From Candidatus Poribacteria bacterium (GTDB lineage: Bacteria; Poribacteria; WGA-4E; WGA-3G): DNA of 64,000 nt. This document shows positions 1-64,000 of the stretch, piece after piece (positions within the stretch are counted from its first letter, which is position 1; each line of letters opens with the position of its first letter). The DNA is taken from contig OZ242349.1 in NCBI GenBank assembly GCA_965208635.1, positions 4,925,696 through 4,989,695 of the forward strand. The letters run 5' to 3'. The notes beneath the pieces were generated by a model. The model was given only the letters and a program-made list of their open reading frames with translations. It made no database searches and had not been told where the DNA came from. A program made the translations under genes and the position numbers.

Positions 1-40
1 ACTGGCTTGTTCCGTTGGCATATCGTTAAAAGAAGACTCC

Positions 41-865
41 TTACTTGAAAAATGGAAAGAGGGTGGGGATATTGTCTGCGGTGAGTGCGGAACCGTACTC
101 GCATCCTTCAAATGCCTCAGCATACTTGATTTGTGCTCCGGCTTCTTCGCCATAGAGTGCTATTAGCACATCTCGATGCTTTTCGGCAACATCCTGGAAA
201 CGATTTAACAAGCGTTCAGCAAGCCACGCACGCCGTTCCGATGCCCCAATAGGGACGGAGTCTAATGAACCGCCGTTGTAAGGAAGCCATTCGTAAAACT
301 GCGATACATGACAGTGGAGCATATCAATCTTCTGTTCAACGACAGCATCAATGCCTACAACGACATCTGGCGTGAACGGGTTGGGCTTCATGAAACCGTC
401 GCTCAAATAGGTAATAACGGGATTTTTATTCAAATGTGGTGTAAGCGCACAGATATTCGGCACGGTAACCATGTATGCCGCGTCCTGAACCAAGATCGAC
501 GTATACCGGTGGTCAGGATGATAATCGTTGGGTCGGTGGGTCATGATTAAATCTGGACGGAATTCACGAATGGCGCGAATAATCTTATATCGATTTTCTA
601 ACGTCGGCATAAGTTCACCATCGTGATTGTCCAATAATTCATATTCAATACCGACGACTTCAGCGGCGGCTTGCGCTTCTTTATATCGCCGCTGCGCCAA
701 AGGAGCACCACCCATCTCGTGATGCCCTGCATCACCGTTCGTAACTGAGACAAATTTAACGCGATGTCCCTGTTGCGTATACAAGGCAGCGACGCCGCCT
801 GCTTTTATATCACAGTCATCGGGATGCGCCCCGAAAACCAAGACATTTATCTGTTTTTTTGACAT
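41..865 (-). CDS. PIG-L/LmbE family N-acetylglucosaminyl deacetylase
   Basis: N-terminal VFGAHPDDCDI motif (the HPDD zinc-binding signature of LmbE/PIG-L); ATG start at 863-865; 274 aa. Confidence 0.65.
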   Translation of the reverse strand: MSKKQINVLVFGAHPDDCDIKAGGVAALYTQQGHRVKFVSVTNGDAGHHEMGGAPLAQRRYKEAQAAAEVVGIEYELLDNHDGELMPTLENRYKIIRAIREFRPDLIMTHRPNDYHPDHRYTSILVQDAAYMVTVPNICALTPHLNKNPVITYLSDGFMKPNPFTPDVVVGIDAVVEQKIDMLHCHVSQFYEWLPYNGGSLDSVPIGASERRAWLAERLLNRFQDVAEKHRDVLIALYGEEAGAQIKYAEAFEGCEYGSALTADNIPTLFPFFK

Positions 866-885
866 TTTTTTCCCACTTTTAGGAC

Positions 886-1365
886 ATGATTAAAAATATG
901 AAAAACTGGAAAGTTGAAGTCTCTTATAAACCTGAAGTCCCCGATACCGTTGGACAAGGCATACTTGAGGATATAACCGATCTGGGTATCAGTGGCATTG
1001 ATTCTGTCCGCACAGCCACAGCCTACTGGATCGAAGGATCTCTCGACGCTGAAACCATTGACCGAATCGGAACTGAGCTCCTCGCTGATCCCATTACACA
1101 AGTCTACACTTTCGGACGTGAAAATGATACCGAGACAGATTGGACCCTTGAAGTGCAATTCAAGCCCGGTGTTACGGACGCAGTCGGTGATAGCACCGTC
1201 AAAGGCATCACAGACTTAGGCATCGCGGGTGTCGCTGTCGTTCGCACGGGACATAAATATTGGTTCACTGGTACCCTAAATGCGGAAACTCTTGAAACAA
1301 TCGCCCAGCGACTGCTCATGAACGAGGTCATCCAAACATTCTCCTATCAAGCACCATCACCATAA
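886..1365 (+). CDS. purS: Tandemly duplicated PurS (FGAM synthase PurS subunit) fusion, two ~78-aa PurS-like halves
   Basis: Two internal repeats (KVEVSYKPEVPDTVGQGILEDITDLGISGIDSVRTATAYWIEGSL... and TLEVQFKPGVTDAVGDSTVKGITDLGIAGVAVVRTGHKYWFTGTL...) each matching the PurS fold pattern (K-PGV-D-G--V...LG...V.DVR-G); ATG at 886. Confidence 0.55.
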   Translation: MIKNMKNWKVEVSYKPEVPDTVGQGILEDITDLGISGIDSVRTATAYWIEGSLDAETIDRIGTELLADPITQVYTFGRENDTETDWTLEVQFKPGVTDAVGDSTVKGITDLGIAGVAVVRTGHKYWFTGTLNAETLETIAQRLLMNEVIQTFSYQAPSP

Positions 1366-1429
1366 CGCTCCGGACGTTTAGCTCTCCGATAAGCGTAAAC
1401 GCTCAATCCTTACATCTCCCTGTAGGAGC

Positions 1430-1510
1430 GAGTGTTTTTGCTTGGGGTGTTTTTGCTTGGGGTTTTTGCTTGGGTGTTTCCTCAATTTCCCCAATTTCTT
1501 CAATTTCTTC
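1430..1510. repeat. Non-coding element with 3 tandem copies of GTGTTTTTGCTTGGG followed by CAATTTCYY repeats; a second copy is at 30600-30690
   Basis: Read directly; the reverse complement is about 85% identical to 30617-30685. Confidence 0.55.
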
Positions 1511-1533
1511 ATGCTCGCGATCTCCTGAGGAAA

Positions 1534-2355
1534 CTAACTTGCATACACTCGAATCACTGTACCTAAGTGAAATCGGACGAGTGCAGCAGTCGCAACTTGA
1601 CGAAGTGCGAAACCGACACCGGCTATCGGACTCACGCGCTTCGGTTTCCCCAACGTAATGTCCCGAAAACCGTGCTTCCGCAGTAATTTTGGTAAGGAAC
1701 GCGCAGAGAAATAGTAGAGATGATCGTGCGGGTGGACATAGGGCCACTCCGCTTTCTGAAGACGGCTCTGTAAACCCTCACCGTTCGGCACTTCGATAAC
1801 AAGCGTCCCCGTCTGAGGCTTCAGGACCCGGCGTAACTCACTGAGGAGTGGATTTAATTCCGAGATATGCTCCAACACATGGTAGAGCGTAATCGCATCA
1901 AAGTGGGCAGATGGGAAATTCGCATCAAAGACCTCCCCACACTTCACATCTAACTTATACATTTCCTGTGCAAAAGCACTACCACTCTTGGATGGCTCAA
2001 CGCCGTGCGATTCCCAACTCTGTTCGCGCGCGAGGCGGAGGAACGTTCCAATACCACATCCGACATCTAAGAGCCGCCCCTTACCCTGATGGTGTTTCTC
2101 CAACTCCGATAGACGTTCCGCCATCTGTAACCATTCCATGTTATCCGTATGGATGCGCTCTACTTTATCCGGCGGATAGTAGGTCTCAACATACTCGTCT
2201 TCAAGCCTCTGACGATTGACTCTCGGATTGACATACCGCAAGAAACATCGCTTGCAGACGACCACCGATAAGGTGTCCTTACTGAACAGTTCTTCCGTTT
2301 CATCCCGTTCGCAAATTGGACAGTTGATACGTTCGAGATTCTCTGTTTTCATCAT
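1534..2355 (-). CDS. Class I SAM-dependent methyltransferase with N-terminal zinc-ribbon (CPIC...CKRC)
   Basis: LLDVGCGIGTF glycine-rich SAM-binding motif I; CxxC...CxxC in the first 40 aa; ATG start. Confidence 0.6.
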   Translation of the reverse strand: MMKTENLERINCPICERDETEELFSKDTLSVVVCKRCFLRYVNPRVNRQRLEDEYVETYYPPDKVERIHTDNMEWLQMAERLSELEKHHQGKGRLLDVGCGIGTFLRLAREQSWESHGVEPSKSGSAFAQEMYKLDVKCGEVFDANFPSAHFDAITLYHVLEHISELNPLLSELRRVLKPQTGTLVIEVPNGEGLQSRLQKAEWPYVHPHDHLYYFSARSLPKLLRKHGFRDITLGKPKRVSPIAGVGFALRQVATAALVRFHLGTVIRVYAS

Positions 2356-2381
2356 TCTGTAGGAGGGATTTGTAATCCCGA

Positions 2382-3350
2382 TTAAAAATACGGAACTCCC
2401 TGTGCTTCCACATAAACCGCGTAGAGAGACTGGCTACCCATCATAAACAGTCGATTCCTTTTCACACCACCGAAGCAGAGGTTTGCACAAATTTCTGGGA
2501 GATGAATTTGCCCGATACGTGTTCCGTCTGGTGCGAAAACATGTACCCCATCGTATCCATCGCCAGCCCAGCCAGCACTCGCCCACAGGTTTCCATCGAC
2601 ATCACACCGAATACCGTCAGCAATACCGGGCGATGTATCACAGAACACCTCCTGCTTGCCCAACCTCTCGCCATTTATTACGTCATAGACGAAGAGATGC
2701 CGCGGTGTTCCCTCTTTATGCGTAATCCCCGTATCCACGAGATAGAGTTTCTCATAATCGGGCGAAAAACAGATACCGTTCGGTTTCTCGAGTTCATCCG
2801 TTGCAATGGTCGCTTCTCCAGTATCGGGATTCAGGCGATACACGCAGGTCGGCAATTCAAATTCAGCGACATGGCCTTCATAGTTGAGCATAATCCCGTA
2901 TCCGGGATCGGTAAACCAGACATGCCCATCGGGATGGACGGCGACATCGTTCGGTGCGTTGAGCGGTTTTCCATCAAAGCTGTCCATCAGCACGGTAATC
3001 GTTCCATCGTATTCGGTTCGCGTGACACGCCGTGCGCCATGTTCACAACTGACGAGCCGTCCTTGTCGATCGCGGGTATGCCCATTGGTATAGTTCGAGG
3101 GTTTGCGATAGACGCTCACATCGCCGGTGGATTCCTCCCATTTCAGAATCCGGTTGTTCGGAATATCGCTCCAGAGCAGATAGCCGCCGTCGCCGAACCA
3201 AGCAGGTCCCTCTGCCCAACGCGAACCTGTCCATAACCGTTCGACGACAGAATTACCGATTGTATATTTCCCGAAACGGGGGTCTAATGCCTCAATTGCC
3301 GGATCTGGATAGCGGACAATTGAATCATCCCATTTTCTTTCTGTACGCAT
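2382..3350 (-). CDS. SMP-30/gluconolactonase/LRE-like beta-propeller hydrolase
   Basis: Overall SGL-family pattern (GEGPAW, repeated D..G.LY/W blades). The ORF track starts at a TTG at 3392; I prefer the ATG at 3348-3350 (MRTERKW), which has a GGAG 6 nt upstream on the coding strand. Confidence 0.55.
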   Translation of the reverse strand: MRTERKWDDSIVRYPDPAIEALDPRFGKYTIGNSVVERLWTGSRWAEGPAWFGDGGYLLWSDIPNNRILKWEESTGDVSVYRKPSNYTNGHTRDRQGRLVSCEHGARRVTRTEYDGTITVLMDSFDGKPLNAPNDVAVHPDGHVWFTDPGYGIMLNYEGHVAEFELPTCVYRLNPDTGEATIATDELEKPNGICFSPDYEKLYLVDTGITHKEGTPRHLFVYDVINGERLGKQEVFCDTSPGIADGIRCDVDGNLWASAGWAGDGYDGVHVFAPDGTRIGQIHLPEICANLCFGGVKRNRLFMMGSQSLYAVYVEAQGVPYF

Positions 3351-3444
3351 GCAAAACTCCTTACAAATAGCATTGCAAACAGTATACCACAAATTGAGAA
3401 GTTCTACACAGAAAATCTCAGGGGTAATCTTTGTTTTCCCAAGT

Positions 3445-3472
3445 CCGGTAGGTGCGGTTTCCCAACCGCACC
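3445..3472. repeat. REP-like hairpin CCGGTAGGTGCGGTT-loop-AACCGCACC (family copy 1 of 4)
   Basis: 9-bp perfect stem. The same element occurs at 6865-6891, 17445-17472 and 24494-24521. It sits in a divergent intergenic region, so it is not acting as a terminator here. Confidence 0.5.
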
Positions 3473-3574
3473 TTTTCGCTTTTCTTTTTTATACGCGCAT
3501 GATACAATTACTTTGAATGAACACAATACTATGGCTTTCGTAGAAATCAAGTTATACTACAAATAAAGATATCT

Positions 3575-6500
3575 ATGTTAAATAAAAACACATCCCTAAA
3601 ATCTGGTATCCGAGATAACCTCCTACGTGAAACAGTCCACGATTTTCTACAACAAGAAATTAAGAACGGTTCCGCACTCTCCATCGTCTCCGCCTACTTC
3701 ACCATTTATGCCTACGAAAAGATGCAACACTCCCTGGATAAAATAGAGGAACTCCGTTTTCTTTTTGGGGACCCTGATTTTGTCAAACGTATGGATCCGA
3801 ATAACACAGATACAAAAGCGTTTGATATGACGGATACAGGTCTACAACTCAACCAGCAACTCCGACAGAAACCGATTGCCAAAGCGTGTGCCGAATGGAT
3901 AAACGAGAAGGTAGAAATCCGTACGACCCGCGAATCTAATCTGATACACGGGAAAATGTACCACATCACCAATAACGGCGTTGACAAAGCAATTCTGGGT
4001 AGCTCCAACTTTACGGTGCGCGGACTCGGACTCAGTTCAAATAACAGCAACATTGAACTGAATCTTGAAGTGGATAGCGACCGAGACCGAACCGACCTCA
4101 AGGCGTGGTTTGATGAACTCTGGAATAACGATCAACTCGTTGAAGATGTGAAAAATAAAGTCCTCGCAAAACTGAAGCAGATAGGGCAAGATCACCCACC
4201 AGAACTCGTCTATTACAAAACCCTATACGAACTTTTCCGTGAAGAAATTGAGACCCGACAGACAAACGAACAGACCCTTGAGGATATACATCTATACGAC
4301 ACAAAAATTTGGGGCAAGTTATACGATTTTCAAAAAGAGGGCGCGAAAAGTGTTATTGCTCGGCTGCTGCGACACAACGGTTGTATTTTGGCGGATAGCG
4401 TCGGATTAGGAAAAACATACACTGCACTCGCCGTCATCAAGTTTTTTGAATTGCGAAACGAACGTGTCCTTGTTCTCTGCCCGAAAAAACTCCGCGAAAA
4501 TTGGGCACGCTACCCGGCACATAACTCACAAGCATCCAATGAGTTCCTCGATGATAAGTTCGGATACACCTTACTCTCGCACACCGACCTATCCAGATAC
4601 AGTGGTGATTCTGGCGGTGTCAATCTATCAGATTTCAATTGGCAGAATTTTGACCTGATTGTTATTGACGAATCCCACAACTTCCGAAATGACACCAAAC
4701 CCCGTGAGGACAAAGATGGCAGCTTCCGTCATAGCCGTTATTCCCGCCTATTAGAGGAGGTCATCAAAGAAGGCACAAAAACCAAAGTGTTGATGCTCTC
4801 CGCGACGCCCGTGAATACTTCACTCACTGACCTCCGCAATCAGATATATCTCATGACAGAAAAACGTGAGGATGTCTTTAGAAACAGTTTGGGGGTTAGC
4901 AATATCCGCACTTTAATACGACAGGCGCAAAAAGCCTTCAAGACGTGGGAAGAGAACACCACCAGAGATGGCACAAGAGATAAAACAGAATTATTTAATA
5001 CGTTAGGGGTAGAATTTTTTCAACTCCTCGGCGGCGTTTCTATTGCGCGTTCCCGAAGGCATATCATAAAATACTATGCCGAAGAAATAAAAAAAATTGG
5101 TGAATTCCCTACACAACTCGATCCAGTCAATTGCCATCCACCTACCGATCTGTCAGGCGAACTTTCATATAAAGTGTTGGCGGATCAGATTGGTGATTTC
5201 GAGTTGTCCATCTATAGACCCTCCAGTTACGTTGTAGATGAAACAGCAAAACAGCGGTTAGCAGATGAAAAACAGAAATTCCGTTTCAATCAGGAGGATC
5301 GTGAGAAATTCCTTATCGGTATGATGCAGACCAATTTCCTCAAACGGCTGGAAAGTTCTGCTTACTCCCTTTCCAAAACGCTTGAACGCACCATCAACAA
5401 ACACGATGAAATGCTGGAGAAGATTGACCGCTTCCAGAAAAACCAAAATATAGCAGACGCAGGCGCCGATGTCCTTCCCGATGATGATGAAGACGATGAG
5501 GAATTTTTAATCAATCGTGCCAGAAATCCCTACCATCTAAAAGAATTGGATTGCACCCGCTGGAAACAGGACATCAACCAAGATAAACAGACATTAACCG
5601 CTGTGTTGGAAAAAGTGAAATCCATCACATCAGAACGGGATGGAAAACTGAAAGAGATTAAAAAACACATCCGAGATAAGGTGCTAAATGCAACAAAAGA
5701 TAAGGACGGAAACCCCAATCGCAAACTGCTCATCTTTACCACCTTCAAGGATACGGCAGAATATCTCTATGATCACTTGTCTGAACTCATATCGGAATTA
5801 GGGCTGAATATGGCACTCGTTTCTGGAGATATGACGCGAACGACCTGCGGAGAAAATAAATTCAACGATATTCTTACGAACTTTGCCCCCCGCGCAAGAG
5901 GACGTTCTGAGGACATCAGCGACAACATAGACCTGATGATTGCGACAGACTGTATCTCAGAAGGGCAAAACCTTCAGGACTGCGATACCGTTCTAAACTA
6001 CGATATACACTGGAATCCCGTCCGTATTATTCAACGGTTCGGGCGGATTGATAGGATCGGTAGCAATAATGTCTCAGTCAAGATGATTAACTATTGGCCC
6101 ACAGAAGATATGGAGGTCTATCTCCGTCTACGAAATCGCGTTGAATCCCGAATGGCACTCGCCGATGCCACCGCAAGTGGTGATGACGACCCGTTGAATG
6201 AATGGGCTTACGAACAGGCACAGATGGAACTCAACTTCCGGGACAAGCAGTTGGAGCGGCTCCGCGAAGAGGTACTCGATCTGGATGACCTCTCTGACGG
6301 TGTAGTAATGAGCGACTTTACATTAGATTATTTCTTTGCGCAACTCCTGAAGTATCTCGAAAGAAACAGAGCAAAACTTGAGGCAACATCAGACGGTGCT
6401 TATGCCGTTACCAATAACGAAAACAATCCCTCGGAAAACGGTGTCATCTTCTTTCTCCAACAGACCAACGCCAGCACAAATAAACAGGAAAAAACCGCCA

Positions 6501-6853
6501 GTCCCATCCACCCTTACTACGCCGTTTACATCCGAGACAGTGGGGATATCCGTTACGGGTGTATCAATGCGAAACAGGTGTTGGATCTATTTGAGACATC
6601 TGCCGTTGGGAAAGAGGACGCAATAGATGATTTATGTCTCTGGTTTGACCAAGAGACGGAATACGGCGATAACATGACACATTACAACAAACTTTTAGAC
6701 GCCGTCATTTCGCATATCACACGGTCACATACGAAGACACAAAGCCAAATTTTGAAGAGTGGGAGTCCTCGCGACGCAAAACTGACACCCGCATCCAAAG
6801 CCCCTAAAGACACTGGCGATTTCAAGTTGGTGACATGGCTGATTATCACATGA
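3575..6853 (+). CDS. Fused PLD-family nuclease domain (single HKD motif) plus SNF2-family DEAH-box helicase
   Basis: HGKMYHITNNGVDKAILGSSNFT (HxK...GSxN PLD signature) near residue 125. Helicase motifs: I DSVGLGKT, II DESH, III LSATP, C-terminal helicase domain with QRFGRIDRIG (motif VI). 1092 aa, ATG start. Confidence 0.8.
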   Translation: MLNKNTSLKSGIRDNLLRETVHDFLQQEIKNGSALSIVSAYFTIYAYEKMQHSLDKIEELRFLFGDPDFVKRMDPNNTDTKAFDMTDTGLQLNQQLRQKPIAKACAEWINEKVEIRTTRESNLIHGKMYHITNNGVDKAILGSSNFTVRGLGLSSNNSNIELNLEVDSDRDRTDLKAWFDELWNNDQLVEDVKNKVLAKLKQIGQDHPPELVYYKTLYELFREEIETRQTNEQTLEDIHLYDTKIWGKLYDFQKEGAKSVIARLLRHNGCILADSVGLGKTYTALAVIKFFELRNERVLVLCPKKLRENWARYPAHNSQASNEFLDDKFGYTLLSHTDLSRYSGDSGGVNLSDFNWQNFDLIVIDESHNFRNDTKPREDKDGSFRHSRYSRLLEEVIKEGTKTKVLMLSATPVNTSLTDLRNQIYLMTEKREDVFRNSLGVSNIRTLIRQAQKAFKTWEENTTRDGTRDKTELFNTLGVEFFQLLGGVSIARSRRHIIKYYAEEIKKIGEFPTQLDPVNCHPPTDLSGELSYKVLADQIGDFELSIYRPSSYVVDETAKQRLADEKQKFRFNQEDREKFLIGMMQTNFLKRLESSAYSLSKTLERTINKHDEMLEKIDRFQKNQNIADAGADVLPDDDEDDEEFLINRARNPYHLKELDCTRWKQDINQDKQTLTAVLEKVKSITSERDGKLKEIKKHIRDKVLNATKDKDGNPNRKLLIFTTFKDTAEYLYDHLSELISELGLNMALVSGDMTRTTCGENKFNDILTNFAPRARGRSEDISDNIDLMIATDCISEGQNLQDCDTVLNYDIHWNPVRIIQRFGRIDRIGSNNVSVKMINYWPTEDMEVYLRLRNRVESRMALADATASGDDDPLNEWAYEQAQMELNFRDKQLERLREEVLDLDDLSDGVVMSDFTLDYFFAQLLKYLERNRAKLEATSDGAYAVTNNENNPSENGVIFFLQQTNASTNKQEKTASPIHPYYAVYIRDSGDIRYGCINAKQVLDLFETSAVGKEDAIDDLCLWFDQETEYGDNMTHYNKLLDAVISHITRSHTKTQSQILKSGSPRDAKLTPASKAPKDTGDFKLVTWLIIT

Positions 6854-6864
6854 TTAACCCGTCC

Positions 6865-6891
6865 CCGGTAGGTGCGGTTTTTAACCGCACT
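6865..6891. repeat. REP-like hairpin, copy 2 (GGTGCGGTT ttt AACCGCAC), 12 nt after the helicase stop
   Basis: Read directly; it may also act as a transcript 3' stem-loop, but there is no T-tract. Confidence 0.5.
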
Positions 6892-6928
6892 ATAGGTGTC
6901 AATTTAAGAAAAATTGCATCATGGCATC

Positions 6929-7169
6929 GTAGGTTGGGTTGAACGGGGAATACCAGAGTCCAGTGAATTGAAAGAAACAGTACGCCTTCTCTATACACCT
7001 TCCATTTCAGAGATATGGAGTGAAACCCAACGTCTTTGCGGTTCCCGAAACGCTGCGGGTATGAAGTTGGGTTTCACTCTGTTCTTGGGTATATCCGAGG
7101 CTGTGTTGGATTTCAGGGATATTTGGAACATCGGCATCTGCCTTCTAAGTTCCGTTCAACCCAACCTAC
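6929..7169. mobile_element. MITE-like element (~241 bp) with terminal inverted repeats GTAGGTTGGGTTGAACG / CGTTCAACCCAACCTAC and an internal inverted pair GTGAAACCCAACG / GTTGGGTTTCAC; copy 1 of 2
   Basis: Perfect 16-17 bp terminal inverted repeats; a homologous copy sits at 14726-14957 with shared internal blocks. It lies between the helicase and methyltransferase genes and has no coding potential (ORF 6914..7177 is spurious). Confidence 0.55.
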
Positions 7170-7261
7170 AGTACTAAATTGACACCTATGGTGCAGAAAA
7201 TAATAACATCGGGCGGATAAAGCCCTCCAAAAAGAGGAGTCTGTTATAGGAACACAAAATT

Positions 7262-10200
7262 ATGAACAAAGAAGCAATCAAAGCCGCACTATCCGCAATA
7301 CCGACCGGTGACTTTTTAGAAAAGTCAAAAGACCTGCTCGGCACAATAGGCTACCGCAGTGAACTCACCCTTGAACTTTCCGGCACCGTCCACGACTTTT
7401 TTGACGAATTTCCACCACTCAACCCGAACACCAAAACCGAACAGGAATTCCGAAAACACGCTGAATCCGTGCAACTCGTGTTCCAATTCACAAGCGACGA
7501 AATCGCTGATGATCCACAGGGAACACTTTTTGAATCCGCTTCCTTCGACAAAGGAAACATAAAAAGTTTCCTGTTCTGTGCAGTCGAGCTAAAAGACAAC
7601 AACTATTCCCGCACCAAATACGCCGAGTTCACACGAGAAATCAACAAACGTCTGTTCGCACCCACTGTGATTTTATTTCGCGCCGGTAATCATCTGACAG
7701 TTGCATTTGCCGATCGCCGCCCAGACAAAACCGACGAGGACCGCGATGTGCTCGGACAGGTTACCCTCATCAAAGACATCCGTCTCCACAACCCACACCG
7801 CGCACATTTGGACATCCTCTCTGAACTCTCACTTGAAGCGTGCGTCAAGTGGATAGATGAAAAACAAAAACCGAAAAACTTCGACGGTCTACTGGGGGCA
7901 TGGCTCGCCAAACTGGACACCGAAGAACTCAACAAACAGTTCTATCGAAAGCTGTTCGCGTGGTACGAATGGGCAAGAAAAGAAGCAACGTTCCCGACAG
8001 ACGAAAACCGAATCATAGAACCGGAGGAGCATGTAATACGCCTCATCACACGTCTACTCTTCATCTGGTTTATTAAAGAAAAAGGGTTGGTGGCAGATGC
8101 GTTATTCAACAAATCGCAAATCCAAGACCTACTGGCAGAAGACGATTTTGATACCGGAGATTCCTACTATCGCGCCGTGCTACAGAACCTCTTTTTCGCC
8201 ACATTGAACACCGAAATAGACAAACGTAAGTTTAGCACCGTTGGCTACGCCACAAATCGTGATTTCTCGCGTTACCGCTATAAAGCTCAGATGCCTGACC
8301 CCGATAAACTCTTAGAACTGTTTGACCAAACCCCCTTCATCAACGGTGGATTGTTCGATTGTCTGGATAGTTGGGAAGCGACGGGTCAAGAGAGTTACCG
8401 AATCGACTGCTTTTCTGATAATCAGTACCATAAGTTGTCCATCCCCAACCGTCTCTTTTTTCATATAGAGCAAGGATTGATTCCGTTACTTGAGCATTAC
8501 AAATTCACCGTCGAGGAGAACACACCGATAGAGCAAGAGGTGGCATTGGACCCAGAACTACTCGGCAGAGTCTTTGAAAACCTACTTGCTGCCTACAACC
8601 CGGAAACCGGTGCGACGGTGCGAAAACAGACCGGATCCTACTACACCCCACGTGCTATCGTCGATTATATGGTGGAAGAAGCATTGGTCGCCACGTTATC
8701 CCAAAAATGCGATCCAACCGATGGCGACGCGCAACTCTGGAACGAACGGCTACGCTATCTTCTCGACTATGCCCAAGCCTTTGATGATGCCAACGAATGG
8801 TTCGATGATGCTGAAAAAGATGCCGTTGTCCGAGTAATTTCCGAACTCAAGATATTGGATCCCGCAGTGGGTTCCGGTGCATTTCCTATGGGGATGTTGC
8901 ACAAATTAACCCTCGCATTACGCCGACTTGACCCAGACAACACCCGCTGGGAAAAGTTACAGAAGGAACGCGCGCTCCAACGAGCAGAAATAGCGTTTGA
9001 TACACAAGACGACCCAACGCGGCGTGAAGAACTCATCGAAATCGACGAGACTTTCAAACGCTATCGAGACTCAGACTTCGGACGAAAGTTGTATCTCATC
9101 CAAAATAGTATTTTCGGCATAGACATCCAACCCGTGGCGTGCCAGATCGCCAAACTCCGCTTTTTCATATCCCTTGCCATTGAGCAGGAACCCGAGCAGG
9201 ATACACAGAACTTCGGCATCAAACCGTTGCCAAACTTGGAGACGCGCTTTATCGCGGCAAACACACTGATAGGACTCACAGCACAACGGATGCTGACAAG
9301 TAACACCGCGCGAGATTTGGAACGCGAACTGGGTGACAATCGCGAGCGGCATTTTCATGCGACCACCCGTCAACGCAAACGTGAATATCAGCGAAAGGAC
9401 GAGCAACTGCGATCCGAATTGGCAGCGGAGCTAAAAAGCATGGGCACCCCAGCAGATGATGCCGAAAAAATTGCAAAATGGGATCCGTATGACCAGAATG
9501 CCACCGCCGATTGGTTTGATCCTGAATGGATGTTCGGAGTCATAGATGGATTTGATGTGGTGATTGGCAATCCACCCTACATTAGTCATGATAAAATCCC
9601 AAAACAACTTAAAGCCCAAATCAAGAATCATTACCAATCATACGAGCCATTTGCAGACGTATACTGTTATTTTATTGAAAAAACCTTAGAACTACAGAGT
9701 AAGAGGAGCATTCTTAGTTTCATTACCTCAAATTCGTATTTAAGAGCAGAATATGGAGCACCAACCCGCCGCCTATTGCTAAGTAAAAACATACTACTTA
9801 GAATGTTAAATATTGAGGACTCACAGGTCTTCGAGAGTGCAATTGTTAACGTCGCGATAATTGTGTCTCGTACACCGACCAATTCCACTGATGATTCCTG
9901 CCTTGTTGTTAATTCCCCATTTTCAGGTAATAGTTTCGCCGATTTTGTGAAAATCAATGGCTTTAACTATCCTCAATCATACTTTAACTCAAAGTCATGG
10001 AATCTCGCAGAACCGCAGCTGATTGAACTTCAAAAGAAACTGGAATTATCAGGAAAAACTCTTAAAGAGTTTCAGACGAAAATTAGACTTGGTATTGCTA
10101 CTGGTAGCAACGAAGCTTTTCTCATAAATGAAGATCAAAAACGGGAATTTTATGAGAAAAATCCTGTCAATGCTGAAATCATAAAACCTATTTTGAGGGG

Positions 10201-10813
10201 ACGGGACATTTCACGCTACAGTTACAACCTACCCGGGCAGTATATTCTACTCACCAAAAATGGAGTTAATGTAGAAAGAGATTACCCTGATATACATGAA
10301 CATCTAAAGTCGTTCGGGGATAAGTTCAGAAATCGTGGAGCACAGGGACAACATTGGACTAATTTAAGAGCTTGTTCATTCTATGACGACTTCAAAAAGG
10401 AAAAAATCGTGTGGATCGAATTGTCAGATTTGGGACGATTCGCACTTTGTAATGAGGAAATCTATCTACTCAACTCGGCGTACTTTTTATTACCACCTTT
10501 GGGTATAGACTCAAAATTCCTTCTTGGCATCCTAAATTCAAGCACAATTCGCTTTTACCTGAATCTTGTCGCAGAAACAAGCGGAATGGGAACAAGCCGT
10601 TGGATCAACAATTATGTGAAAGAATTCCCAATACCAATAGTTGCTTATGAACAACAAACTGAAATCATTGAACACGTCGATCAACTTCTTGCGATCAAGC
10701 GCGCTGACTCGGATGCGGACACTTCCAATCTTGAAAATGAGATTGACAAACTGGTATACGCCTTATACGACCTAACCGACGATGAGATTGCGATTGTGGA
10801 GGGAAAAGAATGA
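7262..10813 (+). CDS. Gamma-class N6-adenine DNA methyltransferase, large Type IIG / PglX-like architecture with a possible N-terminal PD-(D/E)xK region and a C-terminal target-recognition region
   Basis: Motif I LDPAVGSGAFPMGML near residue 531, then motif IV VIGNPPYISHD near residue 769. The I-then-IV order defines the gamma class. About 530 aa precede motif I, with a possible D-x12-ELK (SFDKG...AVELK). A 414-aa C-terminal region is markedly AT-rich. 1183 aa. Confidence 0.8.
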   Translation: MNKEAIKAALSAIPTGDFLEKSKDLLGTIGYRSELTLELSGTVHDFFDEFPPLNPNTKTEQEFRKHAESVQLVFQFTSDEIADDPQGTLFESASFDKGNIKSFLFCAVELKDNNYSRTKYAEFTREINKRLFAPTVILFRAGNHLTVAFADRRPDKTDEDRDVLGQVTLIKDIRLHNPHRAHLDILSELSLEACVKWIDEKQKPKNFDGLLGAWLAKLDTEELNKQFYRKLFAWYEWARKEATFPTDENRIIEPEEHVIRLITRLLFIWFIKEKGLVADALFNKSQIQDLLAEDDFDTGDSYYRAVLQNLFFATLNTEIDKRKFSTVGYATNRDFSRYRYKAQMPDPDKLLELFDQTPFINGGLFDCLDSWEATGQESYRIDCFSDNQYHKLSIPNRLFFHIEQGLIPLLEHYKFTVEENTPIEQEVALDPELLGRVFENLLAAYNPETGATVRKQTGSYYTPRAIVDYMVEEALVATLSQKCDPTDGDAQLWNERLRYLLDYAQAFDDANEWFDDAEKDAVVRVISELKILDPAVGSGAFPMGMLHKLTLALRRLDPDNTRWEKLQKERALQRAEIAFDTQDDPTRREELIEIDETFKRYRDSDFGRKLYLIQNSIFGIDIQPVACQIAKLRFFISLAIEQEPEQDTQNFGIKPLPNLETRFIAANTLIGLTAQRMLTSNTARDLERELGDNRERHFHATTRQRKREYQRKDEQLRSELAAELKSMGTPADDAEKIAKWDPYDQNATADWFDPEWMFGVIDGFDVVIGNPPYISHDKIPKQLKAQIKNHYQSYEPFADVYCYFIEKTLELQSKRSILSFITSNSYLRAEYGAPTRRLLLSKNILLRMLNIEDSQVFESAIVNVAIIVSRTPTNSTDDSCLVVNSPFSGNSFADFVKINGFNYPQSYFNSKSWNLAEPQLIELQKKLELSGKTLKEFQTKIRLGIATGSNEAFLINEDQKREFYEKNPVNAEIIKPILRGRDISRYSYNLPGQYILLTKNGVNVERDYPDIHEHLKSFGDKFRNRGAQGQHWTNLRACSFYDDFKKEKIVWIELSDLGRFALCNEEIYLLNSAYFLLPPLGIDSKFLLGILNSSTIRFYLNLVAETSGMGTSRWINNYVKEFPIPIVAYEQQTEIIEHVDQLLAIKRADSDADTSNLENEIDKLVYALYDLTDDEIAIVEGKE

Positions 10814-11235
10814 ATACAGGACTAAAGATTTTCATTACCTATGCCCATAAAAATTCAGAAGCAAAGGACGAATTGATAACCAGCCTTGCCGTCCTGAAGC
10901 AAAACGGATTAATAGATGTCTGGCACGACAACGAAATTCTACCTGGAGACAAATGGCGAGATGAAATTTTCAACAACCTTGCTGATTCGGACATTCTACT
11001 CTACCTTACCTGTCGGTATAGTCTTGCCTCTGAAAATTGCAATAAAGAATTAACTGCTGCGTTAAATCCAAATATAAGAGTGATTCCGATTATCCTTGAA
11101 CATTGCGATTGGCTAAATCACCAACTTAGCGATTTTCAAGCTCTACCGGATAAAGGTAAACCTATTAACGAGTGGCAACCTGAGAGCAAAGGGTGGTTAA
11201 ATGTACTGCCATCGGAAATTTGGACCACTCTCTAA
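10810..11235 (+). CDS. TIR-domain protein, start overlapping the methyltransferase stop (ATGA); 3' end replaced by IS-derived sequence
   Basis: IFITYAHKNSEAKDEL (TIR box 1, F-I/V-S/T-Y/H...D). ...DSDILLYLTCRYSLASENCNKELTAAL matches the S-x-W/N-C-x-x-E-L motif that carries the catalytic Glu of TIR NADases. The last 10 codons (VLPSEIWTTL*) come from the IS left end starting at 11202, so the native C-terminus is lost. Confidence 0.6.
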   Translation: MNTGLKIFITYAHKNSEAKDELITSLAVLKQNGLIDVWHDNEILPGDKWRDEIFNNLADSDILLYLTCRYSLASENCNKELTAALNPNIRVIPIILEHCDWLNHQLSDFQALPDKGKPINEWQPESKGWLNVLPSEIWTTL

Positions 11236-11360
11236 ACCAAGATTGTGATACAATAACAATCTATTTGAAAGGAGCATTCCGATGGCGAAACGCAGAAGAT
11301 TTACCCCCGAATTTAAAGCAGAAGTTGTGCTGGAGGCACTTCGCGGTGAAACTTCCCAAG
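11202..11360 (+). mobile_element. Partial (left-end, 159 bp) copy of the same IS3-family element in inverted orientation relative to the full copy; contains IRL and the first 26 codons of orfA
   Basis: Perfect reverse-complement identity of 11202-11360 to 12363-12521. Confidence 0.7.
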
Positions 11361-12170
11361 AGGTGTCAGATACCCTAACGCCGAATGCAGGCGTTTGAGA
11401 TTATACACCTGTGTGATAAAATGACCGATGCTTTGTCGAGCCTCGGTAATATCTTGATAATCATTGAGGTGGACTTCTTCTTCCTTGAGCGTTCGGATCA
11501 ATCTTTCAGCGTATCCATTCTCCCAAGGACACCCGCGGCGAGCTACCGAAATCTCAACACCGTATGCTTGGAGTGTTGCGATATACGCCTTTGAAAGATA
11601 CTGCACGCCTTGATCGGAATGATGAATCTCCGGAATCCTGTCGTGTAAAGCTTGCTCTAAGGGTTTCAAAGTCAGAGTTTGCGTCAAGTCTTGACTGAGG
11701 TTCCATCCTCGAATCATACGTGTGAAGACATCCATGAGCAGCGCGACATAGATGAAGCGTCTGTTGAGGCGGACGTAGGTGATATCGCCGACCCAGACTT
11801 GATCCTGTCGGGAGATCTCAAGCGTCTGTATTCTATTGACCCACGGGTGTGAACCTTCAAGGGACCTCGTGGTTTGACAGACCCGTTTCACCGAGACCGA
11901 GAGGTTATCTTCTTTCATCAACCGAGCGACGCGTCGATACCCAACAGGGTGTCCTTGATTCACCAACAGTTTGGTGATACGTCGATACCCGTAGGTGGGA
12001 TACCGGGCAGCTAACTGCTGTATGTCTGATCGCAGGACTTCTTCAGACGGGTCGCTTTTGGGGTGATAATAGAGCGTGCTCTTGTTGAAACCCAGCACCT
12101 CGCAAATCAGTCGAACCGAATACCTCGTCCGCAACTCCTCAACGATGCGTCGCTGTTGAGACGGGGTCAA
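11313..12170 (-). CDS. IS3-family transposase OrfB (DDE integrase domain); the reading frame runs about 48 nt past the inferred IS end into the inverted partial copy
   Basis: WVGDITYV...HSDQGVQY...NGYAE catalytic-triad context; C-terminal LHSALGYLTP. Confidence 0.75.
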   Translation of the reverse strand: MTPSQQRRIVEELRTRYSVRLICEVLGFNKSTLYYHPKSDPSEEVLRSDIQQLAARYPTYGYRRITKLLVNQGHPVGYRRVARLMKEDNLSVSVKRVCQTTRSLEGSHPWVNRIQTLEISRQDQVWVGDITYVRLNRRFIYVALLMDVFTRMIRGWNLSQDLTQTLTLKPLEQALHDRIPEIHHSDQGVQYLSKAYIATLQAYGVEISVARRGCPWENGYAERLIRTLKEEEVHLNDYQDITEARQSIGHFITQVYNLKRLHSALGYLTPLGKFHREVPPAQLLL

Positions 12171-12521
12171 TCCAACAATGTCGATGCTTTTTTTTGAATC
12201 TCCATCGCCAGGGTCAACCGTCCAACGAGTTGCTCAAGTTGAGCCACCCGTTCTACGGACTCGCTCGACTGCTTATCCGTAGCGTCAAAGAGCGTCGCTA
12301 TATTTTCAACGACTTGCTGCTTCCACTTTGAGACTTGGTCTGCACTTAGATTATGGTGCCGACACAATTCCGCTTGGGAAGTTTCACCGCGAAGTGCCTC
12401 CAGCACAACTTCTGCTTTAAATTCGGGGGTAAATCTTCTGCGTTTCGCCATCGGAATGCTCCTTTCAAATAGATTGTTATTGTATCACAATCTTGGTTTA
12501 GAGAGTGGTCCAAATTTCCGA
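11364..12521 (-). mobile_element. IS3-family insertion sequence (orfA plus orfB with an A8G -1 frameshift site), about 1.16 kb; left terminus TGTACTGCCATCGG... at 12521
   Basis: OrfA is an HTH/leucine-zipper protein (MAKRRRFTPEFKAEVV...). OrfB is a DDE transposase ending with the ...HSALGYLTP motif typical of IS3 OrfB. Slippery AAAAAAAAG lies at the orfA/orfB overlap (+ strand 12186-12196 TTTTTTTT). The right boundary is inferred from where the inverted duplicate ends and is uncertain by a few nt. Confidence 0.75.
12167..12451 (-). CDS. IS3-family transposase OrfA (HTH DNA-binding)
   Basis: 94 aa, MAKRRRFTPEFKAEVVLEAL... typical IS3 OrfA; overlaps orfB at the A8G slippery site. Confidence 0.8.
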   Translation of the reverse strand: MAKRRRFTPEFKAEVVLEALRGETSQAELCRHHNLSADQVSKWKQQVVENIATLFDATDKQSSESVERVAQLEQLVGRLTLAMEIQKKASTLLD

Positions 12522-12938
12522 TGGCAGTACACGGATTGATCGTTGTTGTCAAGTGAAAAACCGCCAAGTCGGGTGACAAGACGGTTTTCTTGACAATCCG
12601 TATACTTTGATGTTATCAAAGCATCAGCGGCGGATGCGTCGCGGATCGCTCACCTTGAGCAGCTCGTTGGGTGTCTAACAGTCGCCTTAGACATTGAAAA
12701 AAAAGCCGCGAAGTGGTTGAACTAACGGCATCAAAGAAACGAGAAATGGTGGAAAAAGTGCACTTAGTAAGTGGCTTACTTCTTTTTAAACTCTCATACT
12801 ATCCTTGATAAACTTGGCAAACATATCTCTACTCCGATAGTTATATTTATAGCACGCTTCAGCGAGATATAGAGGCGTGTATCCTGTTGAGTAGTGGTGG
12901 TGTGAACCATACCATGCCCGTTTGACGAAAGACCTATC

Positions 12939-12980
12939 TAAAAACCGCGAAACCTCCTATCGGTCTCGCGGTTTTTTATT
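12939..12980. terminator. Hairpin AAAACCGCGA-loop-TCGCGGTTTTTT (intrinsic-terminator-like, possibly bidirectional) in a 0.9 kb ORF-free region
   Basis: 10-bp stem including a GC core, followed by a T6 tract and preceded by an A-tract; no intact gene upstream. Confidence 0.3.
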
Positions 12981-13447
12981 GCCTACAAACAGCCAAAGTG
13001 TTAGAATGCATAAAAAGAGCTAAAGTAGAAATAACGTGAAACCAAAATTAACCATCCCCCAATCTACTAACTGCGAAATGTTATATTAGATTTAACCAAT
13101 CCCAAAACGACTTATTGCGAAAGATTATATCAAATCTCCTCGAAATCCGCAAAACCGTGTTATAGCACAAAAAAGCGTCTTCATTCGGCCTCCACAAGGT
13201 TTTCTTGAACAAAAACAATACACCGTCATTGATATTCCCGGATCGCTCAAAGAACCCATATTAGACCACCTGCAAAAACAACACGGCATCTCAACGCGAG
13301 ACGTCTACAACGATCTCCATGGATTTATTAGAGACCAGAGCAGCCACCAGAAAACCGCTATAGAAATTTATCAAGCCGAAATGGAGTTGATCGAAAATAC
13401 TTTGAAAACTTGATACACTCAATACCAAACAGAACGGAGGCATAAAC

Positions 13448-14251
13448 ATGAAGACCGAAGTTGTCCAGGATCCTAACGAAAACGCCATCCAACGTTTTAC
13501 CAAACTCATTATGGAAAGACCAAGTTTTGCCACGCCCTATAACTATAGAGGCATCGCGTATGGCAATATCGGCGAAATTGACCGCGCCATTGAAGACTTT
13601 AACACGGCAATTAGACGCAAGGACAACTATGCCGAAGCCTATAGCAACCGTGGCAGCGCATACCGTATCAAAGGGGATTACGATCGCGCCATCACAGATT
13701 GTAACACAGCGATAAAATTGGATCCTGATTTGCCAGAGGCATATAACAACCGTGGGATCGTTTATAAACTCAAGGGTGAGACAGATCGCGCCATTGAAGA
13801 CTATAACACAGCCATAACGCTCGATCCGAACTTTGCTTATGGCTATTACAATCGCGGTATTGTCTACCACGAAAGAGACGAGTTTGATCATGCCATCAAA
13901 GACTACACCAAAGCAATAGAACTGAGGCCAAATCTTGTCCATCCTTACAACCATCGTGGTAACGCTTATTCCCAACAAGGGAAATATAAACTTGCTATCA
14001 AGGACTATAACGAGGCGATACAACGCAAGCCGGATTTAGCAAAGCCATACTACAATCGCGGTATGGTGTTTGTACGCTTGCAAGAATGGGAAAAAGCCAA
14101 AGAAAATCTTACGACTGCCAGAGACAAGCAGGAAAATATTATCCCTGAACAGTTTCGCAAAGAATACGAAAACGTTGCCGATTTTGAGCAGAAATATGAG
14201 ATTAAACTACCGGAAGACATTGCCGCACTGCTAACTCCCTCGCAGGCATAG
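13448..14251 (+). CDS. TPR-repeat protein (about seven regular 34-aa repeats)
   Basis: Repeating AYNNRGIAY..G..D.AI.D.N.AI.L.P pattern; GGAGG RBS 6 nt upstream of the ATG. Confidence 0.7.
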   Translation: MKTEVVQDPNENAIQRFTKLIMERPSFATPYNYRGIAYGNIGEIDRAIEDFNTAIRRKDNYAEAYSNRGSAYRIKGDYDRAITDCNTAIKLDPDLPEAYNNRGIVYKLKGETDRAIEDYNTAITLDPNFAYGYYNRGIVYHERDEFDHAIKDYTKAIELRPNLVHPYNHRGNAYSQQGKYKLAIKDYNEAIQRKPDLAKPYYNRGMVFVRLQEWEKAKENLTTARDKQENIIPEQFRKEYENVADFEQKYEIKLPEDIAALLTPSQA

Positions 14252-14725
14252 CAGTAAAGTGATGTATCGCCGGTTTGCAAAATGTTGCACTTTCCGCCAA
14301 ATTATTTTTTTCGCACAGAAAAATCGAATAAAAAAACGCGCCTAAACCCACACACGCATTGGATTCTCAGACAATTTTAGCAAGTTATCCAAAATACAAA
14401 AAAAGTTACCAAATCGTAACTTTTTAGCAAATGAGTTAAAAATAAATTAACGTATGTTATCCATAAAGACTCATTGAAAACCGAGTCTGAAGTTTCAGAG
14501 TAAGCATTTCAGAAATCGCCTATCAAAACCACTCGAAACCCAGTCAGGGTCTATATTCACAACCTTTTTAAAATCCACCCTTCTTTAAATTTTACTCTGA
14601 ATACTCTGAAACTCGCCACATTTTCTTATCCCTATGTCTGAGCCGTGTCTCTGGGATCGCGATCCTATTGACTGCTAACTACTGAATGCTTCTGAAGGGT
14701 GTGTAAATATTTTGTCAAAATCCTG

Positions 14726-14957
14726 TAGGTTGGGTTGAACGAGGCCTGATTGAAGACCTCATAGCGGCGATGATTCTCAAACGCACAAAGCACCTGAACG
14801 CACCAGAATACAAGTGAAACCCAACGCCTTTTCACACCAGCACCGTTTGGGACGTTGGGTTTTGCTATCTCTATTTACACAGAACAGGTCATTGAAATAG
14901 CGGAGTTGCCGGGGGTAAACTCCAGTGTCTTGGTTTTTACCGCTCAACCCAACCTAC
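14726..14957. mobile_element. MITE-like element, copy 2 (same inverted termini as 6929-7169)
   Basis: GTAGGTTGGGTTGAACG ... GCTCAACCCAACCTAC; internal GTGAAACCCAACGCC / CGTTGGGTTTTGC blocks shared with copy 1. ORF 14855..15193 inside it is spurious. Confidence 0.55.
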
Positions 14958-15116
14958 GATTATACCGAATGCCAGAAATTTTACACACCCCTTCTGAACA
15001 AAAAACCTTGAAAAAAGTATCCAAATATGAGATAATGTCTCTTGGAATCAAAATACCATATAGGGCGAAACTTACAGGTTTCCCATTCTACACAAACAAA
15101 GGAGCAAATACACAAG

Positions 15117-16289
15117 ATGCCACTGAACAGGAAAGTCCGTTACGGCATGGTAGGGGGTGGACCGGATGCCTTCATCGGTGCTGTCCATCGTAAAGCCGCG
15201 GCACTCGATGGAGAAATAGATCTCGTTGCGGGTGCGTTCTCATCGTCACCCGAAAAATCCAACCAACAAGGTGCCGAACTCTTCCTTGACGCGAGTCGGG
15301 TCTATGGATCCTACAAAGAAATGGCAGAGAAAGAGAGCCAACTTCCCGAAGGCGAACGTATTGATTTTGTCTCAATCGTGACACCGAACCACATTCATTT
15401 CGATGTCGCCAAAACCTTTATCGAAGCCGGTTTTCACGTCGTCTGTGATAAACCCATGACAACAACCGTTGCCGATGCTGAAGCGTTATGCCACCTTGTC
15501 AAAGAACACGATGTCGTTTTCGCACTCACACACAACTACACAGGCTACCCAATGGTGAAGCAGGCACGAGAACTCGTGAAAGAAGGAAAACTCGGAACAC
15601 TTCGCAAAATCGTCGTTGAGTACCCTCAAGGCTGGCTCGCCACATTTTTAGAGGACGAAGGCGCGAAACAAGCCGTCTGGCGCACTGATCCGAATCAAGC
15701 GGGTGCCTCCTCATGTATCGGGGACATCGGTTCCCACGCAGAAAATTTGGCACATTATATCACCGGACTCGAAATCGAAGAAATTTGTGCCGACATGACC
15801 ACTTTTGTAGAGGGACGCCTGTTAGAAGACGATGGAAATCTACTCGTGCATTATGAAAACGGAGTCCGCGGCGTGCTTTATGCGTCCCAAATCTCGGTAG
15901 GTGAAGAGAACAACCTGCGTATCCGTGTTTACGGCACCGATGCATCGCTGGAATGGCATCAGGAAAATCCGAACTATCTCTATGTTCGCTTCCCCGATGG
16001 TCCCGAACAGGTCTACAAACGCGGCAACGACTATCTATCTGAGGTCGTTCAACACAACTCGCGGATACCTTTCGGACACCCTGAAGCTTTCATAGAGGCA
16101 TTCGCAAATATTTATGTAAACGCCGCACGGACAATAGCCGCGAACATCGCTGGCGAAGCCCCAGCTGAATTCGACACAGATTTTCCAACCGTTCAAGATG
16201 GTGCTCGCGGGGTACACTTCATCAATGCCGCTGTAGACAGTGGTAAACAACGCGCCTGGATCGATGCGAGTTATACGCCGCCAGCGTAA
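15117..16289 (+). CDS. Gfo/Idh/MocA family NAD(P)-dependent oxidoreductase
   Basis: N-terminal Rossmann motif VRYGMVGGG; ATG at 15117 preceded by AAAGGAG. The ORF-track start at 15042 is a TTG. Confidence 0.7.
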   Translation: MPLNRKVRYGMVGGGPDAFIGAVHRKAAALDGEIDLVAGAFSSSPEKSNQQGAELFLDASRVYGSYKEMAEKESQLPEGERIDFVSIVTPNHIHFDVAKTFIEAGFHVVCDKPMTTTVADAEALCHLVKEHDVVFALTHNYTGYPMVKQARELVKEGKLGTLRKIVVEYPQGWLATFLEDEGAKQAVWRTDPNQAGASSCIGDIGSHAENLAHYITGLEIEEICADMTTFVEGRLLEDDGNLLVHYENGVRGVLYASQISVGEENNLRIRVYGTDASLEWHQENPNYLYVRFPDGPEQVYKRGNDYLSEVVQHNSRIPFGHPEAFIEAFANIYVNAARTIAANIAGEAPAEFDTDFPTVQDGARGVHFINAAVDSGKQRAWIDASYTPPA

Positions 16290-16432
16290 TAGTTGTCAGT
16301 ACGCATTGGTCGCAATGCTTTCAGTTGTCGGTTAAGAAACGGCTTGTGGCAAACACAACTTATGCAACCGCCAGAAGCATTAACCGAAAACCGATAACCA
16401 AAAACTGATAACCGTAAAAAAGGAGTTACACT

Positions 16433-17431
16433 ATGGCAAGACCTGTAACACTCTTTACAGGCCAATGGGCAGACTTAACATTAGAAGAATTAGCAGAAAA
16501 AGCGAGTGGATTTGGCTATGATGGTTTAGAACTCGCCTGCTGGGGCGACCATTTCGAGGTAGACAAGGCACTCGCAGACGATAGCTACTGCCAAGGCAGA
16601 CACGATCTACTCGCAAAATACGGTCTCAAAGTTTGGTCAATCAGCAATCACCTTGTCGGACAGGCAGTCTGCGATAATATTGACAGCCGACATCAAGGCA
16701 TCGTATCAGAGACGATCTGGGGCGACGGAGATCCCGCAGGCGTTCAGGAACGTGCCGCCGAAGAGATGAAAAACACAGCGCGCGCTGCCGCGAAACTTGG
16801 CGTAAACGTCGTCAACGGTTTCACCGGTAGCTCAATATGGCATCTTCTGTACTCTTTCCCTCCGAACGACCCAGCACAAATTGATGCCGGTTTTGAAGAT
16901 TTCGCCAACCGCTGGAACCCGATTTTCGATGTTTTCGACGAAGTCGGTGTTAAATTTGGGCTTGAAGTTCACCCCACCGAAATCGCCTTTGACATCGTCA
17001 CCGCAGAACGTGCTATTGAGGCAGTCAACGGCAGAGAAGCATTCGGATTCAATTATGACCCCAGCCATCTCGGCTATCAAGGCGTTGACTATGTAGCGTT
17101 CCTTGAACGGTTGAGTGATCGGATTTATCACGTCCACATGAAAGATGTTTGGTGGGCAGATACACCCCGTTTATCCGGTGTATTCGGCGGACATCTGAAC
17201 TTCGGGGACGCCCGCAGAAATTGGGACTTCCGTTCCATTGGTCGTGGTAACATTAACTTTGAAGAAATTATTCGCGCTCTCAACACCATGGAATATGACG
17301 GTCCCCTCTCCATTGAGTGGGAAGACAGCGGCATGGACAGAGAACACGGCGCACGCGAATCGTGTGCTGCTGTCAAGGGTTATGACTTTGAACCCTCTGC
17401 TGTTGCCTTTGATGCGGCGTTTGAAGAATAG
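16433..17431 (+). CDS. Sugar phosphate isomerase/epimerase (xylose-isomerase-like TIM barrel)
   Basis: Length and overall pattern (GYDGLEL, HVHMKD, metal-binding His/Glu/Asp spacing) fit AP endonuclease 2 / xylose-isomerase-like TIM barrels; AAGGAG RBS. Confidence 0.55.
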
Positions 17432-17444
17432 GATTAAGCAATCC

Positions 17445-17472
17445 CCCGGTAGGTGCGGTTTCAAACCGCACT
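17445..17472. repeat. REP-like hairpin, copy 3 (CCCCCGGTAGGTGCGGTTT ca AAACCGCAC), 14 nt after the stop of the 16433 gene
   Basis: Read directly. Confidence 0.5.
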
Positions 17473-17582
17473 TATCCCGTAGGCATCAGTAGACACAACT
17501 ATCCGTCTCAGGCAGGTTCCTCATCAATTTTAGATCGGCGTTGACAACAGAAACGCCCTTCAGACATGCATGGTAAAAAAAA

Positions 17583-18686
17583 ATGGCGAAAGGAACAGTC
17601 CAGCCCCCTGAATCCCGATCCTTCATCGACCCACGCACCGGAACACAGATTCGGCAGGTGACGACCACATCTGCCGTGCACCATCACCCTTTTTTCATCA
17701 TACCCGCGTATGACGATGCGATGCAGCGGTTGATATTCGTCTCATACCGAACAGGGACACCACAGTTATTCGCAGAAGAACGGAGCACGGGTGAACTTCG
17801 CCAATTAACAGATAGACCTGACATATCAGAATGGTCGGTGCATCCCTCGCGCGATGGAAAAGCAGTCTACTTCACAGCAGGTACAAGCGGATGGAAAGTA
17901 GATTTGGAGACGCTTGAGGAGCGGGAACTCGTCAATTTCGCCGCGACGGCGATGCAGGATGAAGGCATGGTCGCTGCCGCTATGGGCACAACCGCTTTGA
18001 GTCACGACAACCGATGGTGGGCTATCAGATTCAAGATCGGTAAAGAATCCGCACTCGCTATCATAGATATAGACACCGGCAAGCACGACATAATCCTGCA
18101 GAGAGATAGCATTGGACACCTCCAATTCTGTCCCGATGATTCCAACCTGCTCTATTACGCAGGTCCCCTCACGGATCGGGTGTGGATAATTCATCGCGAC
18201 GGAAGCGGGAATCGTCGCCTCTATGCCCAGAACGTCGAAAAGAACGAATGGGTCACACATGAAACATGGATCCCAGGGACGCGTGAACTTGCTTTTGTCG
18301 ATTGGCCCCACGGCGTGAGATGTGTTAATGCTGATACCGGAATCGTTCGACAGGTGGCAACGCTCAACGCATGGCATGCCATTAGCAATCCCACAGGAAC
18401 ACTCATGGTAGCAGATACTAATTTCCCAGACATCGGCATCCAAATTTTTGATCCACGCGACGGTATCGGCGCACCGCAGACGTTATGTTATCCCAATGCT
18501 TCATCTATCGGTGAACATTGGAACCGACCGTTCCCGTATGCGGCAGGTCCAATTCAGGTCTATGCCCCACAGCATACACATCCACATCCGTCCTTCAGTC
18601 CAGATGGTAAGCATGTTGTATTCACATCTGATCGGAGTGGATATGCTCAAATTTACGAAGCAACCCTTAAAATAGTTAACAGTTAA
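17583..18686 (+). CDS. Beta-propeller protein, oligogalacturonide-lyase (PL22)-like / TolB-like
   Basis: The N-terminus MAKGTVQPP...DPRTGTQIRQVT...HHHPFF resembles the start of the Ogl family; repeated propeller-blade-like segments. Confidence 0.4.
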   Translation: MAKGTVQPPESRSFIDPRTGTQIRQVTTTSAVHHHPFFIIPAYDDAMQRLIFVSYRTGTPQLFAEERSTGELRQLTDRPDISEWSVHPSRDGKAVYFTAGTSGWKVDLETLEERELVNFAATAMQDEGMVAAAMGTTALSHDNRWWAIRFKIGKESALAIIDIDTGKHDIILQRDSIGHLQFCPDDSNLLYYAGPLTDRVWIIHRDGSGNRRLYAQNVEKNEWVTHETWIPGTRELAFVDWPHGVRCVNADTGIVRQVATLNAWHAISNPTGTLMVADTNFPDIGIQIFDPRDGIGAPQTLCYPNASSIGEHWNRPFPYAAGPIQVYAPQHTHPHPSFSPDGKHVVFTSDRSGYAQIYEATLKIVNS

Positions 18687-18764
18687 CAATCGTCAATCCC
18701 AAAAGACAACTTTTAAATGAAACCTCTTAACTGAAAACTGATAACTATAAAAAAGGAGAAAAAA

Positions 18765-20159
18765 ATGCCTACTGTCATACCGCGCCTCGTTGTTGAGGTG
18801 TTCCAACATACAAACTTCCGGGGCAGAATGGGATATGTTGTAGAGCCTGTTCCCTTTACACGAGACATCGGATTTCAAGACAATATCTCTTCTGTTCGCG
18901 TCTATAAGGGTCCGAACTTCTCGTCAAACCCGAACTACAAAGTTATCCTTTACCAGCATCGTCACTTCCGGGGTCAAAAGTTAGCACTTGGACCTGGATT
19001 TTACCCAAACCTCCATGACACCGCTTACAACTTCGCCGACAGAATTTCATCAATCAACTTCGGTTCCACACTGGAAGTGGTTGGACCAGAATGGGGCACT
19101 ATTCCCCTGATTGTGGACTGCTATGAACACGTCGAATTCCGAGGCAGGAAAATCACGATCCTGCGCGATATCGCCAACCTACGGGATGCGCAAGGCGGAA
19201 CTTGGTTCGAGGATCGGATTTCGTCAATCCGTATCTTCAAAGGACCAGATTTCCCACGCCATGGGGCGGAGGTCGTCTTTTACGAACACCCTGACTTTGA
19301 AGGCGCACCTCTACCTATCCGTATGGAACCCTCGGAATATAAAAAAGAATTGCCGAACCTCCATTTACTCCCTCAAAATTTCGGAGACTCCATCTCCGCT
19401 GTGAAGATCGAAGGATGGGCATCTTCAGGTGAGTTCACAGAGATGGTATTTGAAGATGAGTTCATCGGAAACCGTATGCGTCCGGAATGGCGATGGGATG
19501 ATCCGAAGGGCGGCGGCTCCTGGGCAGAACGCCAAGGCTACTTAGAAATGCGAACTGAACCCGGGCAAGACCTCTGGCACGGTCCAGATGGTAGAAGTGG
19601 CGATATGAGCGCACCACGTCTCCTCATGGAAGTCGCTGGTGACTTCGCTATTGAAACTCGCATGCGAATTTCGCCACAACTGAAAGAACACGGTGGCTTA
19701 TTAGTATGGAAAAACCCTAACCGATTCCTCAGACTTGAGAAAACCTCGGGACCACACGCTTTCAGAGGCGATGTCCGATTTGAACGCCATGTTGGACGTT
19801 CATTCAACTTACGCGGGCGCAGCGGTGGGCTTAGAAATGTCCGAGAACTCTTCCTACGCATGGAACGCAGAGGGAACCAATTCTCTGCTTTCGCCAGCAG
19901 TGACGGCATCCAATGGAAAAGCTGTGGACAAACGAATGTCGGCATGGGACGTTCAGTGCATGTTGGATTACACGCACTATGTCCAGGGAACATCCCGCCA
20001 ACCTTAAGTCGTTTCGACTTCTTCCGAGTGTTCAAGCGGAAGAGCGAAGTCGCTGAATACCGTCCCATCGTTTCTGAACAACAGGGTCGACTGTCTGATG
20101 AAGAACGTGAACGTCAAATCGCCGATCGACGAGAACGCGCCATGCGCGACATGTTTTAG
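18765..20159 (+). CDS. Protein with three N-terminal beta/gamma-crystallin (Greek-key) domains plus a C-terminal concanavalin-like (DUF1349-like) domain
   Basis: Three repeats of the Y/F-x-H/E-x-N/D-F-x-G...DRISS(I/V)R signature (VILYQHRHFRGQ...ADRISSINF; VVFYEHPDFEG...GDSISAVKI). C-terminal APRLLMEVAGDFAIETRM...GGLLVW block. AAGGAG RBS. Confidence 0.5.
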   Translation: MPTVIPRLVVEVFQHTNFRGRMGYVVEPVPFTRDIGFQDNISSVRVYKGPNFSSNPNYKVILYQHRHFRGQKLALGPGFYPNLHDTAYNFADRISSINFGSTLEVVGPEWGTIPLIVDCYEHVEFRGRKITILRDIANLRDAQGGTWFEDRISSIRIFKGPDFPRHGAEVVFYEHPDFEGAPLPIRMEPSEYKKELPNLHLLPQNFGDSISAVKIEGWASSGEFTEMVFEDEFIGNRMRPEWRWDDPKGGGSWAERQGYLEMRTEPGQDLWHGPDGRSGDMSAPRLLMEVAGDFAIETRMRISPQLKEHGGLLVWKNPNRFLRLEKTSGPHAFRGDVRFERHVGRSFNLRGRSGGLRNVRELFLRMERRGNQFSAFASSDGIQWKSCGQTNVGMGRSVHVGLHALCPGNIPPTLSRFDFFRVFKRKSEVAEYRPIVSEQQGRLSDEERERQIADRRERAMRDMF

Positions 20160-20241
20160 AATAGTTTTAACCATCTACTCGTGCCTTTGAATATTGTATC
20201 GGAGGCGAATAGATGGTTAAAGTCGTCAGTTAAGAGGTGTT

Positions 20242-20266
20242 AGAACTACCGTAGTTCTCTTTTAAC
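20242..20266 (+). terminator. Candidate intrinsic terminator hairpin AGAACTAC c GTAGTTCT followed by CTTTTAA
   Basis: 8-bp stem then a T-rich tract, 83 nt after the stop of the 18765 gene. Confidence 0.3.
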
Positions 20267-20315
20267 TGATAACTGACGACGAATCACTTTATCAATTAGA
20301 AGGAGGGAATCAATC

Positions 20316-21191
20316 ATGCGTCTGAAAAACAGTGTCTATCCTCAGAACAGACAATTTGTGAAATACTCACGACTCTACATCGTAACCTTTCTCCTTCTCG
20401 CGTGCCTCCTATGGAACGCGCAACCCACCGGAGCGATTATCGGTGCGGTTGAAGATGGTTTAATCGCTTACTGGTCCTTCGACAAAGACACAGTAAAAAT
20501 TAAAAAAGAGGCGGTAGATATCTTGTCAGGACTTGTTGCCGCTGTTCATGGGGATCCCGAAGCTGCACCTGCCGGCGATTGCAAAGTCGGTGAGTGCATC
20601 CTTTTTGATGGAAGTGTTGATCGCCTCCTCGTTGAAGACTCAAACCCAGCAAAAATCGATCGTGACTGGGAAGAGATCACCCTCGAATGTTGGGCATATA
20701 TCAACGCCTTGGACGACAGTTGGAATCGGATTATCTCACTTGACAATATGCCAACCAACACTGCTGTCGCGAGCCTCTATTACGACGATGACGACAACCA
20801 ACACGGTTTTTTCGTCAGATCCGGCGGTAAAAATACGGTGGCAGCACAGGACAACGTCCTGGAGGACATTCCACTTGAAGAGTGGTTGCACCTCGTAGGC
20901 ACCTATGATGGCGCAACGGTTCACTATTATGTGAATGGAAAACAGGAAAAAAAGTACGCCATGAAGGGTGGTAAGATTGCCAAAGGAGGGCTCCTCCTCG
21001 GCATCGGAGATCGATCAGATGGGTGCGATTGCGATACCATCCAGGGGTATATTGACGAATTTCGCATCTACGATCGCGTCCTGAGCATCGCAGAGGTCGA
21101 GAACAACATGAAAGCCACAGGGCTTGATGTCAGTCCTTCCGCAAGCAAACTAAGCGTTACATGGGGGCACATCAAATCAAGACGAAGGTAG
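20316..21191 (+). CDS. Secreted LamG-like (Laminin_G_3, concanavalin-like) protein; paralog 1 of 4 with a conserved C-terminal tail
   Basis: Signal-peptide-like N-terminus; LIAYWSFD...GDC..GE...FDG...WAYI...IDEFRIYDRVLSIAEVE LamG_3 pattern; C-terminus ...KLSVTWGHIKSRRR; AGGAGGG RBS. Confidence 0.65.
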   Translation: MRLKNSVYPQNRQFVKYSRLYIVTFLLLACLLWNAQPTGAIIGAVEDGLIAYWSFDKDTVKIKKEAVDILSGLVAAVHGDPEAAPAGDCKVGECILFDGSVDRLLVEDSNPAKIDRDWEEITLECWAYINALDDSWNRIISLDNMPTNTAVASLYYDDDDNQHGFFVRSGGKNTVAAQDNVLEDIPLEEWLHLVGTYDGATVHYYVNGKQEKKYAMKGGKIAKGGLLLGIGDRSDGCDCDTIQGYIDEFRIYDRVLSIAEVENNMKATGLDVSPSASKLSVTWGHIKSRRR

Positions 21192-21293
21192 ATAACCAAA
21201 GCTTGTAAGCCCAAGCAACGCGCCGGGCTGGATATACGTTTAGGCATGTTTTTACTAAGCCTGCCTAAACGAACCGCAAGGAAAATTAAAAAT

Positions 21294-22301
21294 ATGGAAA
21301 CGATTGGAGTTGGTGTTATTGGATGCGGTGGCATGGGCAGAAGCCTTGCCACCAGCGCACACGCTGTTGAGGGAATAGCGGTCATCTCCGTCAGTGATGT
21401 GCAAGAAGCATTGGCTGAAAAACTTGCTACAGACCTTGGTGTGTCCTATACGTTAGACTACCACGAATTACTCGCCGATGATCGGATTCGTGCAGTCCTA
21501 ATCGCGTCACCGCCGTTTATGCACTCACCGATGGCAGTCGATGCCGCGAACGCAGGAAAACACGTTTTTTCCGAAAAACCGATGGCGCCCACGTTGGAGG
21601 CTTGCGACGCTATGATTGCCGCCGCAGAGGATAACGGTGTCAAACTTACCATCGGTTTGGTATGTCGCTATCACGGGACGCATTCCGTTGTTCGCGAAAT
21701 CGTTCAGAGCGGAGAACTCGGTGCCCCTGCCTGTATGATGGTGCATCGCATCGGTGGATCGTGGGGTAGTGGGTATAGTCACACACCATGGCGACTGGAA
21801 CGTGCGAAGTCTGGTGGGACCCTCATGGAAATCAACGCCCACGAAGTCGACTTTATGCGCTGGACCTGTGGTGATGTAACATCCGTCTATGCCGCCGGTG
21901 GACAATACGGACCAGATAAAAGCGACTATCCAGATGTGGTGCTTGCTTCCTTGCAGTTTGCAAACGGAGCAATCGGCTTGCTCCATTCCAGTCATGTCTC
22001 CGCTGTTGGTGGTTATGGCGGACGGGTCGATTGTGAAGGTGGTTCCATCTATTTTCCACAGATATGGGGAGGCGATGCCGCCATCCAGATAAAACCTTTT
22101 GAGGGTGAAGGACGACAGATTAAAGTGGCAGATATTAAGGTGCCGCCGCCGGTTCAAGAAGAGATTCGCGTCTTCGCAGAAGCAATCCGTAACGACACGT
22201 CACCACCTATCACAGGTTTAGACGGTCGCGCCGCCGCTGAAATCGCATTAGCCGCATATCAATCTGTTGAGAGTGGACAACCCGTACCGTTGCCCCTTTA
22301 A
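21294..22301 (+). CDS. Gfo/Idh/MocA family oxidoreductase
   Basis: METIGVGVIGCGGMG Rossmann start; ATG at 21294 after the conserved leader CGAACCGCAAGGAAAATTAAAAAT. The ORF-track ATG at 21246 would add 16 non-Rossmann residues. Confidence 0.65.
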   Translation: METIGVGVIGCGGMGRSLATSAHAVEGIAVISVSDVQEALAEKLATDLGVSYTLDYHELLADDRIRAVLIASPPFMHSPMAVDAANAGKHVFSEKPMAPTLEACDAMIAAAEDNGVKLTIGLVCRYHGTHSVVREIVQSGELGAPACMMVHRIGGSWGSGYSHTPWRLERAKSGGTLMEINAHEVDFMRWTCGDVTSVYAAGGQYGPDKSDYPDVVLASLQFANGAIGLLHSSHVSAVGGYGGRVDCEGGSIYFPQIWGGDAAIQIKPFEGEGRQIKVADIKVPPPVQEEIRVFAEAIRNDTSPPITGLDGRAAAEIALAAYQSVESGQPVPLPL

Positions 22302-22430
22302 TGGCAAGTGGTTTTCTGCTTCTCTTCATAAACATCAAATTGCAAGCCCGTAATGAAATGGAGGGCGGATCTACGGCAGGGGACGTGAACGCTTAACCCC
22401 CTTGAACGAACCGCAAGGAATAATTAAAAC

Positions 22431-23369
22431 ATGAAAATTTCAGTCTGGGACGGTGGACTTTCAGATAGCTACCTCAAACAGGTCACACAACTCGGGGCAG
22501 ACTGTATCGACTTCGGAGGCGGTAACGCCTTTCCCGGGGTCGAAGAACAAGGTTACCCGGATTTGGATGAGGTCCTGAAAATCAAAAAACGGATCCGATC
22601 CTGGGGACTCGACATCAACCGTGTAACACTCCCGAATATCACAGAAAAGTTTATGCAGGGTCAACCCGATGGTGAAAAAGAATTAGAGAACACCTGTAAT
22701 GCCCTCCGGGTTTTCGCAGAAGCCGGCGTCCCTATCGCACGCCAAAGGTTTTGGGGTGATACATTTGACTACCTCATGACGCGTTATTCATCCGTACATA
22801 GGGGCGGTTACACCTCCCGTGGCGAAAGCCGCGCCGCAACCCAAAATCCACCACCGACACCGACGATGGAAGCCCTTGACGAGTGGTGGAAACGTTTCAC
22901 CGAAATCTACGGAGCACTCGTTCCTATCGCCGATGAATACGACATTAAACTCGCTATCCATCCATCAGACGTGCCGAATCCTGATACACCGCTCGGCAGT
23001 CTCGGATTCCACCGTGTCACCGATACCTTTCCCAGCAGGAACGTGGGCTATCTCTATTGTTGCGGCACTCGGGCGGAAGCCGGTGGCAGTGCGATTGTCC
23101 TTGACGAAATCAATAACTACGGACGTAAAGGGCGTATCTTCATGGTTCATCTACGGAACGTCCGCGGTAGCCTGGCAACAGCCGGAGCGTTTGAGGAAGT
23201 CCTGCTTGACGATGGTGATATGAATGCTTTCAAAATCGTCCGAGAATTACAAAAGGTCGGATTTGACGGATGCATCAACGCCGATCACATCCCGAAATTG
23301 GAAGGCGATGTTGGATTAGCTTACTCCGTCGGCTACATCAAGGCACTGTTCGCGGCACTGGCGGCATAA
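22431..23369 (+). CDS. Xylose-isomerase-like TIM-barrel protein (possibly UxuA/mannonate-dehydratase-like)
   Basis: ATG directly after the same CGAACCGCAAGGAATAATTAAAAC leader; weak family-level resemblance only. Confidence 0.4.
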   Translation: MKISVWDGGLSDSYLKQVTQLGADCIDFGGGNAFPGVEEQGYPDLDEVLKIKKRIRSWGLDINRVTLPNITEKFMQGQPDGEKELENTCNALRVFAEAGVPIARQRFWGDTFDYLMTRYSSVHRGGYTSRGESRAATQNPPPTPTMEALDEWWKRFTEIYGALVPIADEYDIKLAIHPSDVPNPDTPLGSLGFHRVTDTFPSRNVGYLYCCGTRAEAGGSAIVLDEINNYGRKGRIFMVHLRNVRGSLATAGAFEEVLLDDGDMNAFKIVRELQKVGFDGCINADHIPKLEGDVGLAYSVGYIKALFAALAA

Positions 23370-23508
23370 CCCTTAAAAATCCGTAAAGTAGCTTCCAAAG
23401 CTTACCTCTCGCAGGCAAGATTCCCTATACCTCAAAACATTTGGAGATTTAACGAAAAATCTGCCTTAGAGGAGAGGAATACCAACAAATAAGGTTCCTA
23501 TTGTCGCT

Positions 23509-24303
23509 ATGATCCAAACTCTTTTTTTTCGTGCGCAGTTTCACGCCCTCGTTCTGTTCTATTGCCTCTTACCCATAGTAACACAAGCACAACTGCCACG
23601 TGATGAACTTGTTCTCTATATGTCCTTTGACGATCCCCAAAGTAATGAAGTTATAGATGGTTCGACATCCAGGAATGACGGAACGATTATGGAAGCATCT
23701 ATTGCGAAGGGCAAGGGTAAGTATGGCGACGCGATGGAATTCAAAGGTAGAGATAATTATGTCCTAATCAGGAATTCTGAGTCCCTCTCAATGGCAGATG
23801 AAGTCACGATTGCTGCTTGGGTTAACTGGAATGATGCGCCTGGAGACGGCTGGCTGTGTATAATGGCAAATGGAACGCAAGGTGGACCGTGGGAGAATTA
23901 CGGGCTCTTTGTTAATCGCGGCAATCGCTACTTCTATTTTACGCTCTCGGCAGGTGGTAAAGGGGCACACAGGGTGATGAATTCCGGCCATAACACTACT
24001 GAACCTGGAAAATGGACCCACTGTGCCTGTACTTATGATGGCAACAGTGCCAAAATCTACATTGATGGAAATTTGGTGAATACAGTACCTCATGGGGCTG
24101 AATTGACTGCTGGAGATCAGGACCTGCGACTTGGCCATCGTGATGGGAGTAACCATTGGTACAACGGCTATCTTGATGAGGTAGTAGTATTCTCAGTTGC
24201 TTTAGATGCAGATCAAGTTAAAGAGTTGAAAAATAACATCGTCGATGTCAAAGTGAGCGGTAAGTTAACGACAGTCTGGGCGAAAGTAAAGAGTAGAACA
24301 TAG
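23509..24303 (+). CDS. Secreted LamG-like (Laminin_G_3) protein; paralog 2
   Basis: Signal peptide (LVLFYCLLPIVTQAQ); LVLYMSFDD...DGS...GKYGDAMEF.G...AAWVNW...YLDEVVVFSVALDADQV; C-terminus KLTTVWAKVKSRT. Confidence 0.65.
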   Translation: MIQTLFFRAQFHALVLFYCLLPIVTQAQLPRDELVLYMSFDDPQSNEVIDGSTSRNDGTIMEASIAKGKGKYGDAMEFKGRDNYVLIRNSESLSMADEVTIAAWVNWNDAPGDGWLCIMANGTQGGPWENYGLFVNRGNRYFYFTLSAGGKGAHRVMNSGHNTTEPGKWTHCACTYDGNSAKIYIDGNLVNTVPHGAELTAGDQDLRLGHRDGSNHWYNGYLDEVVVFSVALDADQVKELKNNIVDVKVSGKLTTVWAKVKSRT

Positions 24304-24493
24304 CCCAATGTCTTGTGCTATACCATCGCTTCCAGTTCGACAGAAAATCTCCAAATTTGAACGAAAATTGCGTCGTCAACATTAATTGTGCGAATCTACT
24401 TCGCAAGAGCCAGCCTAAAAGATTCAGAGCCATTTAGTTTATATATTTACTTTATATCTGTGAATATTTTTTACTCTTTTTAACTCCCTCAAC

Positions 24494-24521
24494 TCGGTAG
24501 GAGCGGTTTCTAACCGCTCCG
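24494..24521. repeat. REP-like hairpin, copy 4, variant GGAGCGGTT tct AACCGCTCC with a compensatory stem change
   Basis: Read directly; the T-to-A change in the left arm is matched by an A-to-T change in the right arm relative to the other three copies. Confidence 0.5.
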
Positions 24522-24604
24522 AATCGTCAAAAGAAGCGTAAAAACCCGAATAAATTCTTAAAACTAAATGACCCTGTAAAAGATTTGACATAGATTGAAA
24601 TTCA

Positions 24605-25660
24605 GTGTATACTTGCCAAAATGAGTCTTTCGATTGTAATAATGTGCCTGTGTACACCTTAGATCCCTTGACCCCTCAAACCCAAGAGAAATGGGATGCC
24701 ACGCTTCGGCAATGTCCGGATGCGACTGCCTTTCAAAGTCTGGCATGGCGAGATGCATTAGCGAATGCGTTCAGCCAACTCACCCCAACTTACCTGCTCA
24801 TCAATCAAGCTAATTCAGTGATAGGTGGGTTGCCTGCTTTCGTTTTTCAACCCATACCGAGCATCCGTCTATGGCATTCAATGCCGTGGAATCTGTTTGG
24901 CGGTGTACACCTTATCGAATCAGTAGAAATAAATCCTGAAATACTACTAAAGTCCATTGAAACCGCAGCAGTAGCAAAGGGGTGGTGTGAAATTCGTTGG
25001 ACGCTGACCCCCAAGTGCACCGCAATCTATGGTAATCTCTTCACTGAAATGGGCTACGCGCGGACAGATCACTTCACGCATCTTTTGAAAACGAACGGAG
25101 ATGTTGAATCCCTCTGGCATGCCTATAACAAACGGGTACGGGGTGCCGTCAGAAAGGCAGAAAAATCGGGTGTGACGGTTACGGACAGTGAAGAGGCGTT
25201 ATCAACCTTTTACGACATGTATCTCATCACAGTCAAACGGTTAGGGGGCACCCCGAAACCGTGTGCGCTTATGCAGACACTCCTGGAGCGGAAAATCGCC
25301 AAACTTGCTATCGCTATATATCGCGGCACGATTATCGCAGGACTTCTCTATCTACACTTCAATAAGACTGTAACGTTATGGTGTGAAGCATCTGTGCCAG
25401 CGTTCTTGAAATATCGTCCTAACAACGCGATTTTCCACCACATCATCACACAAGCGTGTCGTGAACAATACGAATGGGTGGATTTTGGAGCATCTCCACC
25501 AGAGAACACAGGTTTAATTGCCCATAAGGAACAGTATCGCGCAGTCCGGACAAACTTCGCCAGTTACACAAAGGTCATTTCGCCACTGAAAAGGGCGTTG
25601 TGGACAAAGAGTGAAGGGGCACTTCGCCAAATTTATACATGGATGCAAAGGAGTGGTTAA
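24605..25660 (+). CDS. FemAB-like / BioF2-like GNAT-fold acyltransferase (Acetyltransf_6-like)
   Basis: Size and general pattern (two GNAT-like halves; LAWRDAL...; HHIITQACREQYEWVDFG). The ORF-track start is a GTG; the true start is unclear. Confidence 0.4.
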   Translation: MYTCQNESFDCNNVPVYTLDPLTPQTQEKWDATLRQCPDATAFQSLAWRDALANAFSQLTPTYLLINQANSVIGGLPAFVFQPIPSIRLWHSMPWNLFGGVHLIESVEINPEILLKSIETAAVAKGWCEIRWTLTPKCTAIYGNLFTEMGYARTDHFTHLLKTNGDVESLWHAYNKRVRGAVRKAEKSGVTVTDSEEALSTFYDMYLITVKRLGGTPKPCALMQTLLERKIAKLAIAIYRGTIIAGLLYLHFNKTVTLWCEASVPAFLKYRPNNAIFHHIITQACREQYEWVDFGASPPENTGLIAHKEQYRAVRTNFASYTKVISPLKRALWTKSEGALRQIYTWMQRSG

Positions 25661-25752
25661 CGGTTATCAGCTGTTAGTTGTTGGAAGAATGGTTTTCAGT
25701 TCGCTTAACCATCTATCTGAAAACTGATAACTGAAACTGACAACTATAAATA

Positions 25753-27111
25753 ATGAAAACTACTCGTAAACCCAATTTAATCTTCGTTTTCGGGGACCAG
25801 CATCGCCAATGTGATGTCGGATGCGCAGGAAATCCACAAGTCCAAACGCCTGCGATGGATAAACTCGCACAGGAAGGGATGTTCTTTCCCAATACCTTCA
25901 CCAATGTCCCGATATGCGTGCCAGCACGCGGATGTCTGATGACAGGCAAATATCCGTTGAATCACAAAGCTGTCTCCAATGATCTACCACTCCCGCTAAC
26001 AGAAACTGGCATCGCAGAGGTATTCAGAGAAGCAGACTACGCCACAGGTTACATCGGCAAATGGCACCTCGGCGGTATGCCGAGAGACAAGTTCATCACA
26101 CCTGAGATGCGCTTCGGCTTCGATCATTGGGTCGGATGGAATTGTCACCACGACTATTTCAATGCCCCTTACCACGATTCCGATGGAAATCAGATGCAGA
26201 TTGACGACTATGAACCGGAATTTCAGACCGACAAAGCCATTGAATACTGCCGAGAGCATGCCGATGAACCCTTCTGTCTCTATATGAGTTGGGGACCACC
26301 ACACAATCCGTATGAACACGTGCCGGAACGTTACACAGCGATGTATCCACCCGAAGAAATTCAGTTGCGCCCGAACGCCGTGGACACACCCGAAACGCGG
26401 AAAGATCTATCCGGCTACTACGCGCATATCACGGCTCTGGATGAAAATCTCGGACGTTTGATGACCGCGCTCGACGAAATTGGTATCGCTGACGATACGA
26501 TCCTTGTGTACACGTCTGACCACGGTGATATGCTCGGTAGCCACGGACATGTCAGGAAAGAACGTCCGTGGGACGAATCCAGTCGTATTCCTTTCATGAC
26601 GCGTTGGCCCCGCAAAATTCCAGCAGGCGTTACCCGCGACACCTTGCTAAGTCTCGTCGATTTCATGCCGTCAATGCTGTCGCTGTGCGATTTACCGATT
26701 CCAGACGGAGTGGAAGGTATAGACCTTTCAGAAGCAATGCTCGGTAACACAATTGACGAACCACAATCCGTCCTGCTTGAAGTTCCATTGCACGGAAGTG
26801 AAGGATTTAACTTCGGTATTCGTGAGTGGCGTGGTGTTCGCACGCATCGCTATACCTACGCGCGCCACTACGACGGAACGGGATGGTTGCTTTACGACAA
26901 CGACAACGATCCCTATCAGTTGAACAATCTCATCGACGATGAAGACTCACAAGACCTTCGCGTAGAACTCGAAGCGGAACTCCAACGATGGTTAACCCAT
27001 GTAAACGATCCGTGTCTGTCCGGACTGGAACACATCCGGCAACTCGGCTTATCAGAGTTGTGGAATATCAGCGAACAACGGTTCGGTGGAAGAAATCCGC
27101 GTTGGGCATAA
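25753..27111 (+). CDS. Sulfatase (formylglycine-dependent arylsulfatase family)
   Basis: CVPARGCLMTGKYP matches the C-x-P-x-R sulfatase signature with downstream GKWHLG and SDHGD motifs. Confidence 0.8.
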   Translation: MKTTRKPNLIFVFGDQHRQCDVGCAGNPQVQTPAMDKLAQEGMFFPNTFTNVPICVPARGCLMTGKYPLNHKAVSNDLPLPLTETGIAEVFREADYATGYIGKWHLGGMPRDKFITPEMRFGFDHWVGWNCHHDYFNAPYHDSDGNQMQIDDYEPEFQTDKAIEYCREHADEPFCLYMSWGPPHNPYEHVPERYTAMYPPEEIQLRPNAVDTPETRKDLSGYYAHITALDENLGRLMTALDEIGIADDTILVYTSDHGDMLGSHGHVRKERPWDESSRIPFMTRWPRKIPAGVTRDTLLSLVDFMPSMLSLCDLPIPDGVEGIDLSEAMLGNTIDEPQSVLLEVPLHGSEGFNFGIREWRGVRTHRYTYARHYDGTGWLLYDNDNDPYQLNNLIDDEDSQDLRVELEAELQRWLTHVNDPCLSGLEHIRQLGLSELWNISEQRFGGRNPRWA

Positions 27112-27159
27112 TTTTCTAATTGTGCTTTATCACAAAGATAACATAGGAGATACCAGCCC

Positions 27160-27960
27160 ATGACTGATGAAGAAAAATTTCGATTTGACTTAACTGGATT
27201 CCTCATTCGTCCTGCGATTCTTGAACGCGATGAAGTAGATGCAATCATTGATCAGATCGACCGGATGCATCACAACAAAGAATCCTTACCACCAGAACAT
27301 CGTGCCGTACCGGGCGGTCCCGCGAGCGTCCTGATTGATCACCCCAAAGTCCTGGAGGTCCTACATGAAATTATCGGACCCGAGATTCGGTTAGAGCACT
27401 CTTACTCTGTCTGGCGCGAAAAAGGACAGAGGCATGGCGAACTCCACGGTGGTGGACCACAACAGGCAGATCCAATCTTCGGGTATCGCGTCAATAACGG
27501 GCAGATCCACGCTGGAATGGTGCGTGTCGTCTTTGAACTCACAGACATTTCTAAAAAGGATGGTGGGACGCATTTTATAGTTGGTAGTCACAAATCCAAC
27601 TTCCCAATGCATCCCGACCACATGTCGTTAGAGGAAGGGAAGCGGAGCCCGTTTCTGATGACCTACGAATGCCCGGCTGGCAGTGCAATCTTCTTCACAG
27701 AAAACTTATGTCACGCCGGTCCCGTGTGGCAACGGGAGACACCGCGTGTGGCAGTACTAAACGCCTACGCGCACCTCGCAACACATTGGCACCGGCTACC
27801 GATTCCGCCTGAAGTTCTGTCCGCTTTACCACGTGAAAAGCAAGCGTACTTCCGTGAACCGTGGGTTGCGGATTTCCGCACACGCCCGGCAACGAGAAAC
27901 ACGATTGAGCGGTTCCTTAGCAACGACGAACCGCCTGTTAATACCGATCGCAAGCCGTGA
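27160..27960 (+). CDS. Phytanoyl-CoA dioxygenase (PhyH) family Fe(II)/2-oxoglutarate oxygenase
   Basis: Length and His...Asp...His spacing (HGGG...D; HAGP) in the PhyH-like pattern; GGAGA RBS. Confidence 0.55.
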   Translation: MTDEEKFRFDLTGFLIRPAILERDEVDAIIDQIDRMHHNKESLPPEHRAVPGGPASVLIDHPKVLEVLHEIIGPEIRLEHSYSVWREKGQRHGELHGGGPQQADPIFGYRVNNGQIHAGMVRVVFELTDISKKDGGTHFIVGSHKSNFPMHPDHMSLEEGKRSPFLMTYECPAGSAIFFTENLCHAGPVWQRETPRVAVLNAYAHLATHWHRLPIPPEVLSALPREKQAYFREPWVADFRTRPATRNTIERFLSNDEPPVNTDRKP

Positions 27961-28120
27961 TTTATAGTAAAGTCGAAAAATAAGTTGACGGATGTAGCAT
28001 AAACTGTTAGTTTGTGCATCTTTAGCACGCAGATGAACGGTCTACGCTACAATAAAAGTGTTCACGTAATTGTGGACTTTACTATAAAATGAACAGGGAC
28101 CAGATTTTATAGGTAAAAAT

Positions 28121-29494
28121 ATGAGAAAACGCGTCCTCATTATCGGCTGGGATTGCGCCGCACCCGAACTTGTCTTTGACGCTTTTAAAGCCGATATGCC
28201 CAATACACGTCGTTTGATGGAAGAAGGCATCTACGGCGAGCTGGAAAGCACGATCCCACCGATCACCGTGCCAGCGTGGATGTGCATGATGACCAGCCGT
28301 GATCCGGGTGAACTCGGCATCTACGGCTTCCGAAACCGCAAGGATTATTCCTACGACACCCTCACTATCGCCAACTCTCGCGTCATCAAGGTGCCGACGC
28401 TCTGGGATCTGCTGGGGCAGGCGCAAAAGAAATCGGTCATTTTGGGAGTGCCACTCACCTATCCAGCGAAACCGTTTCCGGGATGGATGGTTACCAGTTT
28501 CCTCACACCTAATCTCAATTCACAATGGACCTTCCCGCGGCGACTTACACGGGAAATCACACAAGTCGCAAGCGACTACATGATTGATATACCCAATTTT
28601 CGCACCGATCGGCGCGCAGAACTGGAGCAACAACTCCTTAAAATGACCGCAGAACGTTTCAAACTCGCACGCTATCTGCTTGAAACAAAGGACTGGGACC
28701 TCTTTACAATGGTTGAAATGGGGTCGGATCGACTCCATCACGCTTTCTGGCGATTTTGGGATAAAACACACCCGAAGTACGAACCGAATTCGCCGTTCTC
28801 AGATACGATGCGGAACTACTATCGCGCCCTCGATGCAGAACTCGGAGAGACATTAGCGTGTGTAGACGACAATACTACAATCATGGTCGTCTCCGACCAC
28901 GGTGCCAAACGGATGGACGGGGGTATCTGTGTTAATGAATGGCTCCGAAAGCATGGCTATCTGACGCTAAAAACCGAGCCGAGTGAAATCACGCGATGGA
29001 CACCAGATATGGTAGATTGGGACCAAACAAAGGCATGGGGAGAAGGCGGGTACTACGCGCGAATTTTTATTAACGTTGAAGGTAGAGAACCTAACGGAAT
29101 TGTCAGGGCAGAAGATTATGAGAGCGTCCGAGACGAATTGAAGGAGCAACTCGAAGCGATTGTAGATGAGGAAGGACACAACATCGGCACACGTGTCTTC
29201 AAGCCCGAAGAGGTTTATAGAGAATGTCGAAACATCGCGCCTGATCTCATCGTCTACTTCGGTAATCTCTTTTGGCGTTCAGTCGGGAGTGTCGGATACA
29301 ACAGTATCTATACCTACGAAAACGATACCGGTCCTGATGACTGCAACCACGCCGAGATGGGAATTTACATCATAAAACGGCATGGACAAACAAGTGGACA
29401 CACTTCCCCAAAAAGTCTGTACGATATTGCCCCGACAGTTCTGAACGAGTTCGGCATCGACATCCCAGCAGCAATGCAAGGGTATCCGATGTAG
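28121..29494 (+). CDS. Alkaline-phosphatase-superfamily enzyme (type I phosphodiesterase / nucleotide pyrophosphatase-like)
   Basis: N-terminal VLIIGWDCAAPELV and VVSDHGAKRMDGG resemble the metal-binding core of PF01663-type enzymes. Confidence 0.55.
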   Translation: MRKRVLIIGWDCAAPELVFDAFKADMPNTRRLMEEGIYGELESTIPPITVPAWMCMMTSRDPGELGIYGFRNRKDYSYDTLTIANSRVIKVPTLWDLLGQAQKKSVILGVPLTYPAKPFPGWMVTSFLTPNLNSQWTFPRRLTREITQVASDYMIDIPNFRTDRRAELEQQLLKMTAERFKLARYLLETKDWDLFTMVEMGSDRLHHAFWRFWDKTHPKYEPNSPFSDTMRNYYRALDAELGETLACVDDNTTIMVVSDHGAKRMDGGICVNEWLRKHGYLTLKTEPSEITRWTPDMVDWDQTKAWGEGGYYARIFINVEGREPNGIVRAEDYESVRDELKEQLEAIVDEEGHNIGTRVFKPEEVYRECRNIAPDLIVYFGNLFWRSVGSVGYNSIYTYENDTGPDDCNHAEMGIYIIKRHGQTSGHTSPKSLYDIAPTVLNEFGIDIPAAMQGYPM

Positions 29495-29502
29495 GGGCGA
29501 GG

Positions 29503-30417
29503 TTATCTCGTCCTCACAGCGTTGACAATCGCCTCCGCGACCACTTCCGCCGCGAGAATACCAATAGTATTTACCCGACCCCCAATGTGCGATCCTGTGG
29601 CGAGCGCAAAAAGCGTATCTCCATCAAACATCGTATGCGCCGGACGAATGGCGCGTGCCATTCCGTCGTGTGCCATCTCTGCGACGCGGTGAACCTCTGC
29701 TGGGGAAAGCGTTGCATTTGTAGCCATAACACCGATAGTCGTGTTGGTTCCCTGAACTAAATCTGCGTCCAAGAGCCGTTCCGTGATGTCTACGAAATCG
29801 CCATTTTCTTTTCCACCTGCGAGTATCTCACCCGTCCTTGGACGCACAACATTCCCAATGGCATTCACAACCACAATTGCCGCAACAATTAAACCTGAAT
29901 CGAGACGCACACATGCGGAACCGACACCACCCGGAGAAGACGTAACACCCGGCGCTTTACCTACTGTTGCCCCTGTGCCGGCTCCGACAGCACCCATCAC
30001 TACGGGTTCATCTGTAGCGTTGAGACACGCCTGATACCCCATCTCTTTATCAGGACGGACATTCGCGTCGCCAACCCCGAGATCAAAGATAACAGCCGCG
30101 GGAACAATAGGCACACGAACAGAACCCGCAGGAAAACCGACGTTCTGCTCCTCAAGATACTGGACGACACCACTTGCCGCGTCTAACCCGAAGGCACTTC
30201 CACCTGTCAAAAGGACTGCGTGTGCTTTTTGGACCAAACGTCCCGGACGGAGTGCTTCCGTCTCCCGCGTGCCCGGGGCAGCACCACGCACATCAACACC
30301 AGCAGTCACTCCTGCCGGACAGAGGACAACGGTACACCCTGTTCGAGCGGTTAAATCGGTGGCATGCCCTACCGTAATTCCGTCTATTGCTGTGAGTGTT
30401 CGATTTGTTGATTCCAT
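29503..30417 (-). CDS. DmpA/ArgJ-like S58 (P1) family aminopeptidase
   Basis: TAIDGITVGHATDLTARTGCTVVL N-terminal block and a GxG-rich self-processing region typical of the DmpA family. Confidence 0.6.
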   Translation of the reverse strand: MESTNRTLTAIDGITVGHATDLTARTGCTVVLCPAGVTAGVDVRGAAPGTRETEALRPGRLVQKAHAVLLTGGSAFGLDAASGVVQYLEEQNVGFPAGSVRVPIVPAAVIFDLGVGDANVRPDKEMGYQACLNATDEPVVMGAVGAGTGATVGKAPGVTSSPGGVGSACVRLDSGLIVAAIVVVNAIGNVVRPRTGEILAGGKENGDFVDITERLLDADLVQGTNTTIGVMATNATLSPAEVHRVAEMAHDGMARAIRPAHTMFDGDTLFALATGSHIGGRVNTIGILAAEVVAEAIVNAVRTR

Positions 30418-30599
30418 AGTTTACACATTGTTTCGGGATTTCAAAGATTACTATAGCGAATCCCGATGAAATCTGCAAGAATAATGCTACAAACACCGCG
30501 ATACGAACCAAGTCAAACTGGTTGACTAAAAAAGGGAACACTGCTAAAATCAAATCAACCGTATCAGGGAAGTCGGGGTTACTTAGGGGAAATCCGCAG

Positions 30600-30690
30600 A
30601 AGCACCCAAGCAAGGGGAAATTGAAGAAATTGGGGAAACACCCAGCAAAAACACCCAGCAAAAACACCCCAAACAAAAACACCCTCCCAC
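30600..30690. repeat. Second copy, in inverted orientation, of the tandem-repeat element seen at 1430-1510 (GAAATTGAAGAAATTGGGGAAA plus 3 copies of CACCCAGCAAAAA)
   Basis: Read directly; ORF 30522..30713 across it is not conserved in frame with the other copy. Confidence 0.55.
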
Positions 30691-30715
30691 AGCACATAGC
30701 AAGGGGGACATGAAC

Positions 30716-31906
30716 ATGGCAAAGTTAGCACTTAATGGCGGTGATCCTGTCGTCAAAGGTAGTTTAGGGAAAAACTGGCCCATTTACGATGAAACCGAAG
30801 AAAACGCACTTTTAGAGACCTTGCGGAGTGGTGCCTGGAACCGACGCGAGAAAGTCGATGAAGTCGGTGAAAAGTTCGCGGCGTTTCAGGATGCGAAATA
30901 CGGTATTCCACTCGCAAACGGCACTGTAGCACTACAATGTGCCCTAAAGGCGGCTGGCATCACAGCGGGTGATGAAGTCATCGTTCCTGCTCTGACATTC
31001 GTGGCGACAGGAACGTCAGCTGTGTGTGTCAATGCAGTCCCGGTCATCGTTGACATCGACCCACTCACTTACAATATCGCCCCCGATGCGATTGAAAAAG
31101 CCATCACGCCTCGAACGCGAGCGGTTATTCCGGTGCATAACGGGGGCTATCCTGCTGACATGGACGCAATCATGGAGATCGCTGAAACACACAATCTCAA
31201 AATGATTGAGGACTGCGCGCATGCACACGGTTCACAATGGCGAGGGAAAGGACTTGGCTCAATCGGACACCTCGGCGCATTCAGTTTCCAGATGGGAAAG
31301 ACACTCACCTGTGGCGAAGGCGGAATGGTGCTAACAAACGATGAAACCCTTGCAGAAAAGGCAAGTCAATTCGCACAACTGAATATGCGGATGACCAACT
31401 TCCAAGCGACGCTCTTACTGAATCAACTGGAACGGTTTGAAGAGCAGGTAGAGACGCGCGAACGCAATATCGCATACCTATCCAAAGGCATGGAAGCAAT
31501 AGATGGACTCCACCCTATCCCGCGCGATGCGCGTGTCACACGATGGTGTTTCTACTATTGGGATTTTCGATTTGCATCTGAGGAGTTTGGTGGTGTTTCA
31601 CGCGATCGGTTCTTAGAGGCTCTTCGCGCAGAAGGCGTTCCGTGCGGTGTCGGTGCGCATGGTGAACCTATCTACAATGAAGGTCCCTTTGGCAACCCTG
31701 AACTGTTTGATCGTCTCGGATTACCTCGTAAATACCTTGGGGAGCAAGCAATTGACTACAGCACACTCAATTGCCCAAACGCAGAACGGGTCTACAGAGA
31801 AGAGGTTTGCAGTTTCAGCCATTCCATGTTTTTAGGGGACACAGATGATATGCAACAGATTTTAGACGCGTTCCAGAAGATTCGTGCACACGTCAACGCA
31901 TTGTAG
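30716..31906 (+). CDS. DegT/DnrJ/EryC1/StrS family PLP-dependent aminotransferase
   Basis: Characteristic N-terminal ...NGGDPV...W...E..A...F block and an internal SFQMGKTLTCGEGG (PLP-lysine region). I prefer the ATG at 30716, 8 nt after GGGGGA, over the one at 30710. Confidence 0.7.
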   Translation: MAKLALNGGDPVVKGSLGKNWPIYDETEENALLETLRSGAWNRREKVDEVGEKFAAFQDAKYGIPLANGTVALQCALKAAGITAGDEVIVPALTFVATGTSAVCVNAVPVIVDIDPLTYNIAPDAIEKAITPRTRAVIPVHNGGYPADMDAIMEIAETHNLKMIEDCAHAHGSQWRGKGLGSIGHLGAFSFQMGKTLTCGEGGMVLTNDETLAEKASQFAQLNMRMTNFQATLLLNQLERFEEQVETRERNIAYLSKGMEAIDGLHPIPRDARVTRWCFYYWDFRFASEEFGGVSRDRFLEALRAEGVPCGVGAHGEPIYNEGPFGNPELFDRLGLPRKYLGEQAIDYSTLNCPNAERVYREEVCSFSHSMFLGDTDDMQQILDAFQKIRAHVNAL

Positions 31907-31935
31907 AGGCAGAAGACAACATCAATAAATAAGAA

Positions 31936-33336
31936 TTACCCACTCTCTGTCCCGGTTTGAAATGCATAGAGTTTTGCGTTATGCACCTGGAATCTTAACC
32001 GAATTTCCTTGCCTCGCAAATTCGTTAAATTCTGACTCAGTTCCCATTTCACACGGCAATCTGTAACAGTCGAGCGAACTAATTGACTACTGGCAAGTTG
32101 GTTCCCTGCTTTATCCAGAATCGCTACGCGCACAGAACCACCATCCGATACATCTGCTGTTATACCCACCGATGTGCCATCAAAGGTTAAGGGTTGGGTC
32201 GTTATGACGGCAGGCATGTCAGTTGTGATCGGTTCGTAGCCTGCCCAACCGTCGGGACGAAGCATTGCGAGTGCGAGGTAACCCTTACGCCAGTTGAAAA
32301 AGTAGCCGTCTCCGGCACCGTAGTAGATACGTACCTCATCATCAAAGAAAATCGGAGCAGAGGGGAAGATCGTTCCCCAGTCGTAAGGCGTCGCTTCGTA
32401 ACGTTCTGTGTCCGATGCAGTATGCCCGATAAATGGGATCCCTTCTTGTATGCGGTGCCACTGGACGGTGTCCGGACTCCAAGCCAATTCAACATGCTGT
32501 TTGACATCAATATTGGAGTCTTCTGGATAAACCATCATTCCGAGCATCCCGATGTAAATCCCACACGTTGGAAACACTATCATATCATGCGCCTGTAGAC
32601 GCGGATTGGGACCTTCAAGGATAGATTTATCTTGTGTCCAATGTAGAAAATCAGGAGACTCCGTCCGTGTTACGAGACGAATACTACGAGCATGTTGACG
32701 GGTAATACCGACATATTTACCCAATGTCTCTGCCCAAAAAGCGTTGGGATGCGTGCCATGCGCTTCAACCTGTGGAATTGGAAGCGGTTCGCCCCAGTGC
32801 AACCCGTCTGCAGAGAAAGCGACCGTCATTTGTGGCTCTCCACAGAAGAACATTTTATAACGTCTTGTCGGATCGGTTTCACGTTCATCCTTGAAAACAC
32901 CCGCCCCGTTTACGCGGCGCATCAGAATGTTATTCTGTTTGCTTCCATCGAACGCAACGAGTCCAAGCTCAGGTTTCTCCCAGTGAATACCGTCTACCGA
33001 ACAAGCATAGCAGAGCCCCATCTCCCGCGTGTTCGGCTTTACATCCATGTAGTTGCACCAGTCAGGATGCCGTTTTTCGGGCGGCGTGTGCGTTACCCGT
33101 TCATCTATGATAAACGGATTGTACCAACATTTATAGAGTGTGTCCTCCACATCATAGATGACGTTGGCATAAACGTTATCGAAACGGGGTTCCCACGGTT
33201 TGTCTTCACCAAAGAAGGGATTCTGTGGATGCTTGGTAATCTCGCCAAGAGTCAGCTCCGCTGCGATCACCTCGTCAATGATACGATCATCCAAAACAAG
33301 GTATTGGGACGGAGGAATAGGATGAGGTTCAGACAT
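31936..33336 (-). CDS. Putative glycoside hydrolase, beta-propeller type (GH43/GH32/GH117-like; family uncertain)
   Basis: Weak pattern only (aromatic/acidic blade motifs, WYNPF, WCNYMD). The ORF-track start is a TTG; I prefer the ATG at 33334-33336. Confidence 0.3.
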   Translation of the reverse strand: MSEPHPIPPSQYLVLDDRIIDEVIAAELTLGEITKHPQNPFFGEDKPWEPRFDNVYANVIYDVEDTLYKCWYNPFIIDERVTHTPPEKRHPDWCNYMDVKPNTREMGLCYACSVDGIHWEKPELGLVAFDGSKQNNILMRRVNGAGVFKDERETDPTRRYKMFFCGEPQMTVAFSADGLHWGEPLPIPQVEAHGTHPNAFWAETLGKYVGITRQHARSIRLVTRTESPDFLHWTQDKSILEGPNPRLQAHDMIVFPTCGIYIGMLGMMVYPEDSNIDVKQHVELAWSPDTVQWHRIQEGIPFIGHTASDTERYEATPYDWGTIFPSAPIFFDDEVRIYYGAGDGYFFNWRKGYLALAMLRPDGWAGYEPITTDMPAVITTQPLTFDGTSVGITADVSDGGSVRVAILDKAGNQLASSQLVRSTVTDCRVKWELSQNLTNLRGKEIRLRFQVHNAKLYAFQTGTESG

Positions 33337-33485
33337 TTCTGTTTCCGTAAGCGTCAATACTATCGTGAATTAGGGAAATAAGTTTACATCTTGTAGAGGC
33401 AGGTCTTGTGCCTGCCCGCAAACATACTTCCACAAAAGCTTCGTAGAAAGAAACGAGTCGCGACCCAGTGGTATGTGCGCTGCTA

Positions 33486-34316
33486 TTATTCATAGCCGCG
33501 TTTTACGCGTGCCCACGTCATTGGAAGTTTGTCCGCCGGATCAACAGCAAATGCGCCAGAGATATTTTGGTTAATCTCCGCTTCTGTCAGTGCTTTATCA
33601 TAAGCGCGGACGATTGCGAACGATCCGTTGAAAGTCCGACGACGTTCATCGAAGGAATTGGCACCGATTGAAATGTCGTTTATCGGTAATTTCTTATCGA
33701 ATTCAAAACCGGCTTGTTTGCTGACTTCTTTACCGTCTTGATACGCCACAATCGACTTGCCACTCGTGCCGACGACCGCTATCCAGGTCCAGACCCCTTC
33801 TTCAAGTTTCAGGTTAAGCGGTTGAACACCTTGTTTACTCCCCTTGGCATGGATGGAAACATCCAAATTCTGACCGCCGACTATCCAAAGTCGAATTCCC
33901 TGCTGACCTTCCCGTGGACTGTTCTGGAAACCGGCGAAATGGTGCTCTTCAACAAAAAAATCACCATTGCGTCTACAGAGGAACTCCAAGGTCCAATCTT
34001 GGAAAAACAGTGGTGTGTTTTTTGCGGGTGGACCGCCAAAGGTTGAAAGAGACTCCGTGGTTGTGTAATACTTTGAATTCGGTTCACTGATACCGAGTGC
34101 AGGAATTTTAATTTCACCCTCTTCGAGGTCCATTGGTTTTTCTGTGGCAAGCAATTCACCGCCTTCAGTGCCGAGATTTTCCCATGCATCCGGGTGGGCA
34201 GGGTTGTCAGCGGCATTGAGGTAGAGCACAGGATCCTCAACAACGTTAGCAAATGCGAGCGTGCTCGCCATTACCAGAAAAAATATCGTAGTGTAACTTG
34301 AAATAAAGATTTTCAC
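33486..34316 (-). CDS. Secreted LamG-like (Laminin_G_3) protein; paralog 3
   Basis: GTG start 6 nt after GGAGGA; signal peptide; C-terminus ...DKLPMTWARVKRGYE. Confidence 0.6.
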   Translation of the reverse strand: MKIFISSYTTIFFLVMASTLAFANVVEDPVLYLNAADNPAHPDAWENLGTEGGELLATEKPMDLEEGEIKIPALGISEPNSKYYTTTESLSTFGGPPAKNTPLFFQDWTLEFLCRRNGDFFVEEHHFAGFQNSPREGQQGIRLWIVGGQNLDVSIHAKGSKQGVQPLNLKLEEGVWTWIAVVGTSGKSIVAYQDGKEVSKQAGFEFDKKLPINDISIGANSFDERRRTFNGSFAIVRAYDKALTEAEINQNISGAFAVDPADKLPMTWARVKRGYE

Positions 34317-34488
34317 GTAAATTCCTCCTAAAGTAGGGATTGGGTACCAACAGAATTGGGTAGGATTCGTAAGCTTACTAACTATATTCTATTATATCAA
34401 ACGAGCATCTGATTATCAAGTAAATTATGAGGCGTATCGTCTGTAATCACATCCATTGCGGAAGGAGTTCACCGTTCATAGACAAAAA

Positions 34489-36813
34489 TTACGGCACTTC
34501 TAACGGAATATCCAATGTCTGTGGTAACAGACATTCAGTCTCGCTACAGAGTTGGTAGGTGAGCTGTAGCGTAATTGAGACATCTCTGTCGGGCTTCATA
34601 TTCGGTTTCTGTTTTAACTGCAACGGAATTGTGAGACCCTCTTCATAAACGTTCAAGGGTTCGTTGCTAAATTCAAAGCGTGTCGATCTACCTTTGGGAT
34701 ACGCTACATCAAGAATTTCAAACGGCGTATCAGTATTCACCGTAATAGTTGTCGGAATTAAATTATCTTGACCTGCGGGGTTCGCGTTCATGTGCCATCC
34801 CTCAGCAATGTTGAGTTGAAGCATCACATCGTATACTCCTTTGTTTTCTGCATTAACCTTAGCGGTCGCGCTTACGATCAATGGTTCAACCTCATTAGAC
34901 TTTTCTCCTGAGGTTAGAAAACGGTTAAGGGCAAAATGCATATACATGAACGAGGAGGGGCTTTGTGACATGGATTGTGCGAAAATTTGCAAGGTTTCTT
35001 CAGCATAACTTCGATAATCTGTTCCAAATGCCAATAGATTTGCGATGGCAACAGCATTACCAGACGGGATAGCGGAGTCATAAGGTTTCTTGGTTCGCAC
35101 AATAAGATGCTCTGCATCCGCCTTCGTGTAATAGAAGCCACCGTTTTTGTCATCCCAAAAAAGCTGAATCATCGCATCAGTCAGCCTTTTCGCTGAATCC
35201 AGCCACTGCTGTTCCCCCGTAGCCTGATACAATCCAAGCAACCCCCGCACAAAAAAAGCGTAGTCGTCAAGGTAGACATCCTGCTTTATAACACCTGCAG
35301 TATAGGTATGACATAATTCGCCATCCGGCTTTTTTAGGGTGTCAAGAATAAACTGAGCAGCCTTCGATGCCGCGAGAAGATACTGCTCTTTCCCAAGCAC
35401 CTGATAGCCATAAGCGAGCGCATCTATCATCAAACCGTTCCAATTGACAATAATTTTTGTGTCCAGCAAGGGGTACTCGCGATCAAAGCGTGCCGTCAAG
35501 AGTTTCTCTCGTGCAGATTCCACTTCCTTGAGAGCATCCTCCGCCGCTGCGCCATTCGGAACATAGAGAACATTTTTACCCTCAAAATTAGGATCCTTAT
35601 CGACACCGTAAACACCAGCGAAACGTGCCGAACGCTTCTTACCGAGAATTTTCTGAATCTCATCAGCCGTCCAGACGTAATACTTCCCTTCTTCAGCATC
35701 CGTCTCCGCGTCCAAGGCAGCGTAAAACCCACCTTCAGGTGCCGTCATCTCTCGGAAAACGAAACTGAAGATCTCTTCAGCAATACGCCGATAGCGAGGT
35801 TCTTGTGTTAACTGATGTGCTTGGAGATAAACTTTCGCCAATTGCGCGTTGTCGTAAAGCATCTTCTCAAAATGCGGAACGAGCCACATTTCGTCAACAG
35901 AATACCGGTGAAATCCGCCACCTATCTGGTCATACATCCCACCGTAAGCCATCATATCCAGCGTATATGTCACCATCTTCAACAGTGATTCATTTTCTGT
36001 GGGAGGGGTGTTTTTGCTTGGGTGTTCCCCCGATCTTCGCTCGTATTCACTCAGCAAGAATTCAAGATTGGCTGGACTTGGGAATTTCGGGGCACCACCA
36101 AATCCACCATAAGCTTCACTATAAGTCGTTCGGAGATAGTCCAATGCCGCAGTCGTAAGAGATCTATCCAGTGGCGTGGCAGTAAGTGCTCTGAATCCTC
36201 TACTTGTTGCCAACTCAATAGTGTCCGAAACCTGGTTCGCCGATTCAATGACTTCCACCTCTCGCGTTACCCATGCTTCATGCACCGCATCAAGAATCGT
36301 TGGGAACCCCGGTCTGCCGGGTACATCCGTAGGCGGAAAATAAGTGCCAGCATAAAAGGGTTTTAAATCAGGGGTGAGAAAAACAGAGTTGGGCCACCCA
36401 CCGCGCTGTGTCAACAACTGCGTCGCTGTCATATAGATTTCGTCGAGATCTGGACGTTCTTCTCTATCAATCTTGATATTGATGAAGTCTTTATTCATCA
36501 TAGCAGCGATTTCTGGGTTTGAGAAGACTTCCCGCTCCATGACGTGACACCAGTAGCACGTGGAGTATCCGACAGAAAGGAAAATGAGCTTGTTTTCTTT
36601 TTTCGCACGCGCTAATGCTTCATTGTCCCATGGGTACCAATCTACGGGATTATGCGCGTGGAGCAACAGGTAAGGACTCGTTTCATGGATAAGCCGATTC
36701 GTCCATTTCCATGAGCCATCAGGGTTCTTGAGTGCGGCTTCATCGGCACCTACTCTCAATACAAAATTAAGAAGCAACAAACAAGCGAGAAATTTCTGTA
36801 TTGTATTTTTCAT
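34489..36813 (-). CDS. Thioredoxin-domain (DUF255) / six-hairpin-glycosidase-like YyaL/SSP411 family protein with a signal peptide and a C-terminal extension of about 100 aa
   Basis: [46 protein letters not shown] is the DUF255 thioredoxin-like block with CxxC. Confidence 0.7.
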
Positions 36814-36905
36814 ACTGGAAACCTTTGTTGAAAAATGAAACGTGTGATGAATCGCACTACTACAAACCTATGAAATTCTTTTAACGTCCAATGCGCACAG
36901 CATGA

Positions 36906-38063
36906 TTATTGCACAAGTGCCTGCTGTGCTACCGTGCGTCCGCGTTCTGTTAGCGTTAACTGTGTCTCTTCTTGAGAGACACAACGGTTGTTCAGGGCAT
37001 ATTTCACAACTTGTGCTGCAAATGCGGGATCCCATCGAAGATGCTCATGGAGATGTGCTATCTCCGACTCTGCCTCAGCTTCCGGAAGGCCCTCGTGATT
37101 AAAGAGATGAATCACTAACATCGTTTGGGCAAACTCCCATTTTTGGCGCGCCCGCCTACGTGCGATAGCAATAAGTCCACGGTTGGGAACAAATAGAAAA
37201 ACCAGACCAAACACAAGGAGCGTCATCGTCGCAATCGCTCCTGCAATAGAAACATCAAAGAGATACGCCAGCCAATAGCCACTTACAGCGTTCACACTCC
37301 CGATAACCGCACTCAATGTGAGCATCAGTGAAAGCTTGTTTGTGATAAGGTACGCCGTAGCAGGTGGTCCAGCGATGAGAGCAACGACTAATATCGAACC
37401 AACAGCGTCAAATGCTCCGACTGTTGTCACGGATACAAGTGTCATCAGTCCATAGTGAATCAGGGTAGGCGCGAACCCTAACGCGGCAGCTAAACTTACG
37501 TCAAAAGTCACTAACTTCAATTCTTTGTAAAACAGTAAAATAAAGGCGAGATTTAACAGAAGGATTGTTCCCATCACATACAGAGAAATGGGACCCAAAT
37601 CGTACCCGAAAATATTTAACCGGTTAAGCGGTGCATAAGCGAGTTCACCGAGGAGAACGGCATCCATATCCAAGTGAACATTGCCTGCAAATCTGGAGAT
37701 TAGGATTACTCCGATGCTGAAAAGTGCGGGAAACGTCAAGCCGATCGCGGCATCCTCTTTCACCAGTTTCGTTCGCTGGAGCAACTCAACGAAAACAACG
37801 GTGAGCACACCCGTCCCTGCGGCGGCAAGAATGAGGAGTGGCGACGATAGACTCTCCGTGAGAAAAAAAGCGAGCACGATGCCGGGGAGTATCGCGTGGC
37901 TGATCGCGTCGCTCATCAACGTCATCCGCCGCAACACTAAGAACACACCGGGCAAAGCACACGCTACCGCTGTGACAATCGCAATGAGTTGGATATCAAG
38001 ATGGTCTTGTATCACCTTTTTTATTCTGGAGTTTCTACCCTGTGCTCCACTTCTCTTACGCAC
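36906..38063 (-). CDS. ABC-3 family metal (Mn/Zn/Fe) transporter permease with a C-terminal cytoplasmic extension of about 90 aa
   Basis: Multi-TM pattern typical of MntB/ZnuB. The extension ...HLFNHEG...HLHEHL...LTLTERGRTVAQQALV is His-rich and weakly resembles a DtxR-like winged helix. The ORF-track start is a GTG; an alternative GTG lies 48 nt downstream. Confidence 0.6.
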   Translation of the reverse strand: MRKRSGAQGRNSRIKKVIQDHLDIQLIAIVTAVACALPGVFLVLRRMTLMSDAISHAILPGIVLAFFLTESLSSPLLILAAAGTGVLTVVFVELLQRTKLVKEDAAIGLTFPALFSIGVILISRFAGNVHLDMDAVLLGELAYAPLNRLNIFGYDLGPISLYVMGTILLLNLAFILLFYKELKLVTFDVSLAAALGFAPTLIHYGLMTLVSVTTVGAFDAVGSILVVALIAGPPATAYLITNKLSLMLTLSAVIGSVNAVSGYWLAYLFDVSIAGAIATMTLLVFGLVFLFVPNRGLIAIARRRARQKWEFAQTMLVIHLFNHEGLPEAEAESEIAHLHEHLRWDPAFAAQVVKYALNNRCVSQEETQLTLTERGRTVAQQALVQ

Positions 38064-38208
38064 AGGTTTTTGCTTATTCTATAGGTTCTTCTTAAAATCG
38101 GGTCCGTAGTTCGTATTGAAATGGAGAGCGGATACTCAGGAAGGGCACGTTAAAGTTGGAACCTATATAGTTCTCCTGCAAGGTATAATTAAAAAAACCG
38201 TCACGTTT

Positions 38209-39147
38209 TTAGTCATCCTGCGGCTGAGCATACGAACTACCACCATAACTACGGACGGTTAGACTCCGTTTGTTTCGTTGGTGCCGAAGCCAATCCCATA
38301 AAAGCCCTCGATTCGGGGCAAAAAGGATCGAGAACCCTACGACCACTGTTGCACACAACACAATCGTTGGACCCGTCGGGATGCGTGAAGCACTACTACT
38401 GATAATAGTTCCACTCACGCCAGCGAGTGCCCCAAAGCATGCCGCGAGAAACACCATCACGCTCAACTTATCTGTCCACTGCCGTGCGGCGACTGCTGGC
38501 GCGACCAACATAGCACTCATCAGGACAGCACCGACAGCCTGCAAACCGAGAACGATTGCTATAACCAGGAGGCTCGTCAACAGAATATCAAGGACGCGGG
38601 TCGGAAAACCAAGCGATGCCGCGAAACCTTCATCGAAAACCAGCAACTTCAACTCCTTCCAAAAGACAAGCATGATGGCGATTGCAATGCCCCCGAGTAT
38701 ACCTATGGTTAAGACATCGCTCTTCAGCATTGTGGCGGCTTGTCCGAAGAGAAACGTATCTAATCCCGCCTGATTTGCGTTACCGGTCCGCTGAATCAGT
38801 GTATGCAGCACCAAACCGAATCCGAAAAAGGTAGAGAGAATGATCGCAAGCGCGCTATCGTATTTGATACGCGTCAACCTCACGACACTCAAAATGAGTA
38901 GCGTGCCGAGCCAGCCTGCAATTGCTGCCCCAAGGACCAGAATTAGAGGTGTTTTGCTTCCCGTCAGCAGAAATGCGATTGCAATACCGGGCAACGCGGC
39001 ATGCGAGATTGCATCGCCGAGAAGGCTCTGCCGTCGCAAAACCGCATAGGTGCCAAGTGCCCCACTCACAGTGCCAAGTAATGCAGCACCAATGGCAACA
39101 ATCACGAGCGTATAATCAAGATGGGTTAAGATATTTAGAGTTTCCAT
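38209..39147 (-). CDS. ABC-3 family metal transporter permease
   Basis: Paralogous TM pattern. The ORF-track start is a TTG; I prefer the ATG (METLNIL...) at 39145-39147. Confidence 0.65.
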   Translation of the reverse strand: METLNILTHLDYTLVIVAIGAALLGTVSGALGTYAVLRRQSLLGDAISHAALPGIAIAFLLTGSKTPLILVLGAAIAGWLGTLLILSVVRLTRIKYDSALAIILSTFFGFGLVLHTLIQRTGNANQAGLDTFLFGQAATMLKSDVLTIGILGGIAIAIMLVFWKELKLLVFDEGFAASLGFPTRVLDILLTSLLVIAIVLGLQAVGAVLMSAMLVAPAVAARQWTDKLSVMVFLAACFGALAGVSGTIISSSASRIPTGPTIVLCATVVVGFSILFAPNRGLLWDWLRHQRNKRSLTVRSYGGSSYAQPQDD

Positions 39148-39221
39148 GATCAGTATGGAATAGAAGTAAATCGCGTTTGAAAACCGCTCCCACAAATCTG
39201 GTTTTGGCGCACGGAGTATGC

Positions 39222-39965
39222 CTACGACTTTGTTATAAATGCGACGCGACCACCGTAAGTTGTCCGCAAATTTTCAGGTGTAAAGGTTTCATCAATAGGA
39301 CCGCTCGCGATCCGACGAATATTCAAAAGCATTACCCAATCGAAATAGTCCGTTACCGTTTGTAAATCGTGATGCACCACGACAACCGTTTTTCCCTTTT
39401 CTCGGAGTTCTTGAAGTAGCGTAACAATCGCTCGCTCTGTAGTAGCATCAACGCCTTGAAAAGGCTCATCCATCAAATATACTGTAGCGTCTTGAACAAG
39501 GGCACGGGCAAGGAAAACACGTTGTTGTTGTCCACCGGAGAGTTGACTGATTTGCCGGGTGGTATACGTCTCCATACCGACCTTTTCTAAGGCATGCATA
39601 GCAAGCTCCCGCTCCTGCTTCCCCGGTCGTCGCACCCACCCAAGTGCACCGTAACGCCCCATCATGACCACATCTAAGACGTTTGTCGGAAAATCCCAGT
39701 CAACGGTGCCCCGTTGGGGGACATAGCCGACAATCCGACGTTGTGCTTCATAAGGCTTGTCATAAATCAAGACGTTGCCTGCCGCGGGACGCACCAATCC
39801 CAAAATCGCCTTGATCAGTGTTGTTTTGCCTGCACCGTTGGGACCAACAATTGCTAAAAGCACACCCGGCGGCACATCCAAGTCGACATCCCACAAGACA
39901 GGTTGATCTTGATAGGCAACTGTTAGATCTGTTACTTCAATGGCTTTCGTTTCGGACACTCGCAC
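39222..39965 (-). CDS. Metal ABC transporter ATP-binding protein (MntA/ZnuC-like)
   Basis: Walker [10 protein letters not shown]; signature LSGGQQQR; Walker B LLDEPF; GTG start 2 nt after the upstream stop, with GGTGGAG upstream. Confidence 0.8.
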
Positions 39966-39967
39966 AC

Positions 39968-40927
39968 CTAATTCTCCACCATAGAACTGGCAGATGTTCT
40001 CCCAATGAGTGCTGTCACAATCGTATCAATGTTATGGCGAACCATACCGATATAAGTGCCTTCAGGTGTTCCCTCGTTCCCCATGGCATCGGAAAAAAGT
40101 TCTCCACCAATTTCGACATCAAACCCTTTTGACTTCACGGCGGCTTTCACTGCTTCAAGACTTCTTGTAGAGACGGAGGATTCCACAAAAATTGCAGGGA
40201 TACGCCGTTCGGCTATAAAAGCCGCCAGCTCCTGAACATCAGCGATACCTGCTTCTGTTGCGGTGCTAATACCTTGTAGTCCGCGCACCTCAAACCCATA
40301 AGCCTTCCCGAAGTAGTTAAAAGCGTCGTGAGCCGTTACGAGCACCCGCTGTTCAGATGGTACACGCGCTGCCTGTGCCTTCACGTATTCGTGAAGTTCA
40401 GCGAGTCTGGCGAGGTAGTGTTCAGCGTTGGTGTAGTACATTAACGTATTGTCCGAATCGACTTCACTTAACGTATCACGAACTCTTCCCACCGCTTCCA
40501 TCCAAAGCGGCACATCAAACCACAAGTGCGGATCGTATTGCCCTTCAAATTCTGGCGGTCTCAGCAGCAGACTGCGGTCAACTACATCTGTCACGGCAAC
40601 AGTTTTCGTATCTCCAGACATTTTGGCAAGGATGTCACCCATTTTAGACTCAAGGTGCAGTCCGTTATAGAAAATGAGTTGCGCCGAAGTTAATCGCTGT
40701 ACATCACCGGCACTCGCCTTATAAAGGTGTGGATCTACCCCGGGCCCCATTAATCCTGTGACCTCAACGCGTTCACCACCAACATTTTTAACAATATCGG
40801 TAACCATACCGATCGTCGTGACAACGCGAAGTTTCCCACTTGTGGAAGCATCAGGTTGCCCTTTCGGATCGCACCCAATGAACACAAAAACGACTATCAA
40901 ACATAGTAAAATATAAACTCTATACAT
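39968..40927 (-). CDS. Periplasmic metal-binding lipoprotein (cluster 9 SBP; ZnuA/MntC/TroA-like)
   Basis: Lipobox ...VFVFIGC; conserved His/Glu/Asp metal-site spacing. ATG at 40925-40927 (the ORF-track TTG at 40942 is rejected). Confidence 0.7.
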
Positions 40928-40931
40928 ACTT

Positions 40932-42071
40932 TTAATTCCCAAAAAAGAAGCGTTCTAAGAACTCACCGACGAGGTAACCAACACCTGCGACACCAAGCCC
41001 TACAACAAACATGTCAATACCACTGCGAAACAAACCACGTCCGGTGAAGACACTCCGAGCAGCACCGACAGCAAAGTGAGACAACATAGCTAATGTGAAC
41101 GAAATCCAGATAGCAACTAATCCCTCTGTAAAAAGGAACGGGGCGACCGGGATGAACGCACCAATAGCAGTTGCGAACCCAGTAATCCAGCCTTCTTTTA
41201 ACGGGGTTGCATAGACTTCCCCGATTTTAAGTTCGGTTTGAATTTTCTCTCCGAGCGCTCTTTCCGGATCGCTCATCACTTCCTTGGCAAGCTCGCGAGC
41301 CTGTTCTTCCGGCATACCTCGCGCCGCATAAATCAGAGCGAGTTCCTCCTCCTCAATGTCAGGCATGAGGCGAATTTCCTCTTTTTCAACCTCGATTTCA
41401 TGTTCATAAACCTCTTGTTCACTTTTTGCCGCAAGGTATCCCGAAGCTCCCATAGAGAGGGCGTCAGCGACCGTCCCAATGATGCCTGTCACAAGAATTG
41501 TGGAGAGATCCGATGTCGCCGCGATGACCCCAGCGACTAAACCGAAGTTCGCCGTTAATCCATCGTTAAACCCATAAACAATGTTGCCGACCATCCCCCC
41601 AGATTCCGTTTTGTGCCACGGTTCGCCAACCGTGCCGGTGAGTTCTTTCAAACTCTCGGTATGCATCGCGGATTCTTTGGCTAAAATAAGTGCTGTCTCC
41701 TTCGCATCTGCCAATGTGCTGTTCCTGTGAAGCGTTAGATAGTCCTTAACTTCACTAGCCTCCTCACCGAGCATCTGTGAGAGTGGAAACTCACTACCGA
41801 ACTTACGAGCATACCACGCCATCAATCTTGCTTTCAACGTTGGTCGCTGCTTCTTAACCTTTATATCGTAGGTGGCAAGCATCTCCCGCCAACGTATTAC
41901 ATGCCGATTTTCTACTCCGGCGAGTTCACTTAATATGTCCTTTCGCTTTGGATCGGACTCAAGACCAGCGAAAACACTATAAAGGAAACCCGCGTCAACT
42001 TCATCCTGTAAATGGTGTTTCCATATCTTGATTGTTTTTCTATCCGGCCGTATCTGGTTTTGCTGTTCCAT
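40932..42071 (-). CDS. MbfA-like protein: N-terminal ferritin-like (erythrin) domain fused to a C-terminal VIT1/CCC1 metal-exporter membrane domain
   Basis: N-terminal ExxH-type ferritin-like pairs (LQDEVDAGFLY...ELAGVENRHV), then a C-terminal approximately 5-TM VIT1-like region (GFNDGLTANFGLVAGV...). Confidence 0.55.
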   Translation of the reverse strand: MEQQNQIRPDRKTIKIWKHHLQDEVDAGFLYSVFAGLESDPKRKDILSELAGVENRHVIRWREMLATYDIKVKKQRPTLKARLMAWYARKFGSEFPLSQMLGEEASEVKDYLTLHRNSTLADAKETALILAKESAMHTESLKELTGTVGEPWHKTESGGMVGNIVYGFNDGLTANFGLVAGVIAATSDLSTILVTGIIGTVADALSMGASGYLAAKSEQEVYEHEIEVEKEEIRLMPDIEEEELALIYAARGMPEEQARELAKEVMSDPERALGEKIQTELKIGEVYATPLKEGWITGFATAIGAFIPVAPFLFTEGLVAIWISFTLAMLSHFAVGAARSVFTGRGLFRSGIDMFVVGLGVAGVGYLVGEFLERFFFGN

Positions 42072-42213
42072 TTTTTTATAGTTGTCAGCAGTCAGTAATC
42101 AGTTGTCGGTTAAGAAGTTTCATGTAAAAATTCATCATTTCCCAAGATATTCCAAGTTGGTAAAGATTGTTACAGCAACTCTTAACCAATAGCCGACAGC
42201 CGATAGCCAATAA

Positions 42214-42873
42214 CTATTCCTCCACATCCTCGACAAAGACATGTTTCGCAACCTCACGTCCAATAACGACCTGCTGTCCTGCAACGTCAATAGTAAAGGG
42301 CCCCTCAAACGGAGCTACCTCAATGACTCGGAACGCCGTGCCCGGGTAGAGATTGAAACTTCCTAAATGCCGAAGCAATGCCGAATCAGTGTCACTCACT
42401 TCAGCAACAACACAGGACTGTCCATTACGCAAGTCTGTCATTGGAACGGACGGAGTTTTTGTCACAACGCCGTTTTTATCGGGTATTGGTGCACCATGCG
42501 GATCAGCAGTTGGGTAGCCGAGAAACGCGTCCATCCGTGCTTCCACATCTTCCGATATGACATGTTCCAATTTCTCGGCTTCATCGTGAACACCATCCCA
42601 CGGGACACCGAGTGCCTTGAATAGATAAAGTTCCAACAAACGATGGTGCCGGATAATTTCAAGTGCGATTGCCTTCCCAGCATCCGTCAGTGTGACGCCC
42701 TGATAGCGCTCATGTCTTACCAGTTGCATCGTCTTTAGTTTTTTAATCATCCCGGTGGCAGATGCTGGCTTCACATTGAGATATTCCGCCAAAATACCGG
42801 TCGAAACTTTACCGACCTTCTCTTGCAATTTATAGATTGACTTGAGGTAATCCTCAGCTGCATGTGTAAGCAT
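42214..42873 (-). CDS. DtxR/MntR-family metal-dependent transcriptional repressor with a C-terminal SH3-like/FeoA domain
   Basis: MLTHAAEDYLKSIYKL...ATGMIKKL...RYQGVTLTDAGK...RHHRLLELYL is the classic DtxR N-terminal HTH plus metal-site region. ATG at 42871-42873 (the ORF-track TTG is rejected); GGAAAG upstream. Confidence 0.75.
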   Translation of the reverse strand: MLTHAAEDYLKSIYKLQEKVGKVSTGILAEYLNVKPASATGMIKKLKTMQLVRHERYQGVTLTDAGKAIALEIIRHHRLLELYLFKALGVPWDGVHDEAEKLEHVISEDVEARMDAFLGYPTADPHGAPIPDKNGVVTKTPSVPMTDLRNGQSCVVAEVSDTDSALLRHLGSFNLYPGTAFRVIEVAPFEGPFTIDVAGQQVVIGREVAKHVFVEDVEE

Positions 42874-42961
42874 TGTTCTTTCCAATCCGCAAAGGGAGCT
42901 GACAATGCTCTTCGTTTTCCCCTGCGGTACGTTAATGTACAGGCATTACACCCATTCAGTT

Positions 42962-42980
42962 TTAGGCACTATGTGCCAAG
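42962..42980. promoter_or_regulatory. Palindrome TTAGGCAC-TAT-GTGCCAAG in the dtxR-operon leader; possible second DtxR-family box
   Basis: 7-bp inverted arms AGGCAC/GTGCC[T] read directly. Confidence 0.3.
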
Positions 42981-43005
42981 ATTGTTAGAAACGTTGAGAA
43001 ATTAA

Positions 43006-43021
43006 TTTAGGCATACCTAAA
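43006..43021 (-). promoter_or_regulatory. Candidate DtxR/MntR operator TTTAGG-CATA-CCTAAA (coding-strand reading TTTAGGTATGCCTAAATTAA, 15/19 to the TTAGGTTAGCCTAACCTAA consensus) immediately downstream of the -10
   Basis: Perfect 6-bp inverted arms; the position overlaps the predicted transcription start of the metal-uptake operon. Confidence 0.45.
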
Positions 43022-43049
43022 TTATATATTATGCAAAACAAAATGTCAA
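43021..43049 (-). promoter_or_regulatory. Sigma70-type promoter for the dtxR-mbfA-mnt operon: -35 TTGACA, 17-bp spacer, -10 TATAAT (minus strand)
   Basis: The + strand has TGTCAA at 43044-43049 and ATTATA at 43021-43026, i.e. a perfect consensus on the minus strand with a 17-nt spacer. Confidence 0.5.
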
Positions 43050-43057
43050 ATTTTAAT

Positions 43058-43087
43058 TTTTCCTTGCGGTTCGGTCAGGTAGATTTG
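43058..43087. repeat. 30-bp dispersed repeat TTTTCCTTGCGGTTCGGTCAGGTAGATTTG (copy 1); its reverse complement contains the GAACCGCAAGGAA leader motif
   Basis: Identical to 48278-48307. Confidence 0.6.
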
Positions 43088-43214
43088 GATGCTCACGTGC
43101 TTCTCCGTATATCCGCCTGCGCGTTGTTGCAGGCTACAGTTTCTCTTTAACAGAAGAAATAGAAGCACACAGACTTCCGATTTGCCCAGAAGTCTCTTTA
43201 CTGATTGCTGATTG

Positions 43215-44267
43215 CTAAAAGTCGTTGAATACCTTTACGGGTTGTCCAGTTTCAATAGACTCCCACGCGGCTACACCGACAGCAATAGACTTCGCCCCGT
43301 CAATCACATTCGGTGACGGTTCTAAATCTTCCTCAAGACACTGCTGAAAATGGCGCATATATCGGATAACCGTCTGTCCATGTCCATAAACACTTGTATC
43401 TATTTCAGGAGGACAGATCACTTCAAAGGGTTCTCTGACGGACATTTTATCGAGCATCAACTTGACGTGTCCTTCTTTGTTGTCCGTAAAATCCCCAATT
43501 ACCGTCCCTTTGCTTCCGAAAACGGAGATCTGCTGCATCGGCATCGGGGGATGGACGACATCGTAAAGCCCCATCGCTCTCGCAATCTGTCCACTCTTAA
43601 ACTTCAGGTTGAGAAAAAAATTGTTCTTTATAGGGTATTCCGGTGTGAGCAATCCTTTCGTCCCATAGGCGTGCACCTCATCTATATCACCGAGGAGACA
43701 GCGCAATAAATCAACAGGGTGCACAATACCGCCGAACATCAAATCTTGCGGTTCATGGAGTCGCCACGGCGTGAAATCGTAGACCTCGCGCATGTCGTGG
43801 ACATAATAGGCATCCGCCAGCATAATGTCGCCTAAATCACCATCATCGAGAAACGCTTTCATTGTCAAAAATTGGAGATCAAACCGCATCGACTGCCCCA
43901 CAAGGAATTTGACCTTATGCTCGCGCACCAGATCCACCAAGTGTTGTGCGTCGTCTAACTTGGTCACCATCGGCTTTGTGCAAATGACATGCTTACCGGC
44001 TTCAATCGCCGCGACGCAATGCTCGGCATGCAAGTGGTCGGGGGAATAGATAGCGACGACAGAAATATCTTCCCGCTGCACCAGTTCGCGATAATCCGTC
44101 GTCCAAAAGTCCACGCCAATTTGGTTGGCATAGTTCTCCAGCACATCCGCTCGCTTCGCGCAGATACCGCGGAGTTCATATTTCAGATCCGGTACATCCT
44201 TTAACAGTGTCGCAGTTGATCCCATATTCGTGGGATTCATCCCAATAACGCCTAATCCTATTGCCAT
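43215..44267 (-). CDS. Gfo/Idh/MocA family oxidoreductase
   Basis: MAIGLGVIGMN Rossmann start; AAGGAG RBS; ATG. Confidence 0.65.
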   Translation of the reverse strand: MAIGLGVIGMNPTNMGSTATLLKDVPDLKYELRGICAKRADVLENYANQIGVDFWTTDYRELVQREDISVVAIYSPDHLHAEHCVAAIEAGKHVICTKPMVTKLDDAQHLVDLVREHKVKFLVGQSMRFDLQFLTMKAFLDDGDLGDIMLADAYYVHDMREVYDFTPWRLHEPQDLMFGGIVHPVDLLRCLLGDIDEVHAYGTKGLLTPEYPIKNNFFLNLKFKSGQIARAMGLYDVVHPPMPMQQISVFGSKGTVIGDFTDNKEGHVKLMLDKMSVREPFEVICPPEIDTSVYGHGQTVIRYMRHFQQCLEEDLEPSPNVIDGAKSIAVGVAAWESIETGQPVKVFNDF

Positions 44268-44340
44268 TTCGTATCTCCTTCCTAAGTCAGTTGACGTACC
44301 GCTATTCTATCACAATTCGCTTTTGTTGGCAAATAGGAGA

Positions 44341-45978
44341 TTATTTTTCGATATCTGTGTCAAGTTCCCTCGCCTTTTTGAAATCCGCCTTCGCTTCCCT
44401 TTTTTGCCCAAGCCACACTTTCACAAGTGCGCGATTGTAGTAGGCTCTGGCAAAATCAGGTTTGAGACCGACGGTTTTGTCGAAATCCTCAAGTGCTCCA
44501 CTATAGTCATCAAGAGCCGCCTTCGCGACACCGCGCGTGTGGTAGCCGTAAGGATGCTCCGCGTCAAGTTCGATAGCCGAATCACAATCAGTTATTCCTG
44601 CTTCGTATAGGCTTCGGGCATCTGCCATATTTCCTTTATCAAATTCAAAATCCGCCAAGCAAATCCTCGTATATCCACGAATGATGTAGGCGTATGCATC
44701 ATGCCGGTCATAACTGATAGCCTTATCAAAGTCTTCAATCGCGGCGTAATAGTACCGCTGTGCTTCCGTGGCATGTCCTTGGTTAGTTTCAGAGATGCCC
44801 AAGGCGACCTTTACCGCCCCACGCTCGGCGTATGAGGGAAACTTTGGGTAGATACCGATGGCTTTATCAAAGTCTTCAATCGCTGAACGATAGTACTGTT
44901 GCGATACCTCGGTATGTCCCTTGATAAATTCAGAGTGCCCAAGGAGGGTTCTCGCATAGCCGCGCTTGAAATACGCGGGAGTATTCTTGGGGGTAATGCT
45001 GATGGCTTTATCAAGATCCTGAATCGCTGAACGATAATATTGCTGTGCTACCTTTGGCGCATTTTTGTCAAATTGAGAGCGACCCAGGTGGGCTTTGGCA
45101 TATCCACGATTTTCATATCTCATGTCTATTCCTATGAATGTAGGATTTATCGTAAAAAAATTATCAATTGCCTCTATCGCACCAGCATAGTCAGCAGCAT
45201 AGAATCTCTCTGATGATTGTCCGAGGTAGAGATAGGCGCGTATTGTGTCCCTCTTCTGCCATTTCGCCAAAGGCTCAACTGCTCCCGACCGGTCGAGTAG
45301 TCCTTTGAGTACGTTTGACCCAACGGCATAACCGATAGCACCGCTACCAGCAACAGTAATACCGACGACTTCGCCTTTGGTATTCAGCACAGGACCGCCA
45401 CTGGTACCCCCCGGACTGTTGGGTGTTACACGAAGCCACACACCGTTAAGCCGCTCCGGAAGGACGGTGTTCTCCATGATATTAAATCTATCAGCAGGAT
45501 AGCCTACATAGCTTACACCGAAAACAGTCTCACTACTGCTAACTGCGTCACTATTGCCGAGGACAAGCGGTCCGCCTTCTCCAGATATTTGTAGAATGAC
45601 GAGATCATTTTGGGTATCAAATGCCGTAACACCTCGAATTGTATAGTTCGCGTTATCGGTCCTCACGTGTAATGACGCAAGATCAGCATCTGCAAGACCA
45701 TGAATGTTAGTAACAACCTTGTCATTTGCCACGAAAAAGCCGCTACCGATCATCGTTGAATCTCCCTCTCCGTAAACCACACGTACTGTGGATTTTCTGA
45801 CTTTTTCTGCGTCTAAACCCTCAGCCACACCCAGAGGTATACCGGGACCTAATGGCGTGCCGCGTGGCATAGCGTACACTGGGTGCAATTCAATACGTTG
45901 GGGTGTCCGAGTACATGAAAGCATTAGCCCTAAAGCGAGAAAACTGAGTAAAAATTTAGTGATGCGGTTCATCAACAT
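44341..45978 (-). CDS. Lipoprotein with an N-terminal trypsin-like serine peptidase domain and C-terminal TPR repeats
   Basis: GSGFFVANDKVVTNIHG (His), DLVILQI (Asp), GGTSGGPVLN (Ser) catalytic triad context; about 6 TPR-like repeats (YAKAHLGRSQFDKN...). Lipobox LMLSC. I prefer the ATG at 45976-45978, after GGAAGGG. Confidence 0.65.
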   Translation of the reverse strand: MLMNRITKFLLSFLALGLMLSCTRTPQRIELHPVYAMPRGTPLGPGIPLGVAEGLDAEKVRKSTVRVVYGEGDSTMIGSGFFVANDKVVTNIHGLADADLASLHVRTDNANYTIRGVTAFDTQNDLVILQISGEGGPLVLGNSDAVSSSETVFGVSYVGYPADRFNIMENTVLPERLNGVWLRVTPNSPGGTSGGPVLNTKGEVVGITVAGSGAIGYAVGSNVLKGLLDRSGAVEPLAKWQKRDTIRAYLYLGQSSERFYAADYAGAIEAIDNFFTINPTFIGIDMRYENRGYAKAHLGRSQFDKNAPKVAQQYYRSAIQDLDKAISITPKNTPAYFKRGYARTLLGHSEFIKGHTEVSQQYYRSAIEDFDKAIGIYPKFPSYAERGAVKVALGISETNQGHATEAQRYYYAAIEDFDKAISYDRHDAYAYIIRGYTRICLADFEFDKGNMADARSLYEAGITDCDSAIELDAEHPYGYHTRGVAKAALDDYSGALEDFDKTVGLKPDFARAYYNRALVKVWLGQKREAKADFKKARELDTDIEK

Positions 45979-46082
45979 GTTCCCTTCCATAGTTGAAGTT
46001 TCAATTGCATATTCAAATGATACTGACTGTTTTCAATATTAGTTTATAATTTGGTCAGTCTTCTTCAAAAAGATGTGAAGCC

Positions 46083-46167
46083 CTATAAACATATCGTCCC
46101 TACGGGACTCAAGAGGGTGTAGATGACGTTTTTCTATAAACATATCGTCTCTACGGGACTCAAGAGC
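46083..46167. repeat. Two 33-bp direct repeats CTATAAACATATCGTC(C/T)CTACGGGACTCAAGAG separated by 19 bp, 220 nt upstream of the TRAP permease gene; each contains the palindrome GTCCCTACGGGAC
   Basis: Read directly; 32/33 identity. Confidence 0.6.
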
Positions 46168-46385
46168 ATATCAATCCATGAGAAACGTGGACGAAATATT
46201 CTGCTGATGTGAAACGATGTTTTACAAAAAGTTATTTAGCACAACTCGTTAAAGTATACAATTTATGACGGAAAAGAAAATAACGAAAACTTAGAGCATA
46301 AAGAGATCGTACCTATGAAAACTGTTGCCTTACGCACCAATATGATGTAGAATTATTTAAAGGGATTACCCACAGCGGAGGAAAA

Positions 46386-48302
46386 ATGACACAAACTGAA
46401 ACCAAAGAGATCTCCGGTCTTGACACCCAACGAACCGAGTTAGAAAAAATATACAGATGGATTTTTGAACTCGGTGCGGCTGCCCTCGTTCTCTTTTATA
46501 TCTACAGTGCGGGGTTTGGGAGTGCCAACGAGCAATTCCATCTCGGTTTCTATATGCTACTGACCTTCGCACTGATCGGTATCTTTTACCGATGTCGGAA
46601 GAATTCCCCAACATCCCGTCCATCACTCGTAGACTTGGGTATGATTGCGCTCAGCATCTTCACTATCGGCTACTGGATTGTAGAGTACCCGGATCTCGTC
46701 AATCGGGCAGGCAATTACAATCAACTCGATATTTTTGTAGGTGCAGTCGCAATAGTGATTAGTTTTGAAGTGAGCCGTCGGACAGTCGGGTGGGCATTGC
46801 CCATCATCGCCATAATCGGTATCCTATATGCCCTTGTGGGACGCTCTTTGCCAGATGCTATCTCGCACCATGGATTTACACTCCGCAGGATTATCGAATA
46901 CTGTTATTTCAGTCAAGCGGGTGTATTCGGCATCATGGCGAACGTGATGGCAACGTATGTGATTCTCTTTATCTTCTTCGGGGCGTTTCTGGAGAAATCA
47001 GGGGTCGGACAATTCTTTATCAATCTGCCGATGTCCTTGGCGGGCCGTTCAACAGGCGGGGCAGCAAAGGTTTCAGTTATGACTTCTGGTTTCTTTGGCT
47101 CTGTTGCGGGAAGCGCGATTGCGAACACAGTCGCCACTGGGACGTTCACTATACCGTTGATGAAACGGACCGGCTTCCGCCCACACGTCGCTGGGGCAGT
47201 CGAGGCTTCCGCCTCTGTAGGTGGGCAATTTTTACCACCCGTGATGGGAGCAGGTGCGTTTCTCATGGCAGAACGAACAGGGCTTCCATATAGTCAAATT
47301 GCGCTCCTATCCATCGTGCCAGCGGTTCTCTACTTTTTATCCGTCTGGGTCATGGTGCATTTTGAAGCGAAAAAGCAGGGAATTGAACGGATACAAGATT
47401 CAGAGATCCCCAAATTTTTACCTCTTCTTAAAAGCGGCTGGTATTACTTACTACCGTTGCTCACGCTTGTCGGCATCTTAATCGCTGGGTATACCGCTTA
47501 CAAAGCGGCATTCTTCTCGATTCTTGTTACAATTGTAGTGAGCTATTTCCGTCCAGAAACACGACTCACACCGAAACGTATCTGGGAAGCAATGGTGACG
47601 GGTGCAAAGAACTCGCTTGCCATTGGCGGTGCCGTTGGCACTATCGGCATCATCGTTGCTGTCATAGACTTAACTGGCTTGGGACGGATATTCCCGGACT
47701 TAGTGCTGTCGGTTGCGGGGAGTAGCAAGGTTATCGCGATTCTGCTTCTCGCGGCGGCATCTTTAGTTCTGGGTATGGGTATTCCTGTGACCGCCGCCTA
47801 CCTGATCACTTCCGAACTCGCTGTGCCGATCCTAACAACTCCTGAGATGGGCATACCGATTATCGCGGCACACCTCATCATTTTCTGGCTGAGCCAAGAC
47901 TCCAACATCACGCCGCCGGTCGCCTTGGGTGCATACGCTGGTGCCGCCATCGCTCGTGCCGATCCATGGAAAACAGGGTGGGCATGCTTCAAGTTTTCCA
48001 AACTCCTCTATATCATGCCACTGCTGTTCGCGTATACGCACATCCTATTTACAGGCGGCACTTTGTTTTCCTACACTCTATCTGTGGTATCGGCTGTCGT
48101 CGGCACAGTTATCTTCTCAATTGTAACGATGGGCTTCTTCGTCCGCAAAACGTATTGGTATGAATGGATATTGCTGGCACTTGCGACGTTCCTCGCCTAC
48201 GTCTATAACATCTGGACGTTCCTTATCGCTATAGTCCTCGTTGCGATTGTGTACATCCTCCAGAAACGTACTTCTAATTTTCCTTGCGGTTCGGTCAGGT
48301 AG
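46386..48302 (+). CDS. TAXI-family TRAP transporter fused 4TM/12TM permease
   Basis: 638 aa polytopic protein with DctQ-like then DctM-like halves; GGAGG RBS; the stop codon lies inside the 30-bp dispersed repeat. Confidence 0.65.
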   Translation: MTQTETKEISGLDTQRTELEKIYRWIFELGAAALVLFYIYSAGFGSANEQFHLGFYMLLTFALIGIFYRCRKNSPTSRPSLVDLGMIALSIFTIGYWIVEYPDLVNRAGNYNQLDIFVGAVAIVISFEVSRRTVGWALPIIAIIGILYALVGRSLPDAISHHGFTLRRIIEYCYFSQAGVFGIMANVMATYVILFIFFGAFLEKSGVGQFFINLPMSLAGRSTGGAAKVSVMTSGFFGSVAGSAIANTVATGTFTIPLMKRTGFRPHVAGAVEASASVGGQFLPPVMGAGAFLMAERTGLPYSQIALLSIVPAVLYFLSVWVMVHFEAKKQGIERIQDSEIPKFLPLLKSGWYYLLPLLTLVGILIAGYTAYKAAFFSILVTIVVSYFRPETRLTPKRIWEAMVTGAKNSLAIGGAVGTIGIIVAVIDLTGLGRIFPDLVLSVAGSSKVIAILLLAAASLVLGMGIPVTAAYLITSELAVPILTTPEMGIPIIAAHLIIFWLSQDSNITPPVALGAYAGAAIARADPWKTGWACFKFSKLLYIMPLLFAYTHILFTGGTLFSYTLSVVSAVVGTVIFSIVTMGFFVRKTYWYEWILLALATFLAYVYNIWTFLIAIVLVAIVYILQKRTSNFPCGSVR

Positions 48303-48307
48303 ATTTG
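48278..48307. repeat. 30-bp dispersed repeat, copy 2 (it supplies the last 8 codons and the stop of the TRAP permease)
   Basis: Identical to 43058-43087. Confidence 0.6.
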
Positions 48308-48400
48308 AAATTTGAAGTCAATGCCCGTAGAACCGCCCTCCGCTACGCTTACGGGCTACAGGTCTTCAAATAACTTTCAATGCTGCACTCTGATGGCTGA

Positions 48401-49258
48401 TTAAGGTGTACCGACGATTTGTTGGAGTCGCTGCAAGATTGCATCAGCGGCTCTGCGAGATTCCTGTAGGTTGAACTGTTCAGCGGCATGTCCAGCGCGG
48501 TAAGTATTCCCGCGGTAGTATCGCCAGAAAATGAGTCCTCCCCACAACGCCGCGTCTATGTAATGCCCATCTAATGCGGCATCTATGGTGAGAAAACCGA
48601 GTGCCCCGTTTAGTAGAAGCGCATTTAACCCATCGCCCCAATCACCAACATAGACTTGCCCTGCACCGGGGAAGATTGTTGACAATACCCTTGCAAGTCT
48701 GGCAGATTTCAGAGGCATATCAGTAGCCGCATCAAAAAGCATATCCAGTCTTTCATCAGTGGTATAGTTTCGCAGTGATTCGCGCGCTTCTTCCCACCGA
48801 AATTGATAAATATACGCAACCGCTTGCAAAAAAAGTGCGCGTCGGTACAGTTGTGCAGAAGGCACTCGCATCGTCACCTTAATTAACTCCAACCGAGCGA
48901 GGTCGTAGTCCTGCATAGCGATCAACGTCACGGTGAGTTCCAATTGGTATTCTGATTTCGTTTCGGCATCTGTAGCGAGATGTGTTGCAGCCCGAAAAGC
49001 GGTGACTGCCTCCGTCCACAACCCTTGTGCTCTATAGGCGAGTGCGATGTCGTAATATACCTCGCCAACACGTGTGTCCTCTGGATGAAAAAAGAGGAAG
49101 CGTTTATACTCGGTGATGGCGGCATCATAGCTGCCCTGTGCGGTGAGATGTCTGCCGAGAAATAAGGGAGGAACTTCTGCGATTGCCGTGAAAGCACTGA
49201 AAAATAAAGAAGCACTGATGAAGAAAAGAGAGATAGATTTGTTTAAAACTTTAGACAC
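48401..49258 (-). CDS. Secreted/membrane TPR protein with a C-terminal PGAGQ-Y-G membrane-associated (DUF5683-like) domain
   Basis: Signal peptide; TPR-like N-terminal half; C-terminal LSTIFPGAGQVYVGDWGDGLNALLLNGALGFL; paralog of 63357..>64000; GTG start. Confidence 0.5.
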   Translation of the reverse strand: MSKVLNKSISLFFISASLFFSAFTAIAEVPPLFLGRHLTAQGSYDAAITEYKRFLFFHPEDTRVGEVYYDIALAYRAQGLWTEAVTAFRAATHLATDAETKSEYQLELTVTLIAMQDYDLARLELIKVTMRVPSAQLYRRALFLQAVAYIYQFRWEEARESLRNYTTDERLDMLFDAATDMPLKSARLARVLSTIFPGAGQVYVGDWGDGLNALLLNGALGFLTIDAALDGHYIDAALWGGLIFWRYYRGNTYRAGHAAEQFNLQESRRAADAILQRLQQIVGTP

Positions 49259-49556
49259 TTGGAAGATAACTCCACAAGAACGGGATTAGAAAACTCATTA
49301 GCAAAAAGAATTAACCGACGCATCAAATGCCTCGGCACCGCCCTCTATCACTCTCGGACGTAAACATCATCAGGAGTCACAACGTTCACATTGCTGAAAC
49401 GCCGCTTTGTCCATAGTATACGCTATCACGATCGGTATGTCAATGCATATTCGCGAACTTTTTTCAGACTTACTTGTCCAAATTGAACAAACATGCCCAA
49501 GTGCCGGATGCCCCTTGCATAAACGGATTCCTCGACAAAGAAAGAGATTTACTATC

Positions 49557-50159
49557 ATGAAAACAGACACAATTAAACAATCAGAAACCTTTGTTCACAT
49601 GAGGATGAAAGCACTCTTTACCGCCCAAGAGAATAGCCCCGCAACCTTAAGAAAAATTAATCTTGCTCGCCTCACACCCTTTCAACGTGGACTGCTCGTT
49701 ACAGACGGAACGGTTACACGACTCATCGAAGCGTATACATTCTTGACGGTGGAGGTCGTCCTACTGCAACAAAGAAAACAAATATTAGACACTGAGCATA
49801 CCTGGCTCAAACTGCCCGCCGGAGAAGAAATTATCTCACGGCAGGTTATCCTTCAAACCCACTCGCAAGAAGAGCCATCTCCGACAATTCATACCTACGC
49901 AGACTCGTTAATTGTGCCGCAACGTCTGCCACAGTCACTTCTGAACGAGTTAGAATCCGACAAACAAGGATTGGGTGGACTTTTGCGGCACAGTGGTTTA
50001 GAGACTCGGCGTGAACTACTCTGGTGTGGTATGGAAACCTTAAGCGATCTACCACCTACCATTGAGGATCTTGAAGGTGAGACGTTTATCAGTCGTACCT
50101 ATCGAGTGTTCGCGAATCAGGAACCGCTCATGTTGATTAATGAGAAGTTCCCGCTCTAA
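49557..50159 (+). CDS. Chorismate-lyase-like / UTRA-fold protein (DUF98-like)
   Basis: ...TYRVFANQEPLMLINEKFP C-terminal block resembles the UbiC-like fold family. The ORF-track start at 49407 is a TTG; ATG at 49557. Confidence 0.35.
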   Translation: MKTDTIKQSETFVHMRMKALFTAQENSPATLRKINLARLTPFQRGLLVTDGTVTRLIEAYTFLTVEVVLLQQRKQILDTEHTWLKLPAGEEIISRQVILQTHSQEEPSPTIHTYADSLIVPQRLPQSLLNELESDKQGLGGLLRHSGLETRRELLWCGMETLSDLPPTIEDLEGETFISRTYRVFANQEPLMLINEKFPL

Positions 50160-50259
50160 TTTATTTTCGGAACAGTTCTTCAGGCATAGTGTTCATGCAC
50201 TGATACTAAAATCTGAAATAAAATAAAAACCGAAGGGAGCACATTTCAAAGAGGATGTC

Positions 50260-51486
50260 ATGTTACGCAAAATTTTAATTATACTCACCATAATGCTGAC
50301 ATCGAGTATAATTGCACTCACACTCAAAACCTTCGAGGCCCAAACCGTTGAAGCAGAAAAAATAGAAGGGATCGCTGAAATCTCTACAAAACCCTCAATT
50401 GTGGCTTTGGCAACCGTCACGAAAAGTTTTCGGGCATCGTTGAGCAGTGAACTCCTTGACGCAGCATCTTACCCACTCGGACACAAAGAATCTTACTCAT
50501 GGACGAATACCCCGCCAGGTATGGACGGCGATCGCGGCGGTATCCGTTTTGGCAGATTGTCCGCTGAACAATTGACACTTTTTTATCAAGTTCTGGACGC
50601 TTTCTTGAGTGATGACGGCTATACGAAAGTCTCTCTGATTACCAAAGAAGTTGAAACGCATCTCAGTAAAATCAGACCCGGCTTTTGGGACCCAAATCAT
50701 TACCATATTGCTCTGTTTGGTAACCCAGAGACAGACGGCTCGTGGGGTTTCCAGTTAGATGGTCATCATTTGGCACTCAACTTTCTGGTACATGGTGATG
50801 AAGTCTCTATTGTTCCCGCCTTCATCGGATCCGAACCGGCAACCATCAACGGCATTGAGGTGCTTGCGGATGAAAGAGGCAAAGCTTTCGCCTTAATGAA
50901 TAGTCTCAATACCACCCAAAAAGAGAAAGCAATTCAAACAGGTCGTCGTAGACTTCAAGTCGGTCCTGGTAGATCTGCAGATCCGTTTCTGAATTACGAT
51001 TACTCCGATTTTGTGGGGGTCGGTTTAAAAGCCTCGGAAATGAAAGAGGTCCAGAAAGCGCACCTTCGGAACCTCATCAAAACTTACGTCTATAATCTCG
51101 AAACCGAGTTTGCCGACATCTGGATGGCAGATATCGACACAGGACTTGATGACACCTATTTCGTCTGGATTGGTGGCACGACCACGGATGATCCAATCTA
51201 CTATCGCGTTTTCAATCCCGCCGTTTGGATCGAATTCAACAACGAAGGCGGTGTCGGTGGTGGACGTAGGCACCGTGGAAGGGGAACCCACGGGGGTTAT
51301 CTGGATCACATTCACTCTATTACCCGATCACCAAACGGAAAAGACTACGGCATTTTCGCCTTGAATCACGGTCCCAAGACGCTCTTGGAACACTACGCTC
51401 TTGAAGACCATCACGGAACCATCGACACGTTATTTGATTATAGCATTGCAGATCCGCACGAGAGAAAAAATAGGGAGGCACCGTAA
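50260..51486 (+). CDS. Secreted hypothetical protein (possibly DUF3500-like), Gly/Arg/His-rich near the C-terminus
   Basis: Signal peptide; DGHHLALNF block; GGGRRHRGRGTHGG low-complexity segment; no confident family. Confidence 0.35.
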   Translation: MLRKILIILTIMLTSSIIALTLKTFEAQTVEAEKIEGIAEISTKPSIVALATVTKSFRASLSSELLDAASYPLGHKESYSWTNTPPGMDGDRGGIRFGRLSAEQLTLFYQVLDAFLSDDGYTKVSLITKEVETHLSKIRPGFWDPNHYHIALFGNPETDGSWGFQLDGHHLALNFLVHGDEVSIVPAFIGSEPATINGIEVLADERGKAFALMNSLNTTQKEKAIQTGRRRLQVGPGRSADPFLNYDYSDFVGVGLKASEMKEVQKAHLRNLIKTYVYNLETEFADIWMADIDTGLDDTYFVWIGGTTTDDPIYYRVFNPAVWIEFNNEGGVGGGRRHRGRGTHGGYLDHIHSITRSPNGKDYGIFALNHGPKTLLEHYALEDHHGTIDTLFDYSIADPHERKNREAP

Positions 51487-52052
51487 TGTTGGATCAAGTT
51501 TTAGAAGAAGTCGAAGAACAGTGTCGGGAAGAACGAGTCCCGATGCTGGGACCTGACAAAGCACAATTGCTCGCGAGTTGCATTGAAGAAGCAAAACCGT
51601 CCCTGATCGTAGAGTGTGGGACTGCTATCGGTTATTCCGGTCTGTGGATATTACGCGTGTTGAGAAATTTAGGGACAGGTCGCTTAATAACGGTAGAAAT
51701 AGAGGACGCTAACGCACAGCGAGCACGTGCGAATTTTGAAGCGGCAGGTGTCGCAGAACTTGTGGACTCACGCATCGGCGATGCCTCAGAAGTCCTCAAA
51801 ACCATCCAAGACCCCGTCGATTTCCTGTTCCTTGACAATAACAAAGACGGATATTTCGCCTGTTTCCAAGCAATTGAATCTCAACTAACCAATCCAGCAA
51901 CGCTTGTCGCTGATAACGTCGGTAGACCAGAGCCGATGGCAGCCTATCTGGAGCATGTTCGTTCTCATTACGATTCCGAAACACATTGGTTCGAGAGTCG
52001 ACGGCGACCCGGCAGACGTGATGGGATGGAGGTAAGCATCTATCGTCACTAA
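51486..52052 (+). CDS. Class I SAM-dependent O-methyltransferase (caffeoyl-CoA OMT-like), start overlapping the previous stop (TAATG)
   Basis: VECGTAIGYSGLWIL motif I; DFLFLDNNKDGY typical of OMT family 3. Confidence 0.6.
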   Translation: MLDQVLEEVEEQCREERVPMLGPDKAQLLASCIEEAKPSLIVECGTAIGYSGLWILRVLRNLGTGRLITVEIEDANAQRARANFEAAGVAELVDSRIGDASEVLKTIQDPVDFLFLDNNKDGYFACFQAIESQLTNPATLVADNVGRPEPMAAYLEHVRSHYDSETHWFESRRRPGRRDGMEVSIYRH

Positions 52053-52284
52053 TGTAAAAGGTAGAAACTAATGGGCGGGGAAACCCCCTGCTGACTCTCA
52101 CTGCGAGGCAACACGCGCAAATGTAATACATTGTCCCGCAAGTCCACATGTTGTCCTCGGATGCCACACGCGCATCCGTTCTGGCGCGACGGATTTAGTC
52201 TCTCCCCAGACGAAATCCAGCGTTGATTCGCAAAACACCTCGCCTTTTATACAGCACTTGCTAAAAAGGAGGCACCAACCTGTA

Positions 52285-54540
52285 ATGAGACATACCACTA
52301 TTGACTTTCAGTTGAGCCGACACATACGAAACACCAAATTTTTCCTCCTATTGTGGATGTGCGTCCTATTCGTTCCTCACGGTGCCGATGCGCAAACCGA
52401 ACGAGAGTTACCGCGTATGTCAGCGCACCGGACTTCTGATGAAATCAAAGTCGATGGAGTGTTTGATGAACCCGTTTGGCAAAGCGTAGAACCGATCCGT
52501 CAGTTATATCAGATCCAACCCGATCAAGGCGAACCAGCGACTGAACAGTCCGAAGTACGCATTCTTTACGATGACAAAAAATTGTACTTCGGTTTCATTT
52601 TTTTTGATGAGATGGACAAGATCGTCGCGAACGACATGCGTCGAGACTCTCCAGGCTTGCGCTCCAACGATTACGGCTTTTTGCTATTAGACACCTACAA
52701 CGACCGCCGAAACGCCGTTTTTTTTCGATTTACTCCAGTGGGTGGGATGGAAGACACAGCGGTATCCAACAGTGGTGGAAGCCTCAACACAAGTTGGGAT
52801 ATTGTCTGGGAGTGCCGCTGTCGAATTAACGAAGACCATTGGACAGCAGAAATCGCGATCCCGTTCAGCCAACTCCGATTTGAACGAAGTGATGTGATGA
52901 ACTGGGGGTTAAACTTCGGTCGCGAAATCGCACGAAAGCAGGAAATTGACGCATGGAATGAAGCACCCAAGACGTATGGCGGATTGGCAAAGTACCGTAC
53001 CGCATACTTCGGAACGCTTGAAGGGTTAGAGGGGATTACGCCATCAAGGCATCTGGAATTGCTGCCTTATGTCCTGCCCGGTGCGAGTTACGATTCACCA
53101 ACGGAGGAAACCGATGGCGTATTTGAAGCTGGCATGGATTTCAAATACGGCGTAACCCCGAACCTCACTGCCGACCTGACCGTTAACACCGATTTCGCCC
53201 AAGTGGAGGCAGACCAAGAGCAGGTGAACCTCACGCGATTTAGTCTCTTTTTCCCAGAACAGCGTCCATTTTTCTTGGAGGGTGCCAGCATCTTCGATGT
53301 CGGGATTCCACGTCCGAGCTTCCGTAGACCACCCCCTTTACTGCTCTTTTATAGCCGTCGCATCGGGCTTGCAGAGGGGCGCGCTATTCCGATTCTCGGT
53401 GGCGGCAAAATGACTGGAAAAATCGGACCCTACGGTATAGGGGTTCTGAACGTCCTGACAAACAAATTTGAAGATGACGAGATCGGAGTTCCTGAGGAGG
53501 ACCTATTCAGTGAACCGCGCACAAATTACTCAGTGGTGCGGGTGAATCGAGACATTTTTGAGGGTTCAACCATTGGAGGAATCTTTATCAATAAACAAGA
53601 CACTGATGCGTATAATCGCACAGCAGCACTTGACTTTTCTTACCGTCCGACGCGAGAGATTAATATTCAGGGGTTGTGGTCCGGCACTTTTGAAGCCGAT
53701 ATTACCGGAAATAGCAACGCCTTCTTTATTGGTGGCGATTGGCGGACGAACCTATTTCGACTCGATGCCTCATATACAGACATTGGGGAGGACTTCAATC
53801 CCGAAGTCGGGTTCGTTCAACGTCTGAATCCAGATAACCCTATCAATTTCCGTCGCATTCGGGGTGATGCCAGCTACACGCCGTGGCCCGACAAATTTGG
53901 TATCCGTGAGATTCAAATTGGACCGGAAATCGATTTTATTCTGACCCATGAGAATGAATTAGCAGCCGGAGAGATAACCTTTGACACGCAATTTGAGTTT
54001 GATACAGGTGATGACATCGGGTTCGAAGTCAAGAACACCACCGAAAATCTTGATAACCCTTTTGGGATTCAAGGGGTTGACATTCCGGTTGACGATTACA
54101 ATTTTACATCGTTTCAGGTATCGGCTCGGACCAGCAGTGCGCGGATGATTTCCGCACGAACACAAATAGAGTTTGGTGAGTTTTATCACGGCACGAGACG
54201 TGGATTCTCAATAGATGCAAACGCCAGACCAACCGCAAGGCTTAGCATAGAACCCTTTATCGAATTTAACCGAATTGTCTTACCTGACGAAGAATTCGAT
54301 GCCAATGCCTTCGGGGGACGTGTCGGCTATTCCTTCTCAACAATACTCTTCGCGAAGTTGTTCTCACAATGGAGTACTGATAGAGATGTCCTCTCCGCCA
54401 ACTTTCTTATTAACTATATCTACCGCCCGGGCAGTGATATCTACCTGGTCTTCGACCAGAGTTACGACACCCGTGATGGCGGTTTCAAACTTCTCGGTTG
54501 GACGGTTGTCGGGAAGATGACCTACTGGTGGAACCGTTAA
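52285..54540 (+). CDS. Secreted CBM9-like domain protein with a DUF5916-type beta-barrel C-terminal region
   Basis: IKVDGVFDEPVWQSVEPI...YDDKKLYFGF is the CBM9-like start; ATG at 52285, 11 nt after AAAGGAGG (the ORF-track TTG at 52258 is rejected). Confidence 0.5.
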   Translation: MRHTTIDFQLSRHIRNTKFFLLLWMCVLFVPHGADAQTERELPRMSAHRTSDEIKVDGVFDEPVWQSVEPIRQLYQIQPDQGEPATEQSEVRILYDDKKLYFGFIFFDEMDKIVANDMRRDSPGLRSNDYGFLLLDTYNDRRNAVFFRFTPVGGMEDTAVSNSGGSLNTSWDIVWECRCRINEDHWTAEIAIPFSQLRFERSDVMNWGLNFGREIARKQEIDAWNEAPKTYGGLAKYRTAYFGTLEGLEGITPSRHLELLPYVLPGASYDSPTEETDGVFEAGMDFKYGVTPNLTADLTVNTDFAQVEADQEQVNLTRFSLFFPEQRPFFLEGASIFDVGIPRPSFRRPPPLLLFYSRRIGLAEGRAIPILGGGKMTGKIGPYGIGVLNVLTNKFEDDEIGVPEEDLFSEPRTNYSVVRVNRDIFEGSTIGGIFINKQDTDAYNRTAALDFSYRPTREINIQGLWSGTFEADITGNSNAFFIGGDWRTNLFRLDASYTDIGEDFNPEVGFVQRLNPDNPINFRRIRGDASYTPWPDKFGIREIQIGPEIDFILTHENELAAGEITFDTQFEFDTGDDIGFEVKNTTENLDNPFGIQGVDIPVDDYNFTSFQVSARTSSARMISARTQIEFGEFYHGTRRGFSIDANARPTARLSIEPFIEFNRIVLPDEEFDANAFGGRVGYSFSTILFAKLFSQWSTDRDVLSANFLINYIYRPGSDIYLVFDQSYDTRDGGFKLLGWTVVGKMTYWWNR

Positions 54541-54571
54541 TACTTTTCAAACTGAATATGGAGATCTTTTA

Positions 54572-55612
54572 ATGCCAAGAAAATTTACAATAAAATCAAA
54601 CAACCCTTTGTTTTTTAATTGGGGGTGGTTATTCGCCATCTCACTCGCTTTCCATTTGAGCCATAACGCTACAGCTGAAAACTGGATCCAAAAAACAAAC
54701 ATGCCAATTCCCAGACTTTTTTTCTCCGTATCCGCTATTAACAACCAACTTTACACTATCGGTGGGATGCTCGCTGAACCCGTTGACTTTGTTGATGCTT
54801 ATGACCCAGATGAGGATAAATGGGTTCAGAAAGCGAGTCTGCCAGCGGCACGCGCTGGTGTTGTAACCTGCGTCGCCGATGGGAAGATCTACGCTATCGG
54901 CGGGTGGAGCGGACAAGCTCCAGCCCTCGGAACCGTAGAAGAATATGATCCCGTAACTGATACATGGACCCAAAAAGCAGATATGCCGACATCCCGTTCC
55001 TTTTTTACAGCGACCGCTGTAGCTGGAAAAATTTACGCCATTGGTGGTGTCGCACAAAATGTTGGCCCCATATTACCGACGGTAGAAGAATATGATCCCG
55101 TAACTGATACATGGACCCAAAAAGCAGATATGCCGACACCGGTTTCAGGAATGGCTGCCGCGAGCATTGATGGGAAAATATATCTTATTGGTGGGACACC
55201 TGCGGTGCAAGGCCCCGCACTCGAAACAGTTCAAGAATATGACCCAGCCACTGATACATGGACCCAAAAAGCAGATATGCCAACCTCTCGAACAGCTTTG
55301 GCAGTGGGCGTTGTGACGGGAAGAATTTACGCCATTGGCGGGACCGCCAGTGTGCAAGGTCCTGGGCTAACGAACGTTGAAATATACGATCCCGATAGCG
55401 ACACATGGACAGAAGCCGTCGAAATGCTAACGGGGAGAGTGTTCTTAGGAGTTGACACTATTGCGAATAAAATCTATGCTGTTGGGGGTGTTGCAGAAGG
55501 ATTGGGGCCAGCGATTCTTCCAACTGTTGAGCAATTCGCTCCGAGCGGTCTCAGCGTAGCAGGACTGGATAGATTTCTTACAATCTGGGGTGAAATTAAG
55601 AAAACGAATTAG
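54572..55612 (+). CDS. Secreted Kelch-repeat beta-propeller protein (6 blades)
   Basis: Six repeats of ...YAIGG...YDP.TDTWT.KADMPT.R...; signal peptide. Confidence 0.7.
   Translation: MPRKFTIKSNNPLFFNWGWLFAISLAFHLSHNATAENWIQKTNMPIPRLFFSVSAINNQLYTIGGMLAEPVDFVDAYDPDEDKWVQKASLPAARAGVVTCVADGKIYAIGGWSGQAPALGTVEEYDPVTDTWTQKADMPTSRSFFTATAVAGKIYAIGGVAQNVGPILPTVEEYDPVTDTWTQKADMPTPVSGMAAASIDGKIYLIGGTPAVQGPALETVQEYDPATDTWTQKADMPTSRTALAVGVVTGRIYAIGGTASVQGPGLTNVEIYDPDSDTWTEAVEMLTGRVFLGVDTIANKIYAVGGVAEGLGPAILPTVEQFAPSGLSVAGLDRFLTIWGEIKKTN
54935..54991 (+). repeat. 57-bp intragenic perfect DNA repeat inside the Kelch gene (second copy at 55082-55138, a third diverged copy near 55232-55290)
   Basis: Identical string GTAGAAGAATATGATCCCGTAACTGATACATGGACCCAAAAAGCAGATATGCCGACA at both places. 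Confidence 0.7.
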
Positions 55613-55717
55613 CATTACTATGCACACTTAGCATCAAGGACAAGGTTCCGAAACTCAATGTCCAGATTATCGAATTGTGCACATAATAGGCGCGGTTGGA
55701 AGACCGCGCCTTTGAGG

Positions 55718-57868
55718 TTAATATCCCCACGGCCTCGCCTGCTTGACTGCAAGCTTGCCCTCACTTGTAATTTTGAACTCAATTTCCATAGCAAAATCCG
55801 CCGTTTGCGCAGCAGGACCGTACAACTGACCGAACTTGTTGTGTATTGCCGCAAGATAACGACTCAATTCGCGTAAGTACGCATCCTTTAGAATTCGCGC
55901 GCCATCTGCCGTCCGATTGGATGTTGTTATGACCCTATAATTATTGCTATCCCACCAATCCAACAAAATCTCCTCTGGAACAGACCGTTCATCGGGATTC
56001 GTCACGAGGTCCTCGCCGACTTGGGTGTTGAGGTAATAATTTCCCGTCGTTTGATAAACGACGTCATCAGTTACAGCAACCCCATTCGCCAATTCGCTTG
56101 CAAAATTGGGATGGACAAGTACCCCCATAGCCGTAGCGAAGTGATCAATGCGATAGAATTCGCGTGCTTCAAACGCACGGAAATTCCAAAGGCTTGCAAA
56201 CACTTGTTTAATCGATTTGGATAGGTGTCCTTCGTCTGGATGATGTGTGTACGAATCATATAAGCCTGCTCCACTGAAGCCCGGTAAATCCTCATTGTTC
56301 GTGCTCGAACGGCATCGGAGAGATGTGCCCTCTGGAAATGCGTTGTGTAATTCCGAAAGTGCGTTCATCATCCATGTCGGCACCTCCCCTTTCTTGATGC
56401 GCTCTCTGAACCTTTTCAGCTCAGCCTCCCTCCTGTCATAACTATCCTGAAATTCGGAATCTTTGAGCAGCACTTCTACCTCCTCATAGAACCCGTTGTG
56501 TTTCATAAATGCATCGTAAAAGTAGAACGGCACACCAAAACCGTTGGGCACTGTACCTTCGGGAAATCCTAACGTGCGCAGTGTTGCTATGTTAGCCGTT
56601 TTCACACCGAAACGTGCAGCGTCTGAAAAACTGATACCATCAAGGGGCAGCCCCTTCGTAACAGAGAGATCTCGCGCAGGTTTCTGTGCCTTCGATGGAC
56701 GCAAATCGCTGAAGTGTGTCTCTACTTCCTTAAATGTTGCCTCCCGAATCTCGAAACCATCGGCGTTCACCTCGTAGTAGACATATCTACCGATGAGTGG
56801 TGCAATTTCCTTGTTTTCCCACGCGTTAGCGATGAAAGCGTTAGGGACCTTGTCTTGAATCGCACGGAGGTTAACGTGTGAAAGGGGCGTTTGGCGCGCA
56901 CCGGTTATAACCCCAGCGACTCGTGACATCTCGTTCGGTAGGGTCTTGCAGATGACAATGTCACGTGGTGAAGGACGTTCACCCATCTCCAATATACGCA
57001 GCCGACCGAACGACGCGGCTTGATTCAGCGGAAGGTAGCCGATATTCGCATAGAGATCGTCCTCAAAATAGACGGGGAATTCCGCTCCGTCATAAAGGGC
57101 TTTTTCGTGAAAATAAATATCGATCGCCCCCCATAATGGACAGTAACCGAGCCGATTTTTCAGTATCGGCATCTTCGCCACAAGCAGATCGTGTGCAAGC
57201 TTAATTTCTTCAAAAGGGAATGCATCATTTGGATTAAACTCAAAGGTATAAACACCGGGCTTGCCATTCGGTGCTGTGGAGAGTGGACGGTAACTCAGCA
57301 CACCCCGCATCTGCCCTTGACCTCGTCTCAAACCAGCAGCACTCATGAAACTACCATGGGAGCGATGGGTCTCTGTATTCATGAAGTAAAGTTGTGGATT
57401 TTGTGTATGCGTCCTCTCAATCTGAAATTTTACAAATTCTATTCCCGTAAGTTGGGTATCAATACGTACATCTGTTCCCTGATACGATAACTTTTCAAAG
57501 GTCTCTCGATCTGGAACTGTAGCTGCGCCATCCTTGAAGGTGACCTGCTCCGGGTTTAGGCGCGGTCCTGACGGCTCTCTGGAACCGCGTCGTCCACCGA
57601 ATCCACCCCTTCGGCGGGATCTATTTCCCTGTCCACTTTGCATTTCACGGATCTGTTGCGCACTGAACTTGTTACCTCTGGCGGCTTCGAGTCTCATCAC
57701 CCTAAACATAAGTTGCTTTTCGGATTCACTGAGTTCATCATTCTGATCAAAATCGAACCGCTTCTCGTCTTCTGAGAGTTTATCTTGCGTCCAAGTATTC
57801 AGGACAATTGCCAGTGTAAATACTAAGGCACAGAGAAAAAAGGTTATGATAACATGTTTCCGTTTCAT
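55718..57868 (-). CDS. Signal-anchored protein with a C-terminal PEP/pyruvate-binding ATP-grasp domain (PPDK_N-like) and an N-terminal unknown domain containing an RGG-rich tract
   Basis: RFGVKTANIATL and SLRCRSSTNNEDLPGFSGAGLYDS match the GGKGANL and VRSSATAEDLP..SFAGQ motifs of the PEP-synthase/PPDK nucleotide-binding domain. N-terminal hydrophobic segment; GAGGAGA RBS. No phosphohistidine swivel domain. Confidence 0.55.
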   Translation of the reverse strand: MKRKHVIITFFLCALVFTLAIVLNTWTQDKLSEDEKRFDFDQNDELSESEKQLMFRVMRLEAARGNKFSAQQIREMQSGQGNRSRRRGGFGGRRGSREPSGPRLNPEQVTFKDGAATVPDRETFEKLSYQGTDVRIDTQLTGIEFVKFQIERTHTQNPQLYFMNTETHRSHGSFMSAAGLRRGQGQMRGVLSYRPLSTAPNGKPGVYTFEFNPNDAFPFEEIKLAHDLLVAKMPILKNRLGYCPLWGAIDIYFHEKALYDGAEFPVYFEDDLYANIGYLPLNQAASFGRLRILEMGERPSPRDIVICKTLPNEMSRVAGVITGARQTPLSHVNLRAIQDKVPNAFIANAWENKEIAPLIGRYVYYEVNADGFEIREATFKEVETHFSDLRPSKAQKPARDLSVTKGLPLDGISFSDAARFGVKTANIATLRTLGFPEGTVPNGFGVPFYFYDAFMKHNGFYEEVEVLLKDSEFQDSYDRREAELKRFRERIKKGEVPTWMMNALSELHNAFPEGTSLRCRSSTNNEDLPGFSGAGLYDSYTHHPDEGHLSKSIKQVFASLWNFRAFEAREFYRIDHFATAMGVLVHPNFASELANGVAVTDDVVYQTTGNYYLNTQVGEDLVTNPDERSVPEEILLDWWDSNNYRVITTSNRTADGARILKDAYLRELSRYLAAIHNKFGQLYGPAAQTADFAMEIEFKITSEGKLAVKQARPWGY

Positions 57869-58036
57869 CTGTCTCCTCTCTAAACGTTGGAAATTTCTGT
57901 GGGGTGCATACGTTCTTTACTTAGATTAGGCAAATAAGGTCTGAATTTGTTCAAAAAATACCTACTTTTCTATTTACCGTCTTTGCCAAACGTGTTATGA
58001 TTCAGACAAGGTTTCGTTTGCCACCGGAGGTCAATT

Positions 58037-58861
58037 ATGTCTTTCAACATGCTAATGCTTAGGTGTATGATCGCCGCACCACCAAAGCCAATGGCGCAGG
58101 AATCGGTCGCGGATCCAATCTTACTCGCCCATCGCGGTTTGGTGCAGCACGCGCCCGAGAACACTTTGCCCGCTTTTGCCGCGGCTATCGAACTGGGATT
58201 ATCGATAGAGTTAGATGTCTATCAAACACACGACGAACACTTGGTGGTCATTCACGACAAAACTGTGGAACGCACGACCAACGGCACCGGTGAAGTGATC
58301 AAAATGACGTTGGCGGAAATCCGTAAACTGGATGCCGGAAGTTGGTTCGATACCCGTTTCAGTGGTGAGAAGGTGCCGACATTGGAAGAAGTATTTAAAC
58401 TCATTCGCGAGCGTCAACGAACCCCAGTGACTATCGCACTTAACATGAAAGTCATCTCGCCCGGGATTGAGAAGAACATCGTGCGACTCGTCGAAAAATA
58501 CGAACTGTTTGATCAACTTTGTGCCTTCGGTCAACCCAGCGATTCGAGTCATCGCTTTAAACAAGCCAATCCGAAGTTGCAAACCACGGTTTATCTAAAT
58601 AGTAGTGAAGCCGAGCAGTTCACTGCAGCTCTGCATGATCCGCTGGCAGACTGCCTTTGGGTGCACTTCATTCCGACTGCGGAAGGGATGGAGCAGGCGC
58701 ATAAGCTTGGTAAGCAGGTCTGGCTCGGCTTACACATCGGCGAGCAGCAACCTGACACTTGGGACAAAGCCCGCGCCATCAAAATGGACGCTATCTGTAC
58801 CGATTGGCCGCTGGAGTGCGGTCAACATTGGCGGCTTGTTGCGAACCCCTCCGCTCTCTGA
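58037..58861 (+). CDS. Glycerophosphodiester phosphodiesterase (GDPD) family
   Basis: HRGLVQHAPENTLPAFAAAIELGLSIELDVYQTHDEHLVVIHD matches the GDPD His-Arg-Glu-Asp core; GGAGG RBS. Confidence 0.7.
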   Translation: MSFNMLMLRCMIAAPPKPMAQESVADPILLAHRGLVQHAPENTLPAFAAAIELGLSIELDVYQTHDEHLVVIHDKTVERTTNGTGEVIKMTLAEIRKLDAGSWFDTRFSGEKVPTLEEVFKLIRERQRTPVTIALNMKVISPGIEKNIVRLVEKYELFDQLCAFGQPSDSSHRFKQANPKLQTTVYLNSSEAEQFTAALHDPLADCLWVHFIPTAEGMEQAHKLGKQVWLGLHIGEQQPDTWDKARAIKMDAICTDWPLECGQHWRLVANPSAL

Positions 58862-58941
58862 CGTTTCGTTTAACACCAACAGATGTCCTCTATGCATTCA
58901 GCGTTAATCCACAACATACCCAAGCGAATATCTTTAGCAGT

Positions 58942-59709
58942 TTACCGTTCCGCTTTCAATTTTGCCCAAGACATCGCCAGTTTCGCTTGAGGAGAAACCG
59001 CGGCAAAACCGAGTGCGACAGATAATCCACTGTCCGCAATCGCTTTCACATCAGCACCTGTGAGTGCGACATTGAAAAATGCGATCTCATCAATGAGACC
59101 TGTGAATGCCTCCTGTTTATCATCTCTGGAACCGATGAACTTCGGTCCTGTTTTAAATGGACCCGCGGCGGCATTAGATGCTTCCTCCTCACCATCGACA
59201 TAGACCTTCACTTCTTTACCGTCATAAGTGCCTGCAATCTGATGCCACTTATCATCGTTCAACAAGGATTTAGACCATGTATTATGGGGAATCGGTTGGG
59301 CACACTGTCCCGCGAAATTTAATTTGTGGTCCCTTAATGTCAAGATAACATCGCCACAGGGACCTACGATGATGTCAGACCATGCAGGGGCGGCAGGCGT
59401 TTTAATAAAAGCAACGATCGACACTTCATCTTCGTAGTCAGAAAAATCACCGACAGCAACATGAGCACCACCTTCAAACTTTAAAGCTCCTTCAAATTTG
59501 CCATCGACCCATTGGGCATCAACAATCTTTCCATCATTGCCATTCTCGGAAGAATCCTTTGCCTCACCGCCTTTACCTTCATCAAAGAACCATATTCCCA
59601 CAAGTGCGTCTGCATCGAGCTTGGCAGAACTTAGATTTGGGATCATGAAACTGATGCAGATCAGGATTCCATATACCAAAATTGCTTTCCTCAATTGGAT
59701 TGCTCTCAT
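58942..59709 (-). CDS. Secreted LamG-like (Laminin_G_3) protein; paralog 4
   Basis: LVGIWFFDEGKG...DSSENGNDGKIVDAQWVDGKFEGAL start; C-terminus KLAMSWAKLKAER. I prefer the ATG at 59707-59709, after GGAGGT. Confidence 0.6.
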   Translation of the reverse strand: MRAIQLRKAILVYGILICISFMIPNLSSAKLDADALVGIWFFDEGKGGEAKDSSENGNDGKIVDAQWVDGKFEGALKFEGGAHVAVGDFSDYEDEVSIVAFIKTPAAPAWSDIIVGPCGDVILTLRDHKLNFAGQCAQPIPHNTWSKSLLNDDKWHQIAGTYDGKEVKVYVDGEEEASNAAAGPFKTGPKFIGSRDDKQEAFTGLIDEIAFFNVALTGADVKAIADSGLSVALGFAAVSPQAKLAMSWAKLKAER

Positions 59710-59799
59710 TTTTACCTCCATTTGCGAACGGACGGTTTAATTATCACCAATTACGCTGTTTTTCGTCACAGGCTCCCGGTATCGAAAATTAGGGAGAAC

Positions 59800-61851
59800 T
59801 TACATTTCAGGTTCAATAACGAGATAACTAACGCTCTTTGCTCCCATCTTAATCGGAATCTCAACGGTGTAATTTCTGTCAATTTCGTACTGCTTAGGTT
59901 CCCCTTCTTTTTCACGAATCTTGGCACTTTTAGACAACCCAGTATAATAGAGCGGTAATTTCAAAACGATCTGTTGCGCTGTCGGCGTAGGATTATAGAG
60001 CATCGCCAATCCGCAGGGACGGATTTGCGCGTTAACGTGGAGCGCACAATCAATAGAGCGTCCATCCGGGCGGCACACGTGAATCAGGTCAGAATCCAAT
60101 ATCGGGCGGTACCTTTTGTAGAAGTCAACCCATTTTTTGACCACGACTTTCGTTTGTTGCGTATCAAAAAGCCGAGGGCCGCGATAGCATGCAATCACAC
60201 CACTGCCAAAGTTCTGTGCTAAATGTGATTCGTAATCATCAAGGTGTTCGCAAAGCGGCTCAAATGTCGCGGCAGCACCGCCACCGTGGTACTCTACCAA
60301 GGGGACGAACATCCACCCCATACTCGGTGTTTTTTCATAAGTCCCGTCGTAGATATTCTGTCGGGCAATTAAAATTTGCCGCTCACGGGGCAAACTGAAA
60401 TTCGTTTCGCGATACCCCATACCGCATTTGTTTGAGCCGTTGAGGTAATACTGATCTGGGGAATTGATATAGATACCGCGTGCTCGGCATTCGTGATAAA
60501 AATGAACGCACGCCTCCCACTGGCGCAACTGTGAATCCTCCAAACCGTTATGGTGTTCGTGCGTCGTTGCGGCACAGACATCACCATGATAAGGACCATC
60601 AGTCTCTATGACATCCATTTCGGTTTCATCCATGAAATTTAGCACTCGTTGGAAATAACCATCTGCCCACCTGCTGGCAAGACAAGCACTCTGTCCAAAC
60701 CTACTTCCGGGTTGTCCGGTGTCCGGGTCAATACAGTTGAAGTCGTCACCCACATTCCGAGAAGCACACATCAAAGTATATCCACCGAGTTGAATCCCTT
60801 TACTATGTGCATAATCCGTCAATTCCTTCATCACAGCGATGTATTCCACGTCTTCGCTTTCAATATCGAAACCACTTCCGAAGGTCATAATTACCATTTC
60901 AAATCCAACCTCTGCGCACTGATCAATCGCCAAACGGACAGCGTCCGGTTCAGCACTCCGAACGTGCATTAAGATCGGATTCTCGGTGACCTGTGGTGCG
61001 ACCGTGCGATACATCCTGCGACGTGCGAGTCCTTTTCGTTCACGATCATCACTATCATGCAGAATCTCAAAAGTGCGAAAACTCTTGAAAGTCTCTCCCT
61101 GTTGAAGCAGTACGCCCGGACCGAGTGGATAGCGACTTGTCAGCAACAGTGGCATCTGATAGTGATAATCAACTTGTGTCTTGTAATCCGCATCTGGTCC
61201 CCATTGCGTCGTTTCCATTCCACTGAAGGCATAATCGCTTTCGACACGCAACCGATGCTTTTCTTCTTCATTGACAGCGAGGATTTCACAGCTTAAGGCA
61301 TCCAGTTGAATCGGTTTTTGACTCTCATTGCGAACAGTGATCCATTTGGACAGTACCGGAATGCCTTTGTATAGTTCATAATGCACACAAACCCTAATTG
61401 CATCAACGGATGATGGGGGCGCGAATTCAACGCTCAGCGTCACACCTTCTGGTGGATACACTGATGATGTGTCAGAACGCCTGCGTACCCACGGATATCG
61501 GGTTTCGGGTTCACCGACCCGGTAGCCGCGAAATTGAAACGCATTCTCGTCACTGGTCAAATCTACAACCCAATCCGAATCAAGATAAGCGTAGTCGGGC
61601 TGTCCTTTCAAGCCACCCACCTCAAATGGGTGCCCGTCAATCGTAAGTATTGCCTCTGGTTTAATGCCACGAAGAAGACTGCTATCGGTAATTTGATTGG
61701 TATAATCGACTGTTGCGAAATTAGGTGAAGTGACGAATGTCCGTCGAATGAGTCCATTATTGAGAATGAGCCGATTGTCCGTTTCCTCTACTGAAGCAGG
61801 ACGACCAAAAGGGTGAACCAACCAATCATTTCGCTGTGATGTGTGCTGCAT
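59800..61851 (-). CDS. Putative TIM-barrel glycoside hydrolase (alpha-galactosidase/GH36-like; family uncertain)
   Basis: Weak resemblance only. I prefer the ATG at 61849-61851 (MQHTSQ...), 6 nt after GAGGA. Confidence 0.3.
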   Translation of the reverse strand: MQHTSQRNDWLVHPFGRPASVEETDNRLILNNGLIRRTFVTSPNFATVDYTNQITDSSLLRGIKPEAILTIDGHPFEVGGLKGQPDYAYLDSDWVVDLTSDENAFQFRGYRVGEPETRYPWVRRRSDTSSVYPPEGVTLSVEFAPPSSVDAIRVCVHYELYKGIPVLSKWITVRNESQKPIQLDALSCEILAVNEEEKHRLRVESDYAFSGMETTQWGPDADYKTQVDYHYQMPLLLTSRYPLGPGVLLQQGETFKSFRTFEILHDSDDRERKGLARRRMYRTVAPQVTENPILMHVRSAEPDAVRLAIDQCAEVGFEMVIMTFGSGFDIESEDVEYIAVMKELTDYAHSKGIQLGGYTLMCASRNVGDDFNCIDPDTGQPGSRFGQSACLASRWADGYFQRVLNFMDETEMDVIETDGPYHGDVCAATTHEHHNGLEDSQLRQWEACVHFYHECRARGIYINSPDQYYLNGSNKCGMGYRETNFSLPRERQILIARQNIYDGTYEKTPSMGWMFVPLVEYHGGGAAATFEPLCEHLDDYESHLAQNFGSGVIACYRGPRLFDTQQTKVVVKKWVDFYKRYRPILDSDLIHVCRPDGRSIDCALHVNAQIRPCGLAMLYNPTPTAQQIVLKLPLYYTGLSKSAKIREKEGEPKQYEIDRNYTVEIPIKMGAKSVSYLVIEPEM

Positions 61852-61990
61852 GTTAAGTCCTCGTTCCATTGGGGTCCAAAGTTTGGATATCTGGAATTTA
61901 TTCTAACATGAGTTCGATAATATAAGGTGAATTGAATTTCAAATTGCCCATGAGACATATTCATGATAAAATAGCGATCACACCGAACCC

Positions 61991-62320
61991 TTGAGAATAT
62001 ACACGACAGAGGAGAAAATATACGATGAAAAACGTTATACTTCAGACATATTGTGTAATACTGATTACTTTGTTAATTTCCGGCGAGAGGCCGATCTTGG
62101 ACAACCCATCCAAGAAACAGCAGCCCAATATCAAGGCGTGGTAGGTCTTTTTGCCCGCGAATTTGAAAAAGGTTGGGCAGTGTATAATCGTAGCGGTTCC
62201 AAGCAAACCATCACTTTCAATGACAGCACTATGGGAGTTAACGGCGGCAATCGTCAGTTCCACCATGAGATTCCAGATTTTGACGGAGAGATTCTCTTGA
62301 AAGAAAAAAGAAAGGATTGA
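61991..62320 (+). pseudogene. Possible 3' remnant of a larger gene (protein-like C-terminal segment ...GWAVYNRSGSKQTITFND...) with no plausible start; overlaps a 39-codon ATG/RBS ORF (62025-62144) in another frame
   Basis: The ORF begins at a TTG with no RBS, and its sequence looks like a domain C-terminus rather than an N-terminus. Confidence 0.2.
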
Positions 62321-62322
62321 AA

Positions 62323-63333
62323 ATGTTAAAAGCAATTTTGCACACACGTCCCGCGCGGCAACTCGACACTATTTTCACATCGACAGATCTGCAACGCCTC
62401 GGGAACACTGTTGAAGTGATATGGGGTAAGGACGAACAGATGCCTGAAGAGGCATGGACAGAAGCGAAAAAAGAGGCATCAATTCTCATCGGTATCCCTA
62501 GCTACGGCATCGGTGATGTCGACGAAAATGCGGCCCCGCATCTGAAGGCTATTATGGAGGTGGGTGGAGCACATCCAAGAAAAGAGTCAGTTGATTACCA
62601 GACCTGCTTCAGACGGAGCATTCGTGTACTGAGTTGCGCCCCTGCCTTCGCCAAAATGGTGGCTGAGATGGCGTTGGGACATGCTCTGGGGGCGTTACGA
62701 AATATCGTCGATGCGGATCGGCGAATGCGTCGTGGTGAGGAGAACTGGGGATGGCGCGGACAAGCCGATATTTGCACACTCTATAATGCAACAGTGGGTA
62801 TCATCGGCTATGGAAACCTCGCACGGGAACTGCGACTGTTGTTGGCACCTTTCAAATGTGAACTTCATGCCTACGACCCATGGCTTCCTGACACACATCT
62901 ACAACAGCAAGGAGTACATCCGATGGGGCTGGAGGAACTGCTACAAACGTGCGATGTAACATTCGTTTTAGCGATTCCGACACAAGAAAACAGGGAGTTA
63001 CTCACTCGTGAAAAACTGGAACAAATTAAACCGGGAGCAGTGCTCGTTCTCGCGAGCCGATCGCATCTCGTTGATTTCGACGCACTCCTTGAATTAGCAA
63101 ATACTGGTAGATTTCGTGCGACGATTGATGTCTACCCTGAGGAACCACCCCCGCCCGATCACCCAGTCCGGGAGACGGAAAACACAATACTGACGTGTCA
63201 CATGGCGGGTGGTATTGATCCCGCATTTTTCGACATCGGGAGAATGGTTACAGATGACGTTGAAGCTATTGTGGCTGGGTTACCACCAATTCGTATGCAA
63301 GTTGCACAACCTGAACTTGTCGCAAGGCGTTGA
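62323..63333 (+). CDS. D-isomer-specific 2-hydroxyacid dehydrogenase family (NAD-binding)
   Basis: GIIGYGNLARELRLLLAPFKCELHAYDP (GxGxxG NAD-binding); catalytic Arg/Glu/His region ...CHMAGG; ATG at 62323 after AAGGA (the ORF-track TTG at 62317 is rejected). Confidence 0.7.
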   Translation: MLKAILHTRPARQLDTIFTSTDLQRLGNTVEVIWGKDEQMPEEAWTEAKKEASILIGIPSYGIGDVDENAAPHLKAIMEVGGAHPRKESVDYQTCFRRSIRVLSCAPAFAKMVAEMALGHALGALRNIVDADRRMRRGEENWGWRGQADICTLYNATVGIIGYGNLARELRLLLAPFKCELHAYDPWLPDTHLQQQGVHPMGLEELLQTCDVTFVLAIPTQENRELLTREKLEQIKPGAVLVLASRSHLVDFDALLELANTGRFRATIDVYPEEPPPPDHPVRETENTILTCHMAGGIDPAFFDIGRMVTDDVEAIVAGLPPIRMQVAQPELVARR

Positions 63334-63356
63334 ACCCAGTGTAACAGGGACCTCAA

Positions 63357-64000
63357 TTAATACGGTAATTCGATAGATAACGTTGTCATAAATTCGTCCG
63401 CTACGCGGCGGTTGTACACACGTGCTGAAATGACCGAGCCGTAGATGTTGCCGGCATAGAAAATACCACTGAGTGTGCCAAGCGTCCACCCTTTTGCCGA
63501 TGAAAGTCCATCTCTCTGGAAACCATCGTACGCCTGCCAACCCGCTAAACCAACAATGAACAGAGAAGTGAGTGCGTCGCTGATCCTGCCTGTATAGAGT
63601 CGTCCGGCTCCGGGTACGATCGTAGAGAGAGCCCCGGCTAAAAATGGACTGCGGGTAGGTAGGTCTCCTCCTTTCTCTGCGTAACTGTGATACACTACCG
63701 CCTTTTGGCTGATAGAAGTCACCTCCGATCTCTGCAGCGTTTTGAAAACCTGACCTGCTTCAGACCACTGTTTCTGCATCAGATATGAAAGTCCAATCAA
63801 CTGCTCGGCTTCAGCGTGTTGTCGTGCATCCGTTACGTGTGGCAGTACCTCACGGAGAAATCCCACAGATTGCTCAAATTGATCCTGGAGAAAATAGGTA
63901 GCACCAATCTGATAGTATGCTTGGCTTGTAAATCGACCTTCGGGGTGTGCCTGCAAAAGCATCTGAAAATTCTGGATGGCTTGCTCTGTTTGACCGGCAA
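63357..64000 (-). CDS. TPR plus DUF5683-like membrane protein, paralog of 48401..49258; 5' end probably beyond the window
   Basis: LAGALSTIVPGAGRLYTGRISDALTSLFIVGLAGW aligns with the paralog's C-terminal block. The frame stays open upstream of the ATG at 63962 to the window edge, and there is no signal peptide after that ATG. Confidence 0.45.
   Translation of the reverse strand, partial: AGQTEQAIQNFQMLLQAHPEGRFTSQAYYQIGATYFLQDQFEQSVGFLREVLPHVTDARQHAEAEQLIGLSYLMQKQWSEAGQVFKTLQRSEVTSISQKAVVYHSYAEKGGDLPTRSPFLAGALSTIVPGAGRLYTGRISDALTSLFIVGLAGWQAYDGFQRDGLSSAKGWTLGTLSGIFYAGNIYGSVISARVYNRRVADEFMTTLSIELPY

What the first reader, a model, noticed from the sequence alone, without database searches (positions are those of the whole stretch)
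3575..11235. Candidate previously undescribed defence module: PLD-nuclease/SNF2 helicase + Type IIG/PglX-like N6A methyltransferase + TIR-domain protein
Seen in sequence: three co-oriented genes in a lower-GC block. Gene 1 fuses an HxK...GSSNFT PLD nuclease motif to a complete SNF2 DEAH helicase. Gene 2 is a 1183-aa gamma-class adenine methyltransferase (motif I LDPAVGSGAFP, motif IV NPPY) with a long N-terminal region and a C-terminal specificity-like region. Gene 3 starts on gene 2's stop (ATGA) and has TIR box 1 (FITYAH) and the S-x-N-C-x-x-E-L catalytic-Glu motif. Established knowledge: TIR domains in Thoeris, TIR-STING and Pycsar-like systems are NAD+-depleting effectors. A PLD nuclease, an SNF2 helicase and a large adenine methyltransferase are components of class 1 DISARM (DrmC/DrmD/DrmMI), and PglX-like methyltransferases are the BREX modifier. 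The DISARM hallmarks DrmA/DrmB and the BREX hallmarks BrxC/PglZ are absent; the flanking genes are a gluconolactonase and an IS. Inference: a compact RM-like or epigenetic-discrimination module, with a possible PD-ExK region inside the methyltransferase and the PLD on the helicase, wired to a TIR abortive-infection effector. I cannot name a described system with this trio.
Basis: partly seen in the sequence, partly recalled or inferred. Interest (0 to 1): 0.85.

Follow-up and report, generated by a model that had tools for sequence, protein, structure and literature searches.

The report
Helicase-nuclease plus methyltransferase restriction module
A sponge-symbiont (Poribacteria-like) genome carries a widespread but uncharacterised two-gene restriction-like module, a motor nuclease plus a DNA adenine methyltransferase, and the TIR gene beside it is the transposon-truncated stump of one of many interchangeable defence genes found at that position.

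Summary
All three ORFs and the quoted motifs are present. Genes 1 and 2 form a real conserved pair. In 73 of 80 genome loci from more than 12 phyla, a homologous methyltransferase directly follows the HKD(PLD)-SNF2 helicase.

The helicase matches PADLOC's candidate family "HKD+Snf2" (C3a139) over its full length.

The methyltransferase has no conserved PD-ExK nuclease. Its N-terminus is a DUF4391-like domain. On E. coli CFT073, Acinetobacter, Leuconostoc and archaeal replicons, DUF4391 is a separate gene between the same helicase family and a Type III mod/res pair.

DISARM, BREX and MANTIS hallmark genes are absent.

Gene 3 is not intact. An IS3-family element cuts it at codon 133 of a TIR-TPR gene, and a decayed FRG-TPR gene follows. 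TIR-TPR or FRG-TPR genes recur after this methyltransferase only in sponge-associated Poribacteria and Latescibacterota. Other phyla carry ABC ATPases, DUF1016 nucleases, GmrSD, a reverse transcriptase or a KAP NTPase in or beside the pair.

Verdict: this is a new variant of helicase-nuclease/methyltransferase restriction-like systems, with a degraded accessory effector. An obligate three-part system is not supported. Interest is moderate.

The parts
3575..6853 (+). Gene 1: HKD(PLD) nuclease fused to an SNF2-family helicase, 1092 aa. Predicted motor-nuclease (restriction) subunit.
   Evidence: Pfam hits. PADLOC PDLC01075 'C3a139 HKD+Snf2' at 2.5e-109 over aa 25-1057. Catalytic and helicase motifs are at least 90% conserved in 82 homologues.
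3851..4123 (+). Single HKD/PLD nuclease domain of gene 1 (aa 93-183; H125-x-K127 ... G142-S-S-N-F-T).
   Evidence: PLDc_2 at 4.4e-9 and RE_NgoFVII at 6.4e-7. H125, K127 and N145 are invariant.
4316..6061 (+). SNF2/SF2 ATPase core of gene 1: motif I GLGKT, motif II DESH, Helicase_C lobe.
   Evidence: ResIII, SNF2-rel_dom and Helicase_C hits. The closest PDB sequences are Snf2, CHD1L and RapA.
6929..7169 (.). MITE-like insertion in the helicase-methyltransferase spacer, with 18-nt perfect terminal inverted repeats. A second copy lies at 14725-14957.
   Evidence: The spacer is 408 bp here against 212 bp in the syntenic locus L003.
7262..10813 (+). Gene 2: 1183-aa N6-adenine methyltransferase. Its order of domains is DUF4391-like domain, MmeI-like helical spacer, gamma-class methyltransferase, TaqI_C specificity domain.
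7439..7921 (+). DUF4391-like N-terminal alpha/beta domain of gene 2 (about aa 60-220), proposed here to couple it to the helicase.
8552..9871 (+). Methyltransferase catalytic region of gene 2 (motif I LDPAVGSGAFP; NPPY at aa 770-773).
   Evidence: N6_Mtase, Eco57I and MmeI_Mtase hits. PDB sequence matches to M.BseCI and CamA.
10184..10633 (+). TaqI_C-type target-recognition domain of gene 2. This is the variable part of the gene among relatives.
   Evidence: TaqI_C at 1.2e-17. Window nt about 9580-10700 fails to align with most relatives, while the last ~90 nt are conserved.
10810..11235 (+). Gene 3: truncated TIR gene. TIR homology runs over aa 1-133 (nt 10810-11208). The last 8 codons and the stop come from the IS end. 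The original gene was a TIR-TPR protein.
   Evidence: TIR_2 at 7e-17. PADLOC ThsB-like at 3.7e-25. Homologues of 210-245 aa or longer carry TPR repeats and cover only 94% of the query. tblastn. AF2/Foldseek gives a TIR fold. The same truncated allele occurs on a TARA scaffold.
11205..12531 (-). IS3-family element (orfA 12451-12167, orfB 12170-11313) that interrupts the TIR-TPR gene. It has abnormal 162-nt inverted arms.
   Evidence: Pfam HTH_Tnp_1 and rve. Inverted repeat 11202-11363 / 12370-12531 at 99%.
13129..14251 (+). Remnant of a second accessory gene (FRG-TPR). The linker piece is 13129-13377 and the TPR ORF is 13448-14251. The FRG domain is missing.
   Evidence: 53% identity to aa 161-243 of the L006 FRG-TPR protein and 75% to the L003 267-aa TPR protein. 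TPR Pfam hits. The FRG domain matches PADLOC candidate PDC-S15.

Best explanation
The core is a two-gene, ATP-dependent restriction-modification-like module.

Gene 2 methylates adenine (N6) at a sequence read by its C-terminal TaqI_C specificity domain, and this marks host DNA as self. On unmodified DNA the same protein recruits gene 1. I infer that recruitment goes through the N-terminal DUF4391-like domain. Gene 1's SNF2 motor translocates along double-stranded DNA. Its single HKD motif must pair with a second copy to form one PLD active site, so cleavage probably needs two motor subunits to dimerise or converge. This resembles dimeric MtsD of MANTIS, and the site-to-site communication of Type ISP and Type III enzymes.

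The methyltransferase has no nuclease of its own. The module is therefore a split 'Mod-like plus Res-like' system built from an Eco57I/MmeI-class methyltransferase and an HKD-SNF2 motor nuclease.

The 3' flank of the methyltransferase gene, and in some loci the spacer between the two core genes, holds interchangeable accessory defence genes. In sponge symbionts the genes after the methyltransferase are effector-TPR proteins (TIR-TPR or FRG-TPR). They probably act as independent or back-up abortive-infection effectors: a TPR sensor with a TIR NADase. In this window both accessory genes have been wrecked by IS activity, so only the helicase-methyltransferase pair looks functional.

Shown: gene linkage, domain content, motif conservation, TIR truncation, variability of the third gene.
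Inferred: methylation-guided restriction, the coupling role of DUF4391, NADase activity.
For: - Pair linkage: a methyltransferase homologue (N-terminal region included) lies directly downstream of the helicase, co-oriented, in 73 of 80 helicase-anchored genome loci. These span Poribacteria, Latescibacterota, Binatia, Chloroflexota, Cyanobacteriota, Verrucomicrobiota, Planctomycetota, Pseudomonadota, Bacteroidota, Cloacimonadota and others.
- The helicase is a full-length member of PADLOC HKD+Snf2. Its HKD, Walker A, DESH and motif VI residues are conserved.
- Gene 2 has intact motif I, NPPY and a TaqI_C domain. Its specificity region is the variable part among relatives, as expected for a specificity subunit.
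- No nuclease in gene 2: E109 and K111 are not conserved.
- DUF4391 link: 19 of 22 N-termini hit PF14335. Stand-alone DUF4391 sits between the same helicase family (37% identity, full length) and a Type III mod gene on plasmids of E. coli, Acinetobacter, Leuconostoc and Methanomethylovorans, and in the E. coli CFT073 tRNA-Leu island.
- Mechanistic precedent: MANTIS MtsD is a dimeric PLD-SF2 helicase-nuclease directed by a methyltransferase (bioRxiv 10.64898/2026.09.23.753747).
- Accessory genes in or beside the pair: SLFN/HATPase_c_4 proteins, DUF1016/YhcG nucleases, ABC-3C-type ATPases, OLD nuclease, GmrSD, RVT, KAP NTPase, DUF3644 (PDC-S19), FRG (PDC-S15) and TIR.
- TIR truncation and FRG-TPR decay.
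Against: - No experiment or methylome links this family to restriction.
- The DUF4391 assignment is sub-threshold (best 26 bits against a 29.9 cut-off; hhalign probability 2%).
- For the Type III cassette with an extra helicase-like gene, Murray et al. found that gene unnecessary for methylation and absent from the active Eco86II preparation (PMC8259958). If it belongs to this family (not tested), the helicase family could have a role other than primary restriction.
- A 4-bp stop/start overlap of TIR-TPR with the methyltransferase in four divergent loci (window, L001, L004, L053) hints at closer coupling than mere neighbourhood.
- A MITE now separates the two core genes here, and expression is untested.
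Confidence: 0.62

Rival explanations
1. Integrated three-component system. The helicase-methyltransferase complex senses unmodified invading DNA and activates the TIR(-TPR) protein, which depletes NAD+ and aborts infection.
For: - TIR-TPR starts on the methyltransferase stop codon in the window, L001, L004 and L053.
- TIR-TPR follows this methyltransferase family in at least 9 non-identical loci from two phyla.
- In L001 the methyltransferase-TIR-TPR pair persists without an adjacent helicase.
- Some TIR-TPR proteins end in a TaqI_C-like domain related to the methyltransferase specificity domain.
- The catalytic Glu is conserved.
Against: - Only 5 of the 80 helicase-anchored loci carry a TIR gene, all in sponge-symbiont taxa.
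- In other loci unrelated genes follow the methyltransferase or sit between the two core genes.
- The syntenic relative L003 lacks it.
- L053 carries a 92%-identical TIR next to a core that is only 47-50% identical, so the accessory gene moves on its own.
- TIR-TPR also occurs without the pair (L002, L087, L090, L091).
- Here the gene is truncated while the core is intact.
Confidence: 0.15
2. The pair works without DNA cleavage, as a BREX- or DISARM-like epigenetic exclusion system. Alternatively the helicase is an auxiliary or back-up effector for a methyltransferase-centred system rather than the primary restriction subunit.
For: - The methyltransferase gives partial hits to PglX and DrmMI models, and the helicase to DrmD and BrxH models.
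- In Type III cassettes with an extra helicase-like gene, possibly of this family, that gene was dispensable for Eco86II methylation and cleavage (PMC8259958).
- BR and BREX systems recruit auxiliary nucleases (PMC12839542).
Against: - The HKD catalytic residues are strictly conserved.
- In the two-gene form no other nuclease is present.
- All BREX and DISARM hallmark genes are absent, and scores are far below NCBIfam cut-offs.
Confidence: 0.12
3. The TIR-TPR and FRG-TPR genes are eukaryote-like host-interaction proteins of sponge symbionts. They sit next to the RM-like module by chance or by hitch-hiking on a mobile island.
For: - They are restricted to sponge-associated Poribacteria and Latescibacterota.
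- Sponge symbionts are enriched in TPR-type eukaryote-like proteins and in defence systems (PMC11706023).
- L002 shows the same TIR-TPR next to TPR-trypsin and caspase-like genes.
Against: - No signal peptide is evident at the N-terminus (sequence).
- The TIR is closest to the Thoeris ThsB model.
- FRG and other genes found at this position are PADLOC defence candidates.
- Operon-like overlap with the methyltransferase.
- TIR-TPR-TaqI_C variants pair with ABC-3C-type ATPases.
Confidence: 0.08
4. Gene 2 is an ordinary solitary Type IIG restriction-modification enzyme, and the helicase is an unrelated neighbour.
For: PADLOC REase_MTase_IIG models hit at 1e-107. Eco57I, MmeI_Mtase and TaqI_C domains are present.
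Against: - The helicase is adjacent in 73 of 80 loci across phyla.
- The N-terminal region lacks conserved nuclease residues and is DUF4391-like instead.
- The best-scoring stretch of each top Type IIG model hit lies in the methyltransferase/specificity region (aa 608-1182).
Confidence: 0.03

Closest known systems
MANTIS (= Gao_RL = Type-2 DUF499-centred BREX-related system; MtsABCD)
   Same: A PLD/HKD nuclease sits at the N-terminus of an SF2 helicase-like ATPase and serves as effector. It is paired with an N6-adenine methyltransferase that supplies sequence recognition. The logic is restriction-like, and one PLD site forms by dimerisation.
   Different: No DUF499 AAA+ ATPase (MtsA) and no DUF3780/DUF3870 co-regulator (MtsB) lie within about 10 kb. 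The helicase scores 158 bits against the 1100-bit cut-off of NCBIfam NF042964, a PLD-domain anti-phage protein model whose link to MtsD I did not verify. It belongs instead to PADLOC C3a139. The methyltransferase is an Eco57I/MmeI-class enzyme with a DUF4391-like N-terminus.
HKD-SNF2 + DUF4391 + Type III Mod + Type III Res cassette (E. coli CFT073 and IncF plasmids, Acinetobacter NEB149, Leuconostoc, Methanomethylovorans). Possibly the 'additional helicase-like ATPase' of Eco86II/BspHIV in Murray et al. 2021.
   Same: Same helicase family (37% identity over the full length; same PADLOC model at 1.7e-121). The DUF4391 module lies immediately after the helicase and before the methyltransferase.
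   Different: There DUF4391 is a separate 186-272 aa protein, the methyltransferase is a Type III Mod, and a complete Res nuclease is present. Here the DUF4391-like domain is fused to a gamma-class methyltransferase and no Res exists. Identity with the published Eco86II helicase was not tested.
Type ISP (LlaGI/LlaBIII) and Type III restriction enzymes
   Same: An ATP-driven SF2 motor plus nuclease is coupled to a methyltransferase and specificity domain that reads an asymmetric site. Cleavage after long-range communication is the likely working analogy.
   Different: Type ISP is one polypeptide with an Mrr/PD-ExK nuclease. Type III uses a beta-class Mod and a Res with a C-terminal PD-ExK. Here the nuclease is HKD, the motor is SNF2-like, and the two halves are separate genes.
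Class 1 DISARM (DrmA, DrmB, DrmC, DrmD, DrmMI)
   Same: It contains an SNF2 helicase, a PLD nuclease and a large adenine methyltransferase.
   Different: DrmA and DrmB (DUF1998) are absent. PLD and SNF2 are fused here. DrmD models match only the C-terminal helicase lobe (145 bits against a 610-bit cut-off).
Thoeris ThsB and other bacterial TIR effectors (SPARTA TIR-APAZ, AbTir)
   Same: TIR_2 fold and a conserved catalytic-type Glu (E80). The best PADLOC hit is ThsB, and the best structural hits are SPARTA, plant and SARM1 TIR domains.
   Different: No ThsA, Argonaute, STING or CD-NTase partner is present. The native architecture is TIR-TPR, sometimes TIR-TPR-TaqI_C followed by an ABC ATPase. 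The copy in this window is truncated.

Membership tests
PADLOC candidate family C3a139 'HKD+Snf2' | Full-length match to model PDLC01075 (HKD nuclease fused to an Snf2 helicase) | tested here: met
   E 2.5e-109, aa 25-1057 against profile positions 15-925 of 948.
MANTIS / Gao_RL / BR type 2 | DUF499 AAA+ ATPase (MtsA) in the operon | tested here: not met
   No such domain in any ORF within about 10 kb on either side. It is also absent from the gene lists of the related loci L003 and L004.
MANTIS / Gao_RL / BR type 2 | Small DUF3780/DUF3870 protein (MtsB) | tested here: not met
   The only ORF between the genes (6914-7177) lies in a MITE and has no Pfam or PADLOC hit.
MANTIS / Gao_RL / BR type 2 | HKD-SF2 helicase-nuclease equivalent to MtsD | tested here: inconclusive
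   Same architecture. NCBIfam NF042964 gives 158 bits against a 1100-bit cut-off, and I assumed rather than verified that this model represents MtsD. PADLOC PLD_Helicase and HmaA match only the C-terminal lobe.
Class 1 DISARM | DrmA helicase and DrmB (DUF1998) | tested here: not met
   Neither is encoded in the neighbourhood. DrmD models give partial hits only.
BREX | BrxC ATPase and PglZ phosphatase, plus a PglX equivalog | tested here: not met
   Both are absent from the neighbourhood. The PglX NCBIfam model gives 100 bits against a 500-bit cut-off.
Type IIG restriction-modification enzyme | Nuclease domain (PD-ExK or similar) in the same polypeptide as the methyltransferase and specificity domain | tested here: not met
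Gamma-class N6-adenine DNA methyltransferase (Eco57I/MmeI class) | Motif I (xDPxxGSGxF), motif IV NPPY, C-terminal TaqI_C specificity domain | tested here: met
   Pfam Eco57I 120.6 bits and TaqI_C 64.6 bits. The motifs are present and conserved.
DUF4391 (PF14335) | Score above the Pfam gathering threshold (29.9 bits) | tested here: inconclusive
   The window scores 18 bits and the best homologue 26 bits. Even so, 19 of 22 diverse members hit it at E<=0.01 on the same profile region. hhalign gives E 0.025.
TIR domain NADase effectors | TIR fold and a catalytic Glu in the alpha-C region | tested here: met
   TIR_2 scores 62.4 bits against a 28-bit cut-off. E80 is invariant. Foldseek top hits are TIR domains, from a low-confidence model (pLDDT 62).
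TIR domain NADase effectors | NAD+ cleavage activity | not testable with these tools
   This needs an enzymatic assay. The copy here also lacks its TPR part.
Thoeris | ThsA (SIR2 or Macro plus SLOG) partner gene next to ThsB | tested here: not met
   No such gene is among the neighbours.

The most novel reading that the evidence does not exclude
DUF4391 is a portable adaptor that plugs one family of HKD-SNF2 motor nucleases into unrelated DNA methyltransferases. It is fused to an Eco57I/MmeI-class enzyme here and is free-standing next to Type III Mod/Res in E. coli CFT073 and on many plasmids. If so, this defines an unrecognised, widespread class of ATP-dependent restriction system, of which the two-gene form in this window is the minimal version. 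In sponge symbionts the same module has additionally captured TIR-TPR(-TaqI_C) effectors at a conserved junction in the last ~90 nt of the methyltransferase gene. This gives a restriction layer and an NAD+-depleting abortive layer in one operon.
Probability: 0.3. Interest if true: 0.65.

Novelty: new variant of a known kind. Interest (0 to 1): 0.45.

Why it matters
- Methyltransferase-guided helicase-nuclease systems (Type I/III/ISP, DISARM, BREX-related/MANTIS) are a major and still expanding class of prokaryotic immunity. This family would be a minimal two-protein version that needs no loader ATPase.
- It could explain the unexplained extra helicase-like gene reported next to Type III systems in hundreds of genomes, and it may be the same family as the helicase in uropathogenic E. 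coli CFT073.
- It gives DUF4391 a testable role.
- The variable position after the methyltransferase gene is a practical place to find new accessory effectors (TIR-TPR, FRG-TPR, TIR-TPR-TaqI_C with an ABC ATPase).
- For this particular window the result is sobering. The eye-catching TIR is a dead remnant, so the locus is a poor template for experiments on a three-part system.

Tried and rejected
- TPR ORF 13448-14251 as the displaced 3' half of the TIR-TPR gene: rejected. It has its own RBS and ATG, is orthologous (75%) to a 267-aa TPR ORF in the TIR-less locus L003, and the stretch before it matches the linker of FRG-TPR proteins.
- Shared specificity between the methyltransferase specificity domain and the TaqI_C domain of TIR-TPR-TaqI_C proteins: rejected. 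Identity to the cognate domain is 27%, against 47% between the accessory proteins.
- Stand-alone DUF4391 genes in the 80 genome loci: none found with an HMM built from four plasmid DUF4391 proteins.
- Profile-profile proof of DUF4391 homology: inconclusive with only four template sequences.
- Foldseek against AFDB50: not available.
- Literature searches for DUF4391, for HKD/SNF2/TIR combinations and for Poribacteria TIR found no description of this pair or trio. Makarova 2011 was not held.
- Promoter and terminator scan of 3300-11400: nothing above chance.
- Identity of the Eco86II 'extra helicase' with this family could not be established. No NCTC86 record was among the E. coli matches listed (57 of the 87 matching records were not shown).

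Full report
**1. What is in the sequence**

The three co-oriented ORFs exist as described: 3575-6853 (1092 aa), 7262-10813 (1183 aa) and 10810-11235 (141 aa). The methyltransferase stop overlaps the TIR start in ATGA.

- Gene 1 carries PLDc_2/RE_NgoFVII (aa 93-183), SNF2-rel_dom/ResIII (248-415) and Helicase_C (711-829). Motif II reads DESH, not DEAH.
- Gene 2 carries N6_Mtase, Eco57I, MmeI_Mtase and TaqI_C, with LDPAVGSGAFP and NPPY.
- Gene 3 is a TIR_2 domain (62 bits). Its best PADLOC hit is a ThsB-like model.
- The GC dip is modest and is strongest over the specificity domain and the TIR gene.
- The neighbours are housekeeping genes: PIG-L, PurS, a methyltransferase and SGL upstream; GFO_IDH, AP_endonuc_2 and a pectate lyase downstream.
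- Close homologues are annotated Candidatus Poribacteria. A relative has the same flanking genes (L003).

**2. Genes 1 and 2 are a conserved pair**

A scan of one genome per species with a helicase alignment returned 80 loci from more than a dozen phyla.

- In 73 of them a homologue of gene 2, including its N-terminal region, lies directly downstream on the same strand.
- In two it lies upstream within 10 kb.
- Four contigs end less than 1 kb after the helicase, and one (L061) shows no homologue in the 1.7 kb available.

The helicase is a full-length match (2.5e-109) to PADLOC model C3a139 'HKD+Snf2'. It gives only partial hits to DrmD, BrxH, HmaA, ZacC and DpdE. NCBIfam scores are far below every curated cut-off. 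Across 82 family members the HKD residues (HGK...GSSNFT) and helicase motifs I, II, III, V and VI are at least 90% conserved. Both activities are therefore probably live.

**3. The methyltransferase is not a self-contained Type IIG enzyme**

The conserved residues are arginines and a PHRAH motif.

Pfam's DUF4391 model is the only family that hits aa ~60-220 repeatedly. It does so in 19 of 22 diverse homologues at E<=0.01 (best 1e-6), always below the gathering score. Residues 260-368 match the MmeI helical spacer.

The order of domains is therefore DUF4391-like domain, helical spacer, gamma-class methyltransferase, TaqI_C specificity domain.

**4. The DUF4391 link has genomic support**

Full-length homologues of the helicase (37% identity, same PADLOC model at 1.7e-121) occur on 123 plasmids and in 87 of 5426 complete E. 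coli genomes.

In E. coli IncF plasmids, the CFT073 tRNA-Leu island, Acinetobacter sp. NEB149, Leuconostoc kimchii and Methanomethylovorans, the helicase is followed by a separate DUF4391 gene and then by a Type III mod and res pair.

Murray et al. 2021 (PMC8259958) reported an unexplained, tightly linked helicase-like ATPase 5' of mod/res in more than 500 genomes. It was not needed for Eco86II methylation or cleavage. I could not test whether it is the same family.

A profile-profile comparison of the methyltransferase N-terminus with four stand-alone DUF4391 proteins was weak (E 0.025). I treat the homology as likely but unproven.

**5. Gene 3 is a truncated remnant**

Homologues of the TIR ORF cover only 94% of it. 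Many of them are TIR-TPR fusions of 210-245 aa, and the copies in the related loci reach 434-1283 aa.

- Homology ends at nt 11208. From 11205 the sequence is the end of an IS3-family element spanning 11205-12531, with odd 162-nt inverted arms.
- The same truncated allele and junction occur on an independent TARA scaffold.
- After IS debris, 13129-13377 matches the linker of FRG-TPR proteins. The ORF 13448-14251 is the TPR part of that second gene, 75% identical to the TPR ORF of L003.
- The TIR domain itself looks competent. E80 is invariant among 43 homologues, and a low-confidence AF2 model (pLDDT 62) hits SPARTA, plant and SARM1 TIR domains.

**6. Is the trio a system?**

Only partly.

- TIR-TPR follows this methyltransferase family in L001, L004, L005, L011, L023, L053, the L085/L086/L133/L136 group and L134. 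It also lies downstream of a methyltransferase homologue in L021. All are Poribacteria, Latescibacterota or sponge-type metagenomes.
- In four divergent loci the TIR start overlaps the methyltransferase stop.
- In the same lineages, FRG-TPR occupies the position in L005, L006, L069 and L073.
- The syntenic locus L003 has no TIR. L002, L087, L090 and L091 have the TIR-TPR family without the pair.
- More distant TIR relatives (below 50% identity) from other environments are never next to the pair.
- L053 carries a 92%-identical TIR beside a core that is only 47-50% identical. High identity begins in the conserved last ~90 nt of the methyltransferase gene, so the accessory gene is exchanged on its own.

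Outside sponge symbionts, the position after the methyltransferase, or the spacer between the two core genes, holds other defence-type genes:

- SLFN_AlbA_2/HATPase_c_4 proteins (11 ORFs in 9 loci)
- DUF1016/YhcG nucleases (7 loci)
- ABC ATPases of the ABC-3C type (7 loci)
- an OLD nuclease
- GmrSD-like proteins
- a reverse transcriptase
- a KAP NTPase
- DUF3644 (PADLOC PDC-S19)

The simplest reading is a conserved two-gene core with a hot spot for interchangeable accessory or back-up effectors. This matches what has been proposed for BREX-related systems (PMC12839542).

**7. Mechanism**

By analogy with MANTIS/Gao_RL, the methyltransferase provides sequence recognition and self-marking, and a dimeric PLD-SF2 helicase-nuclease (MtsD) restricts unmodified DNA (bioRxiv 10.64898/2026.09.23.753747). 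Type ISP and Type III enzymes offer a similar analogy.

I propose that gene 2 methylates its target and, on unmodified sites, recruits gene 1 through the DUF4391-like domain. The SNF2 motor then translocates, and two HKD domains pair to cut. The system lacks the DUF499 ATPase and the small co-regulator that define MANTIS. It also lacks all DISARM and BREX hallmarks. It is therefore not a member of those families, although it probably works in a similar way.

In intact loci TIR-TPR would be a sensor-effector that depletes NAD+. Here it is disabled.

**8. Verdict**

The interesting object is the helicase-methyltransferase pair and its DUF4391 connection, which is widespread and uncharacterised but already flagged as a candidate. 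The TIR in this window is a broken accessory gene.

- Novelty: new variant of a known kind.
- Interest: 0.45.

Noticed in passing
window 11202-12531: The IS3-family element has 162-nt, 99% complementary inverted arms. Its 3' end (including the last codons of orfB) is replaced by an inverted copy of its own 5' end and orfA start. This is either a rearranged IS or a head-to-head partial duplication. The junction with the TIR gene is confirmed in an independent TARA scaffold (L145).
   Followed up: partly
window 6929-7169 and 14725-14957: Two copies of a ~240-bp MITE-like element with 18-nt terminal inverted repeats (GTAGGTTGGGTTGAACGG). One sits between the helicase and methyltransferase genes, the other just after the TPR remnant. 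None are expected by chance.
   Followed up: partly
window 3445-3473, 6865-6890, 17446-: A REP-like hairpin (CCGGTAGGTGCGGTTT..AACCGCAC) is repeated three times at gene ends, including directly after the helicase stop codon.
   Followed up: no
window 12532-13128: The stretch between the IS and the FRG-TPR remnant includes what looks by eye like the 3' end of another transposase orfA. This suggests an IS-mediated deletion that removed the TPR part of the TIR gene and the FRG domain of the next gene.
   Followed up: no
L005 19698-22676; L090 9971-13822; L091 9989-12388; L004 18775-22893: TIR-TPR-TaqI_C fusion proteins (and a TPR-TaqI_C protein in L004) carry a C-terminal module related to methyltransferase specificity domains. 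Each is followed, with overlapping stop and start, by an ABC-type ATPase (SMC_N/AAA_15), which is a pseudogene in L005. That ATPase is 25-31% identical to the one that directly follows the methyltransferase in six non-sponge loci. This may be a separate TIR-effector/ABC-ATPase system.
   Followed up: partly
L148 (E. coli CFT073 chromosome 5116943-5127508); L143, L144, L146, L147: A conserved cassette of HTH regulator, HKD-SNF2 helicase, DUF4391, Type III Mod and Type III Res sits in the CFT073 tRNA-Leu defence island and on plasmids of four distant taxa, including an archaeon. PADLOC has no model for the DUF4391 protein.
   Followed up: partly
L008 21252-21998 (- strand); L017 19686-21216: Extra, partly inverted copies of the methyltransferase specificity-domain region lie downstream of the methyltransferase gene. 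This suggests invertible (phase-variable) specificity cassettes in some members.
   Followed up: no
L002 1-10702: A close TIR-TPR homologue (89% in the TIR domain) sits in a different island, downstream of a Type ISP restriction enzyme and a caspase-like (Peptidase_C14)/FGE-sulfatase protein and next to several TPR-trypsin genes.
   Followed up: no
hit list (homologues of gene 2): All of the 120 listed database homologues of the methyltransferase N-terminus are 285-751 aa rather than about 1200 aa. This points to frequent frameshifts, truncations or assembly errors in this gene in sponge metagenome assemblies.
   Followed up: no

Follow-up and report, generated by a model that had tools for sequence, protein, structure and literature searches.

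Two inverted-repeat elements in a 64-kb stretch of Candidatus Poribacteria DNA, here called the window, are best explained as REP/REPIN-type repeats with expanded loops that are served in trans by a REP-associated tyrosine transposase (RAYT), an enzyme of the HUH/Y1 type. The probability of this reading is put at about 0.87. It rests on GTAG-tagged palindromes that are organised as inverted doublets and clusters, on an extragenic location without target-site duplication and on a RAYT gene that lies amid its own repeats, features that together point to a REP/REPIN-RAYT system. The first-pass annotation of the window had described the elements as a MITE-like family of two copies, one of them inserted between a helicase and a methyltransferase gene. 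That description is correct in so far as the elements are non-autonomous repeats with a transposase acting in trans, but the class is a different one, as there is no target-site duplication, the ends are REP heads and the enzyme is a HUH/Y1 RAYT and not a DDE transposase.

The two elements of the window

Both elements are present where they had been placed (Table 1). The extent of copy 1 was confirmed by a repeat finder, while copy 2 was found to start one base earlier than first given, at 14725 and not 14726, with the same end. Both copies had been credited with perfect terminal repeats of 16-17 bp. This holds for copy 1, where the terminal inverted repeats found by the repeat finder are perfect over 18 bp (GTAGGTTGGGTTGAACGG / CCGTTCAACCCAACCTAC), but not for copy 2, where the termini match over 17 nt with one mismatch (GAAC vs GAGC). 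The internal inverted pair that had also been described is found in each copy, as 17 nt with 94% complementarity in copy 1 (7018-7034 / 7063-7079) and as 10 bp in copy 2 (14817-14826 / 14853-14862). Each element therefore has four conserved sites of alternating orientation, which share the core GTTGGGTTKMAC.

The repeat pattern is real and goes beyond chance. The 16-mer GTAGGTTGGGTTGAAC, with up to three mismatches allowed, occurs four times in the window against 0.46 expected, a count that was reached in none of 100 shuffles, and the 8-mer GTTGGGTT occurs eight times against 2.17 expected, with all eight occurrences inside the two elements. Alignment of copy 1 with copy 2, in either orientation, brings out the four short sites common to both and leaves interiors that are essentially unalignable. 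A profile HMM of the half-element, termed the REP1 unit below, detects exactly four units in the window, and these are the halves of copies 1 and 2. The genes neighbouring the elements are ~80% identical to Poribacteria contigs, and all close matches are from Poribacteria. In the literature the 12-mer AACCCAACCTAC was matched by unrelated primers and nothing else. A HIP1-like GCGATCGC near 14660 had raised the idea that the window is of cyanobacterial origin, which was rejected in view of the Poribacteria matches.

Table 1. Repeat elements, their halves and the adjoining genes in the window
Feature	Position	Strand	Evidence or remark
PLD(HKD)-nuclease + SNF2 helicase gene	3575..6853	+	PADLOC HKD+Snf2, E 2.5e-109
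Eco57I/TaqI_C N6-adenine methyltransferase gene, type IIG-like	7262..10813	+	
Copy 1, REP1 tail-to-tail heterodimer (A> 34-nt spacer B<)	6929..7169	.	unit-profile nhmmer + repeat finder
Copy 1 left half, REP1 unit, subfamily A	6929..7031	+	nhmmer unit profile, E 7e-15
Copy 1 right half, REP1 unit, subfamily B, inverted, head at 7169	7066..7169	-	nhmmer, E 1e-15
Copy 2, REP1 tail-to-tail heterodimer (C> 28-nt spacer D<)	14725..14957	.	unit HMM + repeat finder
Copy 2 left half, REP1 unit, subfamily C (GAAC...GTGA type)	14725..14825	+	
Copy 2 right half, REP1 unit, subfamily D (GAGC...GCAA, compensated G-C variant)	14854..14957	-	
REP2, short classical REP, GTAG-GTGCGGTT-TTT-AACCGCAC + tail ATAGGTGTCAATTT	6868..6905 (hairpin 6868-6890)	+	15 nt past helicase stop
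Inverted REP2-tail copy (AAATTGACACCTAT) + decayed REP2 half; right arm of copy 1 outer repeat	7175..7203	-	repeat finder
REP2 hairpin GTAGGTGCGGTTTCCCAACCGCAC, upstream of helicase gene	3448..3471	+	
REP2 hairpin	17449..17471	+	18 nt past stop of gene 16433-17431
REP2-like hairpin GTAGGAGCGGTTTCTAACCGCTC, compensated stem variant	24497..24519	+	
Left arm of copy 2 outer inverted repeat (GGGTGTGTAAA...)	14697..14717	+	
Right arm of copy 2 outer inverted repeat	14970..14990	-	repeat finder

The half-element as the basic unit

The basic unit of the family is one half of such an element. A REP1 unit reads GTAG-GTTGGGTT-GA-[A/G]C, followed by a loop of ~70 nt and then by G[T/C]-GA-AACCCAAC, and measures ~105 nt in total. 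Its stem comprises the 8 bp formed by GTTGGGTT and AACCCAAC, a tandem G.A/A.G mismatch and two further pairs, after which the loop begins. The unit is thus an imperfect palindrome that is able to form a stem-loop, and as single-stranded DNA its fold closes with the 8-bp stem, the loop adding little stability. Unit length is 90-110 nt in 197 of 210 cases, which places REP1 units outside the classical REP size (20-40 bp with a loop of 2-20 nt, the range given for published REP units in PMC3733652, Table 1).

Pairing is maintained within units and not between them. In the same unit, head position 3 and tail position 2 form A-T in 88 cases and G-C in 35, with a single A-C and no G-T (Fisher 4e-30), and head and tail are mismatched in 12 of 136 units (A.A 10, T.C 1, A.G 1). 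No such matching is seen between the heads that make up a dimer (A/A 33, A/G 18, G/A 15, G/G 1), and in 33 of 68 dimers one end differs from the other at the variable position. The covariation of head and tail follows subfamily boundaries and hence reflects few independent events. The G-C state of the variable pair recurs in cyanobacterial short units.

Units are also found outside dimers. The map of core sites contains many isolated head and tail pairs ~90 nt apart, which are single units, and head-to-tail tandem arrays are present as well, for example B>B>B> and E<E<E<E<E< at one locus (L092), with others at L121 and L105. Where two units face away from each other with their GTAG heads outermost, the result is an apparent pair of terminal inverted repeats together with an internal inverted pair, which is the architecture seen in the window. 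Clustering of 206 units by their loops gave four major subfamilies, A (38), B (48), C (37) and D (31), plus minor ones, and the dimers are fixed heterodimers of these, namely A-B (29), C-D (21) and a few F-H and F-G. With copy 1 being of the type A>B< and copy 2 of the type C>D<, only the recognition sites are common to both. The original view of a single two-copy family is accordingly right about the shared recognition sites but wrong about the elements themselves, which belong to different dimer families.

The degree of conservation at these sites needs to be read with the sampling in mind. All 213 collected ends begin with GTAGG because the collection pattern was GTAGGTTGGGTTGA, and such an exact-core search inflates the apparent conservation at three of the four sites. 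The fourth site, which includes CTAC and is free of the pattern, offers an independent test of the conserved GTAG tag at the unit end; an exact match is seen in 131 of 171 cases, and identity per nucleotide is 98% where the site is present. The loops are ~60-69% identical within a subfamily. Among dispersed copies, loop identity is 61-69% within one genome and 58-64% between genomes, and as divergence within a genome is about that between genomes, most copies look old. That the recognition sites are so well conserved may be due to an interaction with the RAYT that still continues, or to some function for the host.

A dispersed and extragenic family

A three-site pattern scan of reference genomes, one per species, found at least 111 loci, almost all of them in Candidatus Poribacteria; the remaining listed loci are from a few cyanobacteria and one Desulfatirhabdium MAG. 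At least 8-11 loci were counted in some single chromosomes. The non-redundant full elements that were extracted comprise 68 tail-to-tail dimers of 213-243 bp, in which the four sites are nearly invariant and the interiors reach 40-70% consensus. The first-pass annotation had been right to propose a dispersed non-autonomous family and to call the elements non-coding. Although an 87-aa TTG ORF overlaps copy 1, the window elements are non-coding, and open frames of at least 600 nt contain none of the 68 dimers, compared with 62% for random placement. The family is strictly extragenic. This location, the high copy number and the arrangement in inverted doublets and clusters are all characteristic of REPs and of their REPIN/BIME organisation.

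Direct repeats flank the elements at chance frequency (k=2, 4/70 against 4.4 expected; k=4 to 8, 0/70), and a target-site duplication was therefore not found.

Bacterial MITEs, such as the cyanobacterial Nezha, are small, non-coding and dispersed, with inverted ends and a transposase that acts in trans, and the REP1 elements are likewise. A classical MITE would have arisen by deletion from an insertion sequence of the DDE type and would be moved via the inverted repeats at its ends, the internal pair serving as extra transposase-binding sites. The inverted ends of 17-18 bp, the size of ~235 bp, the dispersed and intergenic distribution and the presence of an IS3 transposase nearby (11313-12451) are in keeping with such an origin. 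However, unlike MITEs the REP1 elements have neither a target-site duplication nor a DDE parent. Their ends do not co-vary, being mismatched in about half of the dimers, and behave as independent REP heads, and half-elements, which occur alone and in tandem arrays, can propagate by themselves. Moreover, among the at least 111 loci (~0.9 Mb) there is no DDE gene with these ends, and the gene that the units do bound encodes a Y1/HUH RAYT. The derivation from a DDE-type insertion sequence is thus largely refuted and is regarded as highly improbable.

A RAYT amid its own repeats

The enzyme was found with E. coli TnpA_REP as the query, the identity of which was established by a full-length match to PDB 4ER8 (E 1e-118). 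A tblastn search with this protein against all locus DNA identified ORFs at three loci (L017, L092 and L110) with E ~1e-38 to 1e-41 and 43-46% identity. The ORF of L017 lies directly after a REP1 dimer, that of L092 (182 aa) has unit arrays on both sides, and that of L110 has dimers on both sides, with one nearby unit being of a short-loop type, GTAGGTTGGGTTGAACGATAGTGAAACCCAAC. In a fourth Poribacteria genome (L121) long-loop units again flank the RAYT on both sides. A cognate transposase with matching repeats, for which the first-pass annotation had suggested a search, therefore exists as a RAYT gene flanked by the same units in four related genomes. The L092 protein scores 198.6 bits on the NCBIfam equivalog model NF047646 REP_Tyr_transpos (cutoff 80) and also matches Pfam Y1_Tnp, and alignment to E. 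coli TnpA_REP brings the HUH motifs and the catalytic Tyr residues of the two proteins into register. To judge from its identity, the enzyme resembles the E. coli-type group of RAYTs. The TnpA_REP tblastn revealed no RAYT within the 64-kb window, so that the cognate enzyme is known only from related genomes; we infer that the window's own genome encodes it too.

A homolog search with the RAYT retrieved a Poribacteria clade at 68-94% identity and then cyanobacterial proteins at 62-67%, several of which carry the NCBI name REP-associated tyrosine transposase. The closest relatives outside Poribacteria are thus cyanobacterial, and the resemblance extends to the repeats. Ordinary REPs of 29-30 nt with the stem GTAG-GTTGGGTT...GA-AACCCAAC flank the RAYT at a Coleofasciculus locus (L122), and loci of Leptolyngbya, Limnoraphis, Tychonema and Coleofasciculus have the tag, the stem GTAGGTTGGGTT...AACCCAAC and the tandem GA mismatch as in REP1. 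The units differ in their loops. The Poribacteria loci sampled contain 204 long-loop units vs 1 short-loop unit, and the cyanobacterial and other loci sampled contain short-loop units almost exclusively.

A mechanism can be proposed by analogy. E. coli TnpA_REP acts on single-stranded REP DNA at a GTAG/CT site (discussed in PMC3733652). By comparison with this enzyme and with those of the IS200/IS605 group, the Poribacteria RAYT would bind the unit hairpin in single-stranded DNA, read the GTAG tag and cut and rejoin there. Cutting and rejoining of this kind could spread or maintain units as well as doublets between genes while leaving no target duplication, and it is in this manner that the RAYT would be expected to mobilise REP1 units. 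Integron attC-like (GTTRRRY/RYYYAAC) or CRISPR-like sites were also considered and were dropped given the unit structure and the link to the RAYT.

A quite different function would be that of a structured non-coding RNA gene or a cis-regulatory RNA, with the long nested helices as the functional part. The folds of copies 1 and 2 are very stable relative to shuffles (z -9.2 and -6.2), and in some flanks the outer helix could be extended by pairs of the U-G type, both of which would suit an RNA. Nevertheless, a search of the window with Rfam (Rfam 15) gave no matches at the gathering threshold, with sub-threshold noise alone at E up to 1, and three of the four single units of the window fold no better than shuffles. 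The many copies per genome, the occurrence of at least four loop subfamilies with loops ~35-40% diverged, the lack of compensation that would maintain the outer helix and the linkage of units to the RAYT likewise speak against a conserved RNA, which is considered exceedingly improbable. An RNA gene had been named at the outset as the expected answer should a wider search reveal neither further copies nor target-site signatures; the signatures are indeed missing, yet further copies are plentiful.

A second REP family beside the dimers

The small hairpin next to copy 1 had been called a REP, and rightly so, since it is GTAG-tagged and belongs to a second family, REP2, which is of the short classical kind (Table 1). 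Each copy is furthermore enclosed by an outer tier of inverted repeats that is copy-specific and had not been described before. At copy 1 this outer repeat (6878-6906 / 7175-7203) is 29 nt long and 83% complementary, and at copy 2 it consists of a third repeat motif that is also found at two other loci (L011 and L112). The REP2 module lies beside REP1 dimers at L001, L004, L011, L012, L028, L031 and L062, and the REP2 tail ATAGGTGTCAATTT, by which the hairpin is often followed, is within 90 nt of ~16% of REP1 dimer ends. Because the tail accompanies just this fraction of ends, the outer repeat at copy 1 represents a BIME-like juxtaposition of two REP families; its interpretation as an integral part of the element was rejected. 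A related hairpin, with a GTTCGGTT stem and the same tail as REP2, flanks a different Y1-like protein of 163 aa at a further locus (L069), which matches TnpA_REP with a tblastn E of 8e-7.

The gap between the helicase and methyltransferase genes

In the window, 408 bp separate the stop of the helicase gene (6853) from the start of the methyltransferase gene (7262), and a ThsB-like TIR gene and the IS3 transposase follow downstream of the latter. The gap had been described as filled by copy 1 and a REP hairpin. Its length and contents agree with this: a REP2 hairpin is followed by the A-B dimer and by an inverted partial REP2 tail, so that copy 1 and the short REP of the second family together form a BIME-like mosaic.

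Methyltransferase homologs of 86-93% identity could be traced to their contigs, and the gap differs from one to the next. At L113 (methyltransferase 93% identical) it is 42 bp long and holds no repeat, which makes the repeat mosaic of the window a lineage-specific fill; the two defence genes were probably once adjacent, as the first-pass annotation had supposed. At L112 (93%) the gap is 1384 bp and contains the A-B dimer of the window nearly base for base with the same right flank, but the left side differs, being ~1 kb with a gene of 129 aa. Unrelated filler occupies the gap at L117/L118 (92%; 225 bp), at L120 (88%; 211 bp) and at L119 (86%; 818 bp), where it includes a PDDEXK_3 gene bounded by another inverted-repeat element. 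On the evidence of these comparisons, the junction is a hotspot of intergenic turnover. L117 and L112 were tried as a clean pair of empty and filled sites and were rejected, several segments having been replaced.

It had also been suggested that the two genes may now be transcriptionally uncoupled, or that the element may provide a promoter. A consensus scan of 6700-7400 for sigma-70 promoters and intrinsic terminators, using models that may not fit Poribacteria, returned no sites, which leaves both suggestions unsupported.

Turnover and a possible host role

Differences in the presence of dimers are also seen at other places. One dimer (L023) lies between orthologs of the window genes 21246-22301 and 22431-23369, which in the window itself are separated by a 129-bp spacer with no dimer; the intergenic DNA of the two is ~80% identical, which is too diverged for the junction to be defined. 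None of the empty sites among the compared loci is near enough in sequence to fix exact insertion junctions. Elsewhere a dimer appears to have been retained, as a C-D dimer at L011 (6886-7094) is similar to window copy 2 together with its flanks, at ~73% DNA identity, and is probably its ortholog. The presence/absence differences and the tandem amplification beside the RAYT show ongoing turnover of the family.

The same repeats could have been domesticated by their host. The copies in the window would then be immobile, with their hairpins kept for a host role, and the RAYT would be a maintained single-copy partner and no selfish transposase. The roles proposed are that the hairpins may stabilise the 3' ends of mRNAs, attenuate transcripts that run from the helicase into the methyltransferase gene, or bind nucleoid proteins. 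The core sites are ~98% conserved vs ~60-69% for the loops, and similarity within genomes is about that between them; a similar C-D dimer with its flanks is found in a second genome (L011); REP2 hairpins lie just past stop codons; and RAYTs have been argued to behave as vertically inherited single-copy genes (PMC5581495). All of this would accord with domestication. Set against it are the presence/absence differences in close relatives and the tandem amplification by the RAYT, which amount to ongoing turnover, and the helicase-methyltransferase gap, in which the consensus scan found no promoter-like or terminator-like signal. Maintenance by the host is therefore judged unlikely, although it retains appreciable weight, and it is compatible with the preferred reading of REPs served by a RAYT.

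A more far-reaching proposal is that the Poribacteria units constitute a distinct, loop-expanded class of REP, in which the ~70-nt loop would be a freely evolving payload, the conservation of the sites would result from host-level selection and the REP-RAYT pair, no selfish repeat in that case, would be a domesticated system for genome structuring or transcript processing that was acquired from, or is shared with, cyanobacteria. This is a speculative and rather doubtful extension.

Relation to known REP systems

Three REP systems are the closest in kind. In the REP/BIME system of E. coli with its TnpA_REP (YafM; PDB 4ER8), the unit likewise begins with a 5' GTAG tag followed by G, the palindrome is imperfect and a mismatch close to the loop is obligatory, and units of alternating orientation form mosaics with other motifs that are extragenic and of high copy number. 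The E. coli RAYT gene is also flanked by its own REPs, and the Poribacteria RAYTs are 43-46% identical to its product, with the HUH motif and the Tyr aligned. On the other hand, the E. coli unit is ~35 nt long and that of Poribacteria ~105 nt with a variable ~70-nt loop, the stem sequences differ, the Poribacteria dimers are fixed heterodimers of loop subfamilies and the Poribacteria system is known from sequence.

The REPINs of Pseudomonas fluorescens (Bertels & Rainey, 2011, PMC3116915; RAYT groups in PMC5581495) are similar in that an inverted doublet is the prevalent dispersed form, that doublets and clusters flank the RAYT gene and that no target duplication is made. The Poribacteria doublets differ in measuring ~230 bp, and since their halves are non-complementary outside the 17-18-bp sites, they cannot form a single continuous long hairpin. 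The third system is that of the GTAG-tagged REPs of cyanobacteria (Di Nocera et al., 2013, PMC3733652, GTAG-12/15/16 as a group), which have the tag, the stem and the tandem GA mismatch in common with REP1 and are associated with RAYTs 62-67% identical to those of Poribacteria, whereas their units measure 29-32 nt (rarely 49) as against ~100 nt.

Significance

A literature search found no paper on REP/RAYT in Poribacteria, and the present findings extend REP/RAYT systems to this uncultivated phylum of sponge symbionts. The system is of a familiar kind, though new to the phylum, and stands out by an atypical, loop-expanded unit and by fixed heterodimers. There are practical consequences for annotation, as doublets of long-loop REPs mimic MITEs with terminal inverted repeats, and spurious ORFs that arise from REP1 units (xRSTQPT-like peptides) pollute the annotations of MAGs. 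That one RAYT clade and one recognition stem are combined with units of 29 nt in cyanobacteria and of ~105 nt in Poribacteria is a natural experiment on recognition by RAYTs, in which the tag, the 8-bp stem and the GA mismatch would be what is needed and the length of the loop is apparently free. For Poribacteria, the REP-RAYT pair represents a known type of bacterial repeat, selfish or domesticated.

The helicase-methyltransferase junction as an insertion site

The defence island in the window comprises an HKD(PLD)+SNF2 helicase, a type IIG-like methyltransferase (Eco57I/TaqI_C) and a TIR protein. The helicase matches the PADLOC candidate C3a139 (E 2.5e-109). The TIR protein is ThsB-like and 141 aa long, and the start of its gene overlaps the methyltransferase stop. 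The gene 3' of the methyltransferase varies among relatives, encoding a TPR protein, an unknown 574-aa protein or other TIR proteins. In the window, an IS3-family transposase lies immediately downstream of the TIR gene, and related sequence (73-77% identity) is present in reference locus L053.

The helicase-methyltransferase junction is an insertion hotspot. In relatives this gap is occupied by a different repeat, with ends of the type CTGAATC.../TGTCAGAATCGCGGAGAGCGCGGAG, which in L119 brackets a PDDEXK_3 gene. A third inverted-repeat motif, GGGTGTGTAAAnnTTT ... AAAnTTTACACACCC, surrounds the second REP1 dimer (copy 2, C-D) in the window and, in L112, brackets about 430 bp of non-coding sequence immediately 3' of the helicase stop. 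This motif may be a further small mobile element, or else the insertion target of the C-D dimer.

Locations of the island, its neighbour and the repeats
Feature	Locus	Position	Strand	Remark
Defence island	window	3575-11235		helicase + methyltransferase + TIR genes
IS3-family transposase	window	11313-12451	-	orfA HTH_Tnp_1, orfB rve
CTGAATC.../TGTCAGAATCGCGGAGAGCGCGGAG-type repeat	L119	3680-4500
CTGAATC.../TGTCAGAATCGCGGAGAGCGCGGAG-type repeat	L120	4290-4500
CTGAATC.../TGTCAGAATCGCGGAGAGCGCGGAG-type repeat	L114	4960-5000
Third inverted-repeat motif	window	14697-14717 / 14970-14990
Third inverted-repeat motif	L112	3607-3625 / 4035-4052
Third inverted-repeat motif	L011	about 7100-7138
REP2 copy	window	3448-3471	+
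REP2 copy	window	6868-6905	+
REP2 copy	window	17449-17471	+
REP2 copy	window	24497-24519	+
REP2-related hairpin region + Y1-like gene	L069	5440-6200
AAATTG(C/T)A(A)GCCCGTAATGnAATGGAGGGCG..CTACGG motif	window	22335-22385
AAATTG(C/T)A(A)GCCCGTAATGnAATGGAGGGCG..CTACGG motif	L023	about 1000-1050

Other REP families and REP1 arrays

REP2 is of the classical short REP type, with the layout GTAG-GTGCGGTT-loop-AACCGCAC and, frequently, an attached tail ATAGGTGTCAATTT; all copies in the window share one strand and the majority lie directly 3' of stop codons. In L069 a related hairpin flanks a minus-strand gene (5579-6070) for a distinct 163-aa Y1-like protein, a possible second REP-associated tyrosine transposase. 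The intergenic motif conserved between the window and L023 adjoins a site that carries a REP1 dimer in L023 but not in the window. Because it begins with AAATTG, as the REP2 tail does, and has CTAC at its end, this motif may, judged from its sequence, represent an additional REP-like family. Short REPs of the form GTAGGTTGGGTTGAGGCACGAAACCCAAC, identical to the cyanobacterial type, occur at 4316-4630 of L006, from a Desulfatirhabdium MAG labelled as a deltaproteobacterium, where they could reflect horizontal transfer or a binning error.

In L092 (5620-5961 and 6941-7890), tandem REP1 arrays give rise to long spurious ORFs whose recurring peptides include RSTQPT, FNPTY and AQPNL; MAG annotations probably mislabel "proteins" of this kind.

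Follow-up and report, generated by a model that had tools for sequence, protein, structure and literature searches.

Organization of the locus

The window (the whole 64,000-nt stretch of Candidatus Poribacteria DNA analysed here) carries, on the forward strand, a gene for a 1092-aa HKD (PLD-type) nuclease and SNF2-family helicase (3575..6853), a gene for a 1183-aa N6-adenine DNA methyltransferase (7262..10813) and the 5' fragment of a TIR-TPR gene (10810..11199). An IS3-family insertion sequence (IS) follows on the reverse strand (11200..12533). The helicase gene matched Pfam PLDc_2, SNF2-rel_dom, ResIII and Helicase_C as well as the PADLOC profile C3a139 'HKD+Snf2' (E = 2.5e-109), with weaker matches to DrmD and BrxHII; a weaker DrmMI match was also seen. 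The helicase and methyltransferase genes are separate and lie 408 nt apart. The HKD-SNF2 helicase is a frequent, non-obligatory partner of the methyltransferase: of 80 related loci, 57 have a homologue no further than 8 kb away.

In the methyltransferase, Pfam detected Eco57I (aa 615-857), N6_Mtase, MmeI_Mtase and TaqI_C (aa 975-1124), PADLOC matched REase_MTase_IIG (E = 1e-107), and PDB sequence matches (BseCI, CamA) began at aa 761-763. Motif I (DPAVGSGAF) and motif IV (NPPY; aa 770-773, 9569..9580) are both present, and a C-terminal specificity domain (TRD) follows them. On these sequence features the gene appears to encode an Eco57I/MmeI-type adenine methyltransferase with gamma-class N6-adenine motifs and a C-terminal TRD, as in Type IIG/IIL enzymes. 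The N-terminal alpha/beta module (aa 1-217, 7262..7912) has a restriction-endonuclease-like fold with putative activity. Its structural similarity to DrdV and BpuSI was weak, its putative catalytic residues were not conserved in 27-31% of homologues, and it is itself mosaic among loci. The full-length structure model of the methyltransferase (pLDDT 50) was too poor for placing junctions on the fold.

A G+C step at the NPPY codons

The initial annotation, from hand counts, had described a sharp drop in G+C across the 3' third of the methyltransferase gene and the TIR gene. The calculated profile bore this out. In 400-nt windows, G+C was 0.50-0.51 over 8601-9600, 0.41 over 9401-9800, 0.37 over 9601-10200 and 0.40-0.41 from there to 11200. 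When 7262-11235 was split into two segments by maximum likelihood (ML), the change point fell at nt 9578, within the NPPY codons (2-log-likelihood support 9432-9619), with G+C of 0.487 to the left and 0.389 to the right (LLR 19; 2*LLR = 38 on 1 df). The G+C profile proposed as a check thus showed a significant step near 9.5 kb. Among all 1666-nt windows across the 64 kb (mean 0.477, sd 0.024), the stretch 9570-11235 (G+C 0.390) ranks in the bottom 0.1%; the minimum is at 9601. Earlier estimates for the flanks (0.49), the helicase gene (0.449) and the TIR gene (0.399) also held; the G+C of the IS was 0.486. Beyond the IS, G+C was still moderately low at 12534-13447 (0.41-0.42), and it stayed lowish to about 14800, the IS excepted. 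The right-hand limit of 11235 first given for the drop was an artefact, the TIR frame running into the IS that starts at 11200.

The fall was largest at third codon positions. GC3 decreased from 0.528 (7262-9580) to 0.355 (9583-10732) and was 0.38 in the TIR gene, compared to 0.489 ± 0.039 (minimum 0.409) for the 41 long ORFs of the window. GC1 decreased as well, from 0.577 to 0.46, and GC2 was almost flat (0.357 to 0.337). Because GC2 hardly moved and synonymous sites fell most, amino-acid composition alone fails as an explanation of the step. The helicase gene had a GC3 normal for the window (0.489) together with a GC2 of 0.337; its intermediate G+C is an amino-acid effect.

Breakpoints against syntenic strains

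Comparison with the closest strain (locus L083; flanks 96-99% identical) delimited the low-G+C segment of the methyltransferase gene on both sides. Identity was 98.7%, 95.9% and 94.9% up to nt 9582. Over 9583-10732 there was no DNA similarity at all between these two loci, although the flanks are near-identical, and at 10733 similarity resumed, with 97.8% identity to 11004. This resumed stretch takes in the final 81 nt of the methyltransferase gene and 195 nt from the start of the TIR gene. In the right flank, from 14313 onwards, identity was again high (97.6%). A second strain, L081, was 96.0% identical to 9582 and then showed no similarity. Three strains carry three different modules at one chromosomal site. 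Two further strains (L084, L082) have the window's module class at the same site, at a general strain-level divergence of 89%.

The segment without similarity to L083 or L081, between flanks of 95-98% identity, is hereafter termed the C module (9583..10732, aa 775-1157; G+C 0.383). It contains the methyltransferase fold after motif IV together with the TaqI_C specificity domain, and it is followed by a conserved tail formed by the last 26 codons of the gene (10733..10813, ending ...ENEIDKLVYALYDLTDDEIAIVEGKE), at which alignment resumes. A divergent core lies between conserved flanks with sharp identity breaks, as in TRD allelic replacement. The low-G+C block had been labelled 'TRD-like'. The label is too narrow because the Pfam Eco57I match reaches aa 857, past motif IV, so that the block holds the catalytic part downstream of that motif as well as TaqI_C.

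Module reassortment and composition across the family

We compared 84 related loci, of which 77 were measurable for the G+C step and 71 of these had flanking sequence. In blastn comparisons with loci carrying other module classes, similarity stopped at 9579-9584 in nearly all cases and picked up again at 10648-10734. Mosaic breakpoints near the NPPY motif, which the initial annotation had suggested looking for, were therefore found both in the individual strain comparisons and across the family. C modules fell into at least 9 classes, with about 25-45% amino-acid identity between classes, and the N-terminal parts of the gene (N parts) into 22 clusters; the window's N cluster was found with 6 C classes. 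Discordance ran in both directions. Among pairs with N parts at least 90% identical, 168/426 had C modules less than 50% identical, and 305 of the 1651 pairs with C modules at least 85% identical had N parts below 70%. Tail identity was 0.78 in pairs whose C modules were <50% identical. Two paralogues of the same genome (L033/L059) had N parts that were 100% identical and C modules that were 71% identical. The C modules are thus discrete homology groups reassorted independently of the remainder of the gene, as in TRD allelic replacement. Chimeric mis-assembly of metagenome-assembled genomes is an unlikely source of this N/C discordance, as dozens of independent assemblies, including closed chromosomes, share the junction.

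The compositional step was equally general. G+C (mean change -0.075) and GC3 (mean change -0.144) were lower after NPPY in 77/77 measurable loci, whichever module class they carried (paired t-test on the 71 loci with flanking sequence, t = 21.6, p = 1e-32), and the family-mean GC3 profile stepped from about 0.53 to about 0.39 at aa 761-780. Module GC3 tracked flank GC with a slope of 0.76 (r 0.57), compared to 1.23 for the N part. Since the step occurs in all 77 loci, it is by itself no evidence of recent import in this strain. For annotation more generally, a low-GC segment is no sign of recent import when the whole family shares it.

The TIR-TPR gene assorts separately and is truncated in the window

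The TIR fragment (130 codons) contains a complete TIR domain (Pfam TIR_2, E = 7e-17; PADLOC ThsB-like, E = 4e-25), and its start overlaps the methyltransferase stop (ATGA), an overlap of the two genes found in at least 10 loci. The ORF reaches 11235 solely because its frame continues into the IS. Related loci encode homologues with both TIR and TPR parts, most of them 470-950 aa long, which match the ORF of the window over aa 1-133 only, and the same TIR/IS junction is present on an independent Tara scaffold. What was annotated as a whole TIR gene with a 141-aa product is therefore an IS-truncated fragment of a TIR-TPR gene that has lost its TPR part.

TIR homologues 87-92% identical to that of the window follow unrelated C modules in five loci (L029, L058, L066, L068, L072), and the window's C-module class occurs without any TIR gene in three (L001, L002, L070). 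TIR synonymous identity was 0.62-0.77, high even beside a C module of another class. Only against L003 did the C module and the TIR gene have a common history more recent than that of the N part: identity at 4-fold sites was 0.71 for the C module, 0.77 for TIR and 0.40 for the N part, and the helicases had 46% amino-acid identity. Larger blocks that include TIR may thus sometimes move together.

The TIR-TPR gene is disrupted in several loci. An IS interrupts it at codon 130 in the window and at codon 65 in L083, L082 has a stop at codon 39, and the L079 copy is truncated. We considered whether it is a functional third component, that is, a back-up effector (NAD-consuming or signalling) that would be coupled translationally to the methyltransferase by way of the ATGA overlap, costly and repeatedly knocked out. 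The proposed tie is to the methyltransferase rather than to the helicase because 7 of 20 TIR-bearing loci lack the helicase. We regard this role as speculative and rather doubtful. If true, this role, together with the independent assortment of the N-terminal, central, C and TIR modules, would make the locus a combinatorial immune cassette in sponge symbionts. The recurrent coupling and inactivation of TIR-TPR offer a testable lead on layered defence.

Probable exchange of a specificity module and alternative explanations

We consider it highly probable that the G+C step is the 5' edge of a replaceable 1.15-kb specificity module, swapped among related Poribacteria strains, a behaviour of a known kind. 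The junctions are the conserved flanks, namely the coding stretch ...GNPPY(I) on the 5' side and, on the 3' side, the last 26 codons leading into the TIR start. Homologous recombination or gene conversion within these flanks would replace the divergent core. Module classes are reassorted among near-identical genes, strains and paralogues of one genome. The module class probably sets the recognition sequence, judging from the TaqI_C domain it contains, and replacement of the core would then change the sequence that is methylated and hence what is restricted. For the low-G+C C-terminal segment of the methyltransferase, the suggestion of cassette-like exchange was well founded. Every module class is AT-rich, above all at synonymous sites, and follows host G+C weakly. 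As all classes share this property, the step is best read as a standing feature of the family as a whole, marking a hypervariable module that circulates horizontally. The TIR-TPR gene is a separate accessory module, also AT-rich, that assorts independently of the specificity module. A compositional step within a gene can in this way locate a recombination junction to a few bases, here the NPPY codons.

The low G+C could instead be intrinsic, arising from amino-acid composition or from mutation biased towards AT in a rapidly evolving segment on which selection is relaxed or diversifying, with exchange unneeded. The fall in GC1, the presence of the step in every class and host, and the partial tracking of host GC by module GC3 are as this explanation expects, but the drop is greatest at synonymous sites, GC2 barely changes, and mosaicism is directly observed. 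We judge it somewhat unlikely as a full account. Given the observed mosaicism, it can explain only the AT-richness and cannot replace exchange; an intrinsic or mutational cause of the AT-richness is compatible with the swapping of a specificity module. The low GC3 could come from a foreign low-GC pool, from AT-biased mutation in a fast-evolving segment that conversion cannot repair, or from selection.

Two further explanations differ in the extent of what is moved. The initial annotation proposed that the TRD and TIR gene are exchanged as one cassette, and the part concerning the specificity block stood. Both segments are AT-rich (GC3 of 0.36 and 0.38), the genes overlap at ATGA, and the L003 comparison groups C module and TIR against the N part. 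However, TIR lies outside the replaced block, which in the L083 comparison ends at 10732, 81 nt before the methyltransferase stop, with the 5' part of TIR near-identical beyond it. This comparison contradicts the joint cassette as a general rule. The closely similar TIR genes behind unrelated C modules, with their high synonymous identity, and the loci with the window's module class and no TIR also speak against it. We find joint exchange improbable. A single recent foreign insertion (a genomic island from about 9570 to 14300), delivered or bounded by the IS, would account for the lowish G+C to about 14800 outside the IS, for the IS elements and IS debris, and for the differences among strains downstream of the methyltransferase. 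Its left edge would fall within a coding sequence, on a conserved catalytic motif, the same step occurs in all 77 loci, some of which have no IS, 10733-11004 is almost unchanged in a strain with another module, and L084 and L082 hold the same class at the same site at ordinary strain divergence. Such an island is very improbable, and the step was not left behind by one foreign insertion in this strain.

Relation to known systems

Allelic replacement of TRDs and domain movement are known from restriction-modification genes of Helicobacter pylori (Type I hsdS, Type III mod and Type IIG). Their TRDs likewise form discrete, deeply diverged homology groups between conserved flanks, reassorted among strains and loci, with paralogues of the same genome keeping different groups (PMC3077401, PMC3983042). 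In the present family, unlike in H. pylori, the 5' junction lies within the catalytic domain, right after NPPY, so that a part of the methyltransferase fold travels along; there is no sign of movement between two positions in one gene, and the hosts are uncultured sponge symbionts. These symbionts, Poribacteria and co-resident phyla, apparently diversify the specificity of a very large family of such enzymes through exchange of a module carrying part of the catalytic fold. Were long-read sponge metagenomes to reveal which methylated motif goes with which module class, the family would offer a ready-made catalogue of specificity modules.

The predicted architecture resembles that of Type IIG/IIL enzymes (MmeI, DrdV, BpuSI), with a nuclease-like N-terminus, a helical region, a gamma-class N6-adenine methyltransferase and a TaqI_C-type TRD; unlike in classical Type IIG systems, an HKD-nuclease/SNF2-helicase is often encoded alongside. 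An HKD-endonuclease fused to the N-terminus of a SNF2 helicase next to an adenine methyltransferase is also found in Type-2 BREX-related (BR) systems and Class 1 DISARM (PMC12839542). We rejected a BR assignment because no DUF499 ATPase or DUF3780 gene lies between 3400 and 14300 and only the HKD-SNF2 architecture is shared (PMC12839542); the TRD is also C-terminal here rather than nested in the methyltransferase core. Class 1 DISARM was rejected as well, with DrmA and DrmB (DUF1998) absent from the locus and housekeeping neighbours on both sides (SGL, methyltransferase, GFO_IDH, AP_endonuc_2). A Type ISP assignment (LlaGI/LlaBIII) did not fit either, since the nuclease/helicase and the methyltransferase/TRD are in separate genes and the nuclease is of HKD type. 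The TIR_2/ThsB-like domain recalls Thoeris ThsB and BcTir/Tpr, and in intact relatives it is fused to an extended TPR array, a pairing also described for antiphage TIR/TPR systems (bioRxiv 10.1101/2023.05.26.542521). Unlike in Thoeris, the start of the TIR gene overlaps the stop codon of a methyltransferase of restriction-modification type, and the gene is cut by an IS in the window. Thoeris was rejected because the ORFs examined in the first 20 kb included no ThsA-type SIR2/SLOG effector gene.

The insertion sequence and downstream remnants

The element at 11200-12533 has the overlapping orfA (HTH; 12451-12167) and orfB (DDE rve; 12170-11313) and the TG...CA ends of the IS3 family. The two frames overlap at 12167-12170, Pfam matches were HTH_Tnp_1, HTH_21, rve and rve_3, and the termini read TGTACTGCC...GGCAGTACA. 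Its left end is atypical, being replaced by a 162-nt inverted copy of the right end; the resulting inverted repeat (11202-11363/12370-12531) is 99% complementary. A 94.8% identical copy is present in L083.

Downstream of the methyltransferase, strains differ in content. Non-coding debris (12534..13119) gave only short scattered DNA matches to related loci; just past 12534 it holds a 3'-end remnant of a second IS3-type orfA, where the translation '...RIAHLEQLVGCLTVALDIEKKAAKWLN*' resembles an orfA C-terminus. The 3' remnant of an FRG-domain gene (13120..13447, forward strand; PF08867/PADLOC PDC-S15) was recognized through L084. Positions 13120-13907 are 94.7% identical to L084 22768-23555, which spans the end of the L084 FRG gene (22351-23061), itself assigned from Pfam and PADLOC matches of the L084 protein. 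A TPR-only gene follows on the forward strand (13448..14251, 267 aa; Pfam TPR), and its product has a C-terminal tail in common with the TIR-TPR proteins. We rejected it as the lost 3' part of the TIR gene because its ortholog is a separate L084 gene (23096-end), about 10 kb downstream of the methyltransferase.

The G+C drop falls on the NPPY motif of the methyltransferase gene

The adenine methyltransferase gene (7262–10813, forward strand) encodes 1183 aa with Pfam matches to Eco57I (aa 615–857), N6_Mtase, MmeI_Mtase and, C-terminally, TaqI_C (aa 975–1124). In sliding windows, G+C was 0.50–0.51 across 8601–9600, fell to 0.37 at 9601–10200 and remained at 0.40–0.41 up to 11200. A maximum-likelihood two-segment fit over 7262–11235 placed the change point at nt 9578 (support 9432–9619, log-likelihood gain 19), with a G+C of 0.487 to its left and 0.389 to its right. 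Since the NPPY sequence (motif IV, aa 770–773) occupies nt 9569–9580, the step coincides with this motif to within a few bases. Of all windows of equal length in the 64-kb sequence, the segment 9570–11235 (G+C 0.390) is among the lowest 0.1%; the lowest one stands at 9601. The sharp drop at ~9.5 kb proposed in the initial annotation is confirmed by both the profile and the change point as real and far beyond chance.

Across the step, GC1 of the methyltransferase gene decreased from 0.577 to 0.460, GC2 from 0.357 to 0.337 and GC3 from 0.528 to 0.355, the strongest change being at synonymous positions. We rejected amino-acid composition as the sole cause, since GC3 shifts most and GC2 least. GC3 after the step was well below that of the window's 41 long ORFs (0.489 ± 0.039, minimum 0.409); that of the TIR ORF was 0.38. 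The helicase gene had been described as intermediate in composition, and its overall G+C was indeed 0.449; because its GC3 was 0.489, this reflects an amino-acid effect.

The C module is exchanged between near-identical strains

Four metagenomic contigs (L081–L084) carry the locus at the window's own chromosomal site, flanked by PurS/methyltransferase/SGL genes on one side and GFO_IDH/AP_endonuc_2/pectate-lyase genes on the other. Between the window and L083, identity was 98.7% in the left flank, 95.9% in the helicase gene and 94.9% over 7247–9582; no DNA similarity was detectable over 9583–10732, and identity returned to 97.8% over 10733–11004 (the final 81 nt of the methyltransferase gene plus 195 nt at the start of the TIR gene) and 97.6% in the right flank from 14313. 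Against L081, identity was 96.0% up to 9582, beyond which the only similarity was a weak match (68%) starting at 10718. In the junction alignments, similarity ended directly 3′ of AATCCACCCTACAT (NPPY-I) and returned at GAAAATGAGATTGA (~10733). That identity to both contigs stops at 9582 bears out the predicted breakpoint near NPPY. L083 and L081 were themselves only 64% identical in amino acids in this block, so the three near-isogenic strains carry three modules. L084 and L082 share the window's module class, at 89%, the general figure of strain divergence.

Module exchange is widespread in the family

Relatives of the methyltransferase number in the thousands. Scanning one genome per species yielded 453 matching stretches, the best 80 of which were taken as loci. 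Nearly all of these best 80 come from Candidatus Poribacteria MAGs, and the remaining few from Caldilineaceae, Gemmatimonadota, Chlorobiota, Gammaproteobacteria and Thermodesulfobacteriota MAGs. This assemblage is presumably sponge microbiome. Several genomes hold two or three methyltransferase paralogues; the closed Poribacteria MAGs OZ244042.1, OZ240244.1 and OZ242325.1 have three each.

In 20 of 120 database homologues, aa 1–769 were 86–99% identical to the window protein, while aa 770–970 were 26–29% and aa 971–1183 40–47% identical. Among loci of other module classes, blastn similarity to the window gene almost always ended at 9579–9584, and it resumed at 10648–10734. When 185 distinct proteins were clustered, they fell into 22 clusters by the part up to NPPY (N part) and nine classes by the exchangeable block at 9583–10732 (aa 775–1157; C module), and the window's N cluster was joined to six different C classes. 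Decoupling was evident in both directions: C modules were less than 50% identical in 168 of the 426 pairs with N parts at least 90% identical, and N parts less than 70% identical in 305 of the 1651 pairs with C modules at least 85% identical. Paralogues on the same contig gave the same picture, with N parts 100% and C modules 71% identical for L033/L059 (CBDBFT010000001.1), and 95% and 63% for L076/L077 (OZ242325.1). This suggests that gene conversion homogenises the backbone of paralogues while their specificity modules stay distinct.

Both TaqI_C and some 85 residues of the catalytic Eco57I domain (Pfam) fall in the block at aa 775–1157, so the swapped unit is the post-motif-IV part of the enzyme plus the target-recognition domain (TRD), and not the TRD alone. 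Some residues after NPPY are invariant across classes, for example D799, Y801, I821-T822-S823-N824 and R836. Alignments to the sequence relatives in the PDB, BseCI and CamA, begin at aa 761–763. A tblastn search of the 64-kb window with the 185 family proteins found no silent or alternative C-module copies outside the gene, as a shufflon-type switch would have.

Other breakpoints recurred in blastn alignments at ~7913, the end of an N-terminal module, and in a variable linker (9273–9467), where indels break similarity. For the N-terminal module (7262–7912, aa 1–217), DNA similarity to about 16 loci began only at 7912–7919.

The low G+C of the module is a property of the family

Following NPPY, both G+C (mean change –0.075) and GC3 (mean –0.144) were lower in all 77 measurable loci, whatever the module class (paired t-test on GC3 in the 71 of these loci having flanking sequence, p = 1e-32). 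Averaged over 68 genes, the GC3 profile dropped from ~0.53 to ~0.39 in the bin that contains NPPY. As the step is common to all 77 loci, it is no evidence of recent foreign import here. Relative to genomic flanks, the module was on average 0.056 lower and the N part 0.019 higher. GC3 rose with flank G+C at a slope of 1.23 in the N part and 0.76 in the module; one Caldilineaceae genome (0.56 G+C), for instance, has GC3 values of 0.73 in the N part and 0.45 in the module. This shows that the module is drawn from a pool with a composition decoupled from that of its hosts.

Three candidate causes may keep the module AT-rich: continual horizontal circulation, selection, or AT-biased mutation in a segment whose divergence puts it beyond homogenisation by conversion. 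The N parts, by contrast, are clearly homogenised, as the paralogue comparison shows.

The TIR gene assorts independently of the module

The ATG of the TIR_2/ThsB-like ORF (10810–11235, 141 aa) overlaps the methyltransferase stop codon (ATGA), an arrangement that at least 10 loci share. Of the 80 genome loci (best 80 of 453), 20 have a TIR homologue downstream of the methyltransferase gene, as do all four syntenic contigs. The initial annotation had proposed that TRD and TIR segments form one exchanged cassette. The C module is indeed exchanged from NPPY onward; the 5′ part of the TIR gene, 97.8% identical to L083 across the module swap, did not move with it. At four-fold sites, this 5′ part was 0.62–0.77 identical to four loci with C modules other than the window's (L029, L066, L068 and L072), compared with 0.37–0.55 for the methyltransferase N part; only in L003 did C module (0.71) and TIR (0.77) share raised identity. 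TIR presence was untied to any module class. This pattern indicates that the TIR domain is an independently assorting AT-rich module outside the specificity cassette.

The homologues consist of a TIR domain, a long TPR array and a conserved tail, and measure 366–951 aa (mostly 470–950), save for a 251-aa truncated copy in L079. The window ORF matched only their first 133 residues and enters an IS3-family element at nt 11200; the fragment gave no match to PDB sequences at E ≤ 0.01. The identical 141-aa ORF is present on an independent 6.1-kb Tara scaffold, which led us to reject an assembly artefact at this junction. The remainder of the TIR-TPR gene is missing from the window. The element is followed by IS debris, by the 3′ end of a gene with an FRG domain and by a separate TPR gene of 267 aa; the genes beyond the element are orthologous to genes ~10 kb further downstream in L084, which points to an IS-associated deletion. 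Tail similarity had suggested that the TPR ORF at 13448–14251 might be the TIR gene's own 3′ end, displaced. We rejected this reading: in DNA, the ORF has 94.7% identity to a separate L084 TPR gene, which lies ~10 kb downstream of the methyltransferase gene with the same FRG-gene end just before it.

TIR-TPR genes have been inactivated independently: by the IS at codon 130 in the window (10810–11199), by an IS of that family at codon 65 in L083 (13579–13776), by an in-frame stop at codon 39 in L082 (13549–13665) and by truncation to 251 aa in L079 (13364–14119). Repeated inactivation may mean that the gene is costly. TIR/TPR antiphage proteins have precedent (bioRxiv 10.1101/2023.05.26.542521); the coupling of TIR-TPR to a restriction-modification-type methyltransferase and its repeated inactivation are unexplained leads.

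System type and known parallels

The methyltransferase is laid out like Type IIG/IIL enzymes and matched PADLOC Type IIG profiles at E = 1e-107. The full-length AlphaFold2 model (56 homologues) had a mean pLDDT of 50 and was confident for aa 1–225 only; Foldseek of this model against the PDB gave no match with E < 0.27. The N-terminal domain was modelled confidently as an alpha/beta fold (pLDDT 89.5) that weakly resembles the DrdV and BpuSI nuclease domains, and its candidate catalytic residues are non-conserved in about 30% of homologues.

The helicase gene (3575–6853, forward strand) encodes an HKD (PLD) nuclease fused to a SNF2 helicase (Pfam PLDc_2, SNF2-rel_dom, ResIII and Helicase_C; PADLOC 'HKD+Snf2' profile, E = 2.5e-109). 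Such a gene lies within 8 kb of the methyltransferase in 57 of the 80 loci (best 80 of 453) and is absent in 23. Membership in DISARM and in Type-2 BREX-related (BR) systems was rejected, as the locus lacks the defining partner genes of DISARM, and DUF499 and DUF3780 of the latter. We accordingly class it no further than as a Type IIG-like methyltransferase/TRD protein, for which the HKD-SNF2 partner is frequent and the TIR-TPR gene optional.

Type I, Type III and Type IIG genes are well known to have their recognition domains replaced or moved between conserved flanking sequences (PMC3077401, PMC3983042), and the present exchange works in the same way. Unlike in those cases, the junction here is within the catalytic domain at NPPY, exchange is very widespread in Poribacteria, and synonymous AT-richness is family-wide. 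The G+C finding is real and now explained, and is of a kind already known.

Gene content around the methyltransferase varied. In L030 (672–7983), two tandem methyltransferase paralogues without an HKD-SNF2 helicase are separated by Schlafen/AlbA_2-HATPase_c_4 and ParA-like ATPase genes, indicating that the methyltransferase family combines with different partner sets. A Uma2 gene (PF05685, restriction-endonuclease-like) precedes the helicase gene in L083 (5748–6371) and L084 (6049–6672) and is absent from the window (3393–3574). L082 has an additional 129-aa gene (dnstrm_HI1420-like, 9122–9511) between helicase and methyltransferase.

IS element and downstream region

The IS3-family element (11200–12533), on the strand opposite to the TIR gene, has TG...CA ends and a 162-nt terminal inverted duplication that is 99% complementary (arms 11202–11363 and 12370–12531). 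An inverted copy of the right end, orfA start included, stands in place of the left end, so both junctions are 'right ends'; the L083 copy has no such duplication. This suggests recombination between two inverted IS copies, with deletion.

The variable downstream region contains arrays of TIR-TPR, FRG-domain (PF08867; PADLOC candidate PDC-S15), FRG-TPR and TPR-only genes (window 13120–14251; L081 16713–20512; L083 14938–16765; L084 20089–23555). The TPR genes compared (TIR-TPR proteins and the window's TPR-only ORF) have a common C-terminal tail, ...EWEKAK...FEQ...LPEDIAALLTP, and this downstream family looks like one in which N-terminal effector domains can be exchanged on a shared TPR scaffold. 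A 549-aa TPR-repeat ORF at 44341–45990 (reverse strand) gave weak tblastn matches to the TIR-TPR arrays (24–34% identity), a likeness that is probably repeat-level only.
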